A DNA stretch of 64,000 nucleotides from Haliotis rubra. Its lineage: Eukaryota. Below, one piece after another: positions 1-64,000 of this stretch. The notes beneath the pieces are model-generated. The model was not told where the DNA came from, ran no database searches, and worked only from the letters and a program-made list of their open reading frames with translations. Within the stretch, counting starts at the first letter, position 1. Every line of letters begins with the position of its first letter. The translations under genes and the position numbers were made by a program. The stretch is taken from assembly GCF_003918875.1 (NCBI RefSeq), contig NW_025765003.1, positions 4,588,001-4,652,000 of the forward strand, given 5' to 3'.

Positions 1-100
1 CTGGATTTGGTAGTGCAAGTATGCTTGGTAATAGAACTTCAAGTAAGCATAATACAATTCATATTCTCATTTTGAATTTTTTGCTACATATTACTTTATA

Positions 101-1283
101 AACTGAGGGGCAAAAGAAACGTCCCCGATCATTTTTTTATCATAAAATGATACAAACACGTGCAATTCAATGTTGAAATGTTTTATATAATTGTTGAACA
201 TATTATGCAGACTGTCATTACAGAACAATTGAAACAATTTGCTGTAAGTAGAGTTTTTGTAACGTTTTTCACAGGAGGTTCAAATGTCCGGGTTTCGATC
301 ATGACAACACATGCACATCAGTACTGACAGAGTGTCTTTGAGTGTCCAACTCTTCAGTAGCGAGTGTGTCCACCTCTTGCAGCGATACATGCTGCCACAC
401 GACGTCGTGCAGAGTGCACAAGACGTCTGATCACGTGATCTGGGATGCGACGCCATTCTTCCTGTAGAGCTTGAGCCAAAGCAACAACGTGCTGTGCGTT
501 CGTTCCGACGTCTGTAGACTCGTACCCGACCATCAGCTTTGTTCAACTGGAAGCGGCTCTCGTCACTGAAGAGTACCCGGCGCCAGTTCCGCGGCTGCCA
601 CTGCCGATCTCTACGTGCCCAAGCCAAGCGACGACGTCGATGTTCACGCGTTAACGTCACGCCCCGGAATGGTCTGTAGGCACTGATACCGAATCGGCGG
701 AGTCGTCTGGATATGGTCCTTCTACTGACTGGATGGGTAAGGCTGGTTGTTGCTGATGACGTCACAGTCAGGAATCTGTTGCGCAAGTGAAGCACCCGTA
801 AATGGCGGTCTTCCTGAGGGGTGGTTACGGGTGGTCTCCCTGTCCTAGGCCTGTCTGCAGTCCGACCTGTTGTTCTGAAGCGTGTCATCAGTCTGGTGAT
901 GGTTTTCTTGCTGCAACCCATGATTCTTGCAACGTGACTGTGAGAAGCACCCAGCTGCAACATCCCAATAGCTCGTTCTCTCTGTTCTGCCGTGAGTCGA
1001 GGCATGTTCTTTGTGTCCAACGTATTGAAGTGATGAATTCGAACAGTCGAGCATAATTTTTATACTGTACTTTCATACGGGTATGTTTCCACCGAAGCAT
1101 GCAAAAAACGTGAATAAAAGCAATTTTCATGCTTACAAAAAACTCCACGTGGATTTCCTTTCTGTGAGACGTGGGGATGCGTTCGGGAGATGTGTTCCTA
1201 AATAAATTTCCGTCATAACGACAACAGAAGAACTGTTTTTTCAAATTTTACTTTGGGGACGTTTCTTCTTTTGCCCCTCAGTT
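101..1283 (-). mobile_element. Tc1/mariner DNA transposon, internally deleted
   Basis: TIRs aactgaggggcaaaagaaacgtcccc (101-) and ggggacgtttcttcttttgcccctcagtt (-1283), flanked by TA on both sides. Encloses a Tc1 transposase ORF. Confidence 0.92.
280..1020 (-). pseudogene. Tc1-like transposase, deleted in the DDE domain
   Basis: HTH 'MPRLTAEQRERAIGML', GRP motif and first catalytic 'VLFSDESRF'. Near 480 the sequence jumps to the C-terminal 'LQEEWRRIP...AARGGHTRY' in another frame, so the middle of the DDE domain is missing. Confidence 0.88.
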
Positions 1284-2381
1284 TATTTGCAAATCCGAAT
1301 TGAAAGGAATTGTTTGGCCTGTTGGCCCCTTTTAAGCAATAAATATAAAATTTCACAACTCATTAGCCATGTTATATTGTAAAACTACATGTTTTAATAT
1401 ACATGTACATTAAATGTACGTTAAGCTTGCATAATGTATGTGTTGTATATTCAGAATACTCTGAACGTAATCAACAACATTTCAAGGTAAAACAAGAAAA
1501 CAAAATATACAATTGCCTACATGAAATATGCACGAATAAATGTCATATATATTTCAGATTTATTAACTACTAGTAACTGCTCTCTTCTCAACTAAAATCT
1601 CCACTCTGCTAACTCAGGTGATGTATCATTATCTGTTGTTTCAGTTCAGTGCACTTCCTGGGCCATCCTATTACCTGAAAAGGGGTGATGAGGAGTTGTT
1701 GTTTTAACAGTGTGTGGTAGTATTGGGATGAGGAAGTTTTGGGATGTGGAAGTTTTGGGATATAACCGTAGCAAACGTACATCCTACGCCGCGCCATCTT
1801 AGCATCGAATCGATGCATATATTTCATCTGTTCTCATTATTGCATTGGCGCATTGATACACATCGTCATGAGTGACGTCATCGGGTTTACTGCTTACTAC
1901 TCGTAATTACTATGACCCTCCGCAAATAAATAGTTCCAAGGAAATGTTCCCAGAGTATTACAAAAGTCATGATGACAATGCAAACTAGGAAATATTAAAG
2001 AACATTTATCAACACTCGTCACAGGCGTAGGTAAATTCGACTGAAACAGGGGTAACTTATGGATGAAGTGCATCTAGGAACGCTGCCCTGGACTCGATCT
2101 CACACACATGTTTGATAACAGTTATCTCAGATTAGTGCCCCCCTCTGTGTAATAATCAATAGTAACACTCTAGACGTAACAGGGCGTTGAGGGATATTCC
2201 AACTCCAGCATACAAATGGTATTGTGTATTTATAATCCAGCTTATCAGTCACTTTCTGAACCTAATCCAGCACTGTCGATCATATCATAGATATGCGTGT
2301 TTGTTGTTTAACGCCGCAGTCGTCAATATTCCTTTTTTATTAAGGCGGCCTGTATGTAATCGAGTATGGACCAGGCAATAC

Positions 2382-2550
2382 TGACTGACTGACTGAGTTT
2401 GGTTTTACACCGCTTTCAGCAATATTCCAGCAACATCACGGCGGGGGACACCAGAAATGGGCTTCACACATTGTGCACATGTGGGGATTCGAACCCGGGT
2501 CTTCGGCGTGACGAGTCAACGCTTTAACCATTAGGCTACCCCGCCGCCCC
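2382..2550 (-). mobile_element. tRNA-derived SINE (family A) nested in an older family-B SINE (about 2300-2670)
   Basis: Reverse complement reads ggggcggcggggtagcctaatggttaaagcg...ggttcgaatcccc (A/B boxes) with a (agtc)n tail. TSD aggcaatac at about 2373 and 2554. Confidence 0.85.
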
Positions 2551-2929
2551 ACAAGGCAATACAGTGATTGACACATGCAATTGGAATAAGATAACATATA
2601 TCAGTCGGGTCTGACAACCCGACCCCGTTAGTCGCCAGTTAAAACAAGCAGTTCTAACCAGGATCTTCTCGGCACTCCTTTTACAGACATAAGTTGCCCT
2701 TATCTCTGTCCCGGCCTAGCTCAGTTACAACCTTATCAAATCATATTAGAGCTATATCCGAACTATATTCAAGCCTCATTCTACTGTAATATAGCGTGTC
2801 CTGACCATGGGGTTACAAAACCGGTGTTGATTTATCAACTATGCCCCGACTTCAGGAGACTTGAAGAGGCTTTGTATGTGTAGGGTTTTCAGTTCACGAC
2901 AGCGCCTTAATGTTAACTCTACTTCAGAT

Positions 2930-3080
2930 CTTTTAACAAGTGAGATGCGACTGACGGGATATGGTGGTCAGGCTCGCTGACTTGGTTGACACATGCCATC
3001 GGTTCCCAACTGCGTAGATCGATGCTCATGCTGTTGATGACTGGATTGTCTGGTCCAGACTCGATTATTTTCAGACCGCG
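2930..3080 (+). mobile_element. SINE family B, partial
   Basis: Matches the family-B body ggtggtcaggctcgctgacttggttgacacatg...tggtccagactcgattattt. Confidence 0.75.
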
Positions 3081-3218
3081 CGACCCAGTCTGTCTCCTAG
3101 ACCCCAATTCATTAAGAAATAAATCCTACTCGAGTCTACAGTCATTTGGCCGGTCTGGAATTAAGCAATGTTCTGATTTCCATTGGATTATGTTTAATAT
3201 TTTGTAGACATTTCTAGA

Positions 3219-3383
3219 GTGAGTAAGTGAGTGTGTTTTTACGCCGCTTTTAGCAATATTCCAGCAACATCACGGCGGGGACACGAGAAATGGGCTTCAC
3301 ACATTGTACCCATGTGGGGAATCGAACCCGAGTCTTCGGCGTGAGGAGCGGACGCTTTAACCATTAGGCTACCCCACCGCCCC
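3219..3383 (-). mobile_element. SINE family A
   Basis: Full tRNA-like head and (actc)n tail, flanked by an atttctaga/ttttctaga TSD-like repeat. Confidence 0.85.
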
Positions 3384-5054
3384 AGATATTTCTAGAACTA
3401 AATGAAAGTCAAAAGCGGTCCTACTACTAAGACCAAGGGCCCCGTTTCACAAATCATCATAGTTTTACGCCTCCCGTAATTCTAGGCCTTAATATTCCAG
3501 TGTGAAACTGGTCCCGTGTACACTTTATCAGACCCGACCAAGTACAATACGACCCAGTAGGCGTTCCATCTATCCTGTTTTCAACAAGATCAGGTTCATC
3601 GTGTTCATTCAAGTGCGGTTGAATCAGTCCCATTGCACAACAATGTCAGACGGATTTCACAACAGCGTCATTCTCTTTTTTTATCTGTCAAAATATAGGA
3701 TATCACATGACGGATGATTCTGCCGTTTAAGCAGGCAAAACACGTGTTATGCATACACTTACTGTATATGCCATCCATGTGCCGAACATGCGGAGGCGTT
3801 AAAATCCCAAACAATTCATATTTCATTAAAAACTTCTGAGGTAATCAACGTTTTTGTCTTTTTTTCGAAACAAGTACGTGATGTCTTCCCTTATGTGTCC
3901 CCCTAAGATGTAACACGGTTATAATAATCGCCAAATCCGTTTACAGGATCTGATTGATGTAAACACCAGGTGTCGGCCGTGAAGCACGTAACAACGCTAT
4001 GGAGGATGTGTCCAGGTAGGCCACTCGGCTGGACGTCGGGAAGGTCAATCAAACAACGTCGGGAAGCATATCGGACCACATGCAATCTCGGTAACATAAC
4101 ACTAGATTTCCCTGTCACATGGTTAAGAATTTTATTCTATTGTATCGTCAAAGATATCGATGTCATCGTAACGGCATGGGGTCGACTATGACTTAGTCAA
4201 ATCCATCATCATCATCATCATCATCATCATTTTAATCACTTCCACCATCACCATGATAACATATTTTTACCAACATAACATCGTAATTTCATTTTGTCTG
4301 AACAGACATTGTCTTGAATAGAAGGCACTATTCGATTTGATTCAGTTTGACAGCTGTTTAATTACATCATCTTTACACAAAGTACATCGAACAAGGTTCA
4401 GCAGATCAGAGCACATGGTTCAGATGAATGGCACGGGTCACAACAATAAGTAGGACTAGGAATCGACATAAAACGGAAAAAGAACATTAAAACGAAATGG
4501 GATTTTAAATTATCCACGAAACTCGGGAACAATTCCTGACACTTTAGGACAGACATACTTATCATTATCGACGGAAAGGTGTCCAACCATTTCTTGGTCA
4601 GAAGCTATCAATATATTGAGTGCCGATAATGAAAGCGGTACAATATATACAATACATACAAGTAATGAAATATGTTTAACAATATATGTATTTCGAAGGT
4701 AATAGCATTATCAAGTGGTACATGGAAAGGTTTTTTGACATATACTCACGTACATAAGAAAGTACACACCTGGTGTTTTGAGACTATTCCCAATAGAACC
4801 ATAAATATTTTGCTAGCAATGTTGTAATTGGGTACCATATCTGTGGTGTTTTGGAAACACTTGCACAATGTTTGTGACAAGGCAGAATCAAAACACAATG
4901 TTGTTTTCAAGAAAATATTTTACCAAAGAATCAGGTGTGTACTTTCTTTTGAACGTCTGTTTAGTTCATATGACGTCCCCATTAGATGTCAGTGAGCCAT
5001 TAAAACTGGTTTCTGGGGCAAGCATCTCTACAGTTGGTGAGTCAATAATGTTTT

Positions 5055-5293
5055 GTTGGTTTGTTGTTTAACGCCGCACTGAGCAATATTCGAGCTACAT
5101 GGCGGCGGTCTGTAAATAATCAAGTCTGGATCAGACAACCCAGTGATCAACAACATGAGCATCGATCAAGGCAATTGGGATACGATGGCATGTGTCAACC
5201 AAGTCAGCGACCCTGACCACCATATCCCGTTAGTAGCCCCTTACGACAAGCATGGGTTACTGAAGACCAATTCTAACGCGGACCTTCTCGGGT
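5055..5293 (-). mobile_element. SINE family B, full length
   Basis: Matches the family-B consensus over about 240 bp. Confidence 0.85.
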
Positions 5294-5669
5294 TGAGACC
5301 AAAGAAATGCAGGTGCTAGACGTGTCATAACCCACGAGCAGAGACAAATCAAGCATCATAATAGAGAATAGAATACGATATTCTATCCTACGATCATAGG
5401 ATTCGGGCACGCCTAAGATAATCAAATCTGTATCAGAGAGAGCATGAGAACTTGATGACTCAAATTCCGGAATTAATAGAGTGATTTCTCCGACCTAATC
5501 TATATTATGGTTGATATATAATTTCTCTCTCATTTAACGTAATAAAATATAGCTGCATCAGCTGTCAGCTACAACAGCAACAGTACGTCGTCACCTACAA
5601 TAGCAATATTGTATGTACTATTGTGGTCGTTGACCTAATACAACACGCTGTCTATCTCTCATAATGGTT

Positions 5670-5838
5670 GGGGCGGTGGGGTAGCCTAATGGTTAAAGCG
5701 TCCGCTCCTCACGCCGAAGACCAAGGTTCGATTCCCCACATGGGTACAATATGTGAAGCCCATTCCGGTGTCCCCCCGCCCTGATATTGCTGGAAAATTG
5801 CTAAAAGCGGCGTAAAACTTGACTCAATCACTCACTTA
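5670..5838 (+). mobile_element. SINE family A
   Basis: ggggcggtggggtagcctaatggttaaagcg...ggttcgattcccc...gcggcgtaaaact(cact)n. TSD ctcataatggtt on both sides. Confidence 0.88.
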
Positions 5839-6318
5839 CTCATAATGGTTTAATCACGGCGAATTCCTGAACTGTCCACAAAGCAGTAACAAGGCTCTCA
5901 AATTACCACTATGTGTTCAGCTCGTTATGTGGGACAGGGTACCCGATTTTGAATGAACCCGGACAAGCAGTTCATTAAAGGTACTCACACTAGGCTTACT
6001 AATGGTTTATGGTACGTGACACCTCCACTTCCTGGAGCATACAATGTGTCATTTGTGATAAGATCTTTGTGGTCGAATTAAAGGTGATTTATGTTAAATT
6101 GCCATGCACTCTTATTAGTCTAGGCATTGGACAGTGTCGTGTGTGGAATTGAGACATTGACTCAGTTGACTCCTAATTTGAGTTGAGATCAACCGTTAAA
6201 TATGAGTAATAGATAAAGACAAACATGTTAGGCCTGTTAGCGTTCCCGGATGAACGATCTCTTCTAACGTGCTCCTAGCACATCAGACTTTACACGAACG
6301 TGATGTTAGCGAGAACAG

Positions 6319-6564
6319 ACCCGTGAAGATCCGGGTTAGAATTGATCCTCAGTAACCCATGCTTGTCGTGAGAGGCGACTAACGGGATCGGGTGGTCAGG
6401 CTGGCTGATTTGGTTGATACATGTCATCGTATCCCAATTGCGTAGATCGATGCTCATGTTGTTGATCACAGGATTGTCTGGTCCAGACTCGATTATTTAC
6501 AGCCCGCCGCCATATAGCTAGAATATTGCTGAGTGCAGCGTAAACCTAAACTCACCCACTCACT
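6319..6564 (+). mobile_element. SINE family B, full length
   Basis: acccgtgaagatccgggttagaattg...gtcgtgagaggcgactaacggg...gcagcgtaaac(cact)n. No tRNA A/B box head is recognisable. Confidence 0.88.
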
Positions 6565-7164
6565 AATGAGAAATAGATGGGGAGGGCTGGAGGGGGAGAG
6601 AGCGAGATGGGTGGAGGTAGTTGGGATGTGGGGAGAGAGACATTAATTATAACAAATTTGATACATTATCCTTATTCGGGTCCTTCTACTGAGATACACA
6701 GTTAGTTTGGGATACAGATATAAACTTCGCCAGTTACGATAAAATCGAGACAATTACAGAGTCGCTATTATCATCATCATCGTCGTCGTGGTCGTCATCA
6801 TCATCATCATCACCATCATCATTGGAAGTAGTAGTAGCGTTTTCTTACTATACAAGGTATTAGTCTTCTTAATTACGACCTTAATGATAATTACAACCCT
6901 AGCCTATAATTATTGCAACATTAAACCATACGATATACATACATCTTGAGGTCATGACGGAATTGCCATGTCATATATCACGAAAGCTGTCACGAAACAA
7001 TGTTACAATAATCTAATTGTATTTAATAGAAAGATAAACAAGTTTTAGTGCATACAACATTGCCTATTGTATGGTGATCTGAAGATGGTGAGGTCAGTGT
7101 TCACAAACACTGCATATCATTAATATATAATTAATGCATATAATTCTTGAAACAGTAACCAAAT

Positions 7165-7375
7165 AGTGATTCACATACTGCTTCATTGGAGATTCACATA
7201 CTGATTCATATAATGATTCAAAATTATTCATATAGTGATTCACATACTGATTCATATAGTGATTCATACAATGATTCATATTCTAATTCATATGATTATT
7301 CATGTAGTGATTCACATACTAATTTATATAGTGATTTACACCTTAATTCATATAGTGATTCACATAGTGATTAAC
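7165..7375. repeat. 12-bp minisatellite (gattcatatagt)n
   Basis: Directly visible tandem units; they generate the low-complexity ORFs at 7094-7429. Confidence 0.9.
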
Positions 7376-8030
7376 ATAGTGACTCAGTCACTATATCTCA
7401 AGTTGTTATGTAAGAACAATAATGTATAAGGTCACCTACCTACCTATATCAACAGCGTAAATTTCTCCCCATCCAGAGCGTAGCGCGTCAATCCAGGTAA
7501 GGTTGAACCTTTGAAGAGAGCGCGAATCAAATCAACAGGTAAGTACGTTTGCTACGGCTCCACGCGGAAGAGTTGAGAATCCGCTCAGCAATAATCTCGA
7601 GTCCAGTCTAAACTGGAGTGTTTTTATGTACACAGGTGCTTTCAGTGATGGGGTTACGCTATTTATGTTTGGGGATAAATCAGTTTTGATCTTACTTGGA
7701 ATGCTAATACATGTCACGAGATGTTCCACTTGTTCTGTTGTGAACAGTGTGAGACTCGTTTATTTGTGCTGTGGTAATTCATTGGTTAAAATAGCAGTGT
7801 TGGAGCTTTAGGTTAGTTTAGATGGTAACATTACTGATGACTGTAGGGGCTGCTGTGATAGTAACAACACCAGTAATGACAGTTCGGTAGTAGTCATAGT
7901 AACACCGTTAGTAGTTTGACTAGCTGGATTAGAAACGGAATTAGAAGTCAGGTAAGCCGTGGTAGTAAGATCATTACTAGGTTGGCTTGCTGATAAAAAA
8001 CGACATTAGCAGTTCAGTATACCGTGACAG

Positions 8031-8200
8031 TGAGTGAGTTTTGTTTTACGCCGCACTCAGCAATATTCAGCTATGTGGCGGCGGTCTGTAAATAATCGAG
8101 TCTGGACCAGACAATCCAGTGATCAACAGCATGAGCATCGCAGTTAGGATACAATAACATGTGTCAACCTAGCCAGCGAGCCTGACCACTCGATACGCAA
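8031..8200 (-). mobile_element. SINE family B, 5'-truncated
   Basis: Matches the 3' half of family B. Confidence 0.78.
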
Positions 8201-8959
8201 TTTGGGTACTAGTGAATATACGATCAGAACACGTGCAACTGATACGTAATGGCATCATATATTATAAATCTCAATGAAAACTGAACGCGCAAGACTGGTA
8301 CGTTGTTCTGCGGTTCAAATTGTTTCTCAGCTGGATAGACTTAGTGAGGAAATTCATGTTGAAATAAATAAATCAATAACGTCCCGGTACACCAACAAAC
8401 ACATTTACAATATTTATTTATTTTTCTATTCATCATTTCACTGACAGATACTAGATATGGTCTCATCCGGGTTCAGTGACCTTTGAATTCCTTACCCGTA
8501 AGTTCTATGAAGAATATCATTAGCCGCGCCCCGAATGCAAATATCTGCAACCGCAGGGGCGGATAGATATGCTCGTCCGGGGCCGACAAAAGAAAGCGGT
8601 TGATATCGCGTGTTTACGTTTATACCAGGAAGTTAGCCTGGTCAGACAGTTTAACAATGTTTCTTACATCAGAGATGCGAGTCTGGTCACGAGGGAGATG
8701 AAGGTATGAAGTATATTTGTCCTTAATTGTACATTATCGAGTGTTGTTTGATGTATGTATGGTGGTTGTGTAGACAGGTATGTTAATCCAGGCAGTTATT
8801 CGGCGGATTAAGAAACTCACTATTGGTAGTCATTGTTTTAATGGCTTTTTAATTAATAAATATGCAGTTGTCTTTGATTAGTTTTTAACTATTATGTAGT
8901 ATTTCATGTAATAAACCAATCAGTTCAGTATTCCGTGTCGGAGTGTGAATTGTTGATTC

Positions 8960-9815
8960 TTTGATTTACTCGAGATAGTGAATTGTGGGTTTTGAGTATA
9001 CTCGAGGTAGTGAATTGTGGGTTTTGAGTATACTCGAGGTAGTGAATTGTGGGTTTTGAGTATACTCGAGATAGTGAATTGTGGGGTTTGAGTATACTCG
9101 AGATAGTGAATTGTGGGTTTTGAGTGAATTGTACTTTGAGTATACTCGAGATAGATTTTGAGTATAATAGTGGTATTGTGGGGTTTGAGTATACTCGAGC
9201 TAGTGAATTGTTGATTTTTGAGTATACTCGAGATAGTGAATTGTGGGTTTTGAGTATACTCGAGATAGGGAATTGTGGGGTTTGAGTATACTCGAGGTAG
9301 TGAATGGTTGATTGTTCGGTATACTTGTAGTAGTTGGGTATTCTGATTGTTGGGTATACTCGAGCTTGTTCATGGTTGATTGTTGGGAATACTCGAGATA
9401 GTGAAATTGTGGAGATAGTTTGAGTATACTCGAGATAGTGAATTGTGGGTTTGAGTATACTCGAGAGATAGTGAATTGTGGGTTTTGAGTATACTCGAGA
9501 TAGTGAATTGTGGGTTTTGAGTATACTCGAGATAGGGAATTGTGGGTTTGAGTATACTCGAGGTAGTGAATGATTGATTGTTCGGTATACTTGTAGTAGT
9601 TTGGTATTCTGATTGTTGGGTATACTCGAGCTTGTTCATGGTTGATTGTTGGGAATACTCGAGATAGTGAATTGTTGATAAAGTCCGTTGCTCAACAAAT
9701 ATACTGACTGAGTGACTGAGTGCGGGTTATACGCCGCGAGGTAGTGAATGGTTATTGCGGTATTCCAGTAGTTGGGTATTCTGATTGTTGGGAATACTCG
9801 AGATAGTGAATGATT
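8960..9815. repeat. ~33-bp minisatellite gagtatactcgagatagtgaattgtgggtttt, decaying to about 10680
   Basis: Many tandem copies with the palindromic core gagtatactc. Higher-order duplication 9290-9410 vs 9555-9670. Confidence 0.88.
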
Positions 9816-11658
9816 GATACAGTCAATATGCTCATTCAAATGAATAGTTGATGGTTGAGAGTATACTTAACGGGTGAATGGTTGATAGTTGAGTAGACTT
9901 CTCAGTGACAAAGATAGTTGCATTTGAGAAAGTTGGCCCAACGTTGGCAATGGTTTTGCCAACATTGCCAACGTTGGGCCAACGTCCAAATGCTATCTGG
10001 GGAACTGTTGATATAGTCAGTATACTCCACGGGTAAATGGTTGATGATTGAATAGACCCGAGGTAATGAGTGGTTGATGGAGTCAGTATATCTTAGTCGA
10101 AAGGAAGAATGATTGATGGTTCAGTGTAGTCCACTGCAGCGAATAGGTCAAGGTTCGACATATCCGGAGTTACTTTCTGAGTATGAACAGTTGACTGTTT
10201 GATATAGTCGAGTGAGTGAGTATGGTTTTACGCCGCTTTTAGCAAAATTCCAGCAATATCACGGCGGGGGACACCAGAAATGAGCTTCACACATTGTACC
10301 CATGTGGGGATTGATATAGTCGAAATAGTGGTAGTGAATGGTTGAATTTTTGGGTTGGCTGTACGCAATGGTTGAATTACTGATGATTCAGTATACTCTC
10401 TGTCTGAATTGTGTGGTTCAGTATACTTGAGGGCGAAAGGTTGATGATTCAAAATACTCCAGGACGTGAATGGTTGGTTATACTCAATGGTTCAATGGTT
10501 GACAGTTGAATGGATGATGGCGCAGTATACGGGGTGAATGGTTCAGTATACTACAGAGGGTGTATACGTGATCATTCAGTATACGCGAGAGGTGATTGAT
10601 TGAGTTATCTATTCATTTGTATTTCTGTCTCAGTCGTAGGTACATATGTGTACCTATAATTGGTGGTTCAGTAAGCTCAAGTGGTTAATGCATGGTTCAT
10701 TGGATCTGTAAACAAACCACACTTGTTCCCGAATTTTTTGGGAATATGGTGCTCAATTACAATGTTTATTGGAAGTTTTGTTATGTACATTGTCAGATCC
10801 TTTGGGGACTTAACACACAATGCCATTTAGAAAGTGTTCAAATGAATCATTAGATAAACAAATGTTTAGGCGGAGGAATTAGGACTGGATCATCTTTTTT
10901 TCTACCCTCATAGACATACCTATGTCTCGAATACATCGATAAGTCGAATTTATTACTTGGTCCCCAGAGATTCGACTCATCGGGATTTGACTGTATGTTA
11001 TTACTGAAAGGCAAAAGAAACGTCGTAATATTGGAAATGACATTTAAGTATCAATGGAACATTTGAACCTATTTTTTTTAAATAATACGCCACTGAAATG
11101 CAGTACCGACTTTCATCAGAGAAGATAACCCCTCTCCATTGTCCCCCCCACGACAGTTTTGCCGCTGTTGTGTCCACTTGGATACGTTCCCGGCGGTGAC
11201 GTTGGGTGAATATGGGTCTCCTGGCAGGACATCGACAAAACAGGTTCCTGGCTTGGAGACGTCGCCGAATGGTAGGTCACTGACTGGTCGCTGGTGAGTT
11301 CCTATGGTCACCCAAGCTGTTTCTCTGGCCCTTGCGAATAGGTCTTGCACGTGTTGATGGACGATATGACGGTCCTGGCGACGTGTTGTTACACGGGGTT
11401 GACCACTACGTGGACGGTCATCAGTGCTGCTGGTGGCGTTGTATCGCACTCTAAAGCCTTGTTTACATGCACCACTTTTACCCCCATGGGTATTTTGCCC
11501 CTGGGGGTAAATTTACCCGCAGGGGGCAAATGGCAAAATTGTGCCTGCGTTTACATGGTGGGAGGTATTGATATTTCTTGTCACTTCTCTATAACCATGG
11601 ATGAATATACTAGACGTTTGTCCAAATCTAGAAAACGGAAGAGATTCGTCCAAACTTT

Positions 11659-12300
11659 GTGCGTGGGTTCATCACTAGAGAACCCCTTGTTTTGGAAAAG
11701 GAAAGGAGTAGATATTGGTGGGAAGTAACTGTAACACGTTTTGATGAAACTCAGTGTAAAGAAAACGTCAGAATGTCAAGGGACTTGTTCCAGCGCCTCT
11801 GTGAAAAGTTCCATCTTCACATTCAAAAAGATTCGAGTAGCAGTGGCAATATACTACTTGGCCACAACAGTAGAATATCGCATTGTTGGTCATCTGTTTG
11901 GGATTCACAGGTCAACAGTTTCTTGTGTAGTACATGAAGTGTGTTATGCCACTTGTACACACGTGTTTCCAGATGTTGTGAAGGTCCTATAGGCGAGGAA
12001 AGCTTCAAAGCTTACAACAGGCTGGAAGGAAAGAGTGGGTACATGCCTGTCGTCATCATTGCACATTCGGCCTGTCACATGTCTCACTAGCTCTTAACAC
12101 TTTACGGCAACGGAGAACCCAATCAGATGAGAAGTCATACTTCAACTTCCGCTTCAGCAGTGCCCGGATGGTCATTGAAATACATTTGGACGCTTCAAAG
12201 GAAGATGTAGGCGCATAACATGTGTGAATCAGACCACATGTTCAACCCTGACTGGCTGGATGAGGTTTAGATACGTGATGGCGACCAAGGACCACACGGT
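11659..12300 (+). pseudogene. HARBI1-like transposase fragments
   Basis: Motifs 'ENVRMSRDLFQRLCEK', 'VAVAIYYLATTVEYRIVGHLFGIHRSTVSCVVHEVC' and 'FNFRFSSARMVIEIHLDASK' are spread over shifted frames. Confidence 0.8.
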
Positions 12301-12379
12301 CAAGTTGATATCACTGGACAAGAATGTTGGACATTGGATGGATGATGGATTGGCATATGGTGTTCATGATGAACTGTAG

Positions 12380-13105
12380 CATACGCAATTGGTGTTCTCT
12401 GTCAGAAGCTTTCTGTCTTTCTCTTTTATCCAGTTTCCTAAGTGCAAGCTCTCTATTTTCTTTCTCTCGTCATTTTTCTCATTTCCAGCTCAATTTGTTT
12501 CTTTTCCAACTCAATCTGCCTTGTTTCAATATCTTCATTAGGTTTAGCAAACTAGTCCATGACAGTTTTCAAAGTTGTTTGCAGTTTGGGTTTTCTTTGT
12601 TTTCCTTTTTGTTTGTTTTCATATGACCATTTTGTTGGCCATTTTTAACACATTCATAATCTCCTGGCTCAGCAAGTTCGACATCATCAGCAATGTTGTC
12701 GGTAACATGATCATCAGTAACTTCAAGATCAGATATGTCTGTATCTGATGCAACTGACTGCTGGAGACTTTGAATGCCCTTTCCAGGTGATGTCGCAAAA
12801 TTTCATTTAGCTGTTCATAAAATGTGCAGAGTTTTCGGGGCTGTCCACTCCTCTTAACTGAATCCCTACACTGTCCATATGATTTTTAAGTGTTTTCGTT
12901 CGTTCTGTGCATTGTATGGCCGTTTTCTCAAAGCCCAGTTCATGCATTACTTTGTTCACCTTTGAATAAACAGCTGTATCAGCTTTTGAGGGGCTGTCCA
13001 GAAGGGACTGGATGGGCATGTCTCCGCAGATACTAAGCAGACCCTTTGTCTCATCATCTGTCCAGGCTTAACCACGTCGTAAACGCTTGTTTATCGGAGG
13101 CATGT
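12380..13105 (-). pseudogene. Harbinger Myb/SANT-like (trihelix) DNA-binding protein relic
   Basis: 'WTDDETKGLLSI...VYSKVNKVMHELGFEKTAIQCTERTKTLK' followed by an acidic linker and a coiled-coil-like region; contains stops and frameshifts. Confidence 0.75.
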
Positions 13106-15723
13106 TGTTTCCAGTGTAGAGCTACAGATTAATGACAGGGTGGGTAGTGCATACCAACAACATACTTACCAACAAAATGCATGTCTAGATTTCCTGGAAA
13201 ACCATTCCATTATAAGCAGGGATGGATGGTTCTATAAATGTACCCCTGGTTGTATTTAGCTTGATAGACCGTTTACATGACACTTTTACCCCAGGGAATA
13301 CCCCCGGGGGTAACTGAATTTGCTCCACCTCTTGACCAGGGGCAGAATACCCCCATGTGGGTATAATTTACCCCCCTGTTAGACCCGTTTATACGACACA
13401 ATTTGCCTCTCAGGGGTATTTTAACCCCATGTGGTATTTTACCCCCGGGGGCAAAGGGGTGCATGTAAACAAGGCTTTAGACGTTCTATCGTTCGTACGC
13501 TGCAACTGAAGTCATTAGCAATGACTCGAGCATGTTGACCAGCGTGCGGACGTCCAATAGCTTGTTGTGGTTGATCTTTCGTTAACCTAGTCATAGCTGC
13601 TGTGTTCAGAAAACAAGTGAACGATTGCCATTCAAGCCGGCAATTTATGCCAGAATGCATTTATGATGCACGTGCATCTCGATTTCAATGTTGTGTTTGT
13701 GGGAACTTTTCCCTCTCCAAAAAAACAAAAACATTTCTAACTTCAATCTCAAACAATACTTTATTGGGCAATGCATGTTTCCTCAAACTTGACTTCTGGT
13801 GTATATTTAAAAAATAGGTTCAAATACTCCTTTGATACTCAAATGTCATTTCTAATATTACGACGTTTCTTTTGCCTTTCAGTAGATTCTAGTACTTTGT
13901 GGGTTTTTGAATTCCACCGCTGATTTTGTATGTGTGCTGGCGATTAGGTACCTCACTCCGAGAGAGTGGGTTCGAATCCCGGATGGGACTCAACCCAACA
14001 AAAGTACCAGAATATGTACTTTACTAAGAAAGTCCAATCCCAAATATAACATAGGTTGGATCTGTATATTGGTGGAGTGAATGGCTGATGGTAATGTCTG
14101 AATGATATCTGGTTCAACAACATCCACATAGCATTTGTTGTGTTCATACGCCACGTGAACCACATAGCATTTGTTGTGTTCATACGCCACGTGAAAACTG
14201 CTTAATAATATAAACACACTTATGCTCACAGTTATCAGTGTTGGTAAGTAATACATACATCCTGCTCTTCCAGAAATCCGGGTTGGGTGGTTTTTCCGGG
14301 AACGGAGATATACAGTTAGTGACCCTGACCTTCGCACTTCCGGGATTATGGCCTCCAACACAAAAGGCGTAAGTAACAATGCTATGTTGAAGGCATGCAA
14401 CAATTCTCGTCTTTGTTAAAACAGGAGGTAAACATAGTCACGTGGCCGGTCTTAAACAGCACTGTGGCGGATCCAGAAGTTGTTTTCGAATAGTTTTTTT
14501 TTTACAGATACCCACTTTTGAAATACTTATATAAACCATCCAACTGACCCAAATAGACGAACTACCTTCCTGGTATAATTGTCTGTTTGTTAAAGGGCGT
14601 TTATGTCAGAATCAGTTTGTGTTTAGGTCATTCGGTGCATGCAGCATATTACCGGACAGGGTTTAAATTAAAAGGTTAATGCTGCGCTATTTCGGAGTCT
14701 TTAAAATACCAAAACGAAATCAACAGAATCCTTGTAAGTTGCTTTTGCCAACCAAATTTGCTTAATTGGAGTATTTATTGAGATCTTGATCAATAAATAC
14801 CTCAACAAAGACATCAAAATAACAAAATATCTGGTTTGGTTTGGTACTTCACAAGCCAACAAAATATTAAACCATGTAATTTTCTCTGCAAATAGACATA
14901 TTTATTTAGGTAATATCAAAAAAAACAATTCCCAATTTAATTAACTATCTGAAAACTTTAGATTTCATCCCATATCTCAATCATTGACTATGTTCAACCA
15001 CCCTGTAGAAGCTGGTATGTGTCAATGTAATTTACTGGTATGTTGCTTCTGTTACCGAGGCGGCAGTGTAGCCCAGTGGTTGAGTGGTTGACCCGGGTTC
15101 TATTCCCCATATGGGTACTTTGTGTGGACCTGTCTCTGATGTCTATGATATTGCTGGAGTGTTCCTAAAAGCGAGGTTACGCTAACTCACTCATTTCTGT
15201 TACAATAATATGTTTGCATCTATGTAACTATGGGAATGAATAAACACACACACACACACACACAAAAACACACACACAAACAACACACACACACACACAC
15301 ACACACACATTGCTTAATTAACGAAATATGCAAACAATTTAAAAAACGACGTGAAAGATGTATTCTATGAACACTCGGTGTTATCTCTGATTTGTAGTGA
15401 TTCATTTATACAGTTTTCATACATCTCTACGGCTAATAATCGACAATCGAATATTCTCTGGAGATGACGTGTTAAACGTCTGTGATTTCCTCCCGTTTGG
15501 TGAGCAAAGGACATGTTCAAGGTCAGAATGGCTACTACCAACGAATTTGCGAATACATCATGGGGACATTTCGCTGAAATATTATAAAATAAAAAAGTAA
15601 AATCACAGGTCTAAGAAAAAGATAATGTCACTCATTATGAAAAGCAAGGGACAAGGTGTGAAAAGTGCGTTTTGTATTTATAAATGTTATAAAAATATCC
15701 AATTAGAACAAGTTCATAGGTTT

Positions 15724-15983
15724 GAGTGAGTGAGAGTTTAGTTTTACGCCGCACTCAGCAATATTCCAGCTATTTGGCGGCTGTCTGTTAATAATCGAGT
15801 CTGGACCAGACAATCCACTGATCAACAGCATGAGCATCGATCTACGCATCTGGGATACGATGACATGTGTCAAATAAGTCAGCGAGCCTGACCACCCGAT
15901 CCCGTTAGTCGCCTATTACGATAATCATGGGTTACTAAAGATCTTTTCTTAAAGAGCAATTCTAACCCTGATCTTGACGGGTC
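15724..15983 (-). mobile_element. SINE family B, full length
   Basis: Family-B consensus with TSD tcatag(g/a)tttgag on both sides. Confidence 0.85.
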
Positions 15984-16209
15984 TCATAGATTTGAGAATT
16001 TGACCTTCACATGCATAGGTAAGACTAGAATTTGTCGTAAAGATTTCTTAACATCAGCACTAGAACAAACTTTTAGCGAAAGCTCATTTTCTTTGGAAAA
16101 GACGATCATGGCAATACAGTCTTAGGGTAATGTGTATCTTGGGTCAAAGACTTGCTTACAGTTCCCTTTTTTCAAACTGTTGTAACCATTTAATGTCCTT
16201 TGTCATGTC

Positions 16210-16322
16210 AAAAGTGTAAACCCTGAAAGCGAAAGAATGAAAAAGGACAATGGACGCCGTTCTATATATTAAACAGGTCTGACGTAAACAGAGAGAACGT
16301 ACCCAGTTTGGGGGATTACTTC
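16210..16322 (+). promoter_or_regulatory. Putative promoter of the TIFA-like gene: IRF-E/ISRE-like, TATA, CRE-like and kappaB-like motifs
   Basis: aaaagtgtaaacc (16210), gaaagcgaaag (16225), tatatattaaa (16263), tgacgtaa (16280), ggggattact (16311). Candidate 5'UTR intron 16335-16546 (gtaaat...ttttccatccatag) ends 9 nt before the ATG. Confidence 0.45.
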
Positions 16323-16555
16323 ATAACAAACAACGTAAATAATTTAAAAAGTGTGTCGATTGTGACTTACACGTCTGTTGTTTGCATGTTGCCAAAACGC
16401 TCCACTACATTTCTTGTGTACGTCAGTCTATACAATACTGTCTTTACCCTGTATAATACGTTGTTATTTCCCTTTGTACTGGGCAAACAATGGTCTTTAG
16501 ATTTGACAGTTACCTTGCCCTATCGAGATATGTTTTCCATCCATAGAGTACCACG

Positions 16556-17359
16556 ATGAAAGACACGTCTGCAGCCACAGTGGAAGCACCCAGTCGTCTG
16601 CTGATGTTCTACCAACCAACCCTCAGTAACAGTATCTCAGCGTACTTCCCTTGTCACGTGATCAGAAAACATGTTGGAGAGAAGGTGACCGTAGGTCGAA
16701 GTTCATGTGCAGACGTTCGGTTGAACGACGAGCGTATGTCAAGGACGTACGCGGAGATCTGGAACGATGGGAGGGACCCATTTGTCTTCAAAATCCGTAA
16801 CATCAGCGAGAGGAAGATGTTGCTGGTCGACAGCAAAGTACTGAATAAGGATGAGCAGGCTTCCATCAAAGATAACTGTACCCTTAAACTTGATTTTGTA
16901 GAACTTCTCCTGAAGGTGTGCCCGGGAGACGCCATTGCGGAGACCTACGAAGTCAGCGTTATCAAGAACGCTGTGGTCGGCAGGGGGCCTCTATGTGGCT
17001 TTGGGTCTTCTTATGGAGACACCGTCCCATCATCCTCACTCCTACGTTGTCTCATGTCCCCCACAGACTCCGAGGGGCACCGTGCGACTGGGAAAGATCC
17101 TGCAAACTCTCTCCAACCCCTTTCCCACGAGCCTCTAAGCAAAGGTTCAAAAAATGACCTTGACTCTGGTTACGTCTTCGACACAAGTGGAAAGTATCGC
17201 CCAAACATTCCAGCCAATCACCATCCAGCATCCATCCCGCGGTGCCACGACTGCCTGAGAGCAGTTCCTGGTAAGAGAGGGTTATCTCCTTGCGAAAATA
17301 GTGACGTCATCAACGATGGTACAACAGACGAAAATATCGCGCTTGATAATGTGTTGTGA
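16556..17359 (+). CDS. TIFA: TIFA-like FHA-domain TRAF-binding adaptor, 267 aa, single coding exon
   Basis: Collinear similarity to remembered human TIFA: AATVEA~DADTEET (pThr9), LLMFYQP~LQMTVYHP, VGRSS~FGRNS, DERMSR~DKQVSR, FKIRNISERKMLLVDSKVL~FEIKNMSKKTNLIVDSREL, SPCENSD~SPTEMDE (TRAF6 motif). Confidence 0.8.
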   Translation: MKDTSAATVEAPSRLLMFYQPTLSNSISAYFPCHVIRKHVGEKVTVGRSSCADVRLNDERMSRTYAEIWNDGRDPFVFKIRNISERKMLLVDSKVLNKDEQASIKDNCTLKLDFVELLLKVCPGDAIAETYEVSVIKNAVVGRGPLCGFGSSYGDTVPSSSLLRCLMSPTDSEGHRATGKDPANSLQPLSHEPLSKGSKNDLDSGYVFDTSGKYRPNIPANHHPASIPRCHDCLRAVPGKRGLSPCENSDVINDGTTDENIALDNVL

Positions 17360-17539
17360 GATGCTATTGATGTAAGGGCGTTTATATCTTAATGTAAAGT
17401 CTTTTAGCACTTCTATCCCATAATTTCGGACTGTGTCAAGTGTCCTGGAGAAAACAACATGGATGAGGTCTAATGTCAGTAGGGCTGTTTCCGCCCTGCT
17501 GGTATTAATACCGTATCCAGGTCATTCAATACTGCACTT

Positions 17540-17594
17540 CAGCTGGTGACCACAGCTGGTGACTACAGCTGGTGACCACAGCTGGTGACTACAG
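17540..17594. repeat. 13-bp tandem repeat cagctggtgac(c/t)a x4 in the presumed 3'UTR
   Basis: Visible tandem units. Confidence 0.8.
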
Positions 17595-19189
17595 GGACCA
17601 CCTATGAGTCTCAATTATTTAATAATATCAGTAAATTGTTACTCGTGTGTGCAAAGGATAATATATATAGTTTGGCATGAAATGCATGTGGACCCGGTTT
17701 TTGTAAATATCTCTTCATCCAATGACCCAATCGATCTCAAACTGTGCAAGTGGATGTTTTGTCAGACAACCTAATCACATTGTAAATCACCGATTTTATG
17801 CATTTGTATTAAAGAATCTGTCTATGTAACTGTCAACAAAATAAACAGCAGAACGCAGACGGCTTGCAGAGGGAGGGAGCCAATGACCTGTAACAGTGGC
17901 AGTGTTGGGTCATAAAGGTCATGATGAAGAGATATTTACAAAAAAACGGATCCACATGCATTTCATGCCAAACTATAGAATCCAAGAAGGGACATTGTCG
18001 CTATGTCGCATTGTCGCCCTTTGGATGAATAAAAAATGTTATTCAAAGCGCGACAAATGGACAAAATGTCGCGTTGTCTCATTGATGCATTGTCGCACTT
18101 TAGTCAATTTTGCTACTTTTTGCTTGTTTCTGTGAGGGGGACAACGCAACAATTTCCCTTCTAGGATTCCATAATAATACAATCACAACTGCCTGTTACT
18201 GATTGTTTACGTTTATCGAGCATGTTGTATTATTGCACGATTTGGGGGCATGGATGGCCCAGTCATCTGAAGCTGCCGCATTTCTCTGTTCACGGTTACG
18301 TCTCTTGGACACGCCTGAGGTATAATGATTGGGGATCCGAATCCAAGATCGCCCTGTATATAGGTCCGTCAGTACCTTGCCATGGTCGTGGCCTGCAGCA
18401 TGTTGGACTTTCCTCAAACTCCCTCAAATGAAATATTGTTGAAAGTGACTCACCCACGCACGCACGCACGCACGCACGCACACACGCACGCACTCGCTCA
18501 GCATTCTATTTTGTTCAAACTGTATCAGAACTTGTTGTCCACGCCTCGCCGAACAGGGCTCCGTTCCCCAATGCGATCTTAGCGCTGAGACGGTCATAAG
18601 TCTCTTACTTCAACATTGTCTCACGACTGTCGTAGCGCTACGATCGCTTTGTGAAAAGGAGTCCTTGGTCGTATTTGAGATGTAGCCATTATATATAGAT
18701 AGTTGTCCGATAGTTCGCATGTTTACAAAGTTAGATATAATAGGTCAGAAACAAGAATATTGTTTGTACTCCAAGGCAGTTTGTGAAATGATACATAATG
18801 TCTTTCTTCCCTGCGTACAAACATTTGAGTTAACCCTTTGTGTGTTAAAACGATGTTTTTGCGGCTTGTCATGATAAAGGGCTAGTATACCGACGATCTG
18901 TAAATGACTGAAATACATTGTGAAGAATACTCAATATCTCTTATTCGAGACACGTTAGTTGAGTATTCACTATTCAAGAGCAGCATTATATTAGCCCGGC
19001 CATAATTAAAACAAAACTTCTAACATAAAAATATTGTATTTTATTATTTTTTTAAATATTTCGTGAATAATTACATATCATCATGTTCATTGTCATGCCC
19101 TAGAGTTGGGCAAAAAGTTGTTACCAAGGGGATTTTGGAGATACCGAACATACGTCATCTTATTGTGAAACAAGCGTTACTGTCCAACA

Positions 19190-19385
19190 TTGTTTGTTTG
19201 TTTGTTTGTTCACGCCGCAGCTATGTGGCAGCGGTCTGTAAATAATCGAGTCTGGACCAGATAACCCACTGATCAACAGCATGAGTATCGAACTACGCAA
19301 TTTTGATACGATGACATGTGTCAGCCAAGCGAGCGAGCCCTTTGCGTCAAGCATCGGTTGCGACAAATATGGGTTACTGAAGACC
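19190..19385 (-). mobile_element. SINE family B, degenerate
   Basis: Family-B body with (aaac)n tail. Confidence 0.7.
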
Positions 19386-19723
19386 TGCCAAACCAGAATT
19401 TATTTCACAGATTAAGTTTTGTAAAGTGGTCAATCGAACCCGGGTCTTCGATCTGACGAGCGAAAGCTTTAACCACTAGGCTACCCCACCGACCAAATAC
19501 AACTTGTGTCATAAGTGTTCGGGTCCGACTGTGATACCTGGTGCTTTGATCATGCTATTGACCATGTGTTTGACTCATTTATGTAAGTGAAATAACTAGA
19601 ATATAGCTTCATGCGGCGTAAAACAACATACCAGCCAACAAACAAACACACGGCAAGGTGCACACATAGACGTGTTACACAGTATAAAACAGATGCTGGG
19701 TGGGGTTGCACAAAGTGAGCCCA

Positions 19724-20347
19724 GGTGACCGTAACTCCCCTACCTTAACATAGACTAACGACAGTCTTAGCGCTAAGGTGACCGTAACTCCCCTACCTTA
19801 ACATAGACTAACGACAGTCTTAGCGCTAAGGTGACCGTAACTTCCATACATTAACATAGACTAACGACAGTCTTAGCGCTAAGGTGACCGTAACTCCCAC
19901 ACCTTAGCATAGACTAACGACAGTCTTAGCGCTAAGGTGACCGTAACTCCCACACCTTAGCATAGACTAACGACAGTCTCAGCGCTAAGGTGACCGTAAC
20001 TCCCACACCTTAACATAGACTAACGACAGTCTCAGCGCTAAGGTGACCGTAACTCCCACACCTTAGCATAGACTAACGACAGTCTCAGCGCTAAGGTGAC
20101 CGTAACTCCCACACCTTAGCATAGACTAACGACAGTCTCAGCGCTAAGGTGACCGTAACTCCCACACCTTAGCATAGACTAACGACAGTCTCAGCGCTAA
20201 GGTGACCGTAACTCCCACACCTTAGCATAGACTAACGACAGTCTTAGCGCTAAGGTGACCGTAACTCCCACACCTTAGCATAGACTAACGACAGTCTCAG
20301 CGCTAAGGTGACCGTAACTTCCATACATTAACATAGACTAACGACAG
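19724..20347. repeat. 53-bp tandem repeat, about 12 copies
   Basis: Unit ggtgaccgtaactcccacaccttagcatagactaacgacagtctcagcgctaa; copies are near-identical. Confidence 0.95.
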
Positions 20348-20499
20348 CATCCAACACCAATATCAAGCCATTTCCGTTACCTCTGTACAGTACATATATG
20401 TCAGCGTGACCTTCTAATTGATTGTTGTCAATTCATTGGACCATGCATACAGGTAATTGGAAACAGAAAGTAGCATATATGACGTCTCTACACATCTCC

Positions 20500-21900
20500 C
20501 TGGATGTGTCTGTGTGGGAAAGGAAATGTACCCCATAACCACAGAAATTTCAGGTAGGACCTCACTAAAATATTAATATTAAAATTGATACATATTGTAT
20601 GAATTCCATAGAAATTTGTTTTGTTGTTGAACGCCACACTCCCCACAGCGAATCCCAAATCATAGTACTGAGATCAACCGATCGTCAATGCACTAAATCG
20701 AACTCTGAAAAGGTGCCATCAGTGCCCCTGAATATGTGACAACAGTCTGTTACCATCTGAAACAATAGATCAATAAACATTCACACGTCGTTGATACATG
20801 AAATGCTATTTCCGAATTATTACAGTTCAAGGAAATCAGGTCAGATAGATTTCCAAGAAACCGGTCGCTGTCAAAAGCCAGGCAAGTTGTCGTGGGTACC
20901 TGACTCTTTAGGGGAACTGTGCCCTACCCCCAACGGGACATTAACGTGTAATTTTACTATTATATGACATCTCTAGGAGTTAATTTCTCGCTAATCTTCT
21001 CATTCTTACCAATGTCTCTAACGTGCCGAAAAAACCCCGTTTGTATAGATTATTGAACATTTCAAGCTTGCAGTTGTGATATGTATATATTGACATGTAT
21101 ATTTATGTTTAACACTAACATACATTATCAACTTCTGTGTTTCCTGTATAACCAGTCCTTTGTATATGGAATAAAATTATGTTTCTGTAATTTTTACTCC
21201 TTTCGTTTAACACTCTGCCTTTTTACATCACCTCCGTGTTTGTAAACACACTAAGCTGCTGCCTATTGCCACGTTACCATGGCTATGTCTGTTTGGGAAA
21301 GGAAATTTACCCCATAACCAAAGAATATTTCAGGTAGGGCCTCAATAAACTATGAATATTAAGATGTAATAATTATTGTAAGAATTCCTAATAAAACACA
21401 ATCAATCATCAATGCACAGGTCACAATACAACCAGTATGTGATATGATGTGTATAGATTTATATAAATCGAACGCTGAAAAGGGGCCATCAGTGCCCCTG
21501 AATGTATGACAATAGTCGGTTACCATCTGAAACAATAGATCAATAAACATTCACACGTCGTTGATAAATGAAATGCTATTTTCCGAATTATTACAGTTCA
21601 AGGAAATCAGGTCAGATAGATTTCCAAGAAACCGCTCGCTGTCAAAAGCCAGGCAAGTTGTCGTGGGTACCCGACTCTTTAGGGGAACTGTGGGGAGATG
21701 AACGTGTAATTTCACTATTATAAGACATCTCTCCGTGTTTATTTCTCCTGAATGTTCAATGTATTTGTAACGTTTCGAAAAAAAACCACAACGTTTGTAT
21801 AGAATATTTACCATTTCAAGCTTGCAAATGTTATATTTAGCACTAACATGTATTAACATGTATTAGTCCTGGTTATGAGGAATAAAATGATGTTTACAGC
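20500..21900. repeat. Local segmental duplication (about 20500-21130 vs 21285-21900)
   Basis: Shared blocks gggaaaggaaat(g/t)taccccataacc and ccatctgaaacaatagatcaataaacattcacacgtcg...ggcaagttgtcgtgggtacc. Confidence 0.85.
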
Positions 21901-22938
21901 ATCTTTTACTTATTAGCTACAAAAATAATCTTAATTTAGTTGAAGATGAAATACACGTTTTACTTTATTGTAAAGCCTACTTAGATATATGGAATAAGTT
22001 TCTGGGTAAATATTTGAAACATCCTATTTCACAAAACAGCTCTATAAACATAATGACTTCAACAAACATAAATGTTATAAATAATTTGTGCCTATTTTTA
22101 TATAATGTTGGGAAAAGAAGAGATTCTGATGTTTTTATGTAAAACCAGGGATAATCTACAACGTTATATAGTCTCCCTGGTAAAACGCATGTAACTTCTT
22201 ATCATATTTATTAATGTATTTTGGGCCAGTGGCCTATTACTGAATAAAATGTCTGTCTGTCTGTCTGTCTGTGTATACTTATTTCATTTTAACACTTCGC
22301 TTTGTAACATCACTTCAGTGTTTGTAATCACAATGGCTGTCTATTGACAGCAGACCGTGAACAAATCCCCAAGTACATTTCGTTTTTCGTCACCTCGATT
22401 CTGTAGGGACTGTTAACTGTACTAACTTATAATGCAATGTCTAGTCGATGCTTGGCAAGCTTAACAATAGCTAAGGTCACGGTCGCTTGCAGGGTATTCA
22501 ATGTTGTGTTGCCCGGTCGGGTAGTGTGGCGAATGACGCAACCATATCGCTATAAATATACATACACAACACACAACACACAAAACCAGCCTAACAACAT
22601 TTCTTATTTTGAAGCATAACGTTGGATGGTATATTAAACGTCATTAAATTTAACGTCGCTTTGAGCAGTGTACCCGTTACATCTCGGGCGTTATATTCTA
22701 TTCTACCATGACTACGTGAAATACTCGAAGTTGATTGGACAGTCAATACCATTAGACACTATCAATTGAAAATATGTCTGATTTCATGACGCGTTCGGCT
22801 TCAAATGAAATTTAGAGACTATCAATTCGGCCTAACATTCATCTAATTTCCAAACACAGTACGTTTATATCCTAAGTAATAGATATAAACATAACACGTC
22901 AGTGCAAAAGAATACCCTGTCTTTATCATGACACAGAT

Positions 22939-23185
22939 ACCCGTGAAGATCCAGGTTAGGATAGGTCTTTTTAGCAATCCATGCTTGTCGTAAGAGGCGA
23001 CTAACGGGATCGGGTGGTCAGGCCCGCTGACTTGGTTGACACATGTCATCGTATTCCAGTTGCGTTGATTGATGTTGATGCTGTTGATCACTGGATTGTC
23101 TGGTCCAGACTCGATTATTTACAGACCGCCGCCATATAGCTGGAATGTTGCTGGGTGCGGCGTTAAACAACAAATTAGCCAACCC
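22939..23185 (+). mobile_element. SINE family B, full length
   Basis: Starts acccgtgaagatcc; cagatac flanks both ends. Confidence 0.85.
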
Positions 23186-24930
23186 AGATACAGATTCCGT
23201 TTTGTGTAAAGGACAAAATAGTTGTGCAAATCAAATAAATGGTCCACAGAAAAGCCGTGATGACATCAGGTGTTGGCAAAAGAGGTTAGCACATCCTGCA
23301 CTCCCGGTAGCACCCGCTATTTACACAATTTACCCCACAAGTAAGTATTTACACAGCAGTAGACCTGGTAAGCAAGGGAGGGCGGCCCCTTACCAATCAA
23401 ATAATCGGGGAACAGGAAAATCCATAACTTCTTTGAGTGCAAGAAATTTAAGGTATCACATTTGATCTTTTACTTGATAGGAGTTTACTTCCAGTGCTTG
23501 CAAGTAAAGAAAAGCTTCAATCTTCGGGCTATTCACTGTGAACGATGCTTTCCAACCTCATAGTGTTTGATCAGGTAGGGCCTCAATAAACTATGAATAT
23601 TAAGATGTAAGAATTATTGTGAGAATTCCTCATAAAACACAATCATTCGTCAATGCACAGGTCACAATACAACCAGTATGTGATATGATGTGTATAGATT
23701 TATATAAATCGAACGCTGAAAAGGGGCCATCAGTGCTCCTGAATGTATGACAACAGTCGGTTACCATCTAAAACAATAGATCAATAAACATTCACACGTC
23801 GTTGATACATGTAAAGAAAAGCTTCAATCGTCGGGCTATTCACTGTGAACGATGCTTTCCAACCTCATAGTGTTTGGAACGAGCTGAGTGGCACCAGAGT
23901 TCGAAGCGAAAAGGAGTTTGGGAGACAGCTGTTGGATTAATTGACATGACCGACTGGAGGCAATCGTCATTATGAGTAAGTGAGTGAGTTTAGTTTAACG
24001 CCGCACTCAGCAATATTCCAGCTATAAGGCGGCGGTGAGTAAATAATCTGGACCCGACAAGAAGAATGACTGATCAGAAATAACCCATACACCTACACAA
24101 ATACTCCGAAATTGAATTCCTGTTTTAGAACCATTATAACATTGTTTATTGATATAAATACGACAGTCCTCCATATACTATTTTCAATGATCCTATACCC
24201 TCGAGTATATATCAACATACTCGAATAAGTTGGATAACTGGTGATGTTGGACAGAGTGTTTCGCCGAATTTAGAAAACCTCGTAATGTCTCTCAATGTAA
24301 CGTGAATAGATTATTTAAATCATTTGGTAATAGATTTGATAAACTATTCACTGTTAAGTAAGACTGGGATGTAAATAACGATTGAACCGCAACAAGATTT
24401 TTCAGATCCATTCAAGATGATCCTACTGGCTGATGTGGTTACCATAACGAAGGCAGCCTCATTTACTGGTTCCATTGTTTGAATTATTATGATAATACAT
24501 CAACATGTTATTTTGACATTAAAACCTATAATCACAAAACCGTGATGTGTGGAAATAGTGTGTTTTAAGAATGTATTCCAAAAAGGCAAACCTCAGGTAA
24601 TACTTTGTATGCTGGTTGTATTCTCGTCCAGTATTTGATGGACAAACTGCTAATGTTTTTACTGGGACGCAATATGTGACTGCAATGAGACCGCAAACTT
24701 GTAAACTGAAGTTTGTGTACTTGTTTTTTCTAGAATTTGGTGAAAATGGGGAACTGGTGTTCATGTATTAGAAGGTCATCGGCGACTGGCTCGGTGACCG
24801 GCCCGGCACCAAGGAAACAAAGGAGACAACCCGTCTCAGATCAACCATGTGGTAAGATGATCACAGGTTCTTACTCAAGATCCTGTTCCACGGCAACTCT
24901 CTGCCAGTCCTATTAAATCAAGAACATCGT

Positions 24931-25060
24931 NNNNNNNNNNNNNNNNNNNNNNNNNNNNNNNNNNNNNNNNNNNNNNNNNNNNNNNNNNNNNNNNNNNNNN
25001 NNNNNNNNNNNNNNNNNNNNNNNNNNNNNNNNNNNNNNNNNNNNNNNNNNNNNNNNNNNN
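24931..25060. other. Assembly gap (130 N)
   Basis: Run of n. Confidence 1.
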
Positions 25061-25065
25061 GTTAA

Positions 25066-25230
25066 AGTGAGTAAGTGAGTTTAGTTTTACGCCGCTTTTA
25101 GCAACATTCCAGCCTATATCACGGCAGGGGACACCAGAAATGGGCTTCACACATTGTACCCATGTGGGGAAACGGTTACGGGTCTTCGGCGTGACGAGCG
25201 AACGCTTTAACCACTAGGCTACCCTACCGT
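25066..25230 (-). mobile_element. SINE family A
   Basis: Family-A consensus on the minus strand. Confidence 0.82.
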
Positions 25231-26108
25231 TTCGGTGAGTAAGTTTCACTTACAACAGTAGGCGATATGTTGCGTACACAACCACGTTTGACTGCTACTA
25301 GGGGGGTCATCAATTTTGTACATACAAATATTTAGAAATTATGCTTTAAAAATATGGGAGGGGGGGCGTTGATTTTGCACATGGCATGAAGGGAAGGGGG
25401 TGTCACTCACTTTGTACATACATTTTAGGGGGGTCAGTCAAAATTGTACATGCTTCTCAATAAAAAGCATCACCCCTTCATAGCCATAAATTATGAACGG
25501 TCCCTAACCTGCTGTACATGCACATGGATTCGAAGCAGATCTTCCACGCGACGAATGAACGCTTTAACCACGCTGCTACGCATAAACGGGATTGGAAGGG
25601 TTCGCGAGAAAACACAGGTTGTTCAAGACAAAAAAAAACTTACCGAGAGCCAGGGGTTACGGTTCTACAATTGTGTAAGGAGTACAAACTGATGTTACGA
25701 GTTTGGCCGAGTGGGTACGCCAGACATCACGATCGTGGGTTCGAATCCTATTTCGGCCCTGTTATGGTTCCAAGTTTGTCAGAACCATCCCTGCACTCGT
25801 CGATTTCACCCAGGTGGCAGGCCAAAAGCGGCGTAAAACTAAACTCACTCACTCTTCCCTCCCATAATACACTTACAGGCGATGATACAATAGAATCACC
25901 CAGGTACTTAATCCAAGTCACTGACAAATAGACACGCATATTAGGGACATGGTTTTGTTGAATGGGAGTCGGAGAAATATAGATAATATATATAGATATA
26001 ATGAATATAGATAACTGTAGGAAACCTGCTCGTAGTGTCTCGAAAGCAAATGAAGCTAGGCTGATACACCTCATTGCATATATTTCCTTGCATAAGTGTA
26101 TACTAAAA

Positions 26109-26280
26109 GAGTGAGTGAGTTTAGCTTTACGCCGCACTCAGCAATATCCCAGCTATATGGCGTCAGTCTGTAAATAATCGAGCCTGGACCACACAATCCA
26201 GTGATTGACAGCATGAACATCGATTTACGCATTTGGGAACCGATCACGTGTGGTCAACCCAGTCAGCGAGCCCGCAAACC
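26109..26280 (-). mobile_element. SINE family B, truncated
   Basis: 3' half of family B. Confidence 0.72.
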
Positions 26281-27083
26281 GAAACATGAGTTATTAACCA
26301 ATTCAGACAATGACCTACTTTTCAGCCGATCCGAATTTTCTCGGGTGAAAGTGAAAAGAGACTCTACAAACAACTATGGTTACACTAAATTCCAAATCCC
26401 TGTTTCATAAGAAAATTGTATTTATAAATGAATTTGAATATTAAAGTTTAATAAAATCGTATTTCTATATCTTATGGCGAGACCTCACAGACTGCCCCTG
26501 TTTGATGAAGTCGTAAAATAATTCACAATGCATCTGGTTCACAGATTACACCTGTTATGTGTTCTTTGCGCTTATTCAGTGTATTTTTATACCGTACAAT
26601 GTGATTGATATAATATCAAGTCCGTACCAGACCGCCAAACCTTTCTAGCGGCCGAGCCTCGTTTTGAGATTTCCACGATTTCCAGATTTCCGTTTGTCAG
26701 AGCAATCTGTACGACAGAGAACGCTGCACGACGTGGTTGCAAGGATTATAAGGAACGTAGTGTTGCAACATACAAGTGCTTATATGTATCAAATAATACT
26801 GATTAATGTTTGTATATCCAGCTGAATGAGTTGGTCTCAAAATTCTGGACTGGTTATTGTACTAAGTTGCGCAATAGGACGGAACCCAGTCAGCCGGAAA
26901 CGAGACTGTTGTGTAATCAATGTTTTGACTTGCCACCCGATCCCGTTAGTCGCCTCTTACGACAAGTATGGGTTAATGAACATGAATTCACAAAGAAAGA
27001 AATGAAAAGCCATTTAAGATATGATAATTGATAGTATCGACTAGTAAAATGTATAATTACAACCAACTTTCTTTTCGTTTCAG

Positions 27084-29701
27084 AACGCATCAACACAAAT
27101 CAGGTGGAGCGATGTTTTGTGGATATCCATGTTCTGAAAAGAGCAGAGGATATTTTGGAGAGACACAGCCATGTCGCCATCATTGGAGCGGCTGGAGATG
27201 GCCAAACCAGCATTGCTGCAATGATTTATGGCAAAAGGTCCAAGTATAAACCACTGTTTGTTCAACATATCGAAGATTTTGACGTTGAAATAATCGCCTA
27301 CAGACGTTGTCACATGCTGGTTATATTTGATGACATATTTAACGGTCTTCGTTTCTCAACAAAACTTGAGAAAATATTCAGAGTGTTGGCCGACAGCCTG
27401 ATTCACGATGCTCCGTCGAAACAAAAAATAACTCGAAATAGCAACTCAAAGTGGGAGAAACCCAGGTCATCCTTCAAACTTAGGTTTATTTTCACATCTC
27501 GAAAATACAACTGGAACAGAGGATGCTCCAGATTTCATCGGTTTAAATTCAGTTTGTTCAGGCCTGAAACAGTCGTGGATATGACCAAAGAATATTGGAC
27601 ACCTGAAGAAAAGAAACGTCTCTTGCGTTGGTGGATGGCAAAATATCAGAAAGTTGAACTCTCTGACAAGGATATACAAAATATTATCCATTCAAAGAAT
27701 ATCGGATTTGGGTTTCCTCTTATCTGTAGTCTGTTCTTCCCCACCCCTGTGTTTCAGATGCACCCTGAAGACTTCTTCCAGAACCCTTTGACCTACCTGA
27801 GATGTGACCTTGACCCCATCATTCGGGAAGGTAGCAACAGATCAGCAGCCATCATACTCCTCATCCTGTGTGGAGGGAGTCTCAACCTTGTCACATTTCT
27901 GTCGGAAGCTGACTTCGCGAAACTCTTCAAAGTTGTCCAAGGTGTTGTTGAATCCTGTACTCGGACAGGCATTGGTGACGAGATAAGGAATTTCACTGGC
28001 ACTTTCTGTATAGTTGAGGACCACATCGCTTCCTTCTCTCACCCGTCGGTATATGATGCTGCAGCATGTGCGCTAAGTCACCTGAATCATGTGCTGTTGC
28101 TGCAGTACTGCTCTCTGAAGTTCTTGAATGAGCGTGTGAGACTGAAGAAGACGCTTCAGACACCAACTACTGATGATGTCACTAACATGATTTACATCAG
28201 CCCTGCTCTACACCAAATTGTCGTGGGACTTGCTGAAGGTATCCGACAGAAATGTTTCAAGTGGACAGTCACACATCCTGCACTCAGTAACGACACCATT
28301 GCCTCGTCCCTTGTGGCCCAATTGGGTGATGAGTTGACAAGGATAGTGCAACAGACAGACAAAACCTTTGGGAAGTGTTTTCTGTATTGGACGTCACTGA
28401 CACATTATAATGCACTGTTTAAGGGTGCATTGAGCACTTTCAATCAAAAAACAGATTAAGGAAACCGAATCTAATATTTATGAAAGTGCAGCGGTATGTG
28501 CGGAGAACCATAAATTTAAACATGTTGTCGATATTGTAACCCAATTGAAACTAGAGGACAGGTTCAATGCAGATTACAAATTAAATAATGGCAAAACTTT
28601 GCTTCTGGTTGCTGCAGAGGTAGGTGGTGAGGACGTGTTCACTTTCTTTATGAATGAAAACGCTGATTTAACATCGGCAGACCCAGATGGACTTACCAGT
28701 ATTCATTATGCCTGTATGAGTGGGAACAAAATCATAGCAAAGACTGTCTGTGAAAAAGCTCCCGATATGATCAATGACCGTGACAGTCAGGGAGTGACAT
28801 CAGCGTTGATAGCCTCTGAAATGGGTCATGATAAAATCCTACAGCTTCTTGTATCCAAGGGAGCAGACGCCACTCTGTGTGACAACCAAAATCGGAACTG
28901 TCTGCATGTTGCAAGCTGTGCAGGACGTCTCTCCACAGTCAAATATCTCCTTGGGCTGGAGCGGTTCAACATAAACTGCCGTGGTGGGAGATTCAAACAA
29001 ACACCTGTCATGATGGCGGTCCTGAATGGACATGACGAGGTGTATAATCGCCTTGTGTGTGAAGAAGCTGATCTGTCACTTTGTGATACAAACAACAGGG
29101 ACTGCTTGATGTTGGCGAGCGAAGGTGGACACACATCTATAGTTGCAAACCTGCTGTCAATGAACACGTTTGATATCAACAGGAAGAGGAAGTGGGACGA
29201 GCAAACTGCAGTTATGCTCGCAGCTAAAGGTGGTCATTTTGACGTGTACAATCTTCTTGTGACAAAGGAAGCTGATCTGTCCAAGTCAGATCTGTTCAAT
29301 AGCGACTGTCTAGTTTGGGCATGTATCGGAGGGAACGTCAAGATTGTACGTCACTTGTTGTCTATGGAACTTTTTGACATCAATGAAAGATATCGCTTGA
29401 AATTAACTCCAATCATGCATGCAGTGTACTCTGGACACTATGAGGTTTTAATCTCCTGGTGGAAAATGGAGCTGATCTGTCTCTTAAAGATGCTGAAGAC
29501 CAAGACTGCCTTATATGGGCATGCAAGGGAGGTAACGCATCAATAGTGAAAGACCTTCTGCATTTGAAAAGATTTGACATAAACAGGATGGATAGTCTGT
29601 TGCAGCAGACCCTATTAATGGAGGCACAAACTGGAGGCCATGATGAAGTGTTCGATATTCTTGTATCAAAAGGGGCTGAATTGCCACCGTCCGATACGTG
29701 A
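27084..29701 (+). pseudogene. STAND NTPase (nSTAND3-like) + ankyrin-repeat protein; large exon, frameshifted as assembled
   Basis: Acceptor cttttcgtttcag at 27083. Walker A-like 'AIIGAAGDGQTS', Walker B 'LVIFDDIF', sensor 'FIFTSR', 'GFPLIC', WHD 'FSHPSVYDA', then about 10 ankyrin repeats (e.g. TSALIASEMGHDKILQLLVSKGAD). Frame breaks at A6 28446-51 and T4 29446-49. Confidence 0.82.
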
Positions 29702-30826
29702 AACAGTCAAGGTCTATTGTTTGAATTACGAAGGGATGCGTTGAACAGAACAGAAGGGAACCGGAATGTCTTCTGCAGGTGATGTCCTCAGAGTATTGAT
29801 CCGGGCACCACTGCCTCCGTTTGGCTGCTTCAGGTTGATGAACAGACAACTTTGTACCAGGACAGTATTTCAGTTATGCTGTGTTTCAGTTTGAAGGTGA
29901 AGGAAACCTTACATGATCTTACAAGGTCCACGTGTAGGTTCAGGATTTCAATAACGGACATTGAAACCCGTGTTGATAACTTACATTAAGTTTTAATCGA
30001 TTGCATGCGATGGTAGCGTAGCGATCGGCAAAGCAGGCGGGTGGGGTACACCGAAGTGTCCGGCCTTGTCATACTGTATTGTACTGTGAAGCATTTCGAT
30101 TCGGGGGTCATCTTAGATTTTATATAAATGATATTGTTAAAATCTTTAATCTGATTCCTCGCAAAGACACGAGGGCCTGTGATATTACATTGCCTCTTAT
30201 TTCCTTGGCAAGGAGATATTGTTTGCCTGTGTTTTTTCGGGTTTTTTTGCTGCTGTTCTTGTTTTATTGGCGTAGGAATATGCGTGCGTGCGCGTGTGCG
30301 TGTGTGTGTAGGGGTGTGTGTGTATTTTTTACTATCAAGGCTAGAACTATTGCTGTGTGTGTGCGCGTGCAGGTTATGATACTCCCAAAAATAACCCGTC
30401 CCGGGCGGTCGGGCAGGTATTTCGAACGCTGGTGTGTGTGTGCGTGCCTGCGTGTACGCGTGTGTATGTAGGGGGTGCATTTTTTACTATAATGACTAGA
30501 ACTATTGCTGTCCACAAATATGCATATAAGATAACAATTGGACAAACTCTTCGTGCATGTGTTTATTGTTAACATTAAATATCTAATGAAAATGGCAAAG
30601 CCCTCCGTCAATGTGTATATTGTTATATTAGATACCCAATGCACTTTGCATATCTTTCCATTTGTGTGTATAATTTTATATTAGATACCTATTGCAATAT
30701 GTGTATATTATTATACTATATAAGTTATCAACAGTGAATAGCTCTCCATACATGTGTATATTGTTATATTATATGTTATCAACAGTAAATAGCTCTCCAT
30801 ACATATATATATTGTTATATCATATA

Positions 30827-32180
30827 TACTAGCCACATAAAGAAACTGTGCATTGTCAAAATATTATCCCAGTTGATAAGTACGATAACAATGTCAAAGG
30901 TACATATAAACTTAAATGGGACCATAACAAGTCGGGAGAATTTCAATTGAAAAGTCAATCACAATGACGTCACGAGTCCACAAGCGGGACAGGGGTCAAA
31001 GCTCAATAACGGGTATATCCACCATCGGCATTGAGAACAGCAGTGCATCGACGACGCATAGAGCCTATCAAACGTGCAAGGAAGGCTTGTGGGATGTCAC
31101 ACCAGATTCTCTCAAGTTCTGTTGCAAGGTCAAGGACGTTATCTGGCGGATGAGGAAGACAGCGTAGACGTCGATCCATCTCGTCCCAAACATGCTCTAT
31201 CAGGGAGAGATCCGGTGAATTTGCAGGCCAAGGCAGTAAGTCAACGTTGTGGTGTTAGAAGAAATCCATAGCAACCCTTGCCGTATGAGGGTGGGAATTG
31301 TCCTGTTGGAATGTTAACCCAGGGCCATGACGTTGCAGAAAAGGAATTGCCACAGGTCGAAGAATCTGATCCCTGTAGCCCACACCAGTTAAGTTGCCCT
31401 GAACAATCACCAAAGGAGTCCTTTGGCGTGCTGTTATTCCACCCCAAATCATCTGGGAACCACCACCAAAGCGATTCCTCTCCAAGACACAGGCCTGTGC
31501 ATAACGTTCTCCCACGCGTCTATAGGCACGTCCACGTCCATCCCTATGGGAAATGTTAAACTTGGACTCATCTGTAAAAACAACATTTCTCCACTAAAAC
31601 AAGGGTCTGCGGACATGATTTCGGCACCACATTCGGCGAGCTTGTCGATGACGTTGTGTCAGGATAGGCCGTATGGCGGGACGTCGTGGTCTGATCCCGT
31701 GATGACGTACACGTCGTCGAACTGTGTTGGGGTGGATACGGCGAAGTCCTGGGATGGTTCTGGCTCTGAAACCTGTGGCGAAGATGGGTCACCCTTATCC
31801 ATATGTCCTGTCTTGGCGTTGTTACACGTGGACGTCCAGAACGTGGCCGATCGATGACGTCATTTGTGTTCTGGTGGCGTCTCACCAGTGCAGAAATGGT
31901 GTTCCGGTGGCAGTGGAAATGTGCAGCCACTTGTCGTTGAGACATTCCCCCACGGACCATCGCAATGGCCTCATGACGTTGTGCAGACGTGAGCCTTGGC
32001 ATGCTATGCGTTTCAATAGCCGTTTAAATTTTTGAACGATCGCAAGGGAAGGGGTTGAGCTTTCCAAAGTAACAGTATTGTGTGACATTCATTTGCTCTG
32101 TTTCTCTTTCCCGGAATGCACGTGCAACAACGTATTGCACGTCTCAAAGACGAACCCACTGACGTCACGGAACGTGCATG
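30827..32180 (-). mobile_element. Tc1/mariner relic with frameshifted transposase (32002 to about 30935)
   Basis: 'MPRLTSAQRHEAIAMV', 'GRPRVTT', 'FGGGSQMIWGGI', 'FQQDNSHPH'. One candidate terminus tactagccacataaagaaactgtgca at about 30827; the other end is lost at the Gypsy fragment. Confidence 0.85.
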
Positions 32181-32189
32181 CATGTTGGA

Positions 32190-32760
32190 TATATCTCACT
32201 AATCTCTGAGTTTGAGTTGGGCATTCTTGCTATGATTTCTTCTACTGTCCTCATGGGGGTGCTGTCGCTTCAAAGCCTTGTTGAGGTCAATTGGATCAAT
32301 ACAAATCCGTATTTTGTATGTGTTTTTTTCTTTATCACCATAGACGAGACCCAGTATCGGTTCAGTCATGGTGTGACACTCCTTGTTCCACCATTGAGTC
32401 TCTCCTGCATATATGTGTATATTGTTACAGGAATTAGGTACCCTGATCACAGGTACATGTCGGGGTCCAGCTCAGCACTGTATTCCAGGTAAGTTCCCCA
32501 GTCTTCCGTCGAATAAGTAGGGTATATATCATAATCTGTGCCCAGTGGTTCATAGTTTTGTGTGTTTTCATTGTTAGTTCACACACACTGTATACATCCT
32601 CGTCGAAGGATAGTAAGTTATACACTGTCACGTAGTCCTACTATAGGCTTGAGCTGTTGTTCTATGACATGAAAGGTTAGCAGCTCTTCTCTATCTTTGA
32701 ATCTACACTTGATTTGGGTATCTTCCCAATGTTTTCAAGCTCCTCCATGACAATGTTACT
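32190..32760 (-). mobile_element. Ty3/Gypsy pol (RT N-terminal) remnant
   Basis: 'KIRICIDPIDLNKALKRQHP' is the typical Gypsy RT motif; heavily decayed. Confidence 0.65.
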
Positions 32761-33848
32761 ATATATTGTTTGCTGATTTTATATAAGTTATCGCAACCTC
32801 TTTATGAAACCGCTTTCGGTTTGAAACCAAAAATAACAAAAATACGCTAATTTGTCAATTTAATGCATGTAAGACGTGGGTAATAAATAAAGTGACATCG
32901 GTCTCATTACATACGAATTATACGAAACTCGTCTTCCTATATTATCTAACCTCGCTTTCGCTCGGTCAGATAATAGTAAGGACACTCGTTTCGTATAATT
33001 CGTATGTAATGAGACCTCGTGTAGTATTCTCTATATATCATATAGGTTATCAACAGTGGATAGCTCTGAATGAATTGAATGACTATATCGATATGCAATA
33101 TATTTAACAATATTTGTTGCACCCGTTCTTTGAAATTGCCAATTTTATTAAATGAACAACTTTCATGAATGAAATAATTGCTTTTATCCATATCCAAATC
33201 TTAGATGTTGTTCAGCCCAGAGCAAAGCCCATTCGAAAAACAGCATCCACAAATTATATACTGATTATGTCTAATGTGGATTTGTGGCGCTGCTGCATGA
33301 AACAGATTAGCTGAGTGTAACAACATCCATGAGAGTTCAGCAATCAGCAGTGTCACATGATGGTCCTGGACAACCTCAGGATACCACATTGCGGCTGTGG
33401 CAGGCACTGTTGCGGCGAAGACAAGCTTTCAGATAGGACAATGTTTCTTCTGCAATGACGGTATCCATGGCAACCACACAAACTTGGCGCCAAAATATTT
33501 CACGAAAGCTGAGCACTTCTGGTGACATTTTTTTGGCTCAAAATCCAGCAGACAGATCCAGATTCAGGGGGGTTTGCTCATTTTGTCGTGTGTCAGAGGA
33601 TAGGCCGAGGTTGGCTGTACTACCATACTCCTTACTAGACAACAGGCAGTGCAGAATAATAGGAAACAATTACTCCGAACCGAGGCATTCACACCTATCA
33701 AACGTGCCTAAATCAGTTTAGTTTGACATATCGTAGTGGGACGGTGGGGAAAAGGATCTCCTTATCAGTGTTCCATTGATATGGTGTAAATCTGGTAGAC
33801 CAGAGGTGACGTTTCCGCAAGAAGGAACTTGTATATAATGGGTTTACA

Positions 33849-33981
33849 TAGGCGGATCCAGAGTGGGGGTGAAGGGGTGCGCACCCCCCTTTTGTCCTGA
33901 AAGTTTATTAAATGACCATTGAAATTCTGGTGAAAATGAAGTGTGCACCCCCCCTTTCTCAAAAAGCTGTATCCGCCCCTG
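33849..33981. mobile_element. Short hAT-like MITE
   Basis: Inverted ends aggcggatccag / ctgtatccgcccctg. Confidence 0.55.
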
Positions 33982-35330
33982 GTTTAGTAGCTTTGACTGG
34001 AAGCGTAATACCGACAGCGAGAACCTCAGTAACAATGAGAGGGGGTATCATCTACAATAATCACACAGCTTTCTGGCAAGCATGAGGTCACCTGCTCGAT
34101 CCCATACAGAATCCATATGGGAATTCTAGTCTCGTCCACGAGTTCACCCAAAAGAAATCAAATCACTAACGAGTAGAAAAACTATAGTAATTGTCCATCT
34201 GTACGTGGAATCTGGATACTGCCGTTGATAAGTGGCTGTATGATGTGTATTTACCAATATTTCACCCGCCCATCCAATTTCAAATACGTGTTTCTGTCGA
34301 ATTTCTGACCCCAGAAAGCATAAATTTCAAATTGTTAGAACGCTGGCATTTAAAACCAAACCTCTGAAATATTATATCAAGACTGACTGATGCCACTTGC
34401 TCTTCTTGCAGGTTATATTTAAGCTCATGGATTAAATAGGTTCACTTTTTTGAAATCTAAGAATGACATCTGAAAACTTTCCAGATTTGACTTATTGTTA
34501 GGATTTGGTATGGTCCTTGCTGATCGTTCGTCTTCTCTAGGTTTTACACAATAACTGGGAAGATAATTCAGAGTAGTCCTTCGAGATACGTTAATGATAA
34601 TGCTCTCTAATGCAAACAGTGTTGTTTTTATTTTGCATTTTATTTACGTTTTGAAAAAAATATATACCTTCCTCTATCACTGGTATTCTTTAACCACACC
34701 TCTCAATGTTACTCAAGAATTTTTGAGAGTGGTACAACCATGGGTGCAGACTGAGCTAGGGTCATGCATTCATCGAAAGTGTTTGACACATCATTGCTTT
34801 GAGACTTTAGATCGTCTGTTTGAACGCCTTGTTCCTATTGTTATGTAGCTGCATCATGTGATAAGTGAAACCTTTGCAGGTGCAGGAACTATGAAAGGAA
34901 CTATGACTGACAGACATTTTACAGTTGTCCATATCTTTACCAAAATATGCGCCTGATAAAGAACGCAAATTCACCGTCAACAAATTCACTTTATTGACGT
35001 GTCAATCTTAGGATAATATATTCATTCGTTTCATTTATGCTAAAAACAATTATCGATTTCCTGAGACTGAGAATGATCATAAGATTGTTTCCATGTTTCA
35101 TAAACATTTTGTCATTACGTGCCATTCTTTGAGGGGTGCCTGTTTCTGTCTGTGCTCCTCCCTCAGTCAGTTCCGTACAGTCGTGGAACTAGAATCAAGT
35201 AAATACACAATGAGTACTGAACATTCATTCTTCAACAAGTCTCTTATTGCCAAAAGGTCTCTAGTAAAGCACTGATAATCCATTGGTTTCGGCCTTGATT
35301 CCACACATTATTAGCATAAAGTCTAAACAG

Positions 35331-35459
35331 CTAATAAGTCTTCCGTCTTTTCTGGAGCCACAAGTGCAGCGGCAAAAGACTGTTTCTCTGCTGCAGTCGT
35401 CCATCAAACACATTGAAGTCACAATTCTGCAAGGACTTCAGATACCATTCACATACCAC
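35331..35459 (-). CDS. NDUFAF6: NDUFAF6 exon 10 (terminal)
   Basis: [42 protein letters not shown]; acceptor gtttgcag. Confidence 0.9.
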   Translation of the reverse strand: MVCEWYLKSLQNCDFNVFDGRLQQRNSLLPLHLWLQKRRKTY

Positions 35460-38400
35460 CTGCAAACAATGTAGACACACAAATATTGTTAGTAATTGTC
35501 ACATTGTTACATTGTCCTGGTGAGGGTATGTGTTTTGGACTGGTTGTGTTGATAGTGATGAGGATGGTGGATAATGGTGAGGATGGTGGATAATGGTGAG
35601 GATGGTGGATAATGGTCAGGGTGGTGGATAATGGATAGGCGTGAGGATGGTGGATAGTGGTGAGGATGGTGGATAATGGATAGTGGTGAGGATGATGGAT
35701 AATGGTGAGGATGATGGATAGTGGTGAGGACGGTGGACAATGGATAGTGGTGAGGAAGGTGGACAATGGATAGTGATGTGGATGGTTGACAATGATTAGT
35801 GATGAGGATGGTGGACAATGGATAGTGGTGAGGATGGTGGATAGTGGTGAGGATGGTGGACAATGGATAGTGGTGAGGATGGTGGACGATGGATAGTGGT
35901 GAGGATGGTGGATAATGGATAGTGGTGAGGATGGTGGACAATGGATAGTGGTGAGGATGGTTGATAATGGATAGTGGTGAGGATGGTGGATAACGGATAG
36001 TGAGGAGAATTGACAATGGATAGTGGTGAGGATGATGGATAATGGTGAGGATGGCGGATAATGGATAGTGAAGAGTATGGTGGACAATGGATAGTGGTGA
36101 GGATGGTGGACAATGGATAGTGGTGAGGATAATGGATAATGGTGAGGATGGTGGATAACGGACAGTGAGGAGGATGGTGGACAATGGTGAGGATGGTGGA
36201 TAACGGATAGTGAGGAGGATGGTGGACAATGGATAGTGGTGAGGATAATGGATAATGGTGAGGATGGTGGATAACGGAGAGTGAGGAGGATGGTGGACAA
36301 TGGATAGTGGTGAGGATGGTGGATAACGGATAGTGAGGAGGATGGTGGACAATGGATAGTGGTGAGGATGGTGGACAATGGATAGTGGTGAGGATGATGG
36401 ATAGTGGTGAGGATGGTGGATAATGGATAGTGGTGAGGATGGTGGATAATGGATAGTGGTGAGGATGGTGGACAATGGATAGTGGTGAGGATAATGGATA
36501 ATGGTGAGGATGGTGGATAACGGATAGTGGTGAGGATGGTGGATAGTGGTGAGGATGGTGGATAACGGATAGTGAGGAGGATGGTGGACAATGGATAGTG
36601 GTGAGGATGGTGGACAATGGATAGTGGTGAGGATGGTGGATAATGGATAGTGGTGAGGATGGTGGATAATGGATAGTGGTGAGGATGGTGGACAATGGCT
36701 AGTGGTGAGGATGGTGGACAATGGATAGTGGTGAGGATGGTGGATAATGGATAGTGGTGAGGATGGTTGATAATGGATAGTGGTGAGGATGGTTGATGAT
36801 GGATAGGTGAGGTGAGGAAGGTGGATAATGGTGAGGAAGGTGGATAATGTATAGTGATGAGGATGGTGGACAATGGATAGTGGTGAGGAAGGTGGATAAT
36901 GTATAGTGATGAGGATGGTGGATAATGTATAGTGGTGAGGAAGGTGGACAATGGATAGTGGTGAGGAAGGTGGATAATGTATAGTGATGAGGATGGTGGA
37001 CAATGGATAGTGGTGAGGATAATCGATAGTGGTGAGGATGGTGGACAATGGATAGTGATGAGGATGATGGACAATGGATAGTGGTGAGGATGGTGGACAA
37101 TGGATCGTGATGAGGATGGTGGATAATGGATAGTGATGAGGATGGTGGACAATGGATAGTGATGAGGATGGTGGACAATGGATAGTGGTGAGGATGGTGG
37201 ACAAAGGATAGTGGTGGATGGTGGATAATGGATAGTGGTGAGGATGGTGGATATGGAAAGATGTGAAAGATGATCGGGTAGATGGACATGTTTTATATGT
37301 TGTTTAATGTGATACTCAGTAATTTTCCAGCTGAATGTCATCCCCATCCGTCATACAATGACATGCATCAACCCAGTCAGCAGGCCTGACCCTAAAATCC
37401 TTTACTCACAAAGCCTGGATTGATGAAGACCAGTTCTAAACCTGGCCTTCAACATTTATGTGGATAAGGAATGAGGTGGGGAAATTGTGTTGAAACTGTG
37501 TGTGGGATGAGATTGGAAATTGGGGACAGCTGTGTTGATTGTGGTGAATACAGGATTAGATTGGAGGTAGGTGATGTGATATACTGCCACCTAGTTACTG
37601 TTCAACAGTAGTCCAGACTCACTCAAATGTACTCACCGTGTTCAGGAACACCAGACTGGCTTCCTTTGGAACATCCTTCGAGAATGATCTTGCCTGGAAC
37701 AAAACACCTTTAAGTAAACAGACATTGTGACATACCCCACAGACATGGATGCTTGAGATTCAATACCAGTAACAAGATCAAGAATATTTAGGACAAATCC
37801 TGAAGCTATTAGAGCACCTGCCTTGAGCAAGTGAGTTTACCTTTATGCCAGGCACTTTTGGTATTCCAGCAGTATCACAGCGATATTACAGCGGGGGACA
37901 CAGGAAATTGGCTTCACACATTGTAACCATGTGGGGAATCAAACCTGGGTCTTTGGCATGATGATAGAATGCCTTAACCACTAGGCTACCACACCACCCC
38001 CTTAAGGCATAAGGGAAAACACGATGAAATATGAGAAAACACTGAAGTTATCAGTGCAGTAAACCATTTGACCACACACCCTAAAGTCGTTATACACAAA
38101 CCCTGAGTCTTTTAGGGAACATATACACACCCTGAAACAGGATGCCTCCAATAATACTCTCACAGGTAACACATATACACAGGGCTAGAAATAACTTTAA
38201 AATTGCTAGTGTACTCCGGTACAGTGGCACAAGTAAAATCACTTGCCCTGATAATTTTTCCACTATACTGGCCGATTTTCTTGTTGATTTTTTAAATAAA
38301 TAACATAATTAAGATTGGAAAGTCAACTGGACACCGGTACAGTGTGACAGACAAATATGCTTTCCCAACAGCAAAAAGCACTGGACTCGGGCGTCGGGCA

Positions 38401-41400
38401 CTGGGTTATTTCCACCCCTGATACATATACATATCTGCACATACCATGTTCCAGTAGAGTACTTACAGGTAGTGTGTTGTATGGGGACGTACTGCCCTCT
38501 TGTCTAAGGTGCTGTAATTTGCACTGTAGAGTTGCTTCCCTTACATGTGATACAATCCAGCGATCATGTGTTCAGTTCCAAACTAAACTCACTGACTGAC
38601 CCACACTATTTGGTGGCAGATACTCACTGTTGCCAGGTGCTTGTGTGCTGAGCTGGCCAGATCGTACATGACATCTTTCACTGCCTGCTCATCTCTGCCT
38701 CGGATGATCTTCTCCTGGGATACCTTGTGCTGGGAACAGATGATTGTGACTGGTGAGTGATATACATACTGCAGGTGGCTGGGCCTGGAGCAAGCGAACC
38801 AGTCACCAATGTGTCTTGGATTTAAACTCCACCTGGGTATAGTGTCACATTTCATTTCATGAAGTGCTCAGGGATGATATAACCTACATTAACAATCATA
38901 CCTAGGGGTAGATAAACCTGACTCCTATTGGCATGGTCTACCTTAACAATCACAACTCAGGTGAGATACACCTGACATCTTCTGGCACTATCTAACAATA
39001 ACATCTATGGCATGATACACCTGACACCTGGCATTGTCTACCTTAACAATCACACCCCTGGTCAGATACACCCAATATCTTTTGGCATTGTCTGACTTAA
39101 CAATCAGGTCTAGGTGCAGATACACCTGATCCCTTCTGGCATTGCTTACCTTAACAATCAGATCAAGAGGTAGATACACCCGACTACTGCTGGCATGGTA
39201 TTGTGTTGAACGTACCAGTGTGACCAGGCCTTGAGTCTTATCAACATAACTTACCTTAACAATCAGATCAACAGGTAAATACACTCGACACCTGCTGGCA
39301 TGGCTTACCTTAACAAACAGATCTAGAGGTAGATACACCCGACTCCTACTGGCATGGTATGGTGTTGAACGTAGCAGTGTGACCAGGCCCTGAGTCTTAT
39401 CAACAGAACTTACCTTAACAATCAGATCTACAGGTAAATACACTCAACACCTGCTGGCATGGCTTACCTTAACAATCAGATCTAGAGGTAAATACACCCG
39501 ACTCCTACTGGCATGGTATGGTGCTAAACGTAGCAGTGTAACCAGGCCCTGAGTCTTATCAACAGAACTTACCTTAACAATCAGATCTACAGGTAAATAC
39601 ACTCAACACCTGCTGGCATGGCTTACCTTAACAATCAGATCTAGAGGTAAATACACCCGACTCCTACTGGCATGGTATGGTGCTAAACGTAGCAGTGTAA
39701 CCAGGCCCTGAGTCTTATCAACATAACTTACCTTAACAATCAGATCTACAGGTAAATACACTCAACACCTGCTGGCATGGCTTACCTTAACAATCAGATC
39801 TAGAGGTAAATACACCCGACTCCTACTGGCATGGTATGGTGCTAAACGTAGCAGTGTAACCAGGCCCTGAGTCTTATCAACATAACTTACCTTAACAATC
39901 AGATCTACAGGTAAATACACTCAACACCTGCTGGCATGGCTTACCTTAACAATCAGATCTAGAGGTAAATACACCCGACTCCTGCTAGCATGGTATGGTG
40001 TTGAACGTAGCAGTGTGACCAGGCCCTGAGTCTTGCCAATGTGACTGGCAGCATGATCAGCATGTACATTCTTTATTCCTTGAAGAAAACATAGTACAAA
40101 TATTGTTGCCATTGTAGTTCACATGATAGCACTACAGTTGCCTTGTATCCCTAATGACAACTGGAGTACAACATGCATGTGTCAGAGTATATTTTGTGCA
40201 ACACAATAAGGTATCCTAATTATGAAAACAATATCTCAGATTACTATAATTACACAGACAAAATGTAACAAATCAATTGCTTCCACAAGTCTCAGTTCAA
40301 CATGATATATTACAACATCTGGAACTGGACTAGACACTAGCTAGCCTGTGGACCTGTAAAGATCCGGGTTAGAATTGATCTTCACCAACCCATGCTTGTC
40401 GTAAAAGGCGACTAACAGGATTTGGTAGGTCTGGATCGCTGACTTAATTGAAACATGACATTGTATCCCAATTGCGTAGGTCTATGCTCATGCTGTTTAT
40501 CACTGGATTGTCTGGTCCTGACTCAATTATTTACAGACCGTCGCCATATAGCTGGAATACTGCTGAGTGCGGCGTTAAACAACAAACCAACCAAGCTAGC
40601 CTGTGGGAAGAGCCTCCCTTTCACCATTGTGAAGGTGAAGGTCAGCCTCCTGGTTTATGTCCGCCCATCTCACCGAGACACTCCAGGAGCAGGTACATGA
40701 TGGAAGACACAGTGTTCTCAGCATACGCCTCCACCTCCGCAGTGTTCCTGTAGCCCTGGTCTGACAGGTTATCTGCCTGCAACAGACAAACTCATATCAG
40801 AAATGGGCCTTTAACGCACAAAATCATGTCATACTTCTCATCAATGCACACACAAACAGACATTATACACAGTGCCTGCAACACGACAGCAGCGAACCCG
40901 TGTGCAAATCGCGATTATGTCGGAAAGCGCATGTTACCTGCACCATACAAACATACATCATACATGTCACTTGCCACTATTATCTACAAATGGTTGTACA
41001 ATATCCTACCCTTGCTTCTATGATCCGTGTCAGCCATTTCCTTGTCAGTTTGAAGTGATGAATAGCCTGAAACGCAGAACATATAAACTAGCCCAGAGCT
41101 ACAGATAACTTTTTGGGTCATTGAGTTATGTACTCCCTTGTGTTCATCTCAATTGGGTATCCTAATTTTCCTTTGAGTAACCAAATAAATTGTACTCACC
41201 TCAATCAAACTCATTTGGGTATTTTGCCATTTTCCATTAATTTTAAAAATGTAATTTTTAGAGTAAAATTGATATTTTATACTTATCCTGACTCATGCTC
41301 ATTTGCTTGTCTTCTTCTTCTTGCGAACATAGTGGAAACACTTGTATCTCCTTAATTGAAGCTCCCTTCAATGTAAAATCACTAATTAGTACTCACCACG

Positions 41401-44400
41401 AGTTGCTCCCCTTTAATCCCTTTTGGCGGGAAAGGTGTCGCCACCTTACACCTCGTGCTTCACTCTCTCCTGATTTTGCGAGCCCAACACTTGAATTTAC
41501 AGGGAAATCCAAAGTGTTATGTGGGGAGGATGGGAGGGCTGACCTCATGAGTCAGGATAAGTATAAAATATCAATTTTACTCTAAAAATTACATATTTTT
41601 CCTTATCCTGACTCATGCTCTTTTGCTTGTAGAATCCTACGGAACGGAGGAGGGAGTAATAGAATACTTTGGATTTATAATTAGTGATTTTGTATAAATA
41701 TAACTGTAATAACTGGTATGGGAACTTCATGAAGGCATTGACTTAGGATATTTCCTGTATATAAACCATAGGTTATATAATGCCATAATTGGGTATTACA
41801 TTGATATATATTGAAAAAAACATTACGTATATTATATATATATATAAGTGACTCTGATAGAGTCGCTGTACAACTAAAAATAATATCCATATATACTTAG
41901 GGGTGAAAGACCTAAGCTAAATATATATACATAGCTCTAGAACTCCTTAGAGTTATAAGCTAGCTAAATTATGTATATAATACATATTAAACTTGTGATG
42001 GTAATATTTTAACGCCTACGAGGGACTGTCAGCTGTTGAGCGAGGACCAAAGGGCCGAAATGGTGAATGCCAGAGACATCTTCTGTGGTGATGTCTCTAG
42101 CAGAACACCAGACGGTAGGGGGTCGATCGCCAGCAGCTGACTAGATGGAGTATCTGGAGTATCAGCCATATTTAGCCCTTGTTTGCGTGACCTATCTGCA
42201 GCACGTCTTAAGACGCAAAGATAGTATTTATTAAATGCAGAATTAGATAAATCCATGCAATAACTGCAACGTGAATCAAACGCACACGGCGTAGAACAAC
42301 TAGGGCATATTACATGCGGATCTGAGGCAGAAAAACGTAATCTACAAATAGTACAGATTTTCATCAACGTAATACTAGCTGAACAATCACGAATACACGT
42401 GAATAAACAGTAGAAATACGATAAATAATCAATACAAATTACTGAAGGATACTAGCTATACCTCTATAGTACACTATAAGAAGTAATAAACTAAGAAAAA
42501 TCAAAGGATATGTTGTGTAAGGAGACACAGGCGCTCTAGCATCCTGCTCACTGGGCGAAGAAGGAGAGAGTGAAGCACGAGGTGTAAGGTGGCGACACCT
42601 TTCCCGCCAAAAGGGATTAAAGGGGAGCAACTCGTGGTGAGTACTAATTAGTGATTTTACATTGAAGGGAGCTTCAATTAAGGAGATACAAGTGTTTCCA
42701 CTATGTTCGCAAGAAGAAGAAGACAAGCAAAAGAGCATGAGTCAGGATAAGGAAAAATATATAATATAGCTTAAATAATAGTGTTTGTGATTTACCTTTG
42801 ATATCTAATATGAGAAACGATAAGAAAGACTGCAATATGTCAAGCTCATGTCCTAAAATAGAGCCTCTCAATATGTCAGCTATTTTATCTATCCACCGGT
42901 ACGCAAGCTACGACTTGACATTTTTGTGTGTACGCATGTAAGATCACATTTATTGAGTATTTACACAACTTCAAGCGTACTTGTACGCAATAGACTTAAT
43001 GGGAATTGGGTTTTCAGATAAATGTTTGCGTAATTTACGCAGATACGCAGCTTATCTGTACCTCTGTAGCCTTCGATACTGGTTACACGTGCTGCCTCAC
43101 CTACAGCTCACACCGTTTGACATCACAATGAGATGAAGATGTAACACAGCAGTATGAATGAGAGAGTCTTCAGACTAATGTGATGCTTTTATACAGTATC
43201 GTGACAAGAACAAGATTGAGCTTTACACCATGAAGGGAACAGAACCCAGGTCCATATTTTGACAAGCAACCACTGGACTACCCGACCTCACCTTACCAGC
43301 AAGAATCTCACGAACTGCTGGTAATGGAACAGAATCTCTTCAGGAACACAGATAATTCAAAACATAACAAGATGGCAACAAAAACTAGTATCAAGTCGTG
43401 ATTATATGAAACTTTACATACAGTTCTAGCATCAGTGAGCACTGTTACGTCTCACAGCAGGTTTTCCATTCCCTACATCTAAAAATTACCCAGTTAAAAT
43501 AAAAGATCTTTTACCTGTATGAAATACCTCTCTGTATTCAAGTTTTAGCATAAGGTGAATCATAATTAATTTTTAACACCTAATCCAAATGCAGGATGAA
43601 TAGGTTTTGAGCCCATCAGGTGTTTGCTTGCTAAACCAACTGACTTCAGTCTTTACCAACTCAAATAATAAATTTCGAATTGTACAAATGAAACCAAACA
43701 AGACTACAAATTTTCTTTCGGTTTTGCTCCTTGTTGGAAGCAGACGCCATGGCTCACAGAAGCATTGGGGTGCATAAAATATCAACAAGATAATGCAGTA
43801 GCTACATTCATATCTACGTTCAGGGCCTGTTGTTTTAGTACATATAAAGAAATCAGTGAGCTGGTCTGAATGCTTTGCTCACTCATAACAAGAATTAACA
43901 AGCATTGTCACTAAGGTGACATAATTATCAAATCAAACTTATAAAGTAATGAAAGCTTAAGATGAAGGTAAATGTCAACAAAAACATGACCAGTCAACCT
44001 CTCTTGATATCTTGCTCTTTAGTTGTTCAAACACACACATATTTTCAAGACTGACTTTGACCTTGACATGAATGTCATAGTGTATGAAATATGCAAAAAT
44101 AGTACTAAAGAAATTGCTTATTGAAAAACATTCAAGGGAAGTCTTGAAAGTCTATGAAGAAAATCCAGTGAACCGTTCTTGAAATATCTTGCTGACAATT
44201 CAGGTCGAAATCTTTGTCGTGACCCTGAAAATTATGTGAAGGTCACCAAAATTGACTGAGCCCTGGGCCTTCCCTAGATGAAGCTTGGTGTCAAATATGA
44301 AGAAAATCCTGTAAATATTTTTTGCGATATCTTGCTGACTATCTTAACATGCAATTTAACATGCTGAAATCTTCAAAGTGTCTCTGTGACCTTGAAAATT

Positions 44401-47400
44401 AAGTGAAGGTCACCAAAATTGACTGGGCTCTGCGCCTTCCCTAGATAAAGCTTGGAGTCAAATATGAAGAAAATCCAGTGAAAGGTTCTTGAGATAGCTT
44501 AACATGCAGGTTTACATGCTGAAATCTGCAAAGTGTCACCATGACCTCGAAAATTAGGTGAAGGCCACCAAAATCGACTGGGCCCTGCACTTTCCCTGCA
44601 CTAAAGCTTGGTATTGAATATGAAGAAAATCCAGTGAACGGTTCTTGAGATAGCTTAACATGCTGGTAAAACGTTAAAGTCCCCTTGTCAAGGTCACCAA
44701 ACCTGACTTGGACCTTTCTTATACTGTGATGAAGCCAGGTACCAAATATGAAAAGAATCTAGTCAACGGTTCTTAAGATATTCCAATTCATACGTATGGA
44801 CGGACGGAGCCTAATACTATACACACTGGTGCGAAAGTTCACCTGAGAGGACCTCTAATAGGAGCGTCCTTAGTTCTTCATACAGAGAAGTACTATATTG
44901 TAGCGAAATAGTTCTTAATGAGATTGATGTTGAATTGAAATACTGCAAACAATCGTCACTTGAATAAAAGCCCCAGTAGATTGCTGTCTAAAGGCTGTGA
45001 CAGCTGTCAGCACCATAGAGAGAGACACAAGAGACACTTACACCTGCCAACTCGGTTGCCACGGGTGTCTTGGGGGGTGAGCCCTGGAACAGACAGAACA
45101 TCTCCATGAACTGTATGTCAGTGTGGTCCAAGGCCACTGATAGACACTGATAAATCAAAGGTTGATAATTTGGGTAACAATGTAACAATAGATACAATAG
45201 AGCTAGGAGCTAGGGCCTAGATTTTCTAAGCTCTCTTAGCGCTAAGATAGTCATACGTACCATACATTAACATTAACTTACGACTATCTTAGCGGTAAGA
45301 CAGCTTCGAAAATCTAGGCCCAGGTTACAGCTGGGAACCTACTAGAAGTCACAGTCCCGTTTTAGTCAAGACAGCTATTAATTTCGTATTCCCCTGTCTT
45401 GTACTCCAGCCACTAGTCTGACACCTGAATCTCGTAAAATTCTGTTTGGTCAAGTAAGCTCAGGTTAAAACAACTCATATTTGAACACTAATATCCACTG
45501 AAATTGAAGCTAAGTCATCCTGTAGGCTCAAGAGTTTTGCGGCTTCCCATCTTTAAATGGCATGGCATGGCTACATGAGAATCAATTGCAGATATAGTGA
45601 CTCACTGAATGTCTGACCACTCGATCATGTTGGTCGCCTCTTATGACAAGCATTCCTTACTAAAGACAGATTCTAATGTATACTAGGTTTGTGCTGTAAC
45701 ATGACAAAGGATATAGTTACAGCTCTGGAATCTATGGCCCAAACACTCTCACTAGTGCTCATATGTTTAAGAGGATTCACAGATAGGTTTATTAACATAC
45801 TCCAAGGGAGGTTTGAAAGAAAGGTCAGTGCACTGATCTGTTTACTGATTTTGTTTTTTGTTGCTTGTTGCTTAACACCGCACTCAGCAATATTTCAGCT
45901 ATATATGGCATCAGTCTGTAAATAATCAAGTCTGGATCAGACAATCCAGATCAACAGCATGAGCATCGATTTACGCAATTGGGATACGATGACGTGTGTC
46001 AACCAAGTCAGCAAGTGTAACTACCTGATCCCATTAGTCGCCTCTTATGACAAGCGCGGGTTGTTGAGGTAATAACAGTGGTAGGTCTATGAGCATGCTT
46101 CAAATTATGGACTTTGGCATATATCAAATATTCTTACATTCTTCTGTTACACTTTTGAAGAGTTAAATGCATGAATCATCACACAGGACCTAAATCTTAC
46201 CTTATAAATGTGATCTATGCTGTCTTTCCAGAACTGCATTCTCAATATTCCCCTCTGCTTGTCTGACACAGTCTCCCGAACCTTCACATAGGAAAACTCA
46301 GTGATATATTGACAATACACTACTCAGAAGAGTTAAGGATTTTTCCATTCTTCATATTACTGTCATTAATCAGTATGACAGATTAACTACAGTATTACTA
46401 AAGATTTGGATGCACCTTAATTTCTTTTGAGAATTATATACTCTCTGAAGTGTTATTGTTTTTTTATGTTATACACCATAGAGACATGAGCAGGAATGGT
46501 TATTCCCACTTGTCATGAGGATTATTAATGCACTACATATAGTCTACTCTACAGTTACCTTATATAACTCCTGAAAAACATGACCCTTATATCAATCTGT
46601 TTCCCCTTCATCACAATTCCAACAAAACTACAGGTGTTATATCCTATATCAACAAGTGACTAACTTTACCTGTGCCAGCTCAACATTGAATGCCCTCAGA
46701 GCGAGCGCTGCTCTCTGTGTAGCTCCAGGCAGCAGTAGACAGCACAGGTAGTTCTCATAGTCATGCTTTCTGTGAACATGGACAAACTTCTCAGGGACAG
46801 TCATTTACCCCAGGGTGGTGGGCCAAAGTTTTTAGATTCAATTATGTGCTTGAAATAATAATACTCCCCTTAGGCTTGTCAGTTCTATTTAAAACCCTTC
46901 TCATGTCCTTTTACATTTTTTTCACACGACATTCCAAAATTATGAGCATTTTTTTATGGATATGTATATGAGCAGGGACACAGTGCGAGGATGCACCAAA
47001 TATATTGACTCTTTAATTTACCAATGTTTGATTCCAAATTATAAATAATCCAATAATGAGTTCAGATCGAGCTTGTGTCATACTTCAAGATTAAGTGGTG
47101 AGATGCAGAGTGTCTCTGCAAGTAGGAATCCCCTTCCGAACAGACTCTAATGTATGATTTCCACCAAAAGCGTATGAAAACTGCCGTACTCTTTACAAGA
47201 GGAGTAAATGGAATACTGTGTAAAGGCGCCGTCTGAACTATAACAATATTGAGCAAGTCACACATAAGCAAAACACATTTGAAACCCCTGTCATATTGAT
47301 ATCTTGGACATCTCTAAATACTGGAGGAGATTTTACGAATGTTTCTGTGATTTACGTCCGAAAAAGTGGATGTCACAACGCACCGAACAAGTTCTTTACA

Positions 47401-47556
47401 GAATGTCCTATGGTCTAAGGTATTTGTGCTCATCGCAACACGGGATTTTCCTGTGTCTCTCCTCCTCGCATCCTTTCCCGACACAGCAATCGTAGAAAGA
47501 CTGCGACATTGTTTGTATGTGATCAGGAGCCGACACCATGTGAGTTTGACGGTCAT
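35331..47556 (-). CDS. NDUFAF6: NADH:ubiquinone oxidoreductase complex assembly factor 6 (squalene/phytoene synthase fold), 10 exons, about 325 aa
   Basis: GT-AG exons 47556-47384, 46769-46670, 46281-46201, 45083-45042, 41066-41010, 40776-40674, 40078-39945, 38729-38628, 37693-37637, 35459-35331 total 978 nt with consistent phases. Peptides [80 protein letters not shown]. Confidence 0.95.
35550..37252. repeat. Purine/G-rich minisatellite (26-bp ggatagtggtgaggatggtggacaat and 19-bp variants) in NDUFAF6 intron 9
   Basis: About 1.7 kb of visible tandem units; source of the spurious His/Pro/Ser ORFs. Confidence 0.95.
37637..37693 (-). CDS. NDUFAF6: NDUFAF6 exon 9
   Basis: [19 protein letters not shown]; cag|...|gtgagt. 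Confidence 0.9.
37830..38000 (-). mobile_element. SINE family A, degenerate
   Basis: Family-A consensus with mismatches. Confidence 0.7.
38628..38729 (-). CDS. NDUFAF6: NDUFAF6 exon 8
   Basis: [34 protein letters not shown]; cag|...|gtgagt. Confidence 0.92.
38880..39944 (-). repeat. Tandem array of copies of the NDUFAF6 exon-7 3' end plus splice donor (159-bp period = 54+105)
   Basis: Repeated ...ctgattgttaag|gtaag; translates as [30 protein letters not shown]. Confidence 0.92.
39945..40078 (-). CDS. NDUFAF6: NDUFAF6 exon 7
   Basis: [45 protein letters not shown]. Confidence 0.92.
40352..40593 (+). mobile_element. SINE family B, full length
   Basis: 13-bp TSD agctagcctgtgg (40339-40351 and 40594-40606). 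Confidence 0.9.
40674..40776 (-). CDS. NDUFAF6: NDUFAF6 exon 6
   Basis: [34 protein letters not shown](G). Confidence 0.92.
41010..41066 (-). CDS. NDUFAF6: NDUFAF6 exon 5
   Basis: [19 protein letters not shown]. Confidence 0.9.
41249..42760 (-). mobile_element. Miniature non-autonomous DIRS1-type (tyrosine-recombinase retrotransposon) element
   Basis: About 190-bp inverted terminal repeats (41283-41470 and 42562-42760), a terminal extension 41249-41282, and an internal complementary region 41546-41630 that joins both ends. Gag-like Zn-finger ORF 42367-42029. Confidence 0.82.
42029..42367 (-). CDS. Truncated DIRS1 Gag-like zinc-finger ORF
   Basis: CxxC...DPHxxCxxC...C...CxxC ([33 protein letters not shown]), just downstream of the 5' ITR. 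Confidence 0.65.
   Translation of the reverse strand: MMKICTICRLRFSASDPHVICPSCSTPCAFDSRCSYCMDLSNSAFNKYYLCVLRRAADRSRKQGLNMADTPDTPSSQLLAIDPLPSGVLLETSPQKMSLAFTISALWSSLNS
43897..44860 (+). mobile_element. Core-repeat non-autonomous element (Helentron/pearl-like MITE) with about 150-bp tandem cores
   Basis: Starts aacaag. Four or five cores aaatatgaagaaaatcc...gaccttgaaaatt...aaggtcaccaaa, then a (ggac)n microsatellite near the 3' end. Confidence 0.6.
45042..45083 (-). CDS. NDUFAF6: NDUFAF6 exon 4
   Basis: [14 protein letters not shown]; cag|...|gtaagt. Confidence 0.88.
45212..45322. mobile_element. About 110-bp palindromic MITE (related copies near 3437, 18557, 49771, 51010)
   Basis: gggcctagattttctaagct...cttagcgctaagatagtc / gactatcttagcggtaag...agcttcgaaaatctaggccc. 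Confidence 0.75.
45855..46050 (-). mobile_element. SINE family B
   Basis: Family-B body. Confidence 0.75.
46201..46281 (-). CDS. NDUFAF6: NDUFAF6 exon 3
   Basis: [27 protein letters not shown]. Confidence 0.92.
46670..46769 (-). CDS. NDUFAF6: NDUFAF6 exon 2
   Basis: (R)[33 protein letters not shown]. Confidence 0.93.
47384..47556 (-). CDS. NDUFAF6: NDUFAF6 exon 1 (mitochondrial presequence)
   Basis: [24 protein letters not shown]...FCKELV(R); basic Ser/Thr-rich leader; phase-2 donor cg|gtgcgt. Confidence 0.82.
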
Positions 47557-47889
47557 CTCTTGCCGCTGAAGTGTCCACAAGGGCAGGTAACTCTAATATT
47601 CACACCGAACCAGACTTTCAAAGAGAATATTCACTTTTGAGTTCAAATCGCAGAAACCTCTGATGTTCGGTCGTTTTACACGAATGTTATTTTGTTCACT
47701 TTGGGCATCGGCAAGGGAGGGATTGCAAACAGCAGTTTATTCACAGCTTAAAGAAATAAAAATACAGAATACCTGATTGTTTCATTCATTTCACTACTAA
47801 AGTTAAAGACATAAATATATATACTCTGTATAGATACGTCTTTGCTAAAGTTAACATGACAGACATGGCAGTTTAACTATAATGATATG

Positions 47890-48100
47890 ATTGGTTGGTT
47901 GGTTTGTTGTTTAACGCCGCACTCAGCAATATTCCAGCTATATTGCGGCGGTCTGTAAAGAATTGAGTCTGGAGTCTGGACTAGACAATCCAATGATCAA
48001 CATCATGAGCATCGTTCTACACAATTGGGATACGATGACCTGTGTCAACCAAGTGTCAACCTTATCACCAGATCCAATGAGTAATGGGTTACTGAAGACC
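47890..48100 (-). mobile_element. SINE family B, degenerate
   Basis: Family-B body with (aacc)n tail. Confidence 0.7.
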
Positions 48101-48905
48101 AATATGAAAGAATCTGTGTTCTTCAACTTATTTTAAGTAATATACAATAGGGTTATCTGTAAACAATCACCCCTGGCATACTGTTGTTTTCAGCATGGAC
48201 AGTGATATTTGCCATCATAAGGCTTTCTTGTACCATACGTCATTTCAGTTGGCAAGCAAGCAAATTGATTCACAGCAGCTAATGAGCCCTATTGGGCAGC
48301 GTTTGACAGCAATTCAAAGTTAGAGCGTTGTTCCCCTTTATAGTCTATCAGTAATCAGTGCCTCATCTGTGGCGAAGTCATGAGCCACAAATCAGACAAA
48401 GTTAAGCAATCTCGGCTGAGGAAACCATGTTCAGCATCATGAATCACTGGCCGAGAAATACCAATGTTGTACCTTGAGCAGACATTGTATATTGAGTAAG
48501 GTGCTTCAAAAGCCTACTTGTAATTATCGTTGCTGTTAGAATGTTTTTTAGCTCGTCAAGTTTAACCCAAATACATTAAATTCCTTTTTGTTTGTAATTA
48601 AAACTTTCACGACAAAAATCCTTTCAACAGTTCGAGTCAAAGGGGGTTGAATTGGAAGCTTTATTACGTAATTTTGAAGCTCAACATAGGAACTACATCG
48701 TTATCTTTTTTAAATGTTTTAGCGGAAATTTCTCTGTATTCTGATGCATACATTTTTCCTGTACTGACGTACCATAAATTATTGTTAAATGGGATTTGAA
48801 ACCCTTTAATTCTTTTGGCCAGTTTTTGTGATCCATTCGTGTTGTTTTTATTACTGTTTTGTCTTCTTGCCTCATTGGGAATGTTTCTGTGGATGGTCAG
48901 GTCTT

Positions 48906-49073
48906 GACTGACTGACTGAGTTTGGTTTTACGCCGCTTTTAGCAATATTCCAGCAACATCACGGCGGGGGACACCAGAAATGGGCTTCACACATTGTACC
49001 CATGTGGGGATTCGAACCCGGGTCTTCGGCGTGACGAGCCAACGCTTTAACCACTAGGCTACCCCACCGCCCC
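48906..49073 (-). mobile_element. SINE family A, near-consensus
   Basis: Nearly identical to the copy at 2382-2550. Confidence 0.9.
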
Positions 49074-50294
49074 TGATATGATATGATATGATATGATATG
49101 ACATTAAATAGCATATGTAATAGCACATACTTCACAAATGTAAATCACCAAGCACGTAATGCTCTTGTGCAGTTGATACAGTTCATACCAGTCTAATATT
49201 GGTAGAGTGGATAATGTTTTCCTATTATTTGCCAGTTATAATTGAATTTATTTATTATTATATTGTTGACTTTATTTGTCAGGTCTGTTTTGGAGTAAGG
49301 TATTTTTATTTTGTGTTTTTAGTAGAGTCCAAGTTTGGCAGCTTGGTCTGCCATTTCGTTGCCATGGACTCCGATAGTTCTGCTGTAAAGATACTGGAGT
49401 TTGCTGGGAGATTATAGAATTGTTTAAGGCTTTTGGGGGGTATGTAGATGCCACAATGAGTACCTGCCCAACAAAATCAAACATAAGAGGAAGTGACCAA
49501 TTTAAGCCAGTTCTCTGAAACAACATTTAGCAGACTTCATTCCATTGTTAAATAAACAACGTCACTGGGGAGCCTGTAACAACTGGCAGCGGTGGGAGGA
49601 ACTGCTCAGAAAACATCATATTATCACCTGTCAACTCAAAAATAAACACAGAGGGTGTTTTATCCTATGGGCAGAACAGACGGACGAACGGAGAAATTTG
49701 CAAGGGCTTTTTGTGAAGGAACGGGACAAAACGTCCATTTTCCAGTAACATCAAAATGTCAAGACCTATCAGGGTGCCGTTGTACAAAACGATCTTAGAC
49801 CTAAGGTGACAGTAACTCCCATATCTTAACACAGACTTTGCTCTATGGTTGTTTTGTACAACGGTACCCTGCTGTACCGACAAATGGGTAAAACCAGGCA
49901 TATGCAGATGTTTCCCTCAATTTTCCATAGCCGACTTCATTCTTTGTGCCCTTATGTTCCCGAAGTCATTGTGTAAGTCACAGGGAACCTTCATTTTGTT
50001 TCAAAAGGGTTTATTGCAATCACTTTATACTCTCATGTTGAGACAAGTGTGCGCGATGATAGTTTTAGGTAAGTTTCATAATTAATATTCAAGCAGTATC
50101 TTGGTAGAAGTGCCAGAAATGATCTTCATCTATAGTACCCATATTGGGAAATAATTCAAGGGCACCCTTCTGACATTAAATTTACCTAAAATGACTAATA
50201 TAATTTCCAATGCTATGAAACCTTGTTCTGAACATTAGTAAGAAGAAATTTTAATATTTTAATCTCTGGTATCAGCTGATCAATGTTCAATATT

Positions 50295-50447
50295 GAGTGA
50301 GTGAGTATGGTTTTACACCGCTTTTAGCAACATTCCGGCAATATCACCAGAAATGGGCTACACACATTGTACCCATGTGGGGTGTCGAACCCGGGTCTTC
50401 AGCATGACGAGCAGACGCTTTAACCACTAGGCTACCCCACCGCCCCC
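50295..50447 (-). mobile_element. SINE family A
   Basis: Family-A consensus; TSD-like caatg(t/c)tcaata. Confidence 0.82.
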
Positions 50448-51391
50448 AATGCTCAATAAGAAAGCTACCCTACAATGTTAACCTAATCTCCCAATGCTCA
50501 GGAAATAAGAAACTGACCCTGCACTATCAATGTTAACTGTTAATCAGCAGACAGTTAGACAGGAAATGGTTTTTGCAGTTAATTTCCAAACCCTGCACTA
50601 TCACGTACCCATGTGGGGATTCGAACTCGGTCTTTAGACGCTTTAACCAAGGCATCCTCCCTGGACAGTTAGAAGTGATGCAGATAGGTTTGAGGCAGTG
50701 AGTGGGTAGGGTTTTACATTATGTACTGATAACATCACAGCACAGGAGATCAGGGTTAGAATTAGTCTTCAGCAACCCATGCTTGGCAACTAATGGGATC
50801 AGGTGGTCAAACAGGTGGATGCATGTCATCATGTCCCAGCTGTGGAGATGGTTGCTCGTGATGTCAATGATAGGATTAGAGACCGCCATCATTAAACTGG
50901 AATATTGCATAAGGCATTAAATAACGAGGGCACTATTACTGGTCTTCCCTAATTGTATTCATGTACAGCATCAAACACAGCCTTCATCATCACAAAGGCT
51001 TAAACAACCTGGTCCCAATCCACAAAGCATTTGACGTTATGCAACTCTATAGTTTCCCATTAGCCTATGAATGTCGTAGCACTAAGAATGTGTTGTGGAT
51101 TGTGACCCTGGACTAGTAGATTATTCACCAGTCCAGGCAGATGTCGTCCATTCATGACAACTACAATACAACCACAATTTATTCATTGTTTTTATTTTAT
51201 AACATAGAATAAATATGTCATGAAACGAAAACACTCACAAGTATACCCTCAGCCTCTTTGCTGACAATGGAATTACCAAGCATTTCTATACTTGTAATCA
51301 ACAATCTCATAACAATGTCTTATGGAGAAAAACACCCTCTGTGTGGGCCAGTCAGTGAGATGGGCTTGTGGCTGTAAAAAGTTACCTCATG

Positions 51392-51619
51392 CAGTGTATG
51401 AAATAAGCCAAAAATCCAGCCAGACATCAGGGCTGGTAACTTCAAAATGTTACCAGCCCAAAATGGATTTAACCAGACCAAATATTCTGAATTTTACTCA
51501 GATATATGGAACATCTACAATTTTTACCAGACCATCGGGCTGGCTAGCTGTAAATTTAGACCGTCCGTCAGAAATCTAGACCGTCTCGGGCTGTCGGACG
51601 GGCCTTATTTCATACACTG
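51392..51619. mobile_element. hAT-like MITE (second copy at 58359-58590)
   Basis: TIRs cagtgtatgaaata / tatttcatacactg; the two copies share internal sequence. Confidence 0.75.
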
Positions 51620-53502
51620 CCCCATGATGAGCTAAGTAAGCAGAACAGATCAAATAAGCATAGAATCAGACAAAATAACTACATATGAATCACCTGAATA
51701 ACATGGGACTGACACAGTAAGAAGCTTTGTACAACACAGCATAACGTATAATATGATATAGGATGATAGTCACAGAAAAAGGAAGTATGGACACTCAGGA
51801 AATATCTGACAAACATTTCGTAACATCGGTACTGCTTATCTTTTACCTTTATTATCCACACTAAATAGATTAAAAATTAGCTGTTTGAAATTTGAGAAGA
51901 TGACTGTGTCCTCATGACACAGATATTGAAGTCTCACTTAACAGTTACACTATTACACATATCAACATCTGCACTACATCAACTGTGACACAGGGTGAAT
52001 GAAAGTACTATAGGAATTAATATGACCACCAGATAGAACTATTCTTTGTCCAACATCATTATCATGCCATATTTCCTAGAGTTAAGTGAATTACCAAGAG
52101 AGTTCAGTAAACTAATCCTATAATCTCACTCAGAGTAAAGAGAAGAGGTACAGGTTATAGTTACCAAATATGCTTTCTACTGTCCAGAGTATAATAGTTA
52201 ACTAATAATTACAGAAGTTATAGTTTTAATCATACTCTAACAAATAATAACAGTAATAATATCTATTATTTCTTTAACACATCTCCTCACCAAAAAACGG
52301 TTTCATTTCAGAGATAATGCTTTACATCTTAAAATATATTAGAGCAATTGATCCATCCAAAAATAACAAAATCTCAAATCATTAATGTAAGGATACATTC
52401 ACAGAAGCACTTTAACAAAATACATAAACAGAAAATATGCTATCTATAGTGTAGAAAAGTGGGAAGGAAGGTCTTGCCACAGTCTTAATGGAGGGGCGGC
52501 ATTATCACATCAACCCAGACCACAGGTCATGCTGGAAAAGCGGCTCAAGTAAATGATCTAAATTTCAGGACAGAACAACACGTCCCTCCAGATTTTCTCT
52601 AATCTTGGGCTATGTGACTAGTAGCCAATGAAAGACCTTCACTACCCAACTTTTAACATAAAGATCAATGTGGAATTCCTTGTCATATTGGTCGCCATGC
52701 GAACATAAGGTCAAGAAATTACGTGTGACTTGGCTGACTTTTTGTCATTGCACTTCATGATGCTATGGAAAACAACATTCACTCACTCACTCACTTGAAC
52801 ACTTCATTATAGCATTTGTCCATTTGATCGATTTCCACTGTCACATCTGATAACGTTGCCGTCACACTAACATCAAATTGGCCAATGCCACAGCAAGAAA
52901 CAGATTGTCACCAATCGGAACATGCAAAATGAATATGTAAAACTTCTTAATTACAATGTTTCAGCAGAAGATTTGATAATCCTGTTCTTAGTTTATTGAC
53001 TTGCATCACTTACAACAATGCAAATGGTGAACATCATGTACCCATAATTATCATAGCCTTGTATCCAAGGGAAGCAACTCTGTACAGCCAGATGTGCAGA
53101 TTCGGACATGGCAGAGCTCTGATAAAGTATTTCAGTTATATACCAGCATGGTAACTTAAATGTTAGAGGAAGGTCTAAAATTATGGCGGTCTAGGTAGGC
53201 AGGTACAGAAATGACAACCCAAGACAGGATTTCAACCCCATAATTATCAGGTTCTTTTATGACCAAGGGACATAACTCTACACACCGATCAGGTGGCATG
53301 TAAGACTTTGGGCCACTCATACCTCGTTGTAATTTGGACAACATCCCTACAACAAAATCAACGGTACATAACAAATGATGTGCGTACACATAGAAGCCTG
53401 ACTTTTAGTCTCATACAAGTCATTTTGATCCATGTCTGGCCAACACAGAACCTTCTTCAAAACATGTTGGTCTAATTGACTTAATCATGTTTAAATCCAA
53501 AA

Positions 53503-53740
53503 TCACTTTTCAACAGGTTTTATGTCCTTGGGTTTGGGGGGTTTCAGGATGCCAACTTTCCTCAGATATCTGACAAGGAAGGGTGTTACGGAGACGGTGA
53601 TGGCAATTCGTGCTGGAGCGAACACCTTGTGAACGGCATAAGCCACCACAAAAGTTCCTGCCCCCGCTACAACAGCCTCTGATCCCACCAAAGTCTTCCC
53701 AATCCCGATCTTGTCCAAAAGTGACACCATGTCAATTCCA
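53503..53740 (-). CDS. FAM210B: FAM210B exon 3 (terminal)
   Basis: SGIDMVSLLDKIG...FVVAYAVHKVFAPARIAIT...KPVEK*; acceptor cttttcag. Confidence 0.92.
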
Positions 53741-56700
53741 CTGAAAAGCAAAAGGGGAAAATTGTAGTCAGCAATGTCACAAAACATAAGGGAAGTATCT
53801 TTAGTAGAAATTAAATACAAGATCATCAAATTACACCAGGATTGTGTGAGGTACAACTATCAAACCATTAGGTTTCATTATGTTAAAATTCTTTTCATCT
53901 TTCATGACTGTGCCAGAAAAGTCTCCACACAATGTACCTGTGGGGAATCACTTCAAACATGATGAGCTAACCCTTGAACCACCCAATTACCACACTACCC
54001 CTTGTTTCATGGATACGAAACATATCATTTGTACTGGCATAAACATAAGATTAATTAAATCCTGAATCTATATAATTATACACTGTATATCATGAAATTC
54101 ATGTTAGGCCCCAAAAAAATAAATGTTGTGGTTCCAATTTCCTACATGTCAGAACTAGGGTAGGTAGGTAGGGTTTTTGTTTTTCTTTGCAAAATATCTT
54201 TACATTACTCATGTGTCAGAAAATAAATTTAATTTATTATGTGGTGAGTAAAATTGTTAGGCTTGGCGGGAATATTTAGGGTCGGTCGGGAAATCAGAAC
54301 CACAAGCTTTTTTTTTTAGGCCTTAGCATTAATATAATGAGGTGTTTGTTTCCTGGTCATACTGGAGCATACAGCAATGACAGGTTAACATTATTCCCCA
54401 AAAGCATTGACATATGCAGTGAAGCTCACAATCAGCAAAGCTTGACAGAGAGACTGCTTCTCATTAGTTTCATGTCAAGTGTTGTAAAAAGTTTGTTACA
54501 CAAGTCAATGACACTTGCCATTTGTGTATGAAAGCATCTTTGTTCTTGATAACCTGTCACATAATCCAGTGACATATTATTACACAAAAAAGACTAATCA
54601 CCTACAAAGTGAACATTTTTGGTGAAGTAAAAGCATTTGTCTTGTTATATAAGACCTTTATTTACAATTGAAGGATTTTGCTAGCTCATGTAAAAATTAA
54701 ATTTTTATTGGTTATGTGACCTATCTCATGCTTTTAGTGAGTGAGTTTATATTTATGCCTCTTTTAGCAATAATCTCATGCTTTTAAATCATGTCAAGCA
54801 GTAGAAGTATCTTTTGTGAAGGTAACTGAACTGATAACAGCCCATATGATATCATGGAATCCTAAATCTGGGGTCCTGTTGTTGGCTGATGTGTTCTTTA
54901 TTTCATCTCTTTCCAGAACCCTCATATCTCCTCTAAGGGCCCTTGAAATTAGCCATTTGGTGCCCTGCGACATTTTGGTGCAAGTAAAACTCTGTAGTAC
55001 TGTCAGTAGAAGTATGAAGAGGAAGGCATGTTTAAGTTAATGTCTCACACTGAAATGTGACTGTACACTTGGGTAAGCAGCAAACATAAAGCAAAATTCT
55101 GCGGAATGATAGGGATGGGAAAAAGTATTTGGTCAAAAAACAAGCAAAGATTGCAAGTAACACCTTAGACTATGATCAATATCAACTCAAAACTCCCTCA
55201 AAATGAATATGAGCCATACATCTGATTTCTACCCCCACCCATGTCACGATTGTACAAGTTTTGTTTTACAATGCTTAGTAATAACAGGGAGTGAGTGAGT
55301 TTGGTTTTACACCGCTTTTAGCAATATTCCAGCAATATCACGGTGGGGGACACCAGAAATGGGCTACACACATTTAGCCAATGTGGGAATTCGAACCCTA
55401 GTCTTCGGCATGACGAGTAAATACTTTAACCACTAGGCTACCCCACCGCCCATTAGCAATAACACATTTGGTTAACTTAATGCCGGAAGAAAGTTGGAAG
55501 TGACATACAGCTGAAGAATTTCACAGGGGAATGTAGCAGACAACCTTTCATTGTCAAACTTTGGAAAATCTTTGATTCAAACGATTATAAGGGTTTCTTG
55601 CACTGACAGCTGTGGAATGTAACTCTGCAATACAGTGGCCCTCCTGTCCTCACCAACCCCCATCTCACAACGGGAAAGATGCAACAATAAAGAAAATGAC
55701 ATGAGGTATCCAGTGATACAGAGGTTAAGAACACATGTACTCATGTAAGCCCTCCCAATGAACATGTCATGCAATGACCCAATGATCCATGAACAAATTA
55801 AGCATTGAATTCATGAACAATTTAAGCATCATGATCCATGAACAAATTAAGCAATGAATCCATGAACAAATTAAGCAATGATCCATGAACAAATTAAGCA
55901 ATGAATCCATGAACAAATTAAGCAATGAATTCATGAACAAATTATGCAATGAATCCACGATCCTTGAACACATTAAGCAATGAGTCCATTATCCATGAAC
56001 AAATTAAGCAATGAATTCATGAACAAATTAAGCAATGAATCCAGGATCAATGAACAAATTAAGCAATGAATCCACGATCCATGAATAAATTAAGCAATGA
56101 GTCCATTATCCATGAACAAATTAAGCAATGAATTCATGAACAAATTAAGCAATGAATCCATGATCAATGAACAAATTAAGCAATGAATCCATGAACAAAT
56201 TAAGCAACGAGTCCATGATCAATGAACAAATTAAGCAATGAATTCATGAACAAATTAAGCAATGAATCCACGATCCATGAATAAATTAAGCAACGAGTCC
56301 ATGATCCATGAACAAATTAAGCAATGAATCCATGATCAATGAACAAATTAAGCAATGAATCCATGAACAAATTAAGCAATGAATTCATGATCAATGAACA
56401 AATTAAGCAACGAGTCCATGATCCATGAACAAATTAAGCAATGAATTCATGAACAAATTAAGCAATGAATCCATGATCAATGAACAAATTAAGCAACGAG
56501 TCCATGATCCATGAACAAATTAAGCAATGAATTCATGAACAAATTAAGCAATGAATCCATGATCAATGAACAAATTAAGCAATGAATCCAAGAACAAATT
56601 AAGCAATGAAACCATGAACAAATTAAGCAACGAGTCCATGATCAATGAACAAATTATGCCAATGAATTCATGAACAAATTAAGCAATGAATCCACGATCC

Positions 56701-59700
56701 ATGAATAAATTAAGCAATGAGTCCATTATCCAAGAACAAATTAAGCAATGAATTCATGAACAAATTAAGCAATGAATCCATGAACAAATTAAGCAACAAG
56801 TCCATGATCCCATTTCCCCATACTATGCAAAGAAACAATGACCACAATGCACTGCACTACCTGGACACTGCAAGGTAAAAGCCGCCAAGAGACATCAGGG
56901 ATATGCCTGTATGAAATACTATCACAGTCGCTCCATATTCTTTAAAGGTTTTTTTAAGCTGCTCTGCCTGAGTGAGCTTAGGGGTTTCAGTTTGACCAAC
57001 CTTGGGGTCAGACTTAGAGTCAGGGGCTGATGTGGAGTATCCACGCCGCTGTTGGTACTGTGTGACAACACTTCGGATCAACTGATCCTGTTCCGCAAAC
57101 ACTTGACCAAGAGATTTCCTTCCTTTGCTGAGACTATCTAGCTGGTCCATGCACTCTTTGAACCCAAAGCGGTGGCAGTTCTCCAGCCACAGTTTGAACC
57201 TAACACAGTCCTCCCCTTGCACTCCCTGGGGGCAGGGGGTATCAACTATGGGGAAACTATTCAAATCTCCCTGCAGTCCTTGGACACTACAGGTCTCGGC
57301 AGCCTCTTCCTGGTGCTGAGCAGACACCTGCTGACGATACTTCTCAGAGATGCTGTGAATGAGTTCATCTTGTTCTGCCAGCACCTGGGACAGTGTTTTC
57401 CTTCCGCTCTGGATCCCCTGTAGCTGTTGGTCACAGTTTTGCAGGCCGTATCGCTGACAACTCTCCATCCATAGCTTGAAGTTAACGCAGCCATCGCCCT
57501 GGATACCCTGTGGACTGGTCTCATTGTCCACATCTACTGCACGAGTATCTGGCTGGTCCACAAGAGGGCGCTGCTCACCAGTGTGAAAACTCCGACAGAA
57601 TGCTTGACGAGGGTCTTTGCCATAACCTACAGGAATAAAATATTCTTAAAAAAATGTAATACAAAAAACAATAGCGATTCTATGCCTGAGTAAATTCAAG
57701 CAGTCATTCAAAGTGTACCAGACAAGGGTGATCAGACAGACATGATGTCCAACAACTAAAATTTGTATCTTGATTGGTGATGTTAAGATAGCATACTTTG
57801 AAGCTTTTGGCATAAACAGATAAAACTCAGTTTCAGAATCAACTTCAGAAGAATTTGTTTAATACATCTCTACCATCAGTTTTTATCGCAAACAAATTTG
57901 GACTTACAATTTTTTTTTAAATTCAATCTCACTGAAAATATTAATATTAATAAAATTAAGATTAAGATCAAATTAATAAAATGAGATGTCATGGTTATAG
58001 TATTCCTCCTTGTATATTGATTGTGTACTGAATCAGAAGTTCAAAAGGTGTTTCTGTCAGTTTCAGATATGTATAACTGAAGCAGCAACATCTGTTCCAT
58101 GGATGACAACGATTCTGCATTCATCCGAGGAAACTACATATGTAATTGCTGTTTATATGATATATATCAGAGGGAACACAATACTATCAGCATGCTACAC
58201 ACTGTTCATATATATATAGATAGATATTAATTCTTGCTCTGCAGACAACTTGGTCTTCAGTACCAACAGATTATTGGAATTTGAGTTTTAATATGCTTGT
58301 CATTTTTGTAAATGAAATTGGGAGGTCAAACCCTGTACAGAGATTCATTATGTGACTGCAGTGTATGAAATAGCCAAAAACCCAGCTAGACATCAGGGCT
58401 GGTAACTTCAAAATGTTACCAGCCCAAAATGGATTTAACCAGACCAGACACCAAGAGATAATATATTTACTCAGAAACATGATGGAACATCTAAAACTTA
58501 AAAAGACCATCAGACTGGCTTGCAGTAAATTTAGACCATCCGTCGGAAATCTGGCCCGTCTAGGGCAGTCAGACCTTATTTCATACACTGGTGACAGTGT
58601 GTCATACTACATCTCCATTGTGTAACCCGTGAAGATCCGGTTAGAATTGGTCTTTTGCATTGTTCAGTAACCCAATGCTTGTTGTAAGTAGGATTTTAGC
58701 AAAAAATGGATGGAATTATCATGAAAACGTCCCCTAGTTATCAGAAATGAGCGATCTGCTACAAATGATAATGGCCCGCGGATTCTATAATCCTCCATAT
58801 GGCACATAATTGATGACCTAGGGTTTCTGCAAATGATAACAGCCTTACCCCTATAACAGAAAAACAGCGTTACCCCTATACTAATGGGATCAGGTGGTCA
58901 TGCTCACTGACTCGGTTGTATCCCTATTACCTAGATCAATGATGCTGATCACTGGATTGTCTGGCCAAGACTCGACTATTTACAGACCACCGCCATATAG
59001 CTGGAATATTGCTGAGTGCGGTGCTAAACAACCAACCAACACATTGTATAATACAGTCATCATCTAATCGCAACATTGGTGGCCATGGCATGGATTATTA
59101 TTAGGCTGCTGCCCAGATAGCATTCGGACGTTGGCCAAACGTTGGCAATGTTGGCAAAACCATTGCCAACATTAGGCCAACGTCTGAATGCTATCTGGGT
59201 GTGAGTGAGTGAGGTTTAACACCACTTAGTCCAGCATAAAACTAGACGACTTTGCACTATACCAAGGTGTGCTCGATGTAGGCCTTGTGCTCGATGTACC
59301 ACAGGGCACACATAGTTTCCATGATAGGGAATTGAACCTGTGTTGGCATGGTAAGTGAACACTAACCACTGAACTACTCTACAGGTTCCTGTTATATCAA
59401 TATTGTTGTCTGACAATATCTACCCCTCACCCACAATGATACGTTGATCAAATGTAAAATAATTCACTAAAACTTATAAAAAAATGTCACCACTGATTAT
59501 TTACATTACAACGTCTGTGTATTTACAATATCACCTCGTTATAACGCGAGTAACCCCCTGAAGACAATACACGACTAAGAAAACCTATATGGCTGATGAA
59601 TTAGATAAATGGTACTCTCACATACAGTAAAATGTTATACATTTTGTACCTAATATTATTTAGTTTTCGTGGCCGTGCCAAGGTCGCAAAGCAGAACTCT

Positions 59701-60047
59701 AAACTACAACCTGCCACAGGGTCAGTGCATGATCACATTCGAGCAGACACGTGATCATACCTAAACATTTTACTTGGTTTTCTACCTTGAATGCCTTGGA
59801 ACCCCGGTCCTTCTTGTGAATGTTTCAATGCTGTGGATAGCAGCAGCCGTGCTCTGTTGAGAGAAACCGACTTTGCGCTCCCCTGAAATCCCTCGATCAA
59901 AAGGTGAGATTTCTGCAGTCTCTGGTCGCTCTGTACAGGTGCCGACTCAGGGTGTTGTTGAGACTTGGCAGTTACTGTTGTCGAAAGAAAACGGAGTGAC
60001 AGCGAGTTGGATTGTTTCAGCATAGCGGTACTTCTATTGGTTATCAT
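53503..60047 (-). CDS. FAM210B: FAM210B-like mitochondrial membrane protein (DUF1279) with long N-terminal extension, 3 exons, about 421 aa
   Basis: Exons 60047(or 60023)-59786, 57626-56861, 53740-53503 with consistent phases. C-terminus QLKKTFKEYGATVIVFHTGISLMSLGGFYLAVSSGIDM...TFVVAYAVHKVFAPARIAITVSVTPFLVRYLRKVG matches FAM210B. The exon-1 donor (aag|gtagaa) is the least certain boundary. Confidence 0.88.
55289..55452 (-). mobile_element. SINE family A
   Basis: Family-A consensus; TSD-like ttag(t/c)aataaca. Confidence 0.82.
55780..56812. repeat. 24/31-bp minisatellite atgaacaaattaagcaatgaatcc in FAM210B intron 2
   Basis: About 1 kb of visible tandem units. Confidence 0.95.
56861..57626 (-). 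CDS. FAM210B: FAM210B exon 2
   Basis: 766-nt open exon: tandem Cys-patterned domain plus the start of DUF1279; ttcctgtag|...ag|gtagtg. Confidence 0.88.
58625..59040 (+). mobile_element. SINE family B interrupted by an insertion of about 190 bp
   Basis: 5' acccgtgaagatcc and 3' tail are present; unrelated sequence at about 58690-58880; TSD cattgt(g/a)ta. Confidence 0.75.
59112..59199. mobile_element. 88-bp palindromic mini-MITE (degenerate second copy at about 9910-9982)
   Basis: cccagatagcatt...ttggcaatg...cattgccaa...aatgctatctggg. Confidence 0.72.
59786..60047 (-). CDS. FAM210B: FAM210B exon 1 (mitochondrial presequence-like)
   Basis: MLKQSNSLSLRFLSTTVTAK...PGFQGIQ(G); a phase-1 donor joins exon 2 in frame. 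Confidence 0.65.
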
Positions 60048-60770
60048 GGTGAGCTTCTGTTGTCCCGAAATATCCCTTCCAGTCTGCAGTTTTATACTGC
60101 TGTGTCATGAAAGCGGACAACAACGTGATGTACTGGTGTGACCTGCTGACCTCCATAGACATGCGCACTGCTTCTGTGTATATTTCGACTGAGCATGCGT
60201 GAGCAACAATAACAAACACACGTGCTTTTGCGTGTTCAGGGAATTTAAGAAAGTATTTGCATGTTATACAAGCTATAAGATGGGTGTTTAATCACTATGG
60301 GTGCATTACAGTCACAGGGGTCAAATTAGCAGCAAGGTACATGATCACTTACGATGCCATATGCTACTGCAATAACATATCCGTCTGTTCATAGAACCAA
60401 TGGTACTACGACTTCTTAATATGCTTATGACCATGTCTTGGTGCCAATGTTGGCGTTTCAAGACCCTATCATTAGAACGACACGTATATTTCCCCAGGAC
60501 CTAGGTCTCATTATTTGTGTTTCAACGGGCGTTTATAGTCATTAACCTCATGAGGGTAAGGCCATATGTGATACCCAGGTTTTAGGCGACCCACAATGTA
60601 AGAACTTTCATGTACATCCGGTGGAAAACAGCCAGCGAGGTCACATAATAACAGCATTCGTGACCAACTCGTGTTATTCCGGACAAGCCGAATACCGTGT
60701 GTTTTGTAAGGTTGTAAGATCTTTCTAAGGTTTTGAGCCTTATTTAGTCTGTTTCTTCTAAACAGATCTT

Positions 60771-60936
60771 TGGGGCGGTTGGGTAGCCTAGTGGTTAAAG
60801 CGTTCGCTTGTCACGCCGAAGAAAGACCCGGGTTCGTTTTCCCACGTGGGTATAATGTGTGAAGCCCATTTCTGGTGTCCCCGCCGTGATATTGCTGGAA
60901 TATTGCTAAAAGCGACGTAAAACCCAAATCACTCAA
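60771..60936 (+). mobile_element. SINE family A
   Basis: Family-A consensus; TSD aacag(a/c)tcttt. Confidence 0.87.
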
Positions 60937-62176
60937 CAGCTCTTTATCAGAATACATCCAGTGATATGATATAATAACTAAGTTACGTACCCAGTACCAT
61001 GTTTCCTAACAGTTCTTTATCAGAATATATTCAGTGGTGGATTGTGTATTGTCTATGCCAGCCATACTGAATATTATGAAACTATTAGGCGAATTAAATA
61101 GGCTCACGGTATCTCAAACACAAGCAAAGAACTAAGCACTAAAAAACCTGTGTGATTGTGACTTGAGCATTCTTAAGAACAATCTTTGAAGTTTTGTGAA
61201 TGTAAGTTATGCACAGAGCAAGTTCAAGATCAACACGGCCATGGTCGATTATCTGGTGTATAGAATGGAGATTTGGTACAGTGGATATCTGAGGTTGGGT
61301 GGTTTAAATCTTCCCCCAAACATGATAGTGACAACTTATAGTGCCTAGTCACTCCTTATCTATAAACGCTGCCGCGCCTGTTGTCTATCTCTGTTACCTC
61401 TGCAGGTCAGTATATGCAAATAGACCCCTTAGTCATTCTTACCATGCATTGTGATTTAAGGTGAGCACCGTTGCTTAAAATGTTTACCGACCTCTTTCTT
61501 TTATATAAAATGCACGGTGGTGGTGTGTACATTAGTGGTGTTCCGATTAATCGAAATAACCGAAGATTGGTCGCAGTGACCAAACGACCAAGCAATCGAT
61601 CACATTTTCTAATAATCGAAAATAAACGATTTTGGAACTACTGTTTTAGTCTTTAAAATACTTGACAATGGAACATATCGTTGAAGTGTCAGGGCCTGAA
61701 AACGTGTTTAATTCTTAGAAAATTCACTTCACTAACTGAAACGCCATGACTAAATATTTCTTAAAGACTCCGGGAAGTTTATGTTCATGATACATTAGTC
61801 ATTACTTTAAAGTAGCAAGTTGCATCATGTTTTTTCATATCTGCAAAAACAACCTGGATAGGAAAATCTGAAAAATGACGCTAGCCAATTATTTTCGATG
61901 ATTGTTCGTTGGTAATGAATCAATCATAAATTGTGAGATTTCAACCAGTTCCCAACACTAGTGTACATTAGTCACGATAAAAGGGGCTAGCACGCTATAT
62001 ACTGCATATGTTGAAGGTACGGTTCACTTGACTAAAGGCACACCAGGAAAATATGTTCAGCACCGCTATCTATTTTCGTTTAAAATAGTCACTTTCCTAA
62101 TTCATATCTGTTTTGGTTGTAACAAAACACATTTGTAATCACATGTATTAGATCCGGTGATCTGATTGTGAAGTAG

Positions 62177-62404
62177 TGAGTGAGTGAGTTTAGCTTTGCG
62201 CCGCATTCAGCAATATTCCAGCTATATGGAAATAATCCAATCTGAACTAGACAATCAAAGAGATCAACAGCATGAGCATCGATCTACGCAATTGCGATAC
62301 GATGACGTGTCAACCAAGTCAGCGAGCCTGACCACCCGATCCCGTTAGTCCCTCTTACAGGCATGGGTTACTGAAGATCAGTTCTAACAAGGATCTTCAC
62401 GGGT
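62177..62404 (-). mobile_element. SINE family B, full length
   Basis: Ends (+ strand) in ggatcttcacgggt. Confidence 0.82.
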
Positions 62405-62421
62405 TGGATTGAGACGTACAT

Positions 62422-62733
62422 GTATACAACCATGAATACAGTGCCTTGGTTATATCCCAAATATAACACGTGTTATATAAAGTATACACCCATGAATACA
62501 GTGCCATGGTTATATCCCAAATATAACACGTGTTATATAAAGTATACACCCATGAATACAGTGCCATGGTTATATCCCAAATATAACACGTGTTATATAA
62601 AGTATACACCCATGAATACAGTGCCATGGTTATATCCCAAATATAACACGTGTTATATAAAGTATACACCCATGAATACAGTGCCATGGTTATATCCCAA
62701 ATATAACACGTGTTATATAAAGTATACAACCAT
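62422..62733. repeat. 60-bp near-perfect tandem repeat, about 5 copies
   Basis: Lines 62461-62700 are identical. Confidence 0.97.
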
Positions 62734-64000
62734 TACTGATGGTGACTAGCAAGAAGCAAAAAATGCAGTGGTTATTCGATGGTGATGTACTTCATATTGG
62801 TATCTACGTTGTGTTTTGGACCCCAAGTTTGCAGTGTTTAGGATGCTGTTTTCGGCTTAGTAGTTTTGTTAACATTTGAAATGTTTCGGTCAATCCCCGT
62901 CTACCCTTTCTCTGGCCGACAGTTAGACGCCTTTGCCAATGTTTGGTGTTCTTCAGTTCATAAGCGTTATGAAGATCAGGGATAAAATTTTCTTCTGCTA
63001 AAAAAGTTGTCGCAAGAGGGCTCCTCGCTGACTTGGTTGTATTCTACTTGTGCAGATCGATCCTCATGTCAATCACCGGTTTGTTTAGTGGATTTTTTTA
63101 TTTACAGAACGACGTAATGTGGCTTGAATACCTAATGCAGCGTTAAACAGATTCAGGATTCAAAGCTAACTATATAGTCCAGTTTAGGACATTTTCACCC
63201 GCTTTTGCTGACGACTGAGGCCAGAATAGACTATGCGTTCGCTCGTCAGGCTGATGACCCAGGTTAATCACCATAATGCCTACGCCCTTCCTGCGTCTCA
63301 TGCAGCTGCGGATTATAGCTCCTACACCAGTTTCCTATTTGTCAACAGCGAATGAAAACAGGATGTTATGAAGAACTGTTGAAATGGGATATTTCATCAT
63401 CCATGAGGTGTAGTGGGCTTAAACTCCCCATTTGTTTAATTACATGGCGGTTGCATACACTAGCGACGATATTTACAGGCAGATTTGTGGTGTTTCATAC
63501 GTCGCAGCTTGGCATGTACGAATACCCAACTCACACTTATTGACTCGACCCAACCAATAACTGCTCTCTCCCCAAATGCCAAGCACCAGGCATGTAAACA
63601 AGAAACCTAACGCTTAGTCTCAGAATATATATAATGTTGATAGAAACAAACAAGTCCTTTCAAACTGAAAAGGACCCTAGTGGGCCTGAACCTGAACCCG
63701 AGAAGCTTAACTTGCTTGATATATGGTTTTAGCACTGCAGAGAGGGACCAACAGAAGAGAAAATGCGGTTCAGGGACTGTGAGACTAGGTAACAAGTACA
63801 TGTTTTCCAAGTGGCCATAAACTAAACCATTAAAGTGTCTGAACAAGAAATCACATTGCTTTGAGCCGACCCTTTAAATCGTCTAGTGGAGAGCAGGTTC
63901 GGTCCCTGGAATGTGTCTTCTCAAAAGGCCTATATACCCCATGAAAAAGTAGAGTTGAAGGTTCTCTTTTCTTGGCCATTTTTCGGTTACATCGGTGTGG

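What the first reader, a model, noticed from the sequence alone, without database searches (positions are those of the whole stretch)
16556..17359. Apparent invertebrate (molluscan) TIFA: the adaptor of the ALPK1-TIFA-TRAF6 ADP-heptose sensing pathway
Seen in sequence: an intact 267-aa single-exon ORF with Thr8 in 'AATVEA', an FHA domain with the conserved GR, SR and N residues, and C-terminal 'SPCENSD' (P-x-E-x-x-D, nt 17288-17305). Established: in mammals ALPK1 binds bacterial ADP-heptose and phosphorylates TIFA Thr9. pThr9-FHA binding then oligomerises TIFAsomes, and the PxExxE motif recruits TRAF6 to activate NF-kB. This pathway is characterised in vertebrates. Inference: all three functional elements are retained here in a likely lophotrochozoan genome, along with a probable non-coding first exon. 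That implies an ancestral or uncharacterised invertebrate TIFAsome pathway. The linker between the FHA domain and the TRAF motif is roughly 80 aa longer than in human TIFA.
Basis: partly seen in the sequence, partly recalled or inferred. Interest (0 to 1): 0.85.

Follow-up and report, generated by a model that had tools for sequence, protein, structure and literature searches.

The report
Abalone TIFA-family immune adaptor gene
This abalone gene encodes a genuine relative of vertebrate TIFA, the adaptor that relays detection of the bacterial sugar ADP-heptose to TRAF6 and NF-kB; related genes sit next to ALPK1 sensor-kinase genes in a worm and in amphioxus, although two recent papers say both genes are absent outside vertebrates.

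Summary
It is exon 2 of a two-exon Haliotis rubra gene.

The TIFA reading holds:
- An exhaustive search finds about 26 relatives in gastropods, a bivalve, octopus, an annelid and amphioxus. None is named TIFA.
- They share one layout: a Thr 4-6 residues before the first strand, an FHA module, a long linker and a terminal PxExx(acidic/aromatic) TRAF6-type motif.
- That motif occurs in 22 of 29 proteins, against 0.6 expected by chance.
- A family profile ranks TIFA chains first in the PDB (E 1.4e-7), then TIFAB.
- A confident model (pLDDT 89) matches TIFA/TIFAB at Z 17.5-18.7 over 129-136 residues. All other FHA domains reach Z 12 or less.
- In Owenia and Branchiostoma the family member lies head-to-head with a gene carrying the ALPK1 ADP-heptose-binding domain (both) and an alpha-kinase domain (ALPK1-type in Owenia).

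Not shown: an ALPK1 gene in abalone (none in this window or near eight other molluscan or unassigned loci), phosphorylation, oligomerisation or TRAF6 binding. It is a new member of a known family, and it contradicts published claims that the pathway is confined to vertebrates.

The parts
14348..14368 (+). Coding part of exon 1 (MASNTKG) with the true start codon; a GTAAGT donor follows at 14369
   Evidence: The degenerate back-translation of MASNTKG matches once in the window and 0 times in 100 shuffles. Sequence read. The annotated 277-aa protein P0001 begins with these residues.
14369..16546 (+). Phase-0 intron (GT...AG)
   Evidence: The donor GTAAGT is at 14369 and the acceptor ...ccatag ends at 16546. 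Joining the two exons reproduces the P0001 N-terminus MASNTKG|STTMKD. The called gene spans 3012 bp, which equals 14348-17359.
16547..17359 (+). Exon 2 coding region: residues 8-277 plus the stop codon.
16577..16579 (+).
   Evidence: A Thr occupies this place in all 27 family N-termini printed. The structural alignment ranges run model 16..152 against TIFA 7..148 and model 19..153 against TIFA 10..149. That offset of 9 puts Thr18 opposite TIFA residue 9. This stretch of the model has pLDDT of only about 65.
16586..16975 (+). TIFA-type extended FHA module (protein residues about 21-150). The Pfam FHA core is 16685-16891. Phosphothreonine-pocket residues are G57-R58, S72-R73 and R91-N92.
   Evidence: Pfam FHA match. 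AF2 model with pLDDT above 90 over residues 21-150. Foldseek and VIA-align give TIFA/TIFAB as top hits. The profile alignment places GR, SR and (K/R)N opposite TIFA G50-R51, S66-R67 and K88-N89.
16976..17287 (+). Linker of about 105 residues, poorly conserved, with short conserved islands (CLM, NIP, C..L)
   Evidence: Identity falls outside the FHA module, and only short islands align between Haliotis and the other gastropods. Disorder was not shown: the full-length model failed.
17288..17305 (+). PCENSD, which fits the TRAF6-binding consensus P-x-E-x-x-(acidic/aromatic), 22 residues from the C-terminus
   Evidence: The motif is conserved in three Haliotis species. A motif fitting the same consensus lies within the last 30 residues of 22 of 29 family proteins, against 0.6 +/- 0.76 in 2000 shuffles. 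The consensus is as quoted in PMC12457700.

Best explanation
The gene at 14348-17359 (+) of this Haliotis rubra window encodes a 277-aa member of the TIFA family, a co-orthologue of vertebrate TIFA/TIFAB. It has three parts: an N-terminal threonine (Thr18), a TIFA-type extended FHA domain, and a long linker ending in a TRAF6-binding-type motif (PCENSD). The most likely mechanism follows TIFA. A stimulus-activated kinase phosphorylates Thr18. The phosphothreonine is bound by the FHA domain of another molecule (pocket residues R58, S72/R73, R91/N92), which drives oligomerisation. The clustered C-terminal motifs then recruit and activate TRAF6, which is present in the H. rubra genome, leading to Rel/NF-kB signalling. 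The ancestral kinase for this family is most probably an ALPK1 orthologue, because family members lie head-to-head with ALPK1 genes in an annelid and in amphioxus. What is shown: the gene structure, fold, family, motif conservation and synteny in other phyla. What is inferred: phosphorylation, oligomerisation, TRAF6 binding, the identity of the kinase in abalone, and ADP-heptose as the trigger.
For: Family: an exhaustive phmmer search of 1.84 billion representatives gives 28 hits, and in almost all of them the match spans the N-terminus plus FHA module. The named ones come from Littorina, Pomacea, Babylonia, Lottia, Haliotis (a second paralogue), Potamilus, Octopus, Owenia and Branchiostoma.
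Sequence: the 26-sequence profile A4 hits TIFA chains at E 1.4e-7 to 1.5e-6 (31-34.5 bits), aligned to mouse TIFA residues 42-144. TIFAB scores 2e-4, and the best other FHA protein scores 2.3e-4 at 24 bits. The E-value improved in steps from 0.3 with a single sequence to 0.006 with six sequences.
Structure: the AF2 model has pLDDT 89.1. Foldseek ranks 1-8 are all TIFA/TIFAB, with E 1e-10 to 3e-8 and TM 0.79-0.81; the next hit is at 5e-6 with TM 0.62. VIA-align gives Z 17.5-18.7 over 129-136 residues for TIFA/TIFAB, against Z 12.0 or less over 110 residues or fewer for EmbR, KIF13A, Rad53, MDC1, Chk2 and Ki67.
Motifs: a Thr precedes strand 1 in all 27 N-termini. The terminal PxExx[DEFWY] motif is present in 22 of 29 proteins, against 0.6 expected.
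Synteny: Branchiostoma P0034 and Owenia P0036 each lie about 2-5 kb from a divergent Alpha_kinase gene. Exons of those genes match the human ALPK1 ADP-heptose-binding domain, 5Z2C residues 206-290, at E 4.8e-10 and 6.9e-12. The Owenia kinase exon matches the ALPK1 kinase domain at 1.8e-19, against 3e-5 for eEF2K.
Partner: TRAF6 is reported in the H. rubra genome (PMC11103948). The Atlas language-model search also puts the chordate TIFA cluster first at 0.93.
Against: No alpha-kinase is detectable in the 64-kb window, which gives 14 kb upstream and 46 kb downstream of the gene. None is detectable within 10 kb of the family members in Lottia, Pomacea (two genes), Potamilus, Babylonia, H. asinina (the paralogue) or Octopus. 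I could not search the rest of the abalone genome, so ALPK1 may be unlinked or lost in molluscs.
Single-sequence similarity to TIFA is not significant (E 0.3), and vertebrate TIFA was not among the phmmer hits.
The residues of TIFA's central dimer hydrogen-bond network (E86, K108, D110) are K89, Q111 and S113 in the abalone protein by the profile register.
No vertebrate TIFA sequences could be obtained by id, so no joint phylogeny was built.
There are no expression or biochemical data.
AF2 was trained on the PDB, which includes TIFA. Against that, the same protein with a shallow alignment gave no fold at all, so the fold came from the family alignment.
Confidence: 0.72

Rival explanations
1. 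It is a TIFA-family adaptor that molluscs have uncoupled from ALPK1. Thr18 is phosphorylated by a different kinase, or the protein works constitutively, and it feeds TRAF6 downstream of other receptors such as TLR/MyD88, TNFR or IL-17R-like receptors. ADP-heptose plays no part.
For: No ALPK1 lies next to any of the molluscan family members examined. Molluscs have two diverged paralogue groups, which suggests functional diversification. From my own knowledge, not tested here, TIFA was first described as a TRAF6 adaptor before ALPK1 was known.
Against: The Thr-x-x-x-Pro context before strand 1 and the FHA pocket residues are conserved from amphioxus and annelid, where ALPK1 is linked, through to abalone. 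That argues for the same kind of kinase-substrate relation. Loss of linkage is not loss of the gene.
Confidence: 0.2
2. It is a TIFAB-like negative regulator. It would heterodimerise with the second Haliotis paralogue (group B) and damp signalling rather than transmit it.
For: The TIFAB structure matches the model almost as well as TIFA does (Z 18.3). Haliotis has a second paralogue (P0033).
Against: By my recollection of TIFAB, not tested here, it lacks both the N-terminal Thr and the TRAF6 motif. The abalone protein keeps both, and they are conserved in three Haliotis species and in the sister gastropod clade.
Confidence: 0.04
3. It is an unrelated FHA-domain protein, and the Thr and PxExxD motifs resemble TIFA only by chance or convergence.
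For: Single-sequence similarity to TIFA is not significant. For this one protein the chance of a PxExx[DEFWY] motif somewhere in the tail is 5.9%.
Against: Profile ranking, fold ranking, motif conservation across at least three phyla and ALPK1 synteny all point the same way.
Confidence: 0.04

Closest known systems
Vertebrate TIFA (TRAF-interacting protein with FHA domain A; PDB 4ZGI, 4YM4, 6L9U)
   Same: It has the same three-part layout: an N-terminal phospho-acceptor Thr just before strand 1, an extended FHA fold of about 135 residues, and a C-terminal P-x-E-x-x-(acidic) TRAF6 motif. TIFA is the best sequence-profile match and the best structural match. The phosphothreonine-pocket residues GR, SR and (K/R)N are conserved.
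   Different: Identity is only about 20-22%. The linker is about 105 residues rather than about 30, so the protein is 277 aa against 184 aa (human length from my own knowledge). The sequence after the Thr is T-V-E-A. The residues of TIFA's central dimer hydrogen-bond network are not conserved. No adjacent ALPK1 gene lies in the 64-kb window. Molluscs carry two paralogue groups, and many relatives have 2-6 tandem T-V-(D/E) copies and doubled C-terminal motifs.
Vertebrate TIFAB (PDB 8WWY chain B)
   Same: It has the same extended FHA fold (Z 18.3) and is the seventh-ranked profile hit (E 2e-4).
   Different: By my recollection, not tested here, TIFAB has neither the N-terminal Thr nor a TRAF6 motif. 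The abalone protein has both.
ALPK1-TIFA gene pair and ADP-heptose sensing pathway of vertebrates
   Same: Family members in Owenia fusiformis and Branchiostoma lanceolatum lie head-to-head with genes that have the ALPK1-type N-terminal domain and an alpha-kinase domain. In both, the LPxPDKKG stretch is conserved. ALPK1 T237, which PMC10113258 places in the ADP-heptose site, is Ser.
   Different: The invertebrate kinases are about 860-870 aa; human ALPK1 is longer by my recollection. The pairing was not seen in any mollusc locus. Ligand specificity is unknown. The published view is that both genes are confined to vertebrates (PMC12457700; PMC11573728).

Membership tests
TIFA family | FHA domain with phosphothreonine-pocket residues (TIFA G50-R51, S66-R67, K88-N89) | tested here: met
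   Pfam FHA scores 26.7 bits against a 20.7-bit cutoff. G57-R58, S72-R73 and R91-N92 align to the TIFA residues in the profile alignment. R58 is invariant, and G57, R73 and N92 are at least 90% conserved across 26 relatives.
TIFA family | TIFA-type extended FHA fold (about 135 residues, larger than a canonical FHA domain) | tested here: met
   VIA-align gives Z 18.7, rmsd 2.3 A over 134 residues, with model 19-153 against TIFA 10-149. All non-TIFA FHA domains reach Z 12.0 or less over 110 residues or fewer. Foldseek TM is 0.79-0.81 for TIFA/TIFAB against 0.62 for the next match.
TIFA family | Closer in sequence to TIFA than to any other FHA family | tested here: met
   In the profile A4 search of the PDB, TIFA takes ranks 1-6 (E 1.4e-7 to 1.5e-6) and TIFAB rank 7. 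The best other FHA protein is about 10 bits below TIFA. No joint tree could be built, because no vertebrate TIFA sequence was obtainable by id.
TIFA family | N-terminal threonine (TIFA Thr9) that is phosphorylated and bound by the FHA domain in trans | tested here: inconclusive
   Thr18 is present and is conserved in position in all 27 relatives. The offset of the structural alignment ranges puts it opposite TIFA residue 9. Phosphorylation and binding in trans cannot be tested with these tools.
TIFA family | C-terminal TRAF6-binding motif P-x-E-x-x-(aromatic/acidic) | tested here: met
   PCENSD lies at residues 255-260, 22 residues from the C-terminus. The motif is terminal in 22 of 29 family proteins, against 0.6 expected. 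Actual TRAF6 binding is not testable here.
TIFA family | Constitutive dimer through the beta5/6/9 interface (TIFA E86-K108-D110 network) | tested here: inconclusive
   The network residues are listed in PMC7083832. By the profile register they correspond to K89, Q111 and S113 in abalone, so they are not conserved. The interface could have co-evolved. No multimer prediction was available.
TIFA family | Functional and genomic partner ALPK1 | tested here: inconclusive
   Relatives in Owenia and Branchiostoma lie next to ALPK1 orthologues. None is in the 64-kb abalone window or near seven other molluscan loci. The rest of the H. rubra genome could not be searched.
TIFAB | Has the FHA fold but, by my recollection of TIFAB, lacks the N-terminal Thr and the TRAF6 motif | tested here: not met
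   The abalone protein has both Thr18 and PCENSD.

The most novel reading that the evidence does not exclude
The ALPK1-TIFA cassette is not a vertebrate invention. It is an ancestral bilaterian gene pair, still physically linked head-to-head in an annelid and in amphioxus, and its TIFA half has duplicated in molluscs. If the invertebrate ALPK1 N-terminal domains still bind ADP-heptose or another NDP-heptose, cytosolic sensing of bacterial heptose metabolites predates vertebrates. That would overturn the published scenario that vertebrates evolved the pathway. The repeated T-V-(D/E) sites in many relatives, and similar DPSATTVD repeats in the kinases' own linkers, would then point to a multivalent phosphothreonine-FHA polymerisation scheme.
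Probability: 0.45. Interest if true: 0.85.

Novelty: new member of a known kind. Interest (0 to 1): 0.78.

Why it matters
Two recent papers state that TIFA and ALPK1 occur only in vertebrates (PMC12457700, PMC11573728). One of them builds an evolutionary scenario on that claim. Here a molluscan gene passes the sequence, fold and motif tests for TIFA. Its relatives in an annelid and in amphioxus are paired with ALPK1 orthologues that keep the ADP-heptose-binding domain. This makes invertebrate heptose sensing directly testable. It also adds an unannotated adaptor to the TRAF6/NF-kB toolkit of abalone, a farmed animal troubled by Vibrio disease. All family members found are currently labelled 'uncharacterized' or, in Octopus, are misnamed.

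Tried and rejected
- The single-sequence PDB search gave only non-significant TIFA hits (E 0.3). Significance came only with family profiles.
- Word-indexed searches never returned a vertebrate TIFA id, so I could not run hhalign against a TIFA alignment or build a joint tree.
- Full-length AF2 with the 6-sequence alignment failed (pLDDT 30), so it says nothing about the tail.
- The Atlas search with an Owenia ALPK1 N-domain exon gave only generic TPR-like clusters.
- tblastn of all ORF pieces (35 aa or longer) from the kinase side of L003 and L005 against the window gave one hit. It came from a piece on the kinase's non-coding strand and I discarded it. The same search against ten other loci gave nothing.
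- The bacterial promoter/terminator scan upstream of exon 1 is irrelevant to a eukaryote.
- Earlier scan notes hold nothing on ALPK1, TIFA or alpha-kinases in this genome.
- The 632-aa 'ORF' at 35449-37347 is a 26-bp satellite, not a gene.
- Literature searches for invertebrate TIFA or ALPK1 found no prior report in the held library. Subscription journals are not covered.

Full report
**Observation.** The 267-aa ORF at 16556-17359 (+) exists and is intact. The sequence shows Thr8 in AATVEA, the GR, SR and N residues of an FHA domain, and PCENSD at 17288-17305, all as described. Pfam FHA matches ORF residues 44-112 above its curated cutoff (E 7.6e-6, 26.7 bits against 20.7). The window is from Haliotis rubra. 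The ORF is 100% identical to the 277-aa RefSeq protein LOC124285210, and there are orthologues in H. asinina (88%) and H. cracherodii (78%).

The annotated protein carries ten extra N-terminal residues. The first seven (MASNTKG) are encoded at 14348-14368, followed by a GTAAGT donor. They are spliced in phase 0 to the acceptor at 16545-16546. In H. asinina the ORF's own ATG is an Ile codon.

**The family.** An exhaustive phmmer search of 1.84 billion representative proteins returned 28 hits at E 1e-3 or better. Two look like bacterial multi-FHA proteins. In nearly all the rest the match covers the N-terminus plus the FHA module. Cluster look-ups place the named members in these taxa:
- Gastropods: Littorina saxatilis, Pomacea canaliculata (two paralogues), Babylonia areolata, Lottia gigantea, and a second paralogue in Haliotis asinina.
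- Bivalve: Potamilus streckersoni.
- Cephalopod: Octopus bimaculoides.
- Annelid: Owenia fusiformis.
- Cephalochordate: Branchiostoma lanceolatum.

All are labelled 'uncharacterized' or 'FHA domain-containing'. The Octopus protein is misnamed as a splicing factor. None is called TIFA.

The members share one architecture. One to six copies of T-V-(D/E) come first, the last of them 4-6 residues before the first strand. The FHA module follows, then a long and poorly conserved linker. At the very C-terminus is a P-x-E-x-x-(acidic/aromatic) motif, for example PVENAEW, PQE(N/D)DER or PTEHEE. This fits the TRAF6-binding consensus as quoted in PMC12457700. The motif starts within the last 30 residues in 22 of 29 proteins, against 0.6 +/- 0.76 (maximum 4) in 2000 shuffles of the tails. 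A Thr sits before strand 1 in all 27 N-termini printed. The sequences are related, so these are not independent trials. However, the linkers between the FHA module and the motif are otherwise unalignable, so retention of the motif is meaningful.

**Is it TIFA?** Similarity to TIFA rises with profile depth, and every step keeps TIFA on top:
- Single sequence: the only FHA proteins among the weak PDB hits are TIFA chains, at E about 0.3.
- Six-sequence profile: E 0.006.
- Twenty-six-sequence profile: TIFA chains take ranks 1-6 at E 1.4e-7 to 1.5e-6, aligned to nearly the whole mouse TIFA domain (residues 42-144). TIFAB is seventh at 2e-4. The best non-TIFA FHA protein follows at 2.3e-4, about 10 bits below TIFA.

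The alignment places G57-R58, S72-R73 and R91-N92 opposite TIFA G50-R51, S66-R67 and K88-N89.

An AlphaFold2 model of residues 1-160, built on the 26-sequence alignment, is confident (pLDDT 89.1; residues 21-150 above 90). Foldseek ranks 1-8 are all TIFA/TIFAB (E 1e-10 to 3e-8, TM 0.79-0.81). The next match is the MEK1 FHA domain (5e-6, TM 0.62). VIA-align gives Z 17.5-18.7 over 129-136 residues for TIFA/TIFAB. Every other FHA domain, including EmbR, KIF13A, Rad53, MDC1, Chk2 and Ki67, reaches Z 12.0 or less over 110 residues or fewer. The start of the aligned ranges (model 16 opposite TIFA 7, model 19 opposite TIFA 10) puts Thr18 opposite TIFA position 9. That part of the model has pLDDT of only about 65.

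The same protein modelled with a shallow alignment gave no fold at all. The TIFA-like fold therefore came from the family alignment and not from recall of a template. A language-model feature search also ranks the chordate TIFA cluster first (0.93).

**Genomic partner.** In Branchiostoma lanceolatum the family member P0034 lies about 2 kb from a divergently transcribed 860-aa gene with a Pfam Alpha_kinase domain. In Owenia fusiformis P0036 lies about 4.6 kb from a divergent 869-aa Alpha_kinase gene. The two kinase genes match each other exon by exon and in the same order. One amphioxus exon matches the ADP-heptose-binding N-terminal domain of human ALPK1 (5Z2C residues 206-251, E 4.8e-10). The corresponding Owenia exon matches residues 207-290 (E 6.9e-12). 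In both, the LPxPDKKG stretch is kept. Both have Ser where ALPK1 has T237, a residue that PMC10113258 places in the ADP-heptose site. The Owenia kinase exon matches the ALPK1 kinase domain at 1.8e-19, against 3e-5 for eEF2K and 1.5e-4 for MHCK-A.

These neighbours are therefore ALPK1 orthologues. From memory, ALPK1 and TIFA are also neighbours on human 4q25; I did not test this here. A head-to-head ALPK1/TIFA-like pair in both a protostome and a deuterostome argues that the pair is ancestral to Bilateria and that this family is the TIFA lineage.

**What is missing for abalone.** tblastn with every ORF piece (35 aa or longer) from the kinase side of the two loci finds no alpha-kinase in the 64-kb window. 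The one hit came from a piece on the kinase's non-coding strand and was discarded. Nothing was found within 10 kb of the family members in Lottia, Pomacea (two genes), Potamilus, Babylonia, H. asinina (the paralogue), Octopus or two contigs of unknown taxon. I could not search the rest of the H. rubra genome, so ALPK1 in abalone is unlinked or lost, and I cannot say which. TRAF6, the proposed downstream partner, is reported for H. rubra with an oyster-like domain layout (PMC11103948).

A tree of the FHA modules shows two molluscan paralogue groups and one clade of non-molluscan members:
- Group A: this gene, Octopus, Littorina and Pomacea-A (support 94/93).
- Group B: the H. asinina paralogue, Lottia, Pomacea-B and Babylonia (85/81).
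- A clade holding the two ALPK1-linked genes (92/91).

The deep branches are weak and several branches are long, so I draw no conclusion about order. The residues of TIFA's central dimer network (E86, K108, D110; PMC7083832) are K89, Q111 and S113 in abalone by the profile register. Dimerisation is therefore untested.

**Mechanism.** The best-supported reading is that Thr18 is phosphorylated by an upstream kinase, ancestrally ALPK1. The phosphothreonine is then bound by the FHA pocket of another molecule, the adaptor oligomerises, and its C-terminal PCENSD motifs recruit TRAF6 to drive Rel/NF-kB signalling. Fold, family, motifs and synteny in other phyla are shown. Every signalling step is inferred.

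The main rival is that the same adaptor is uncoupled from ALPK1 in molluscs and serves other receptors. A TIFAB-like inhibitor role is unlikely because both motifs are retained. Chance resemblance is now very unlikely.

[quoted passage not shown] Eight literature searches found no report of an invertebrate TIFA or ALPK1 in the held library. Subscription journals are not covered. The gene is a new member of a known family rather than a new kind of system. It differs from TIFA in its long linker and in having a paralogue, and many relatives have multiple T-V-(D/E) sites. It extends the ALPK1-TIFA axis well beyond vertebrates and makes invertebrate heptose sensing testable.

Noticed in passing
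L003:1-7942 (-) and L005:1-5370 (-): ALPK1 orthologues in Branchiostoma lanceolatum and Owenia fusiformis carry the ADP-heptose-binding N-terminal domain, and the Owenia kinase exon is ALPK1-type. Each lies head-to-head with a TIFA-like gene. This contradicts published statements that ALPK1 is confined to vertebrates.
   Followed up: partly
L003:2042-2932 (-) and L005:1117-2205 (-): The large linker exon of the amphioxus ALPK1-like gene holds several copies of a DPSA(T)TVD-like motif, and the Owenia linker has ADPSATTVSS. The same T-V-D motif is repeated at the N-termini of the TIFA-like proteins. These may be autophosphorylation sites or FHA-docking sites on the kinase.
   Followed up: no
L003:10001-15666 (+), protein P0034: The amphioxus TIFA-like protein (569 aa) has two FHA modules, each preceded by T-V-D motifs. 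PVEHDD lies between them, and the second module has no terminal TRAF6 motif. This is either a tandem TIFA-like/TIFAB-like fusion or two adjacent genes merged by the annotation.
   Followed up: no
window:27104-29546 (+): A gene for an nSTAND3 NTPase (Pfam E 3.4e-14) followed by ankyrin repeats (E 1e-49). It is an NLR-like STAND protein about 10 kb downstream of the TIFA-like gene.
   Followed up: partly
window:35551-37257: A 26-bp satellite of about 62 copies with strong GC skew (0.59). It produces spurious ORFs of up to 632 aa on the minus strand and is not a gene.
   Followed up: yes
window:14124-14195: An exact 36-bp tandem duplication containing CACGTG E-box-like cores, about 150 bp upstream of the start codon of the TIFA-like gene. 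It could be a promoter element.
   Followed up: no
window:17536-17594: A 13/26-bp tandem repeat (CAGCTGGTGACCA, about 4 copies) roughly 180 bp downstream of the stop codon, probably in the 3' UTR.
   Followed up: no
window:280-1244 (-): A remnant of a Tc1/mariner-type transposase (HTH_Tnp_Tc3_2, E 5.7e-10).
   Followed up: partly
window:38884-40000 and 38988-39443 (-): An exon with an SQS_PSY match (NDUFAF6-like) sits inside arrays of 54-, 100- and 159-bp tandem repeats.
   Followed up: no
window:8945-9679 and 19723-20347: Two further satellites: a 32-33-bp unit of about 19 copies, and a 53-bp unit of about 12 copies at 97% identity.
   Followed up: no
L009 and L010: The group-B TIFA-like paralogues of Babylonia and Pomacea both have a short-chain dehydrogenase (adh_short) gene immediately downstream on the opposite strand. 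This is conserved microsynteny specific to that paralogue group.
   Followed up: no
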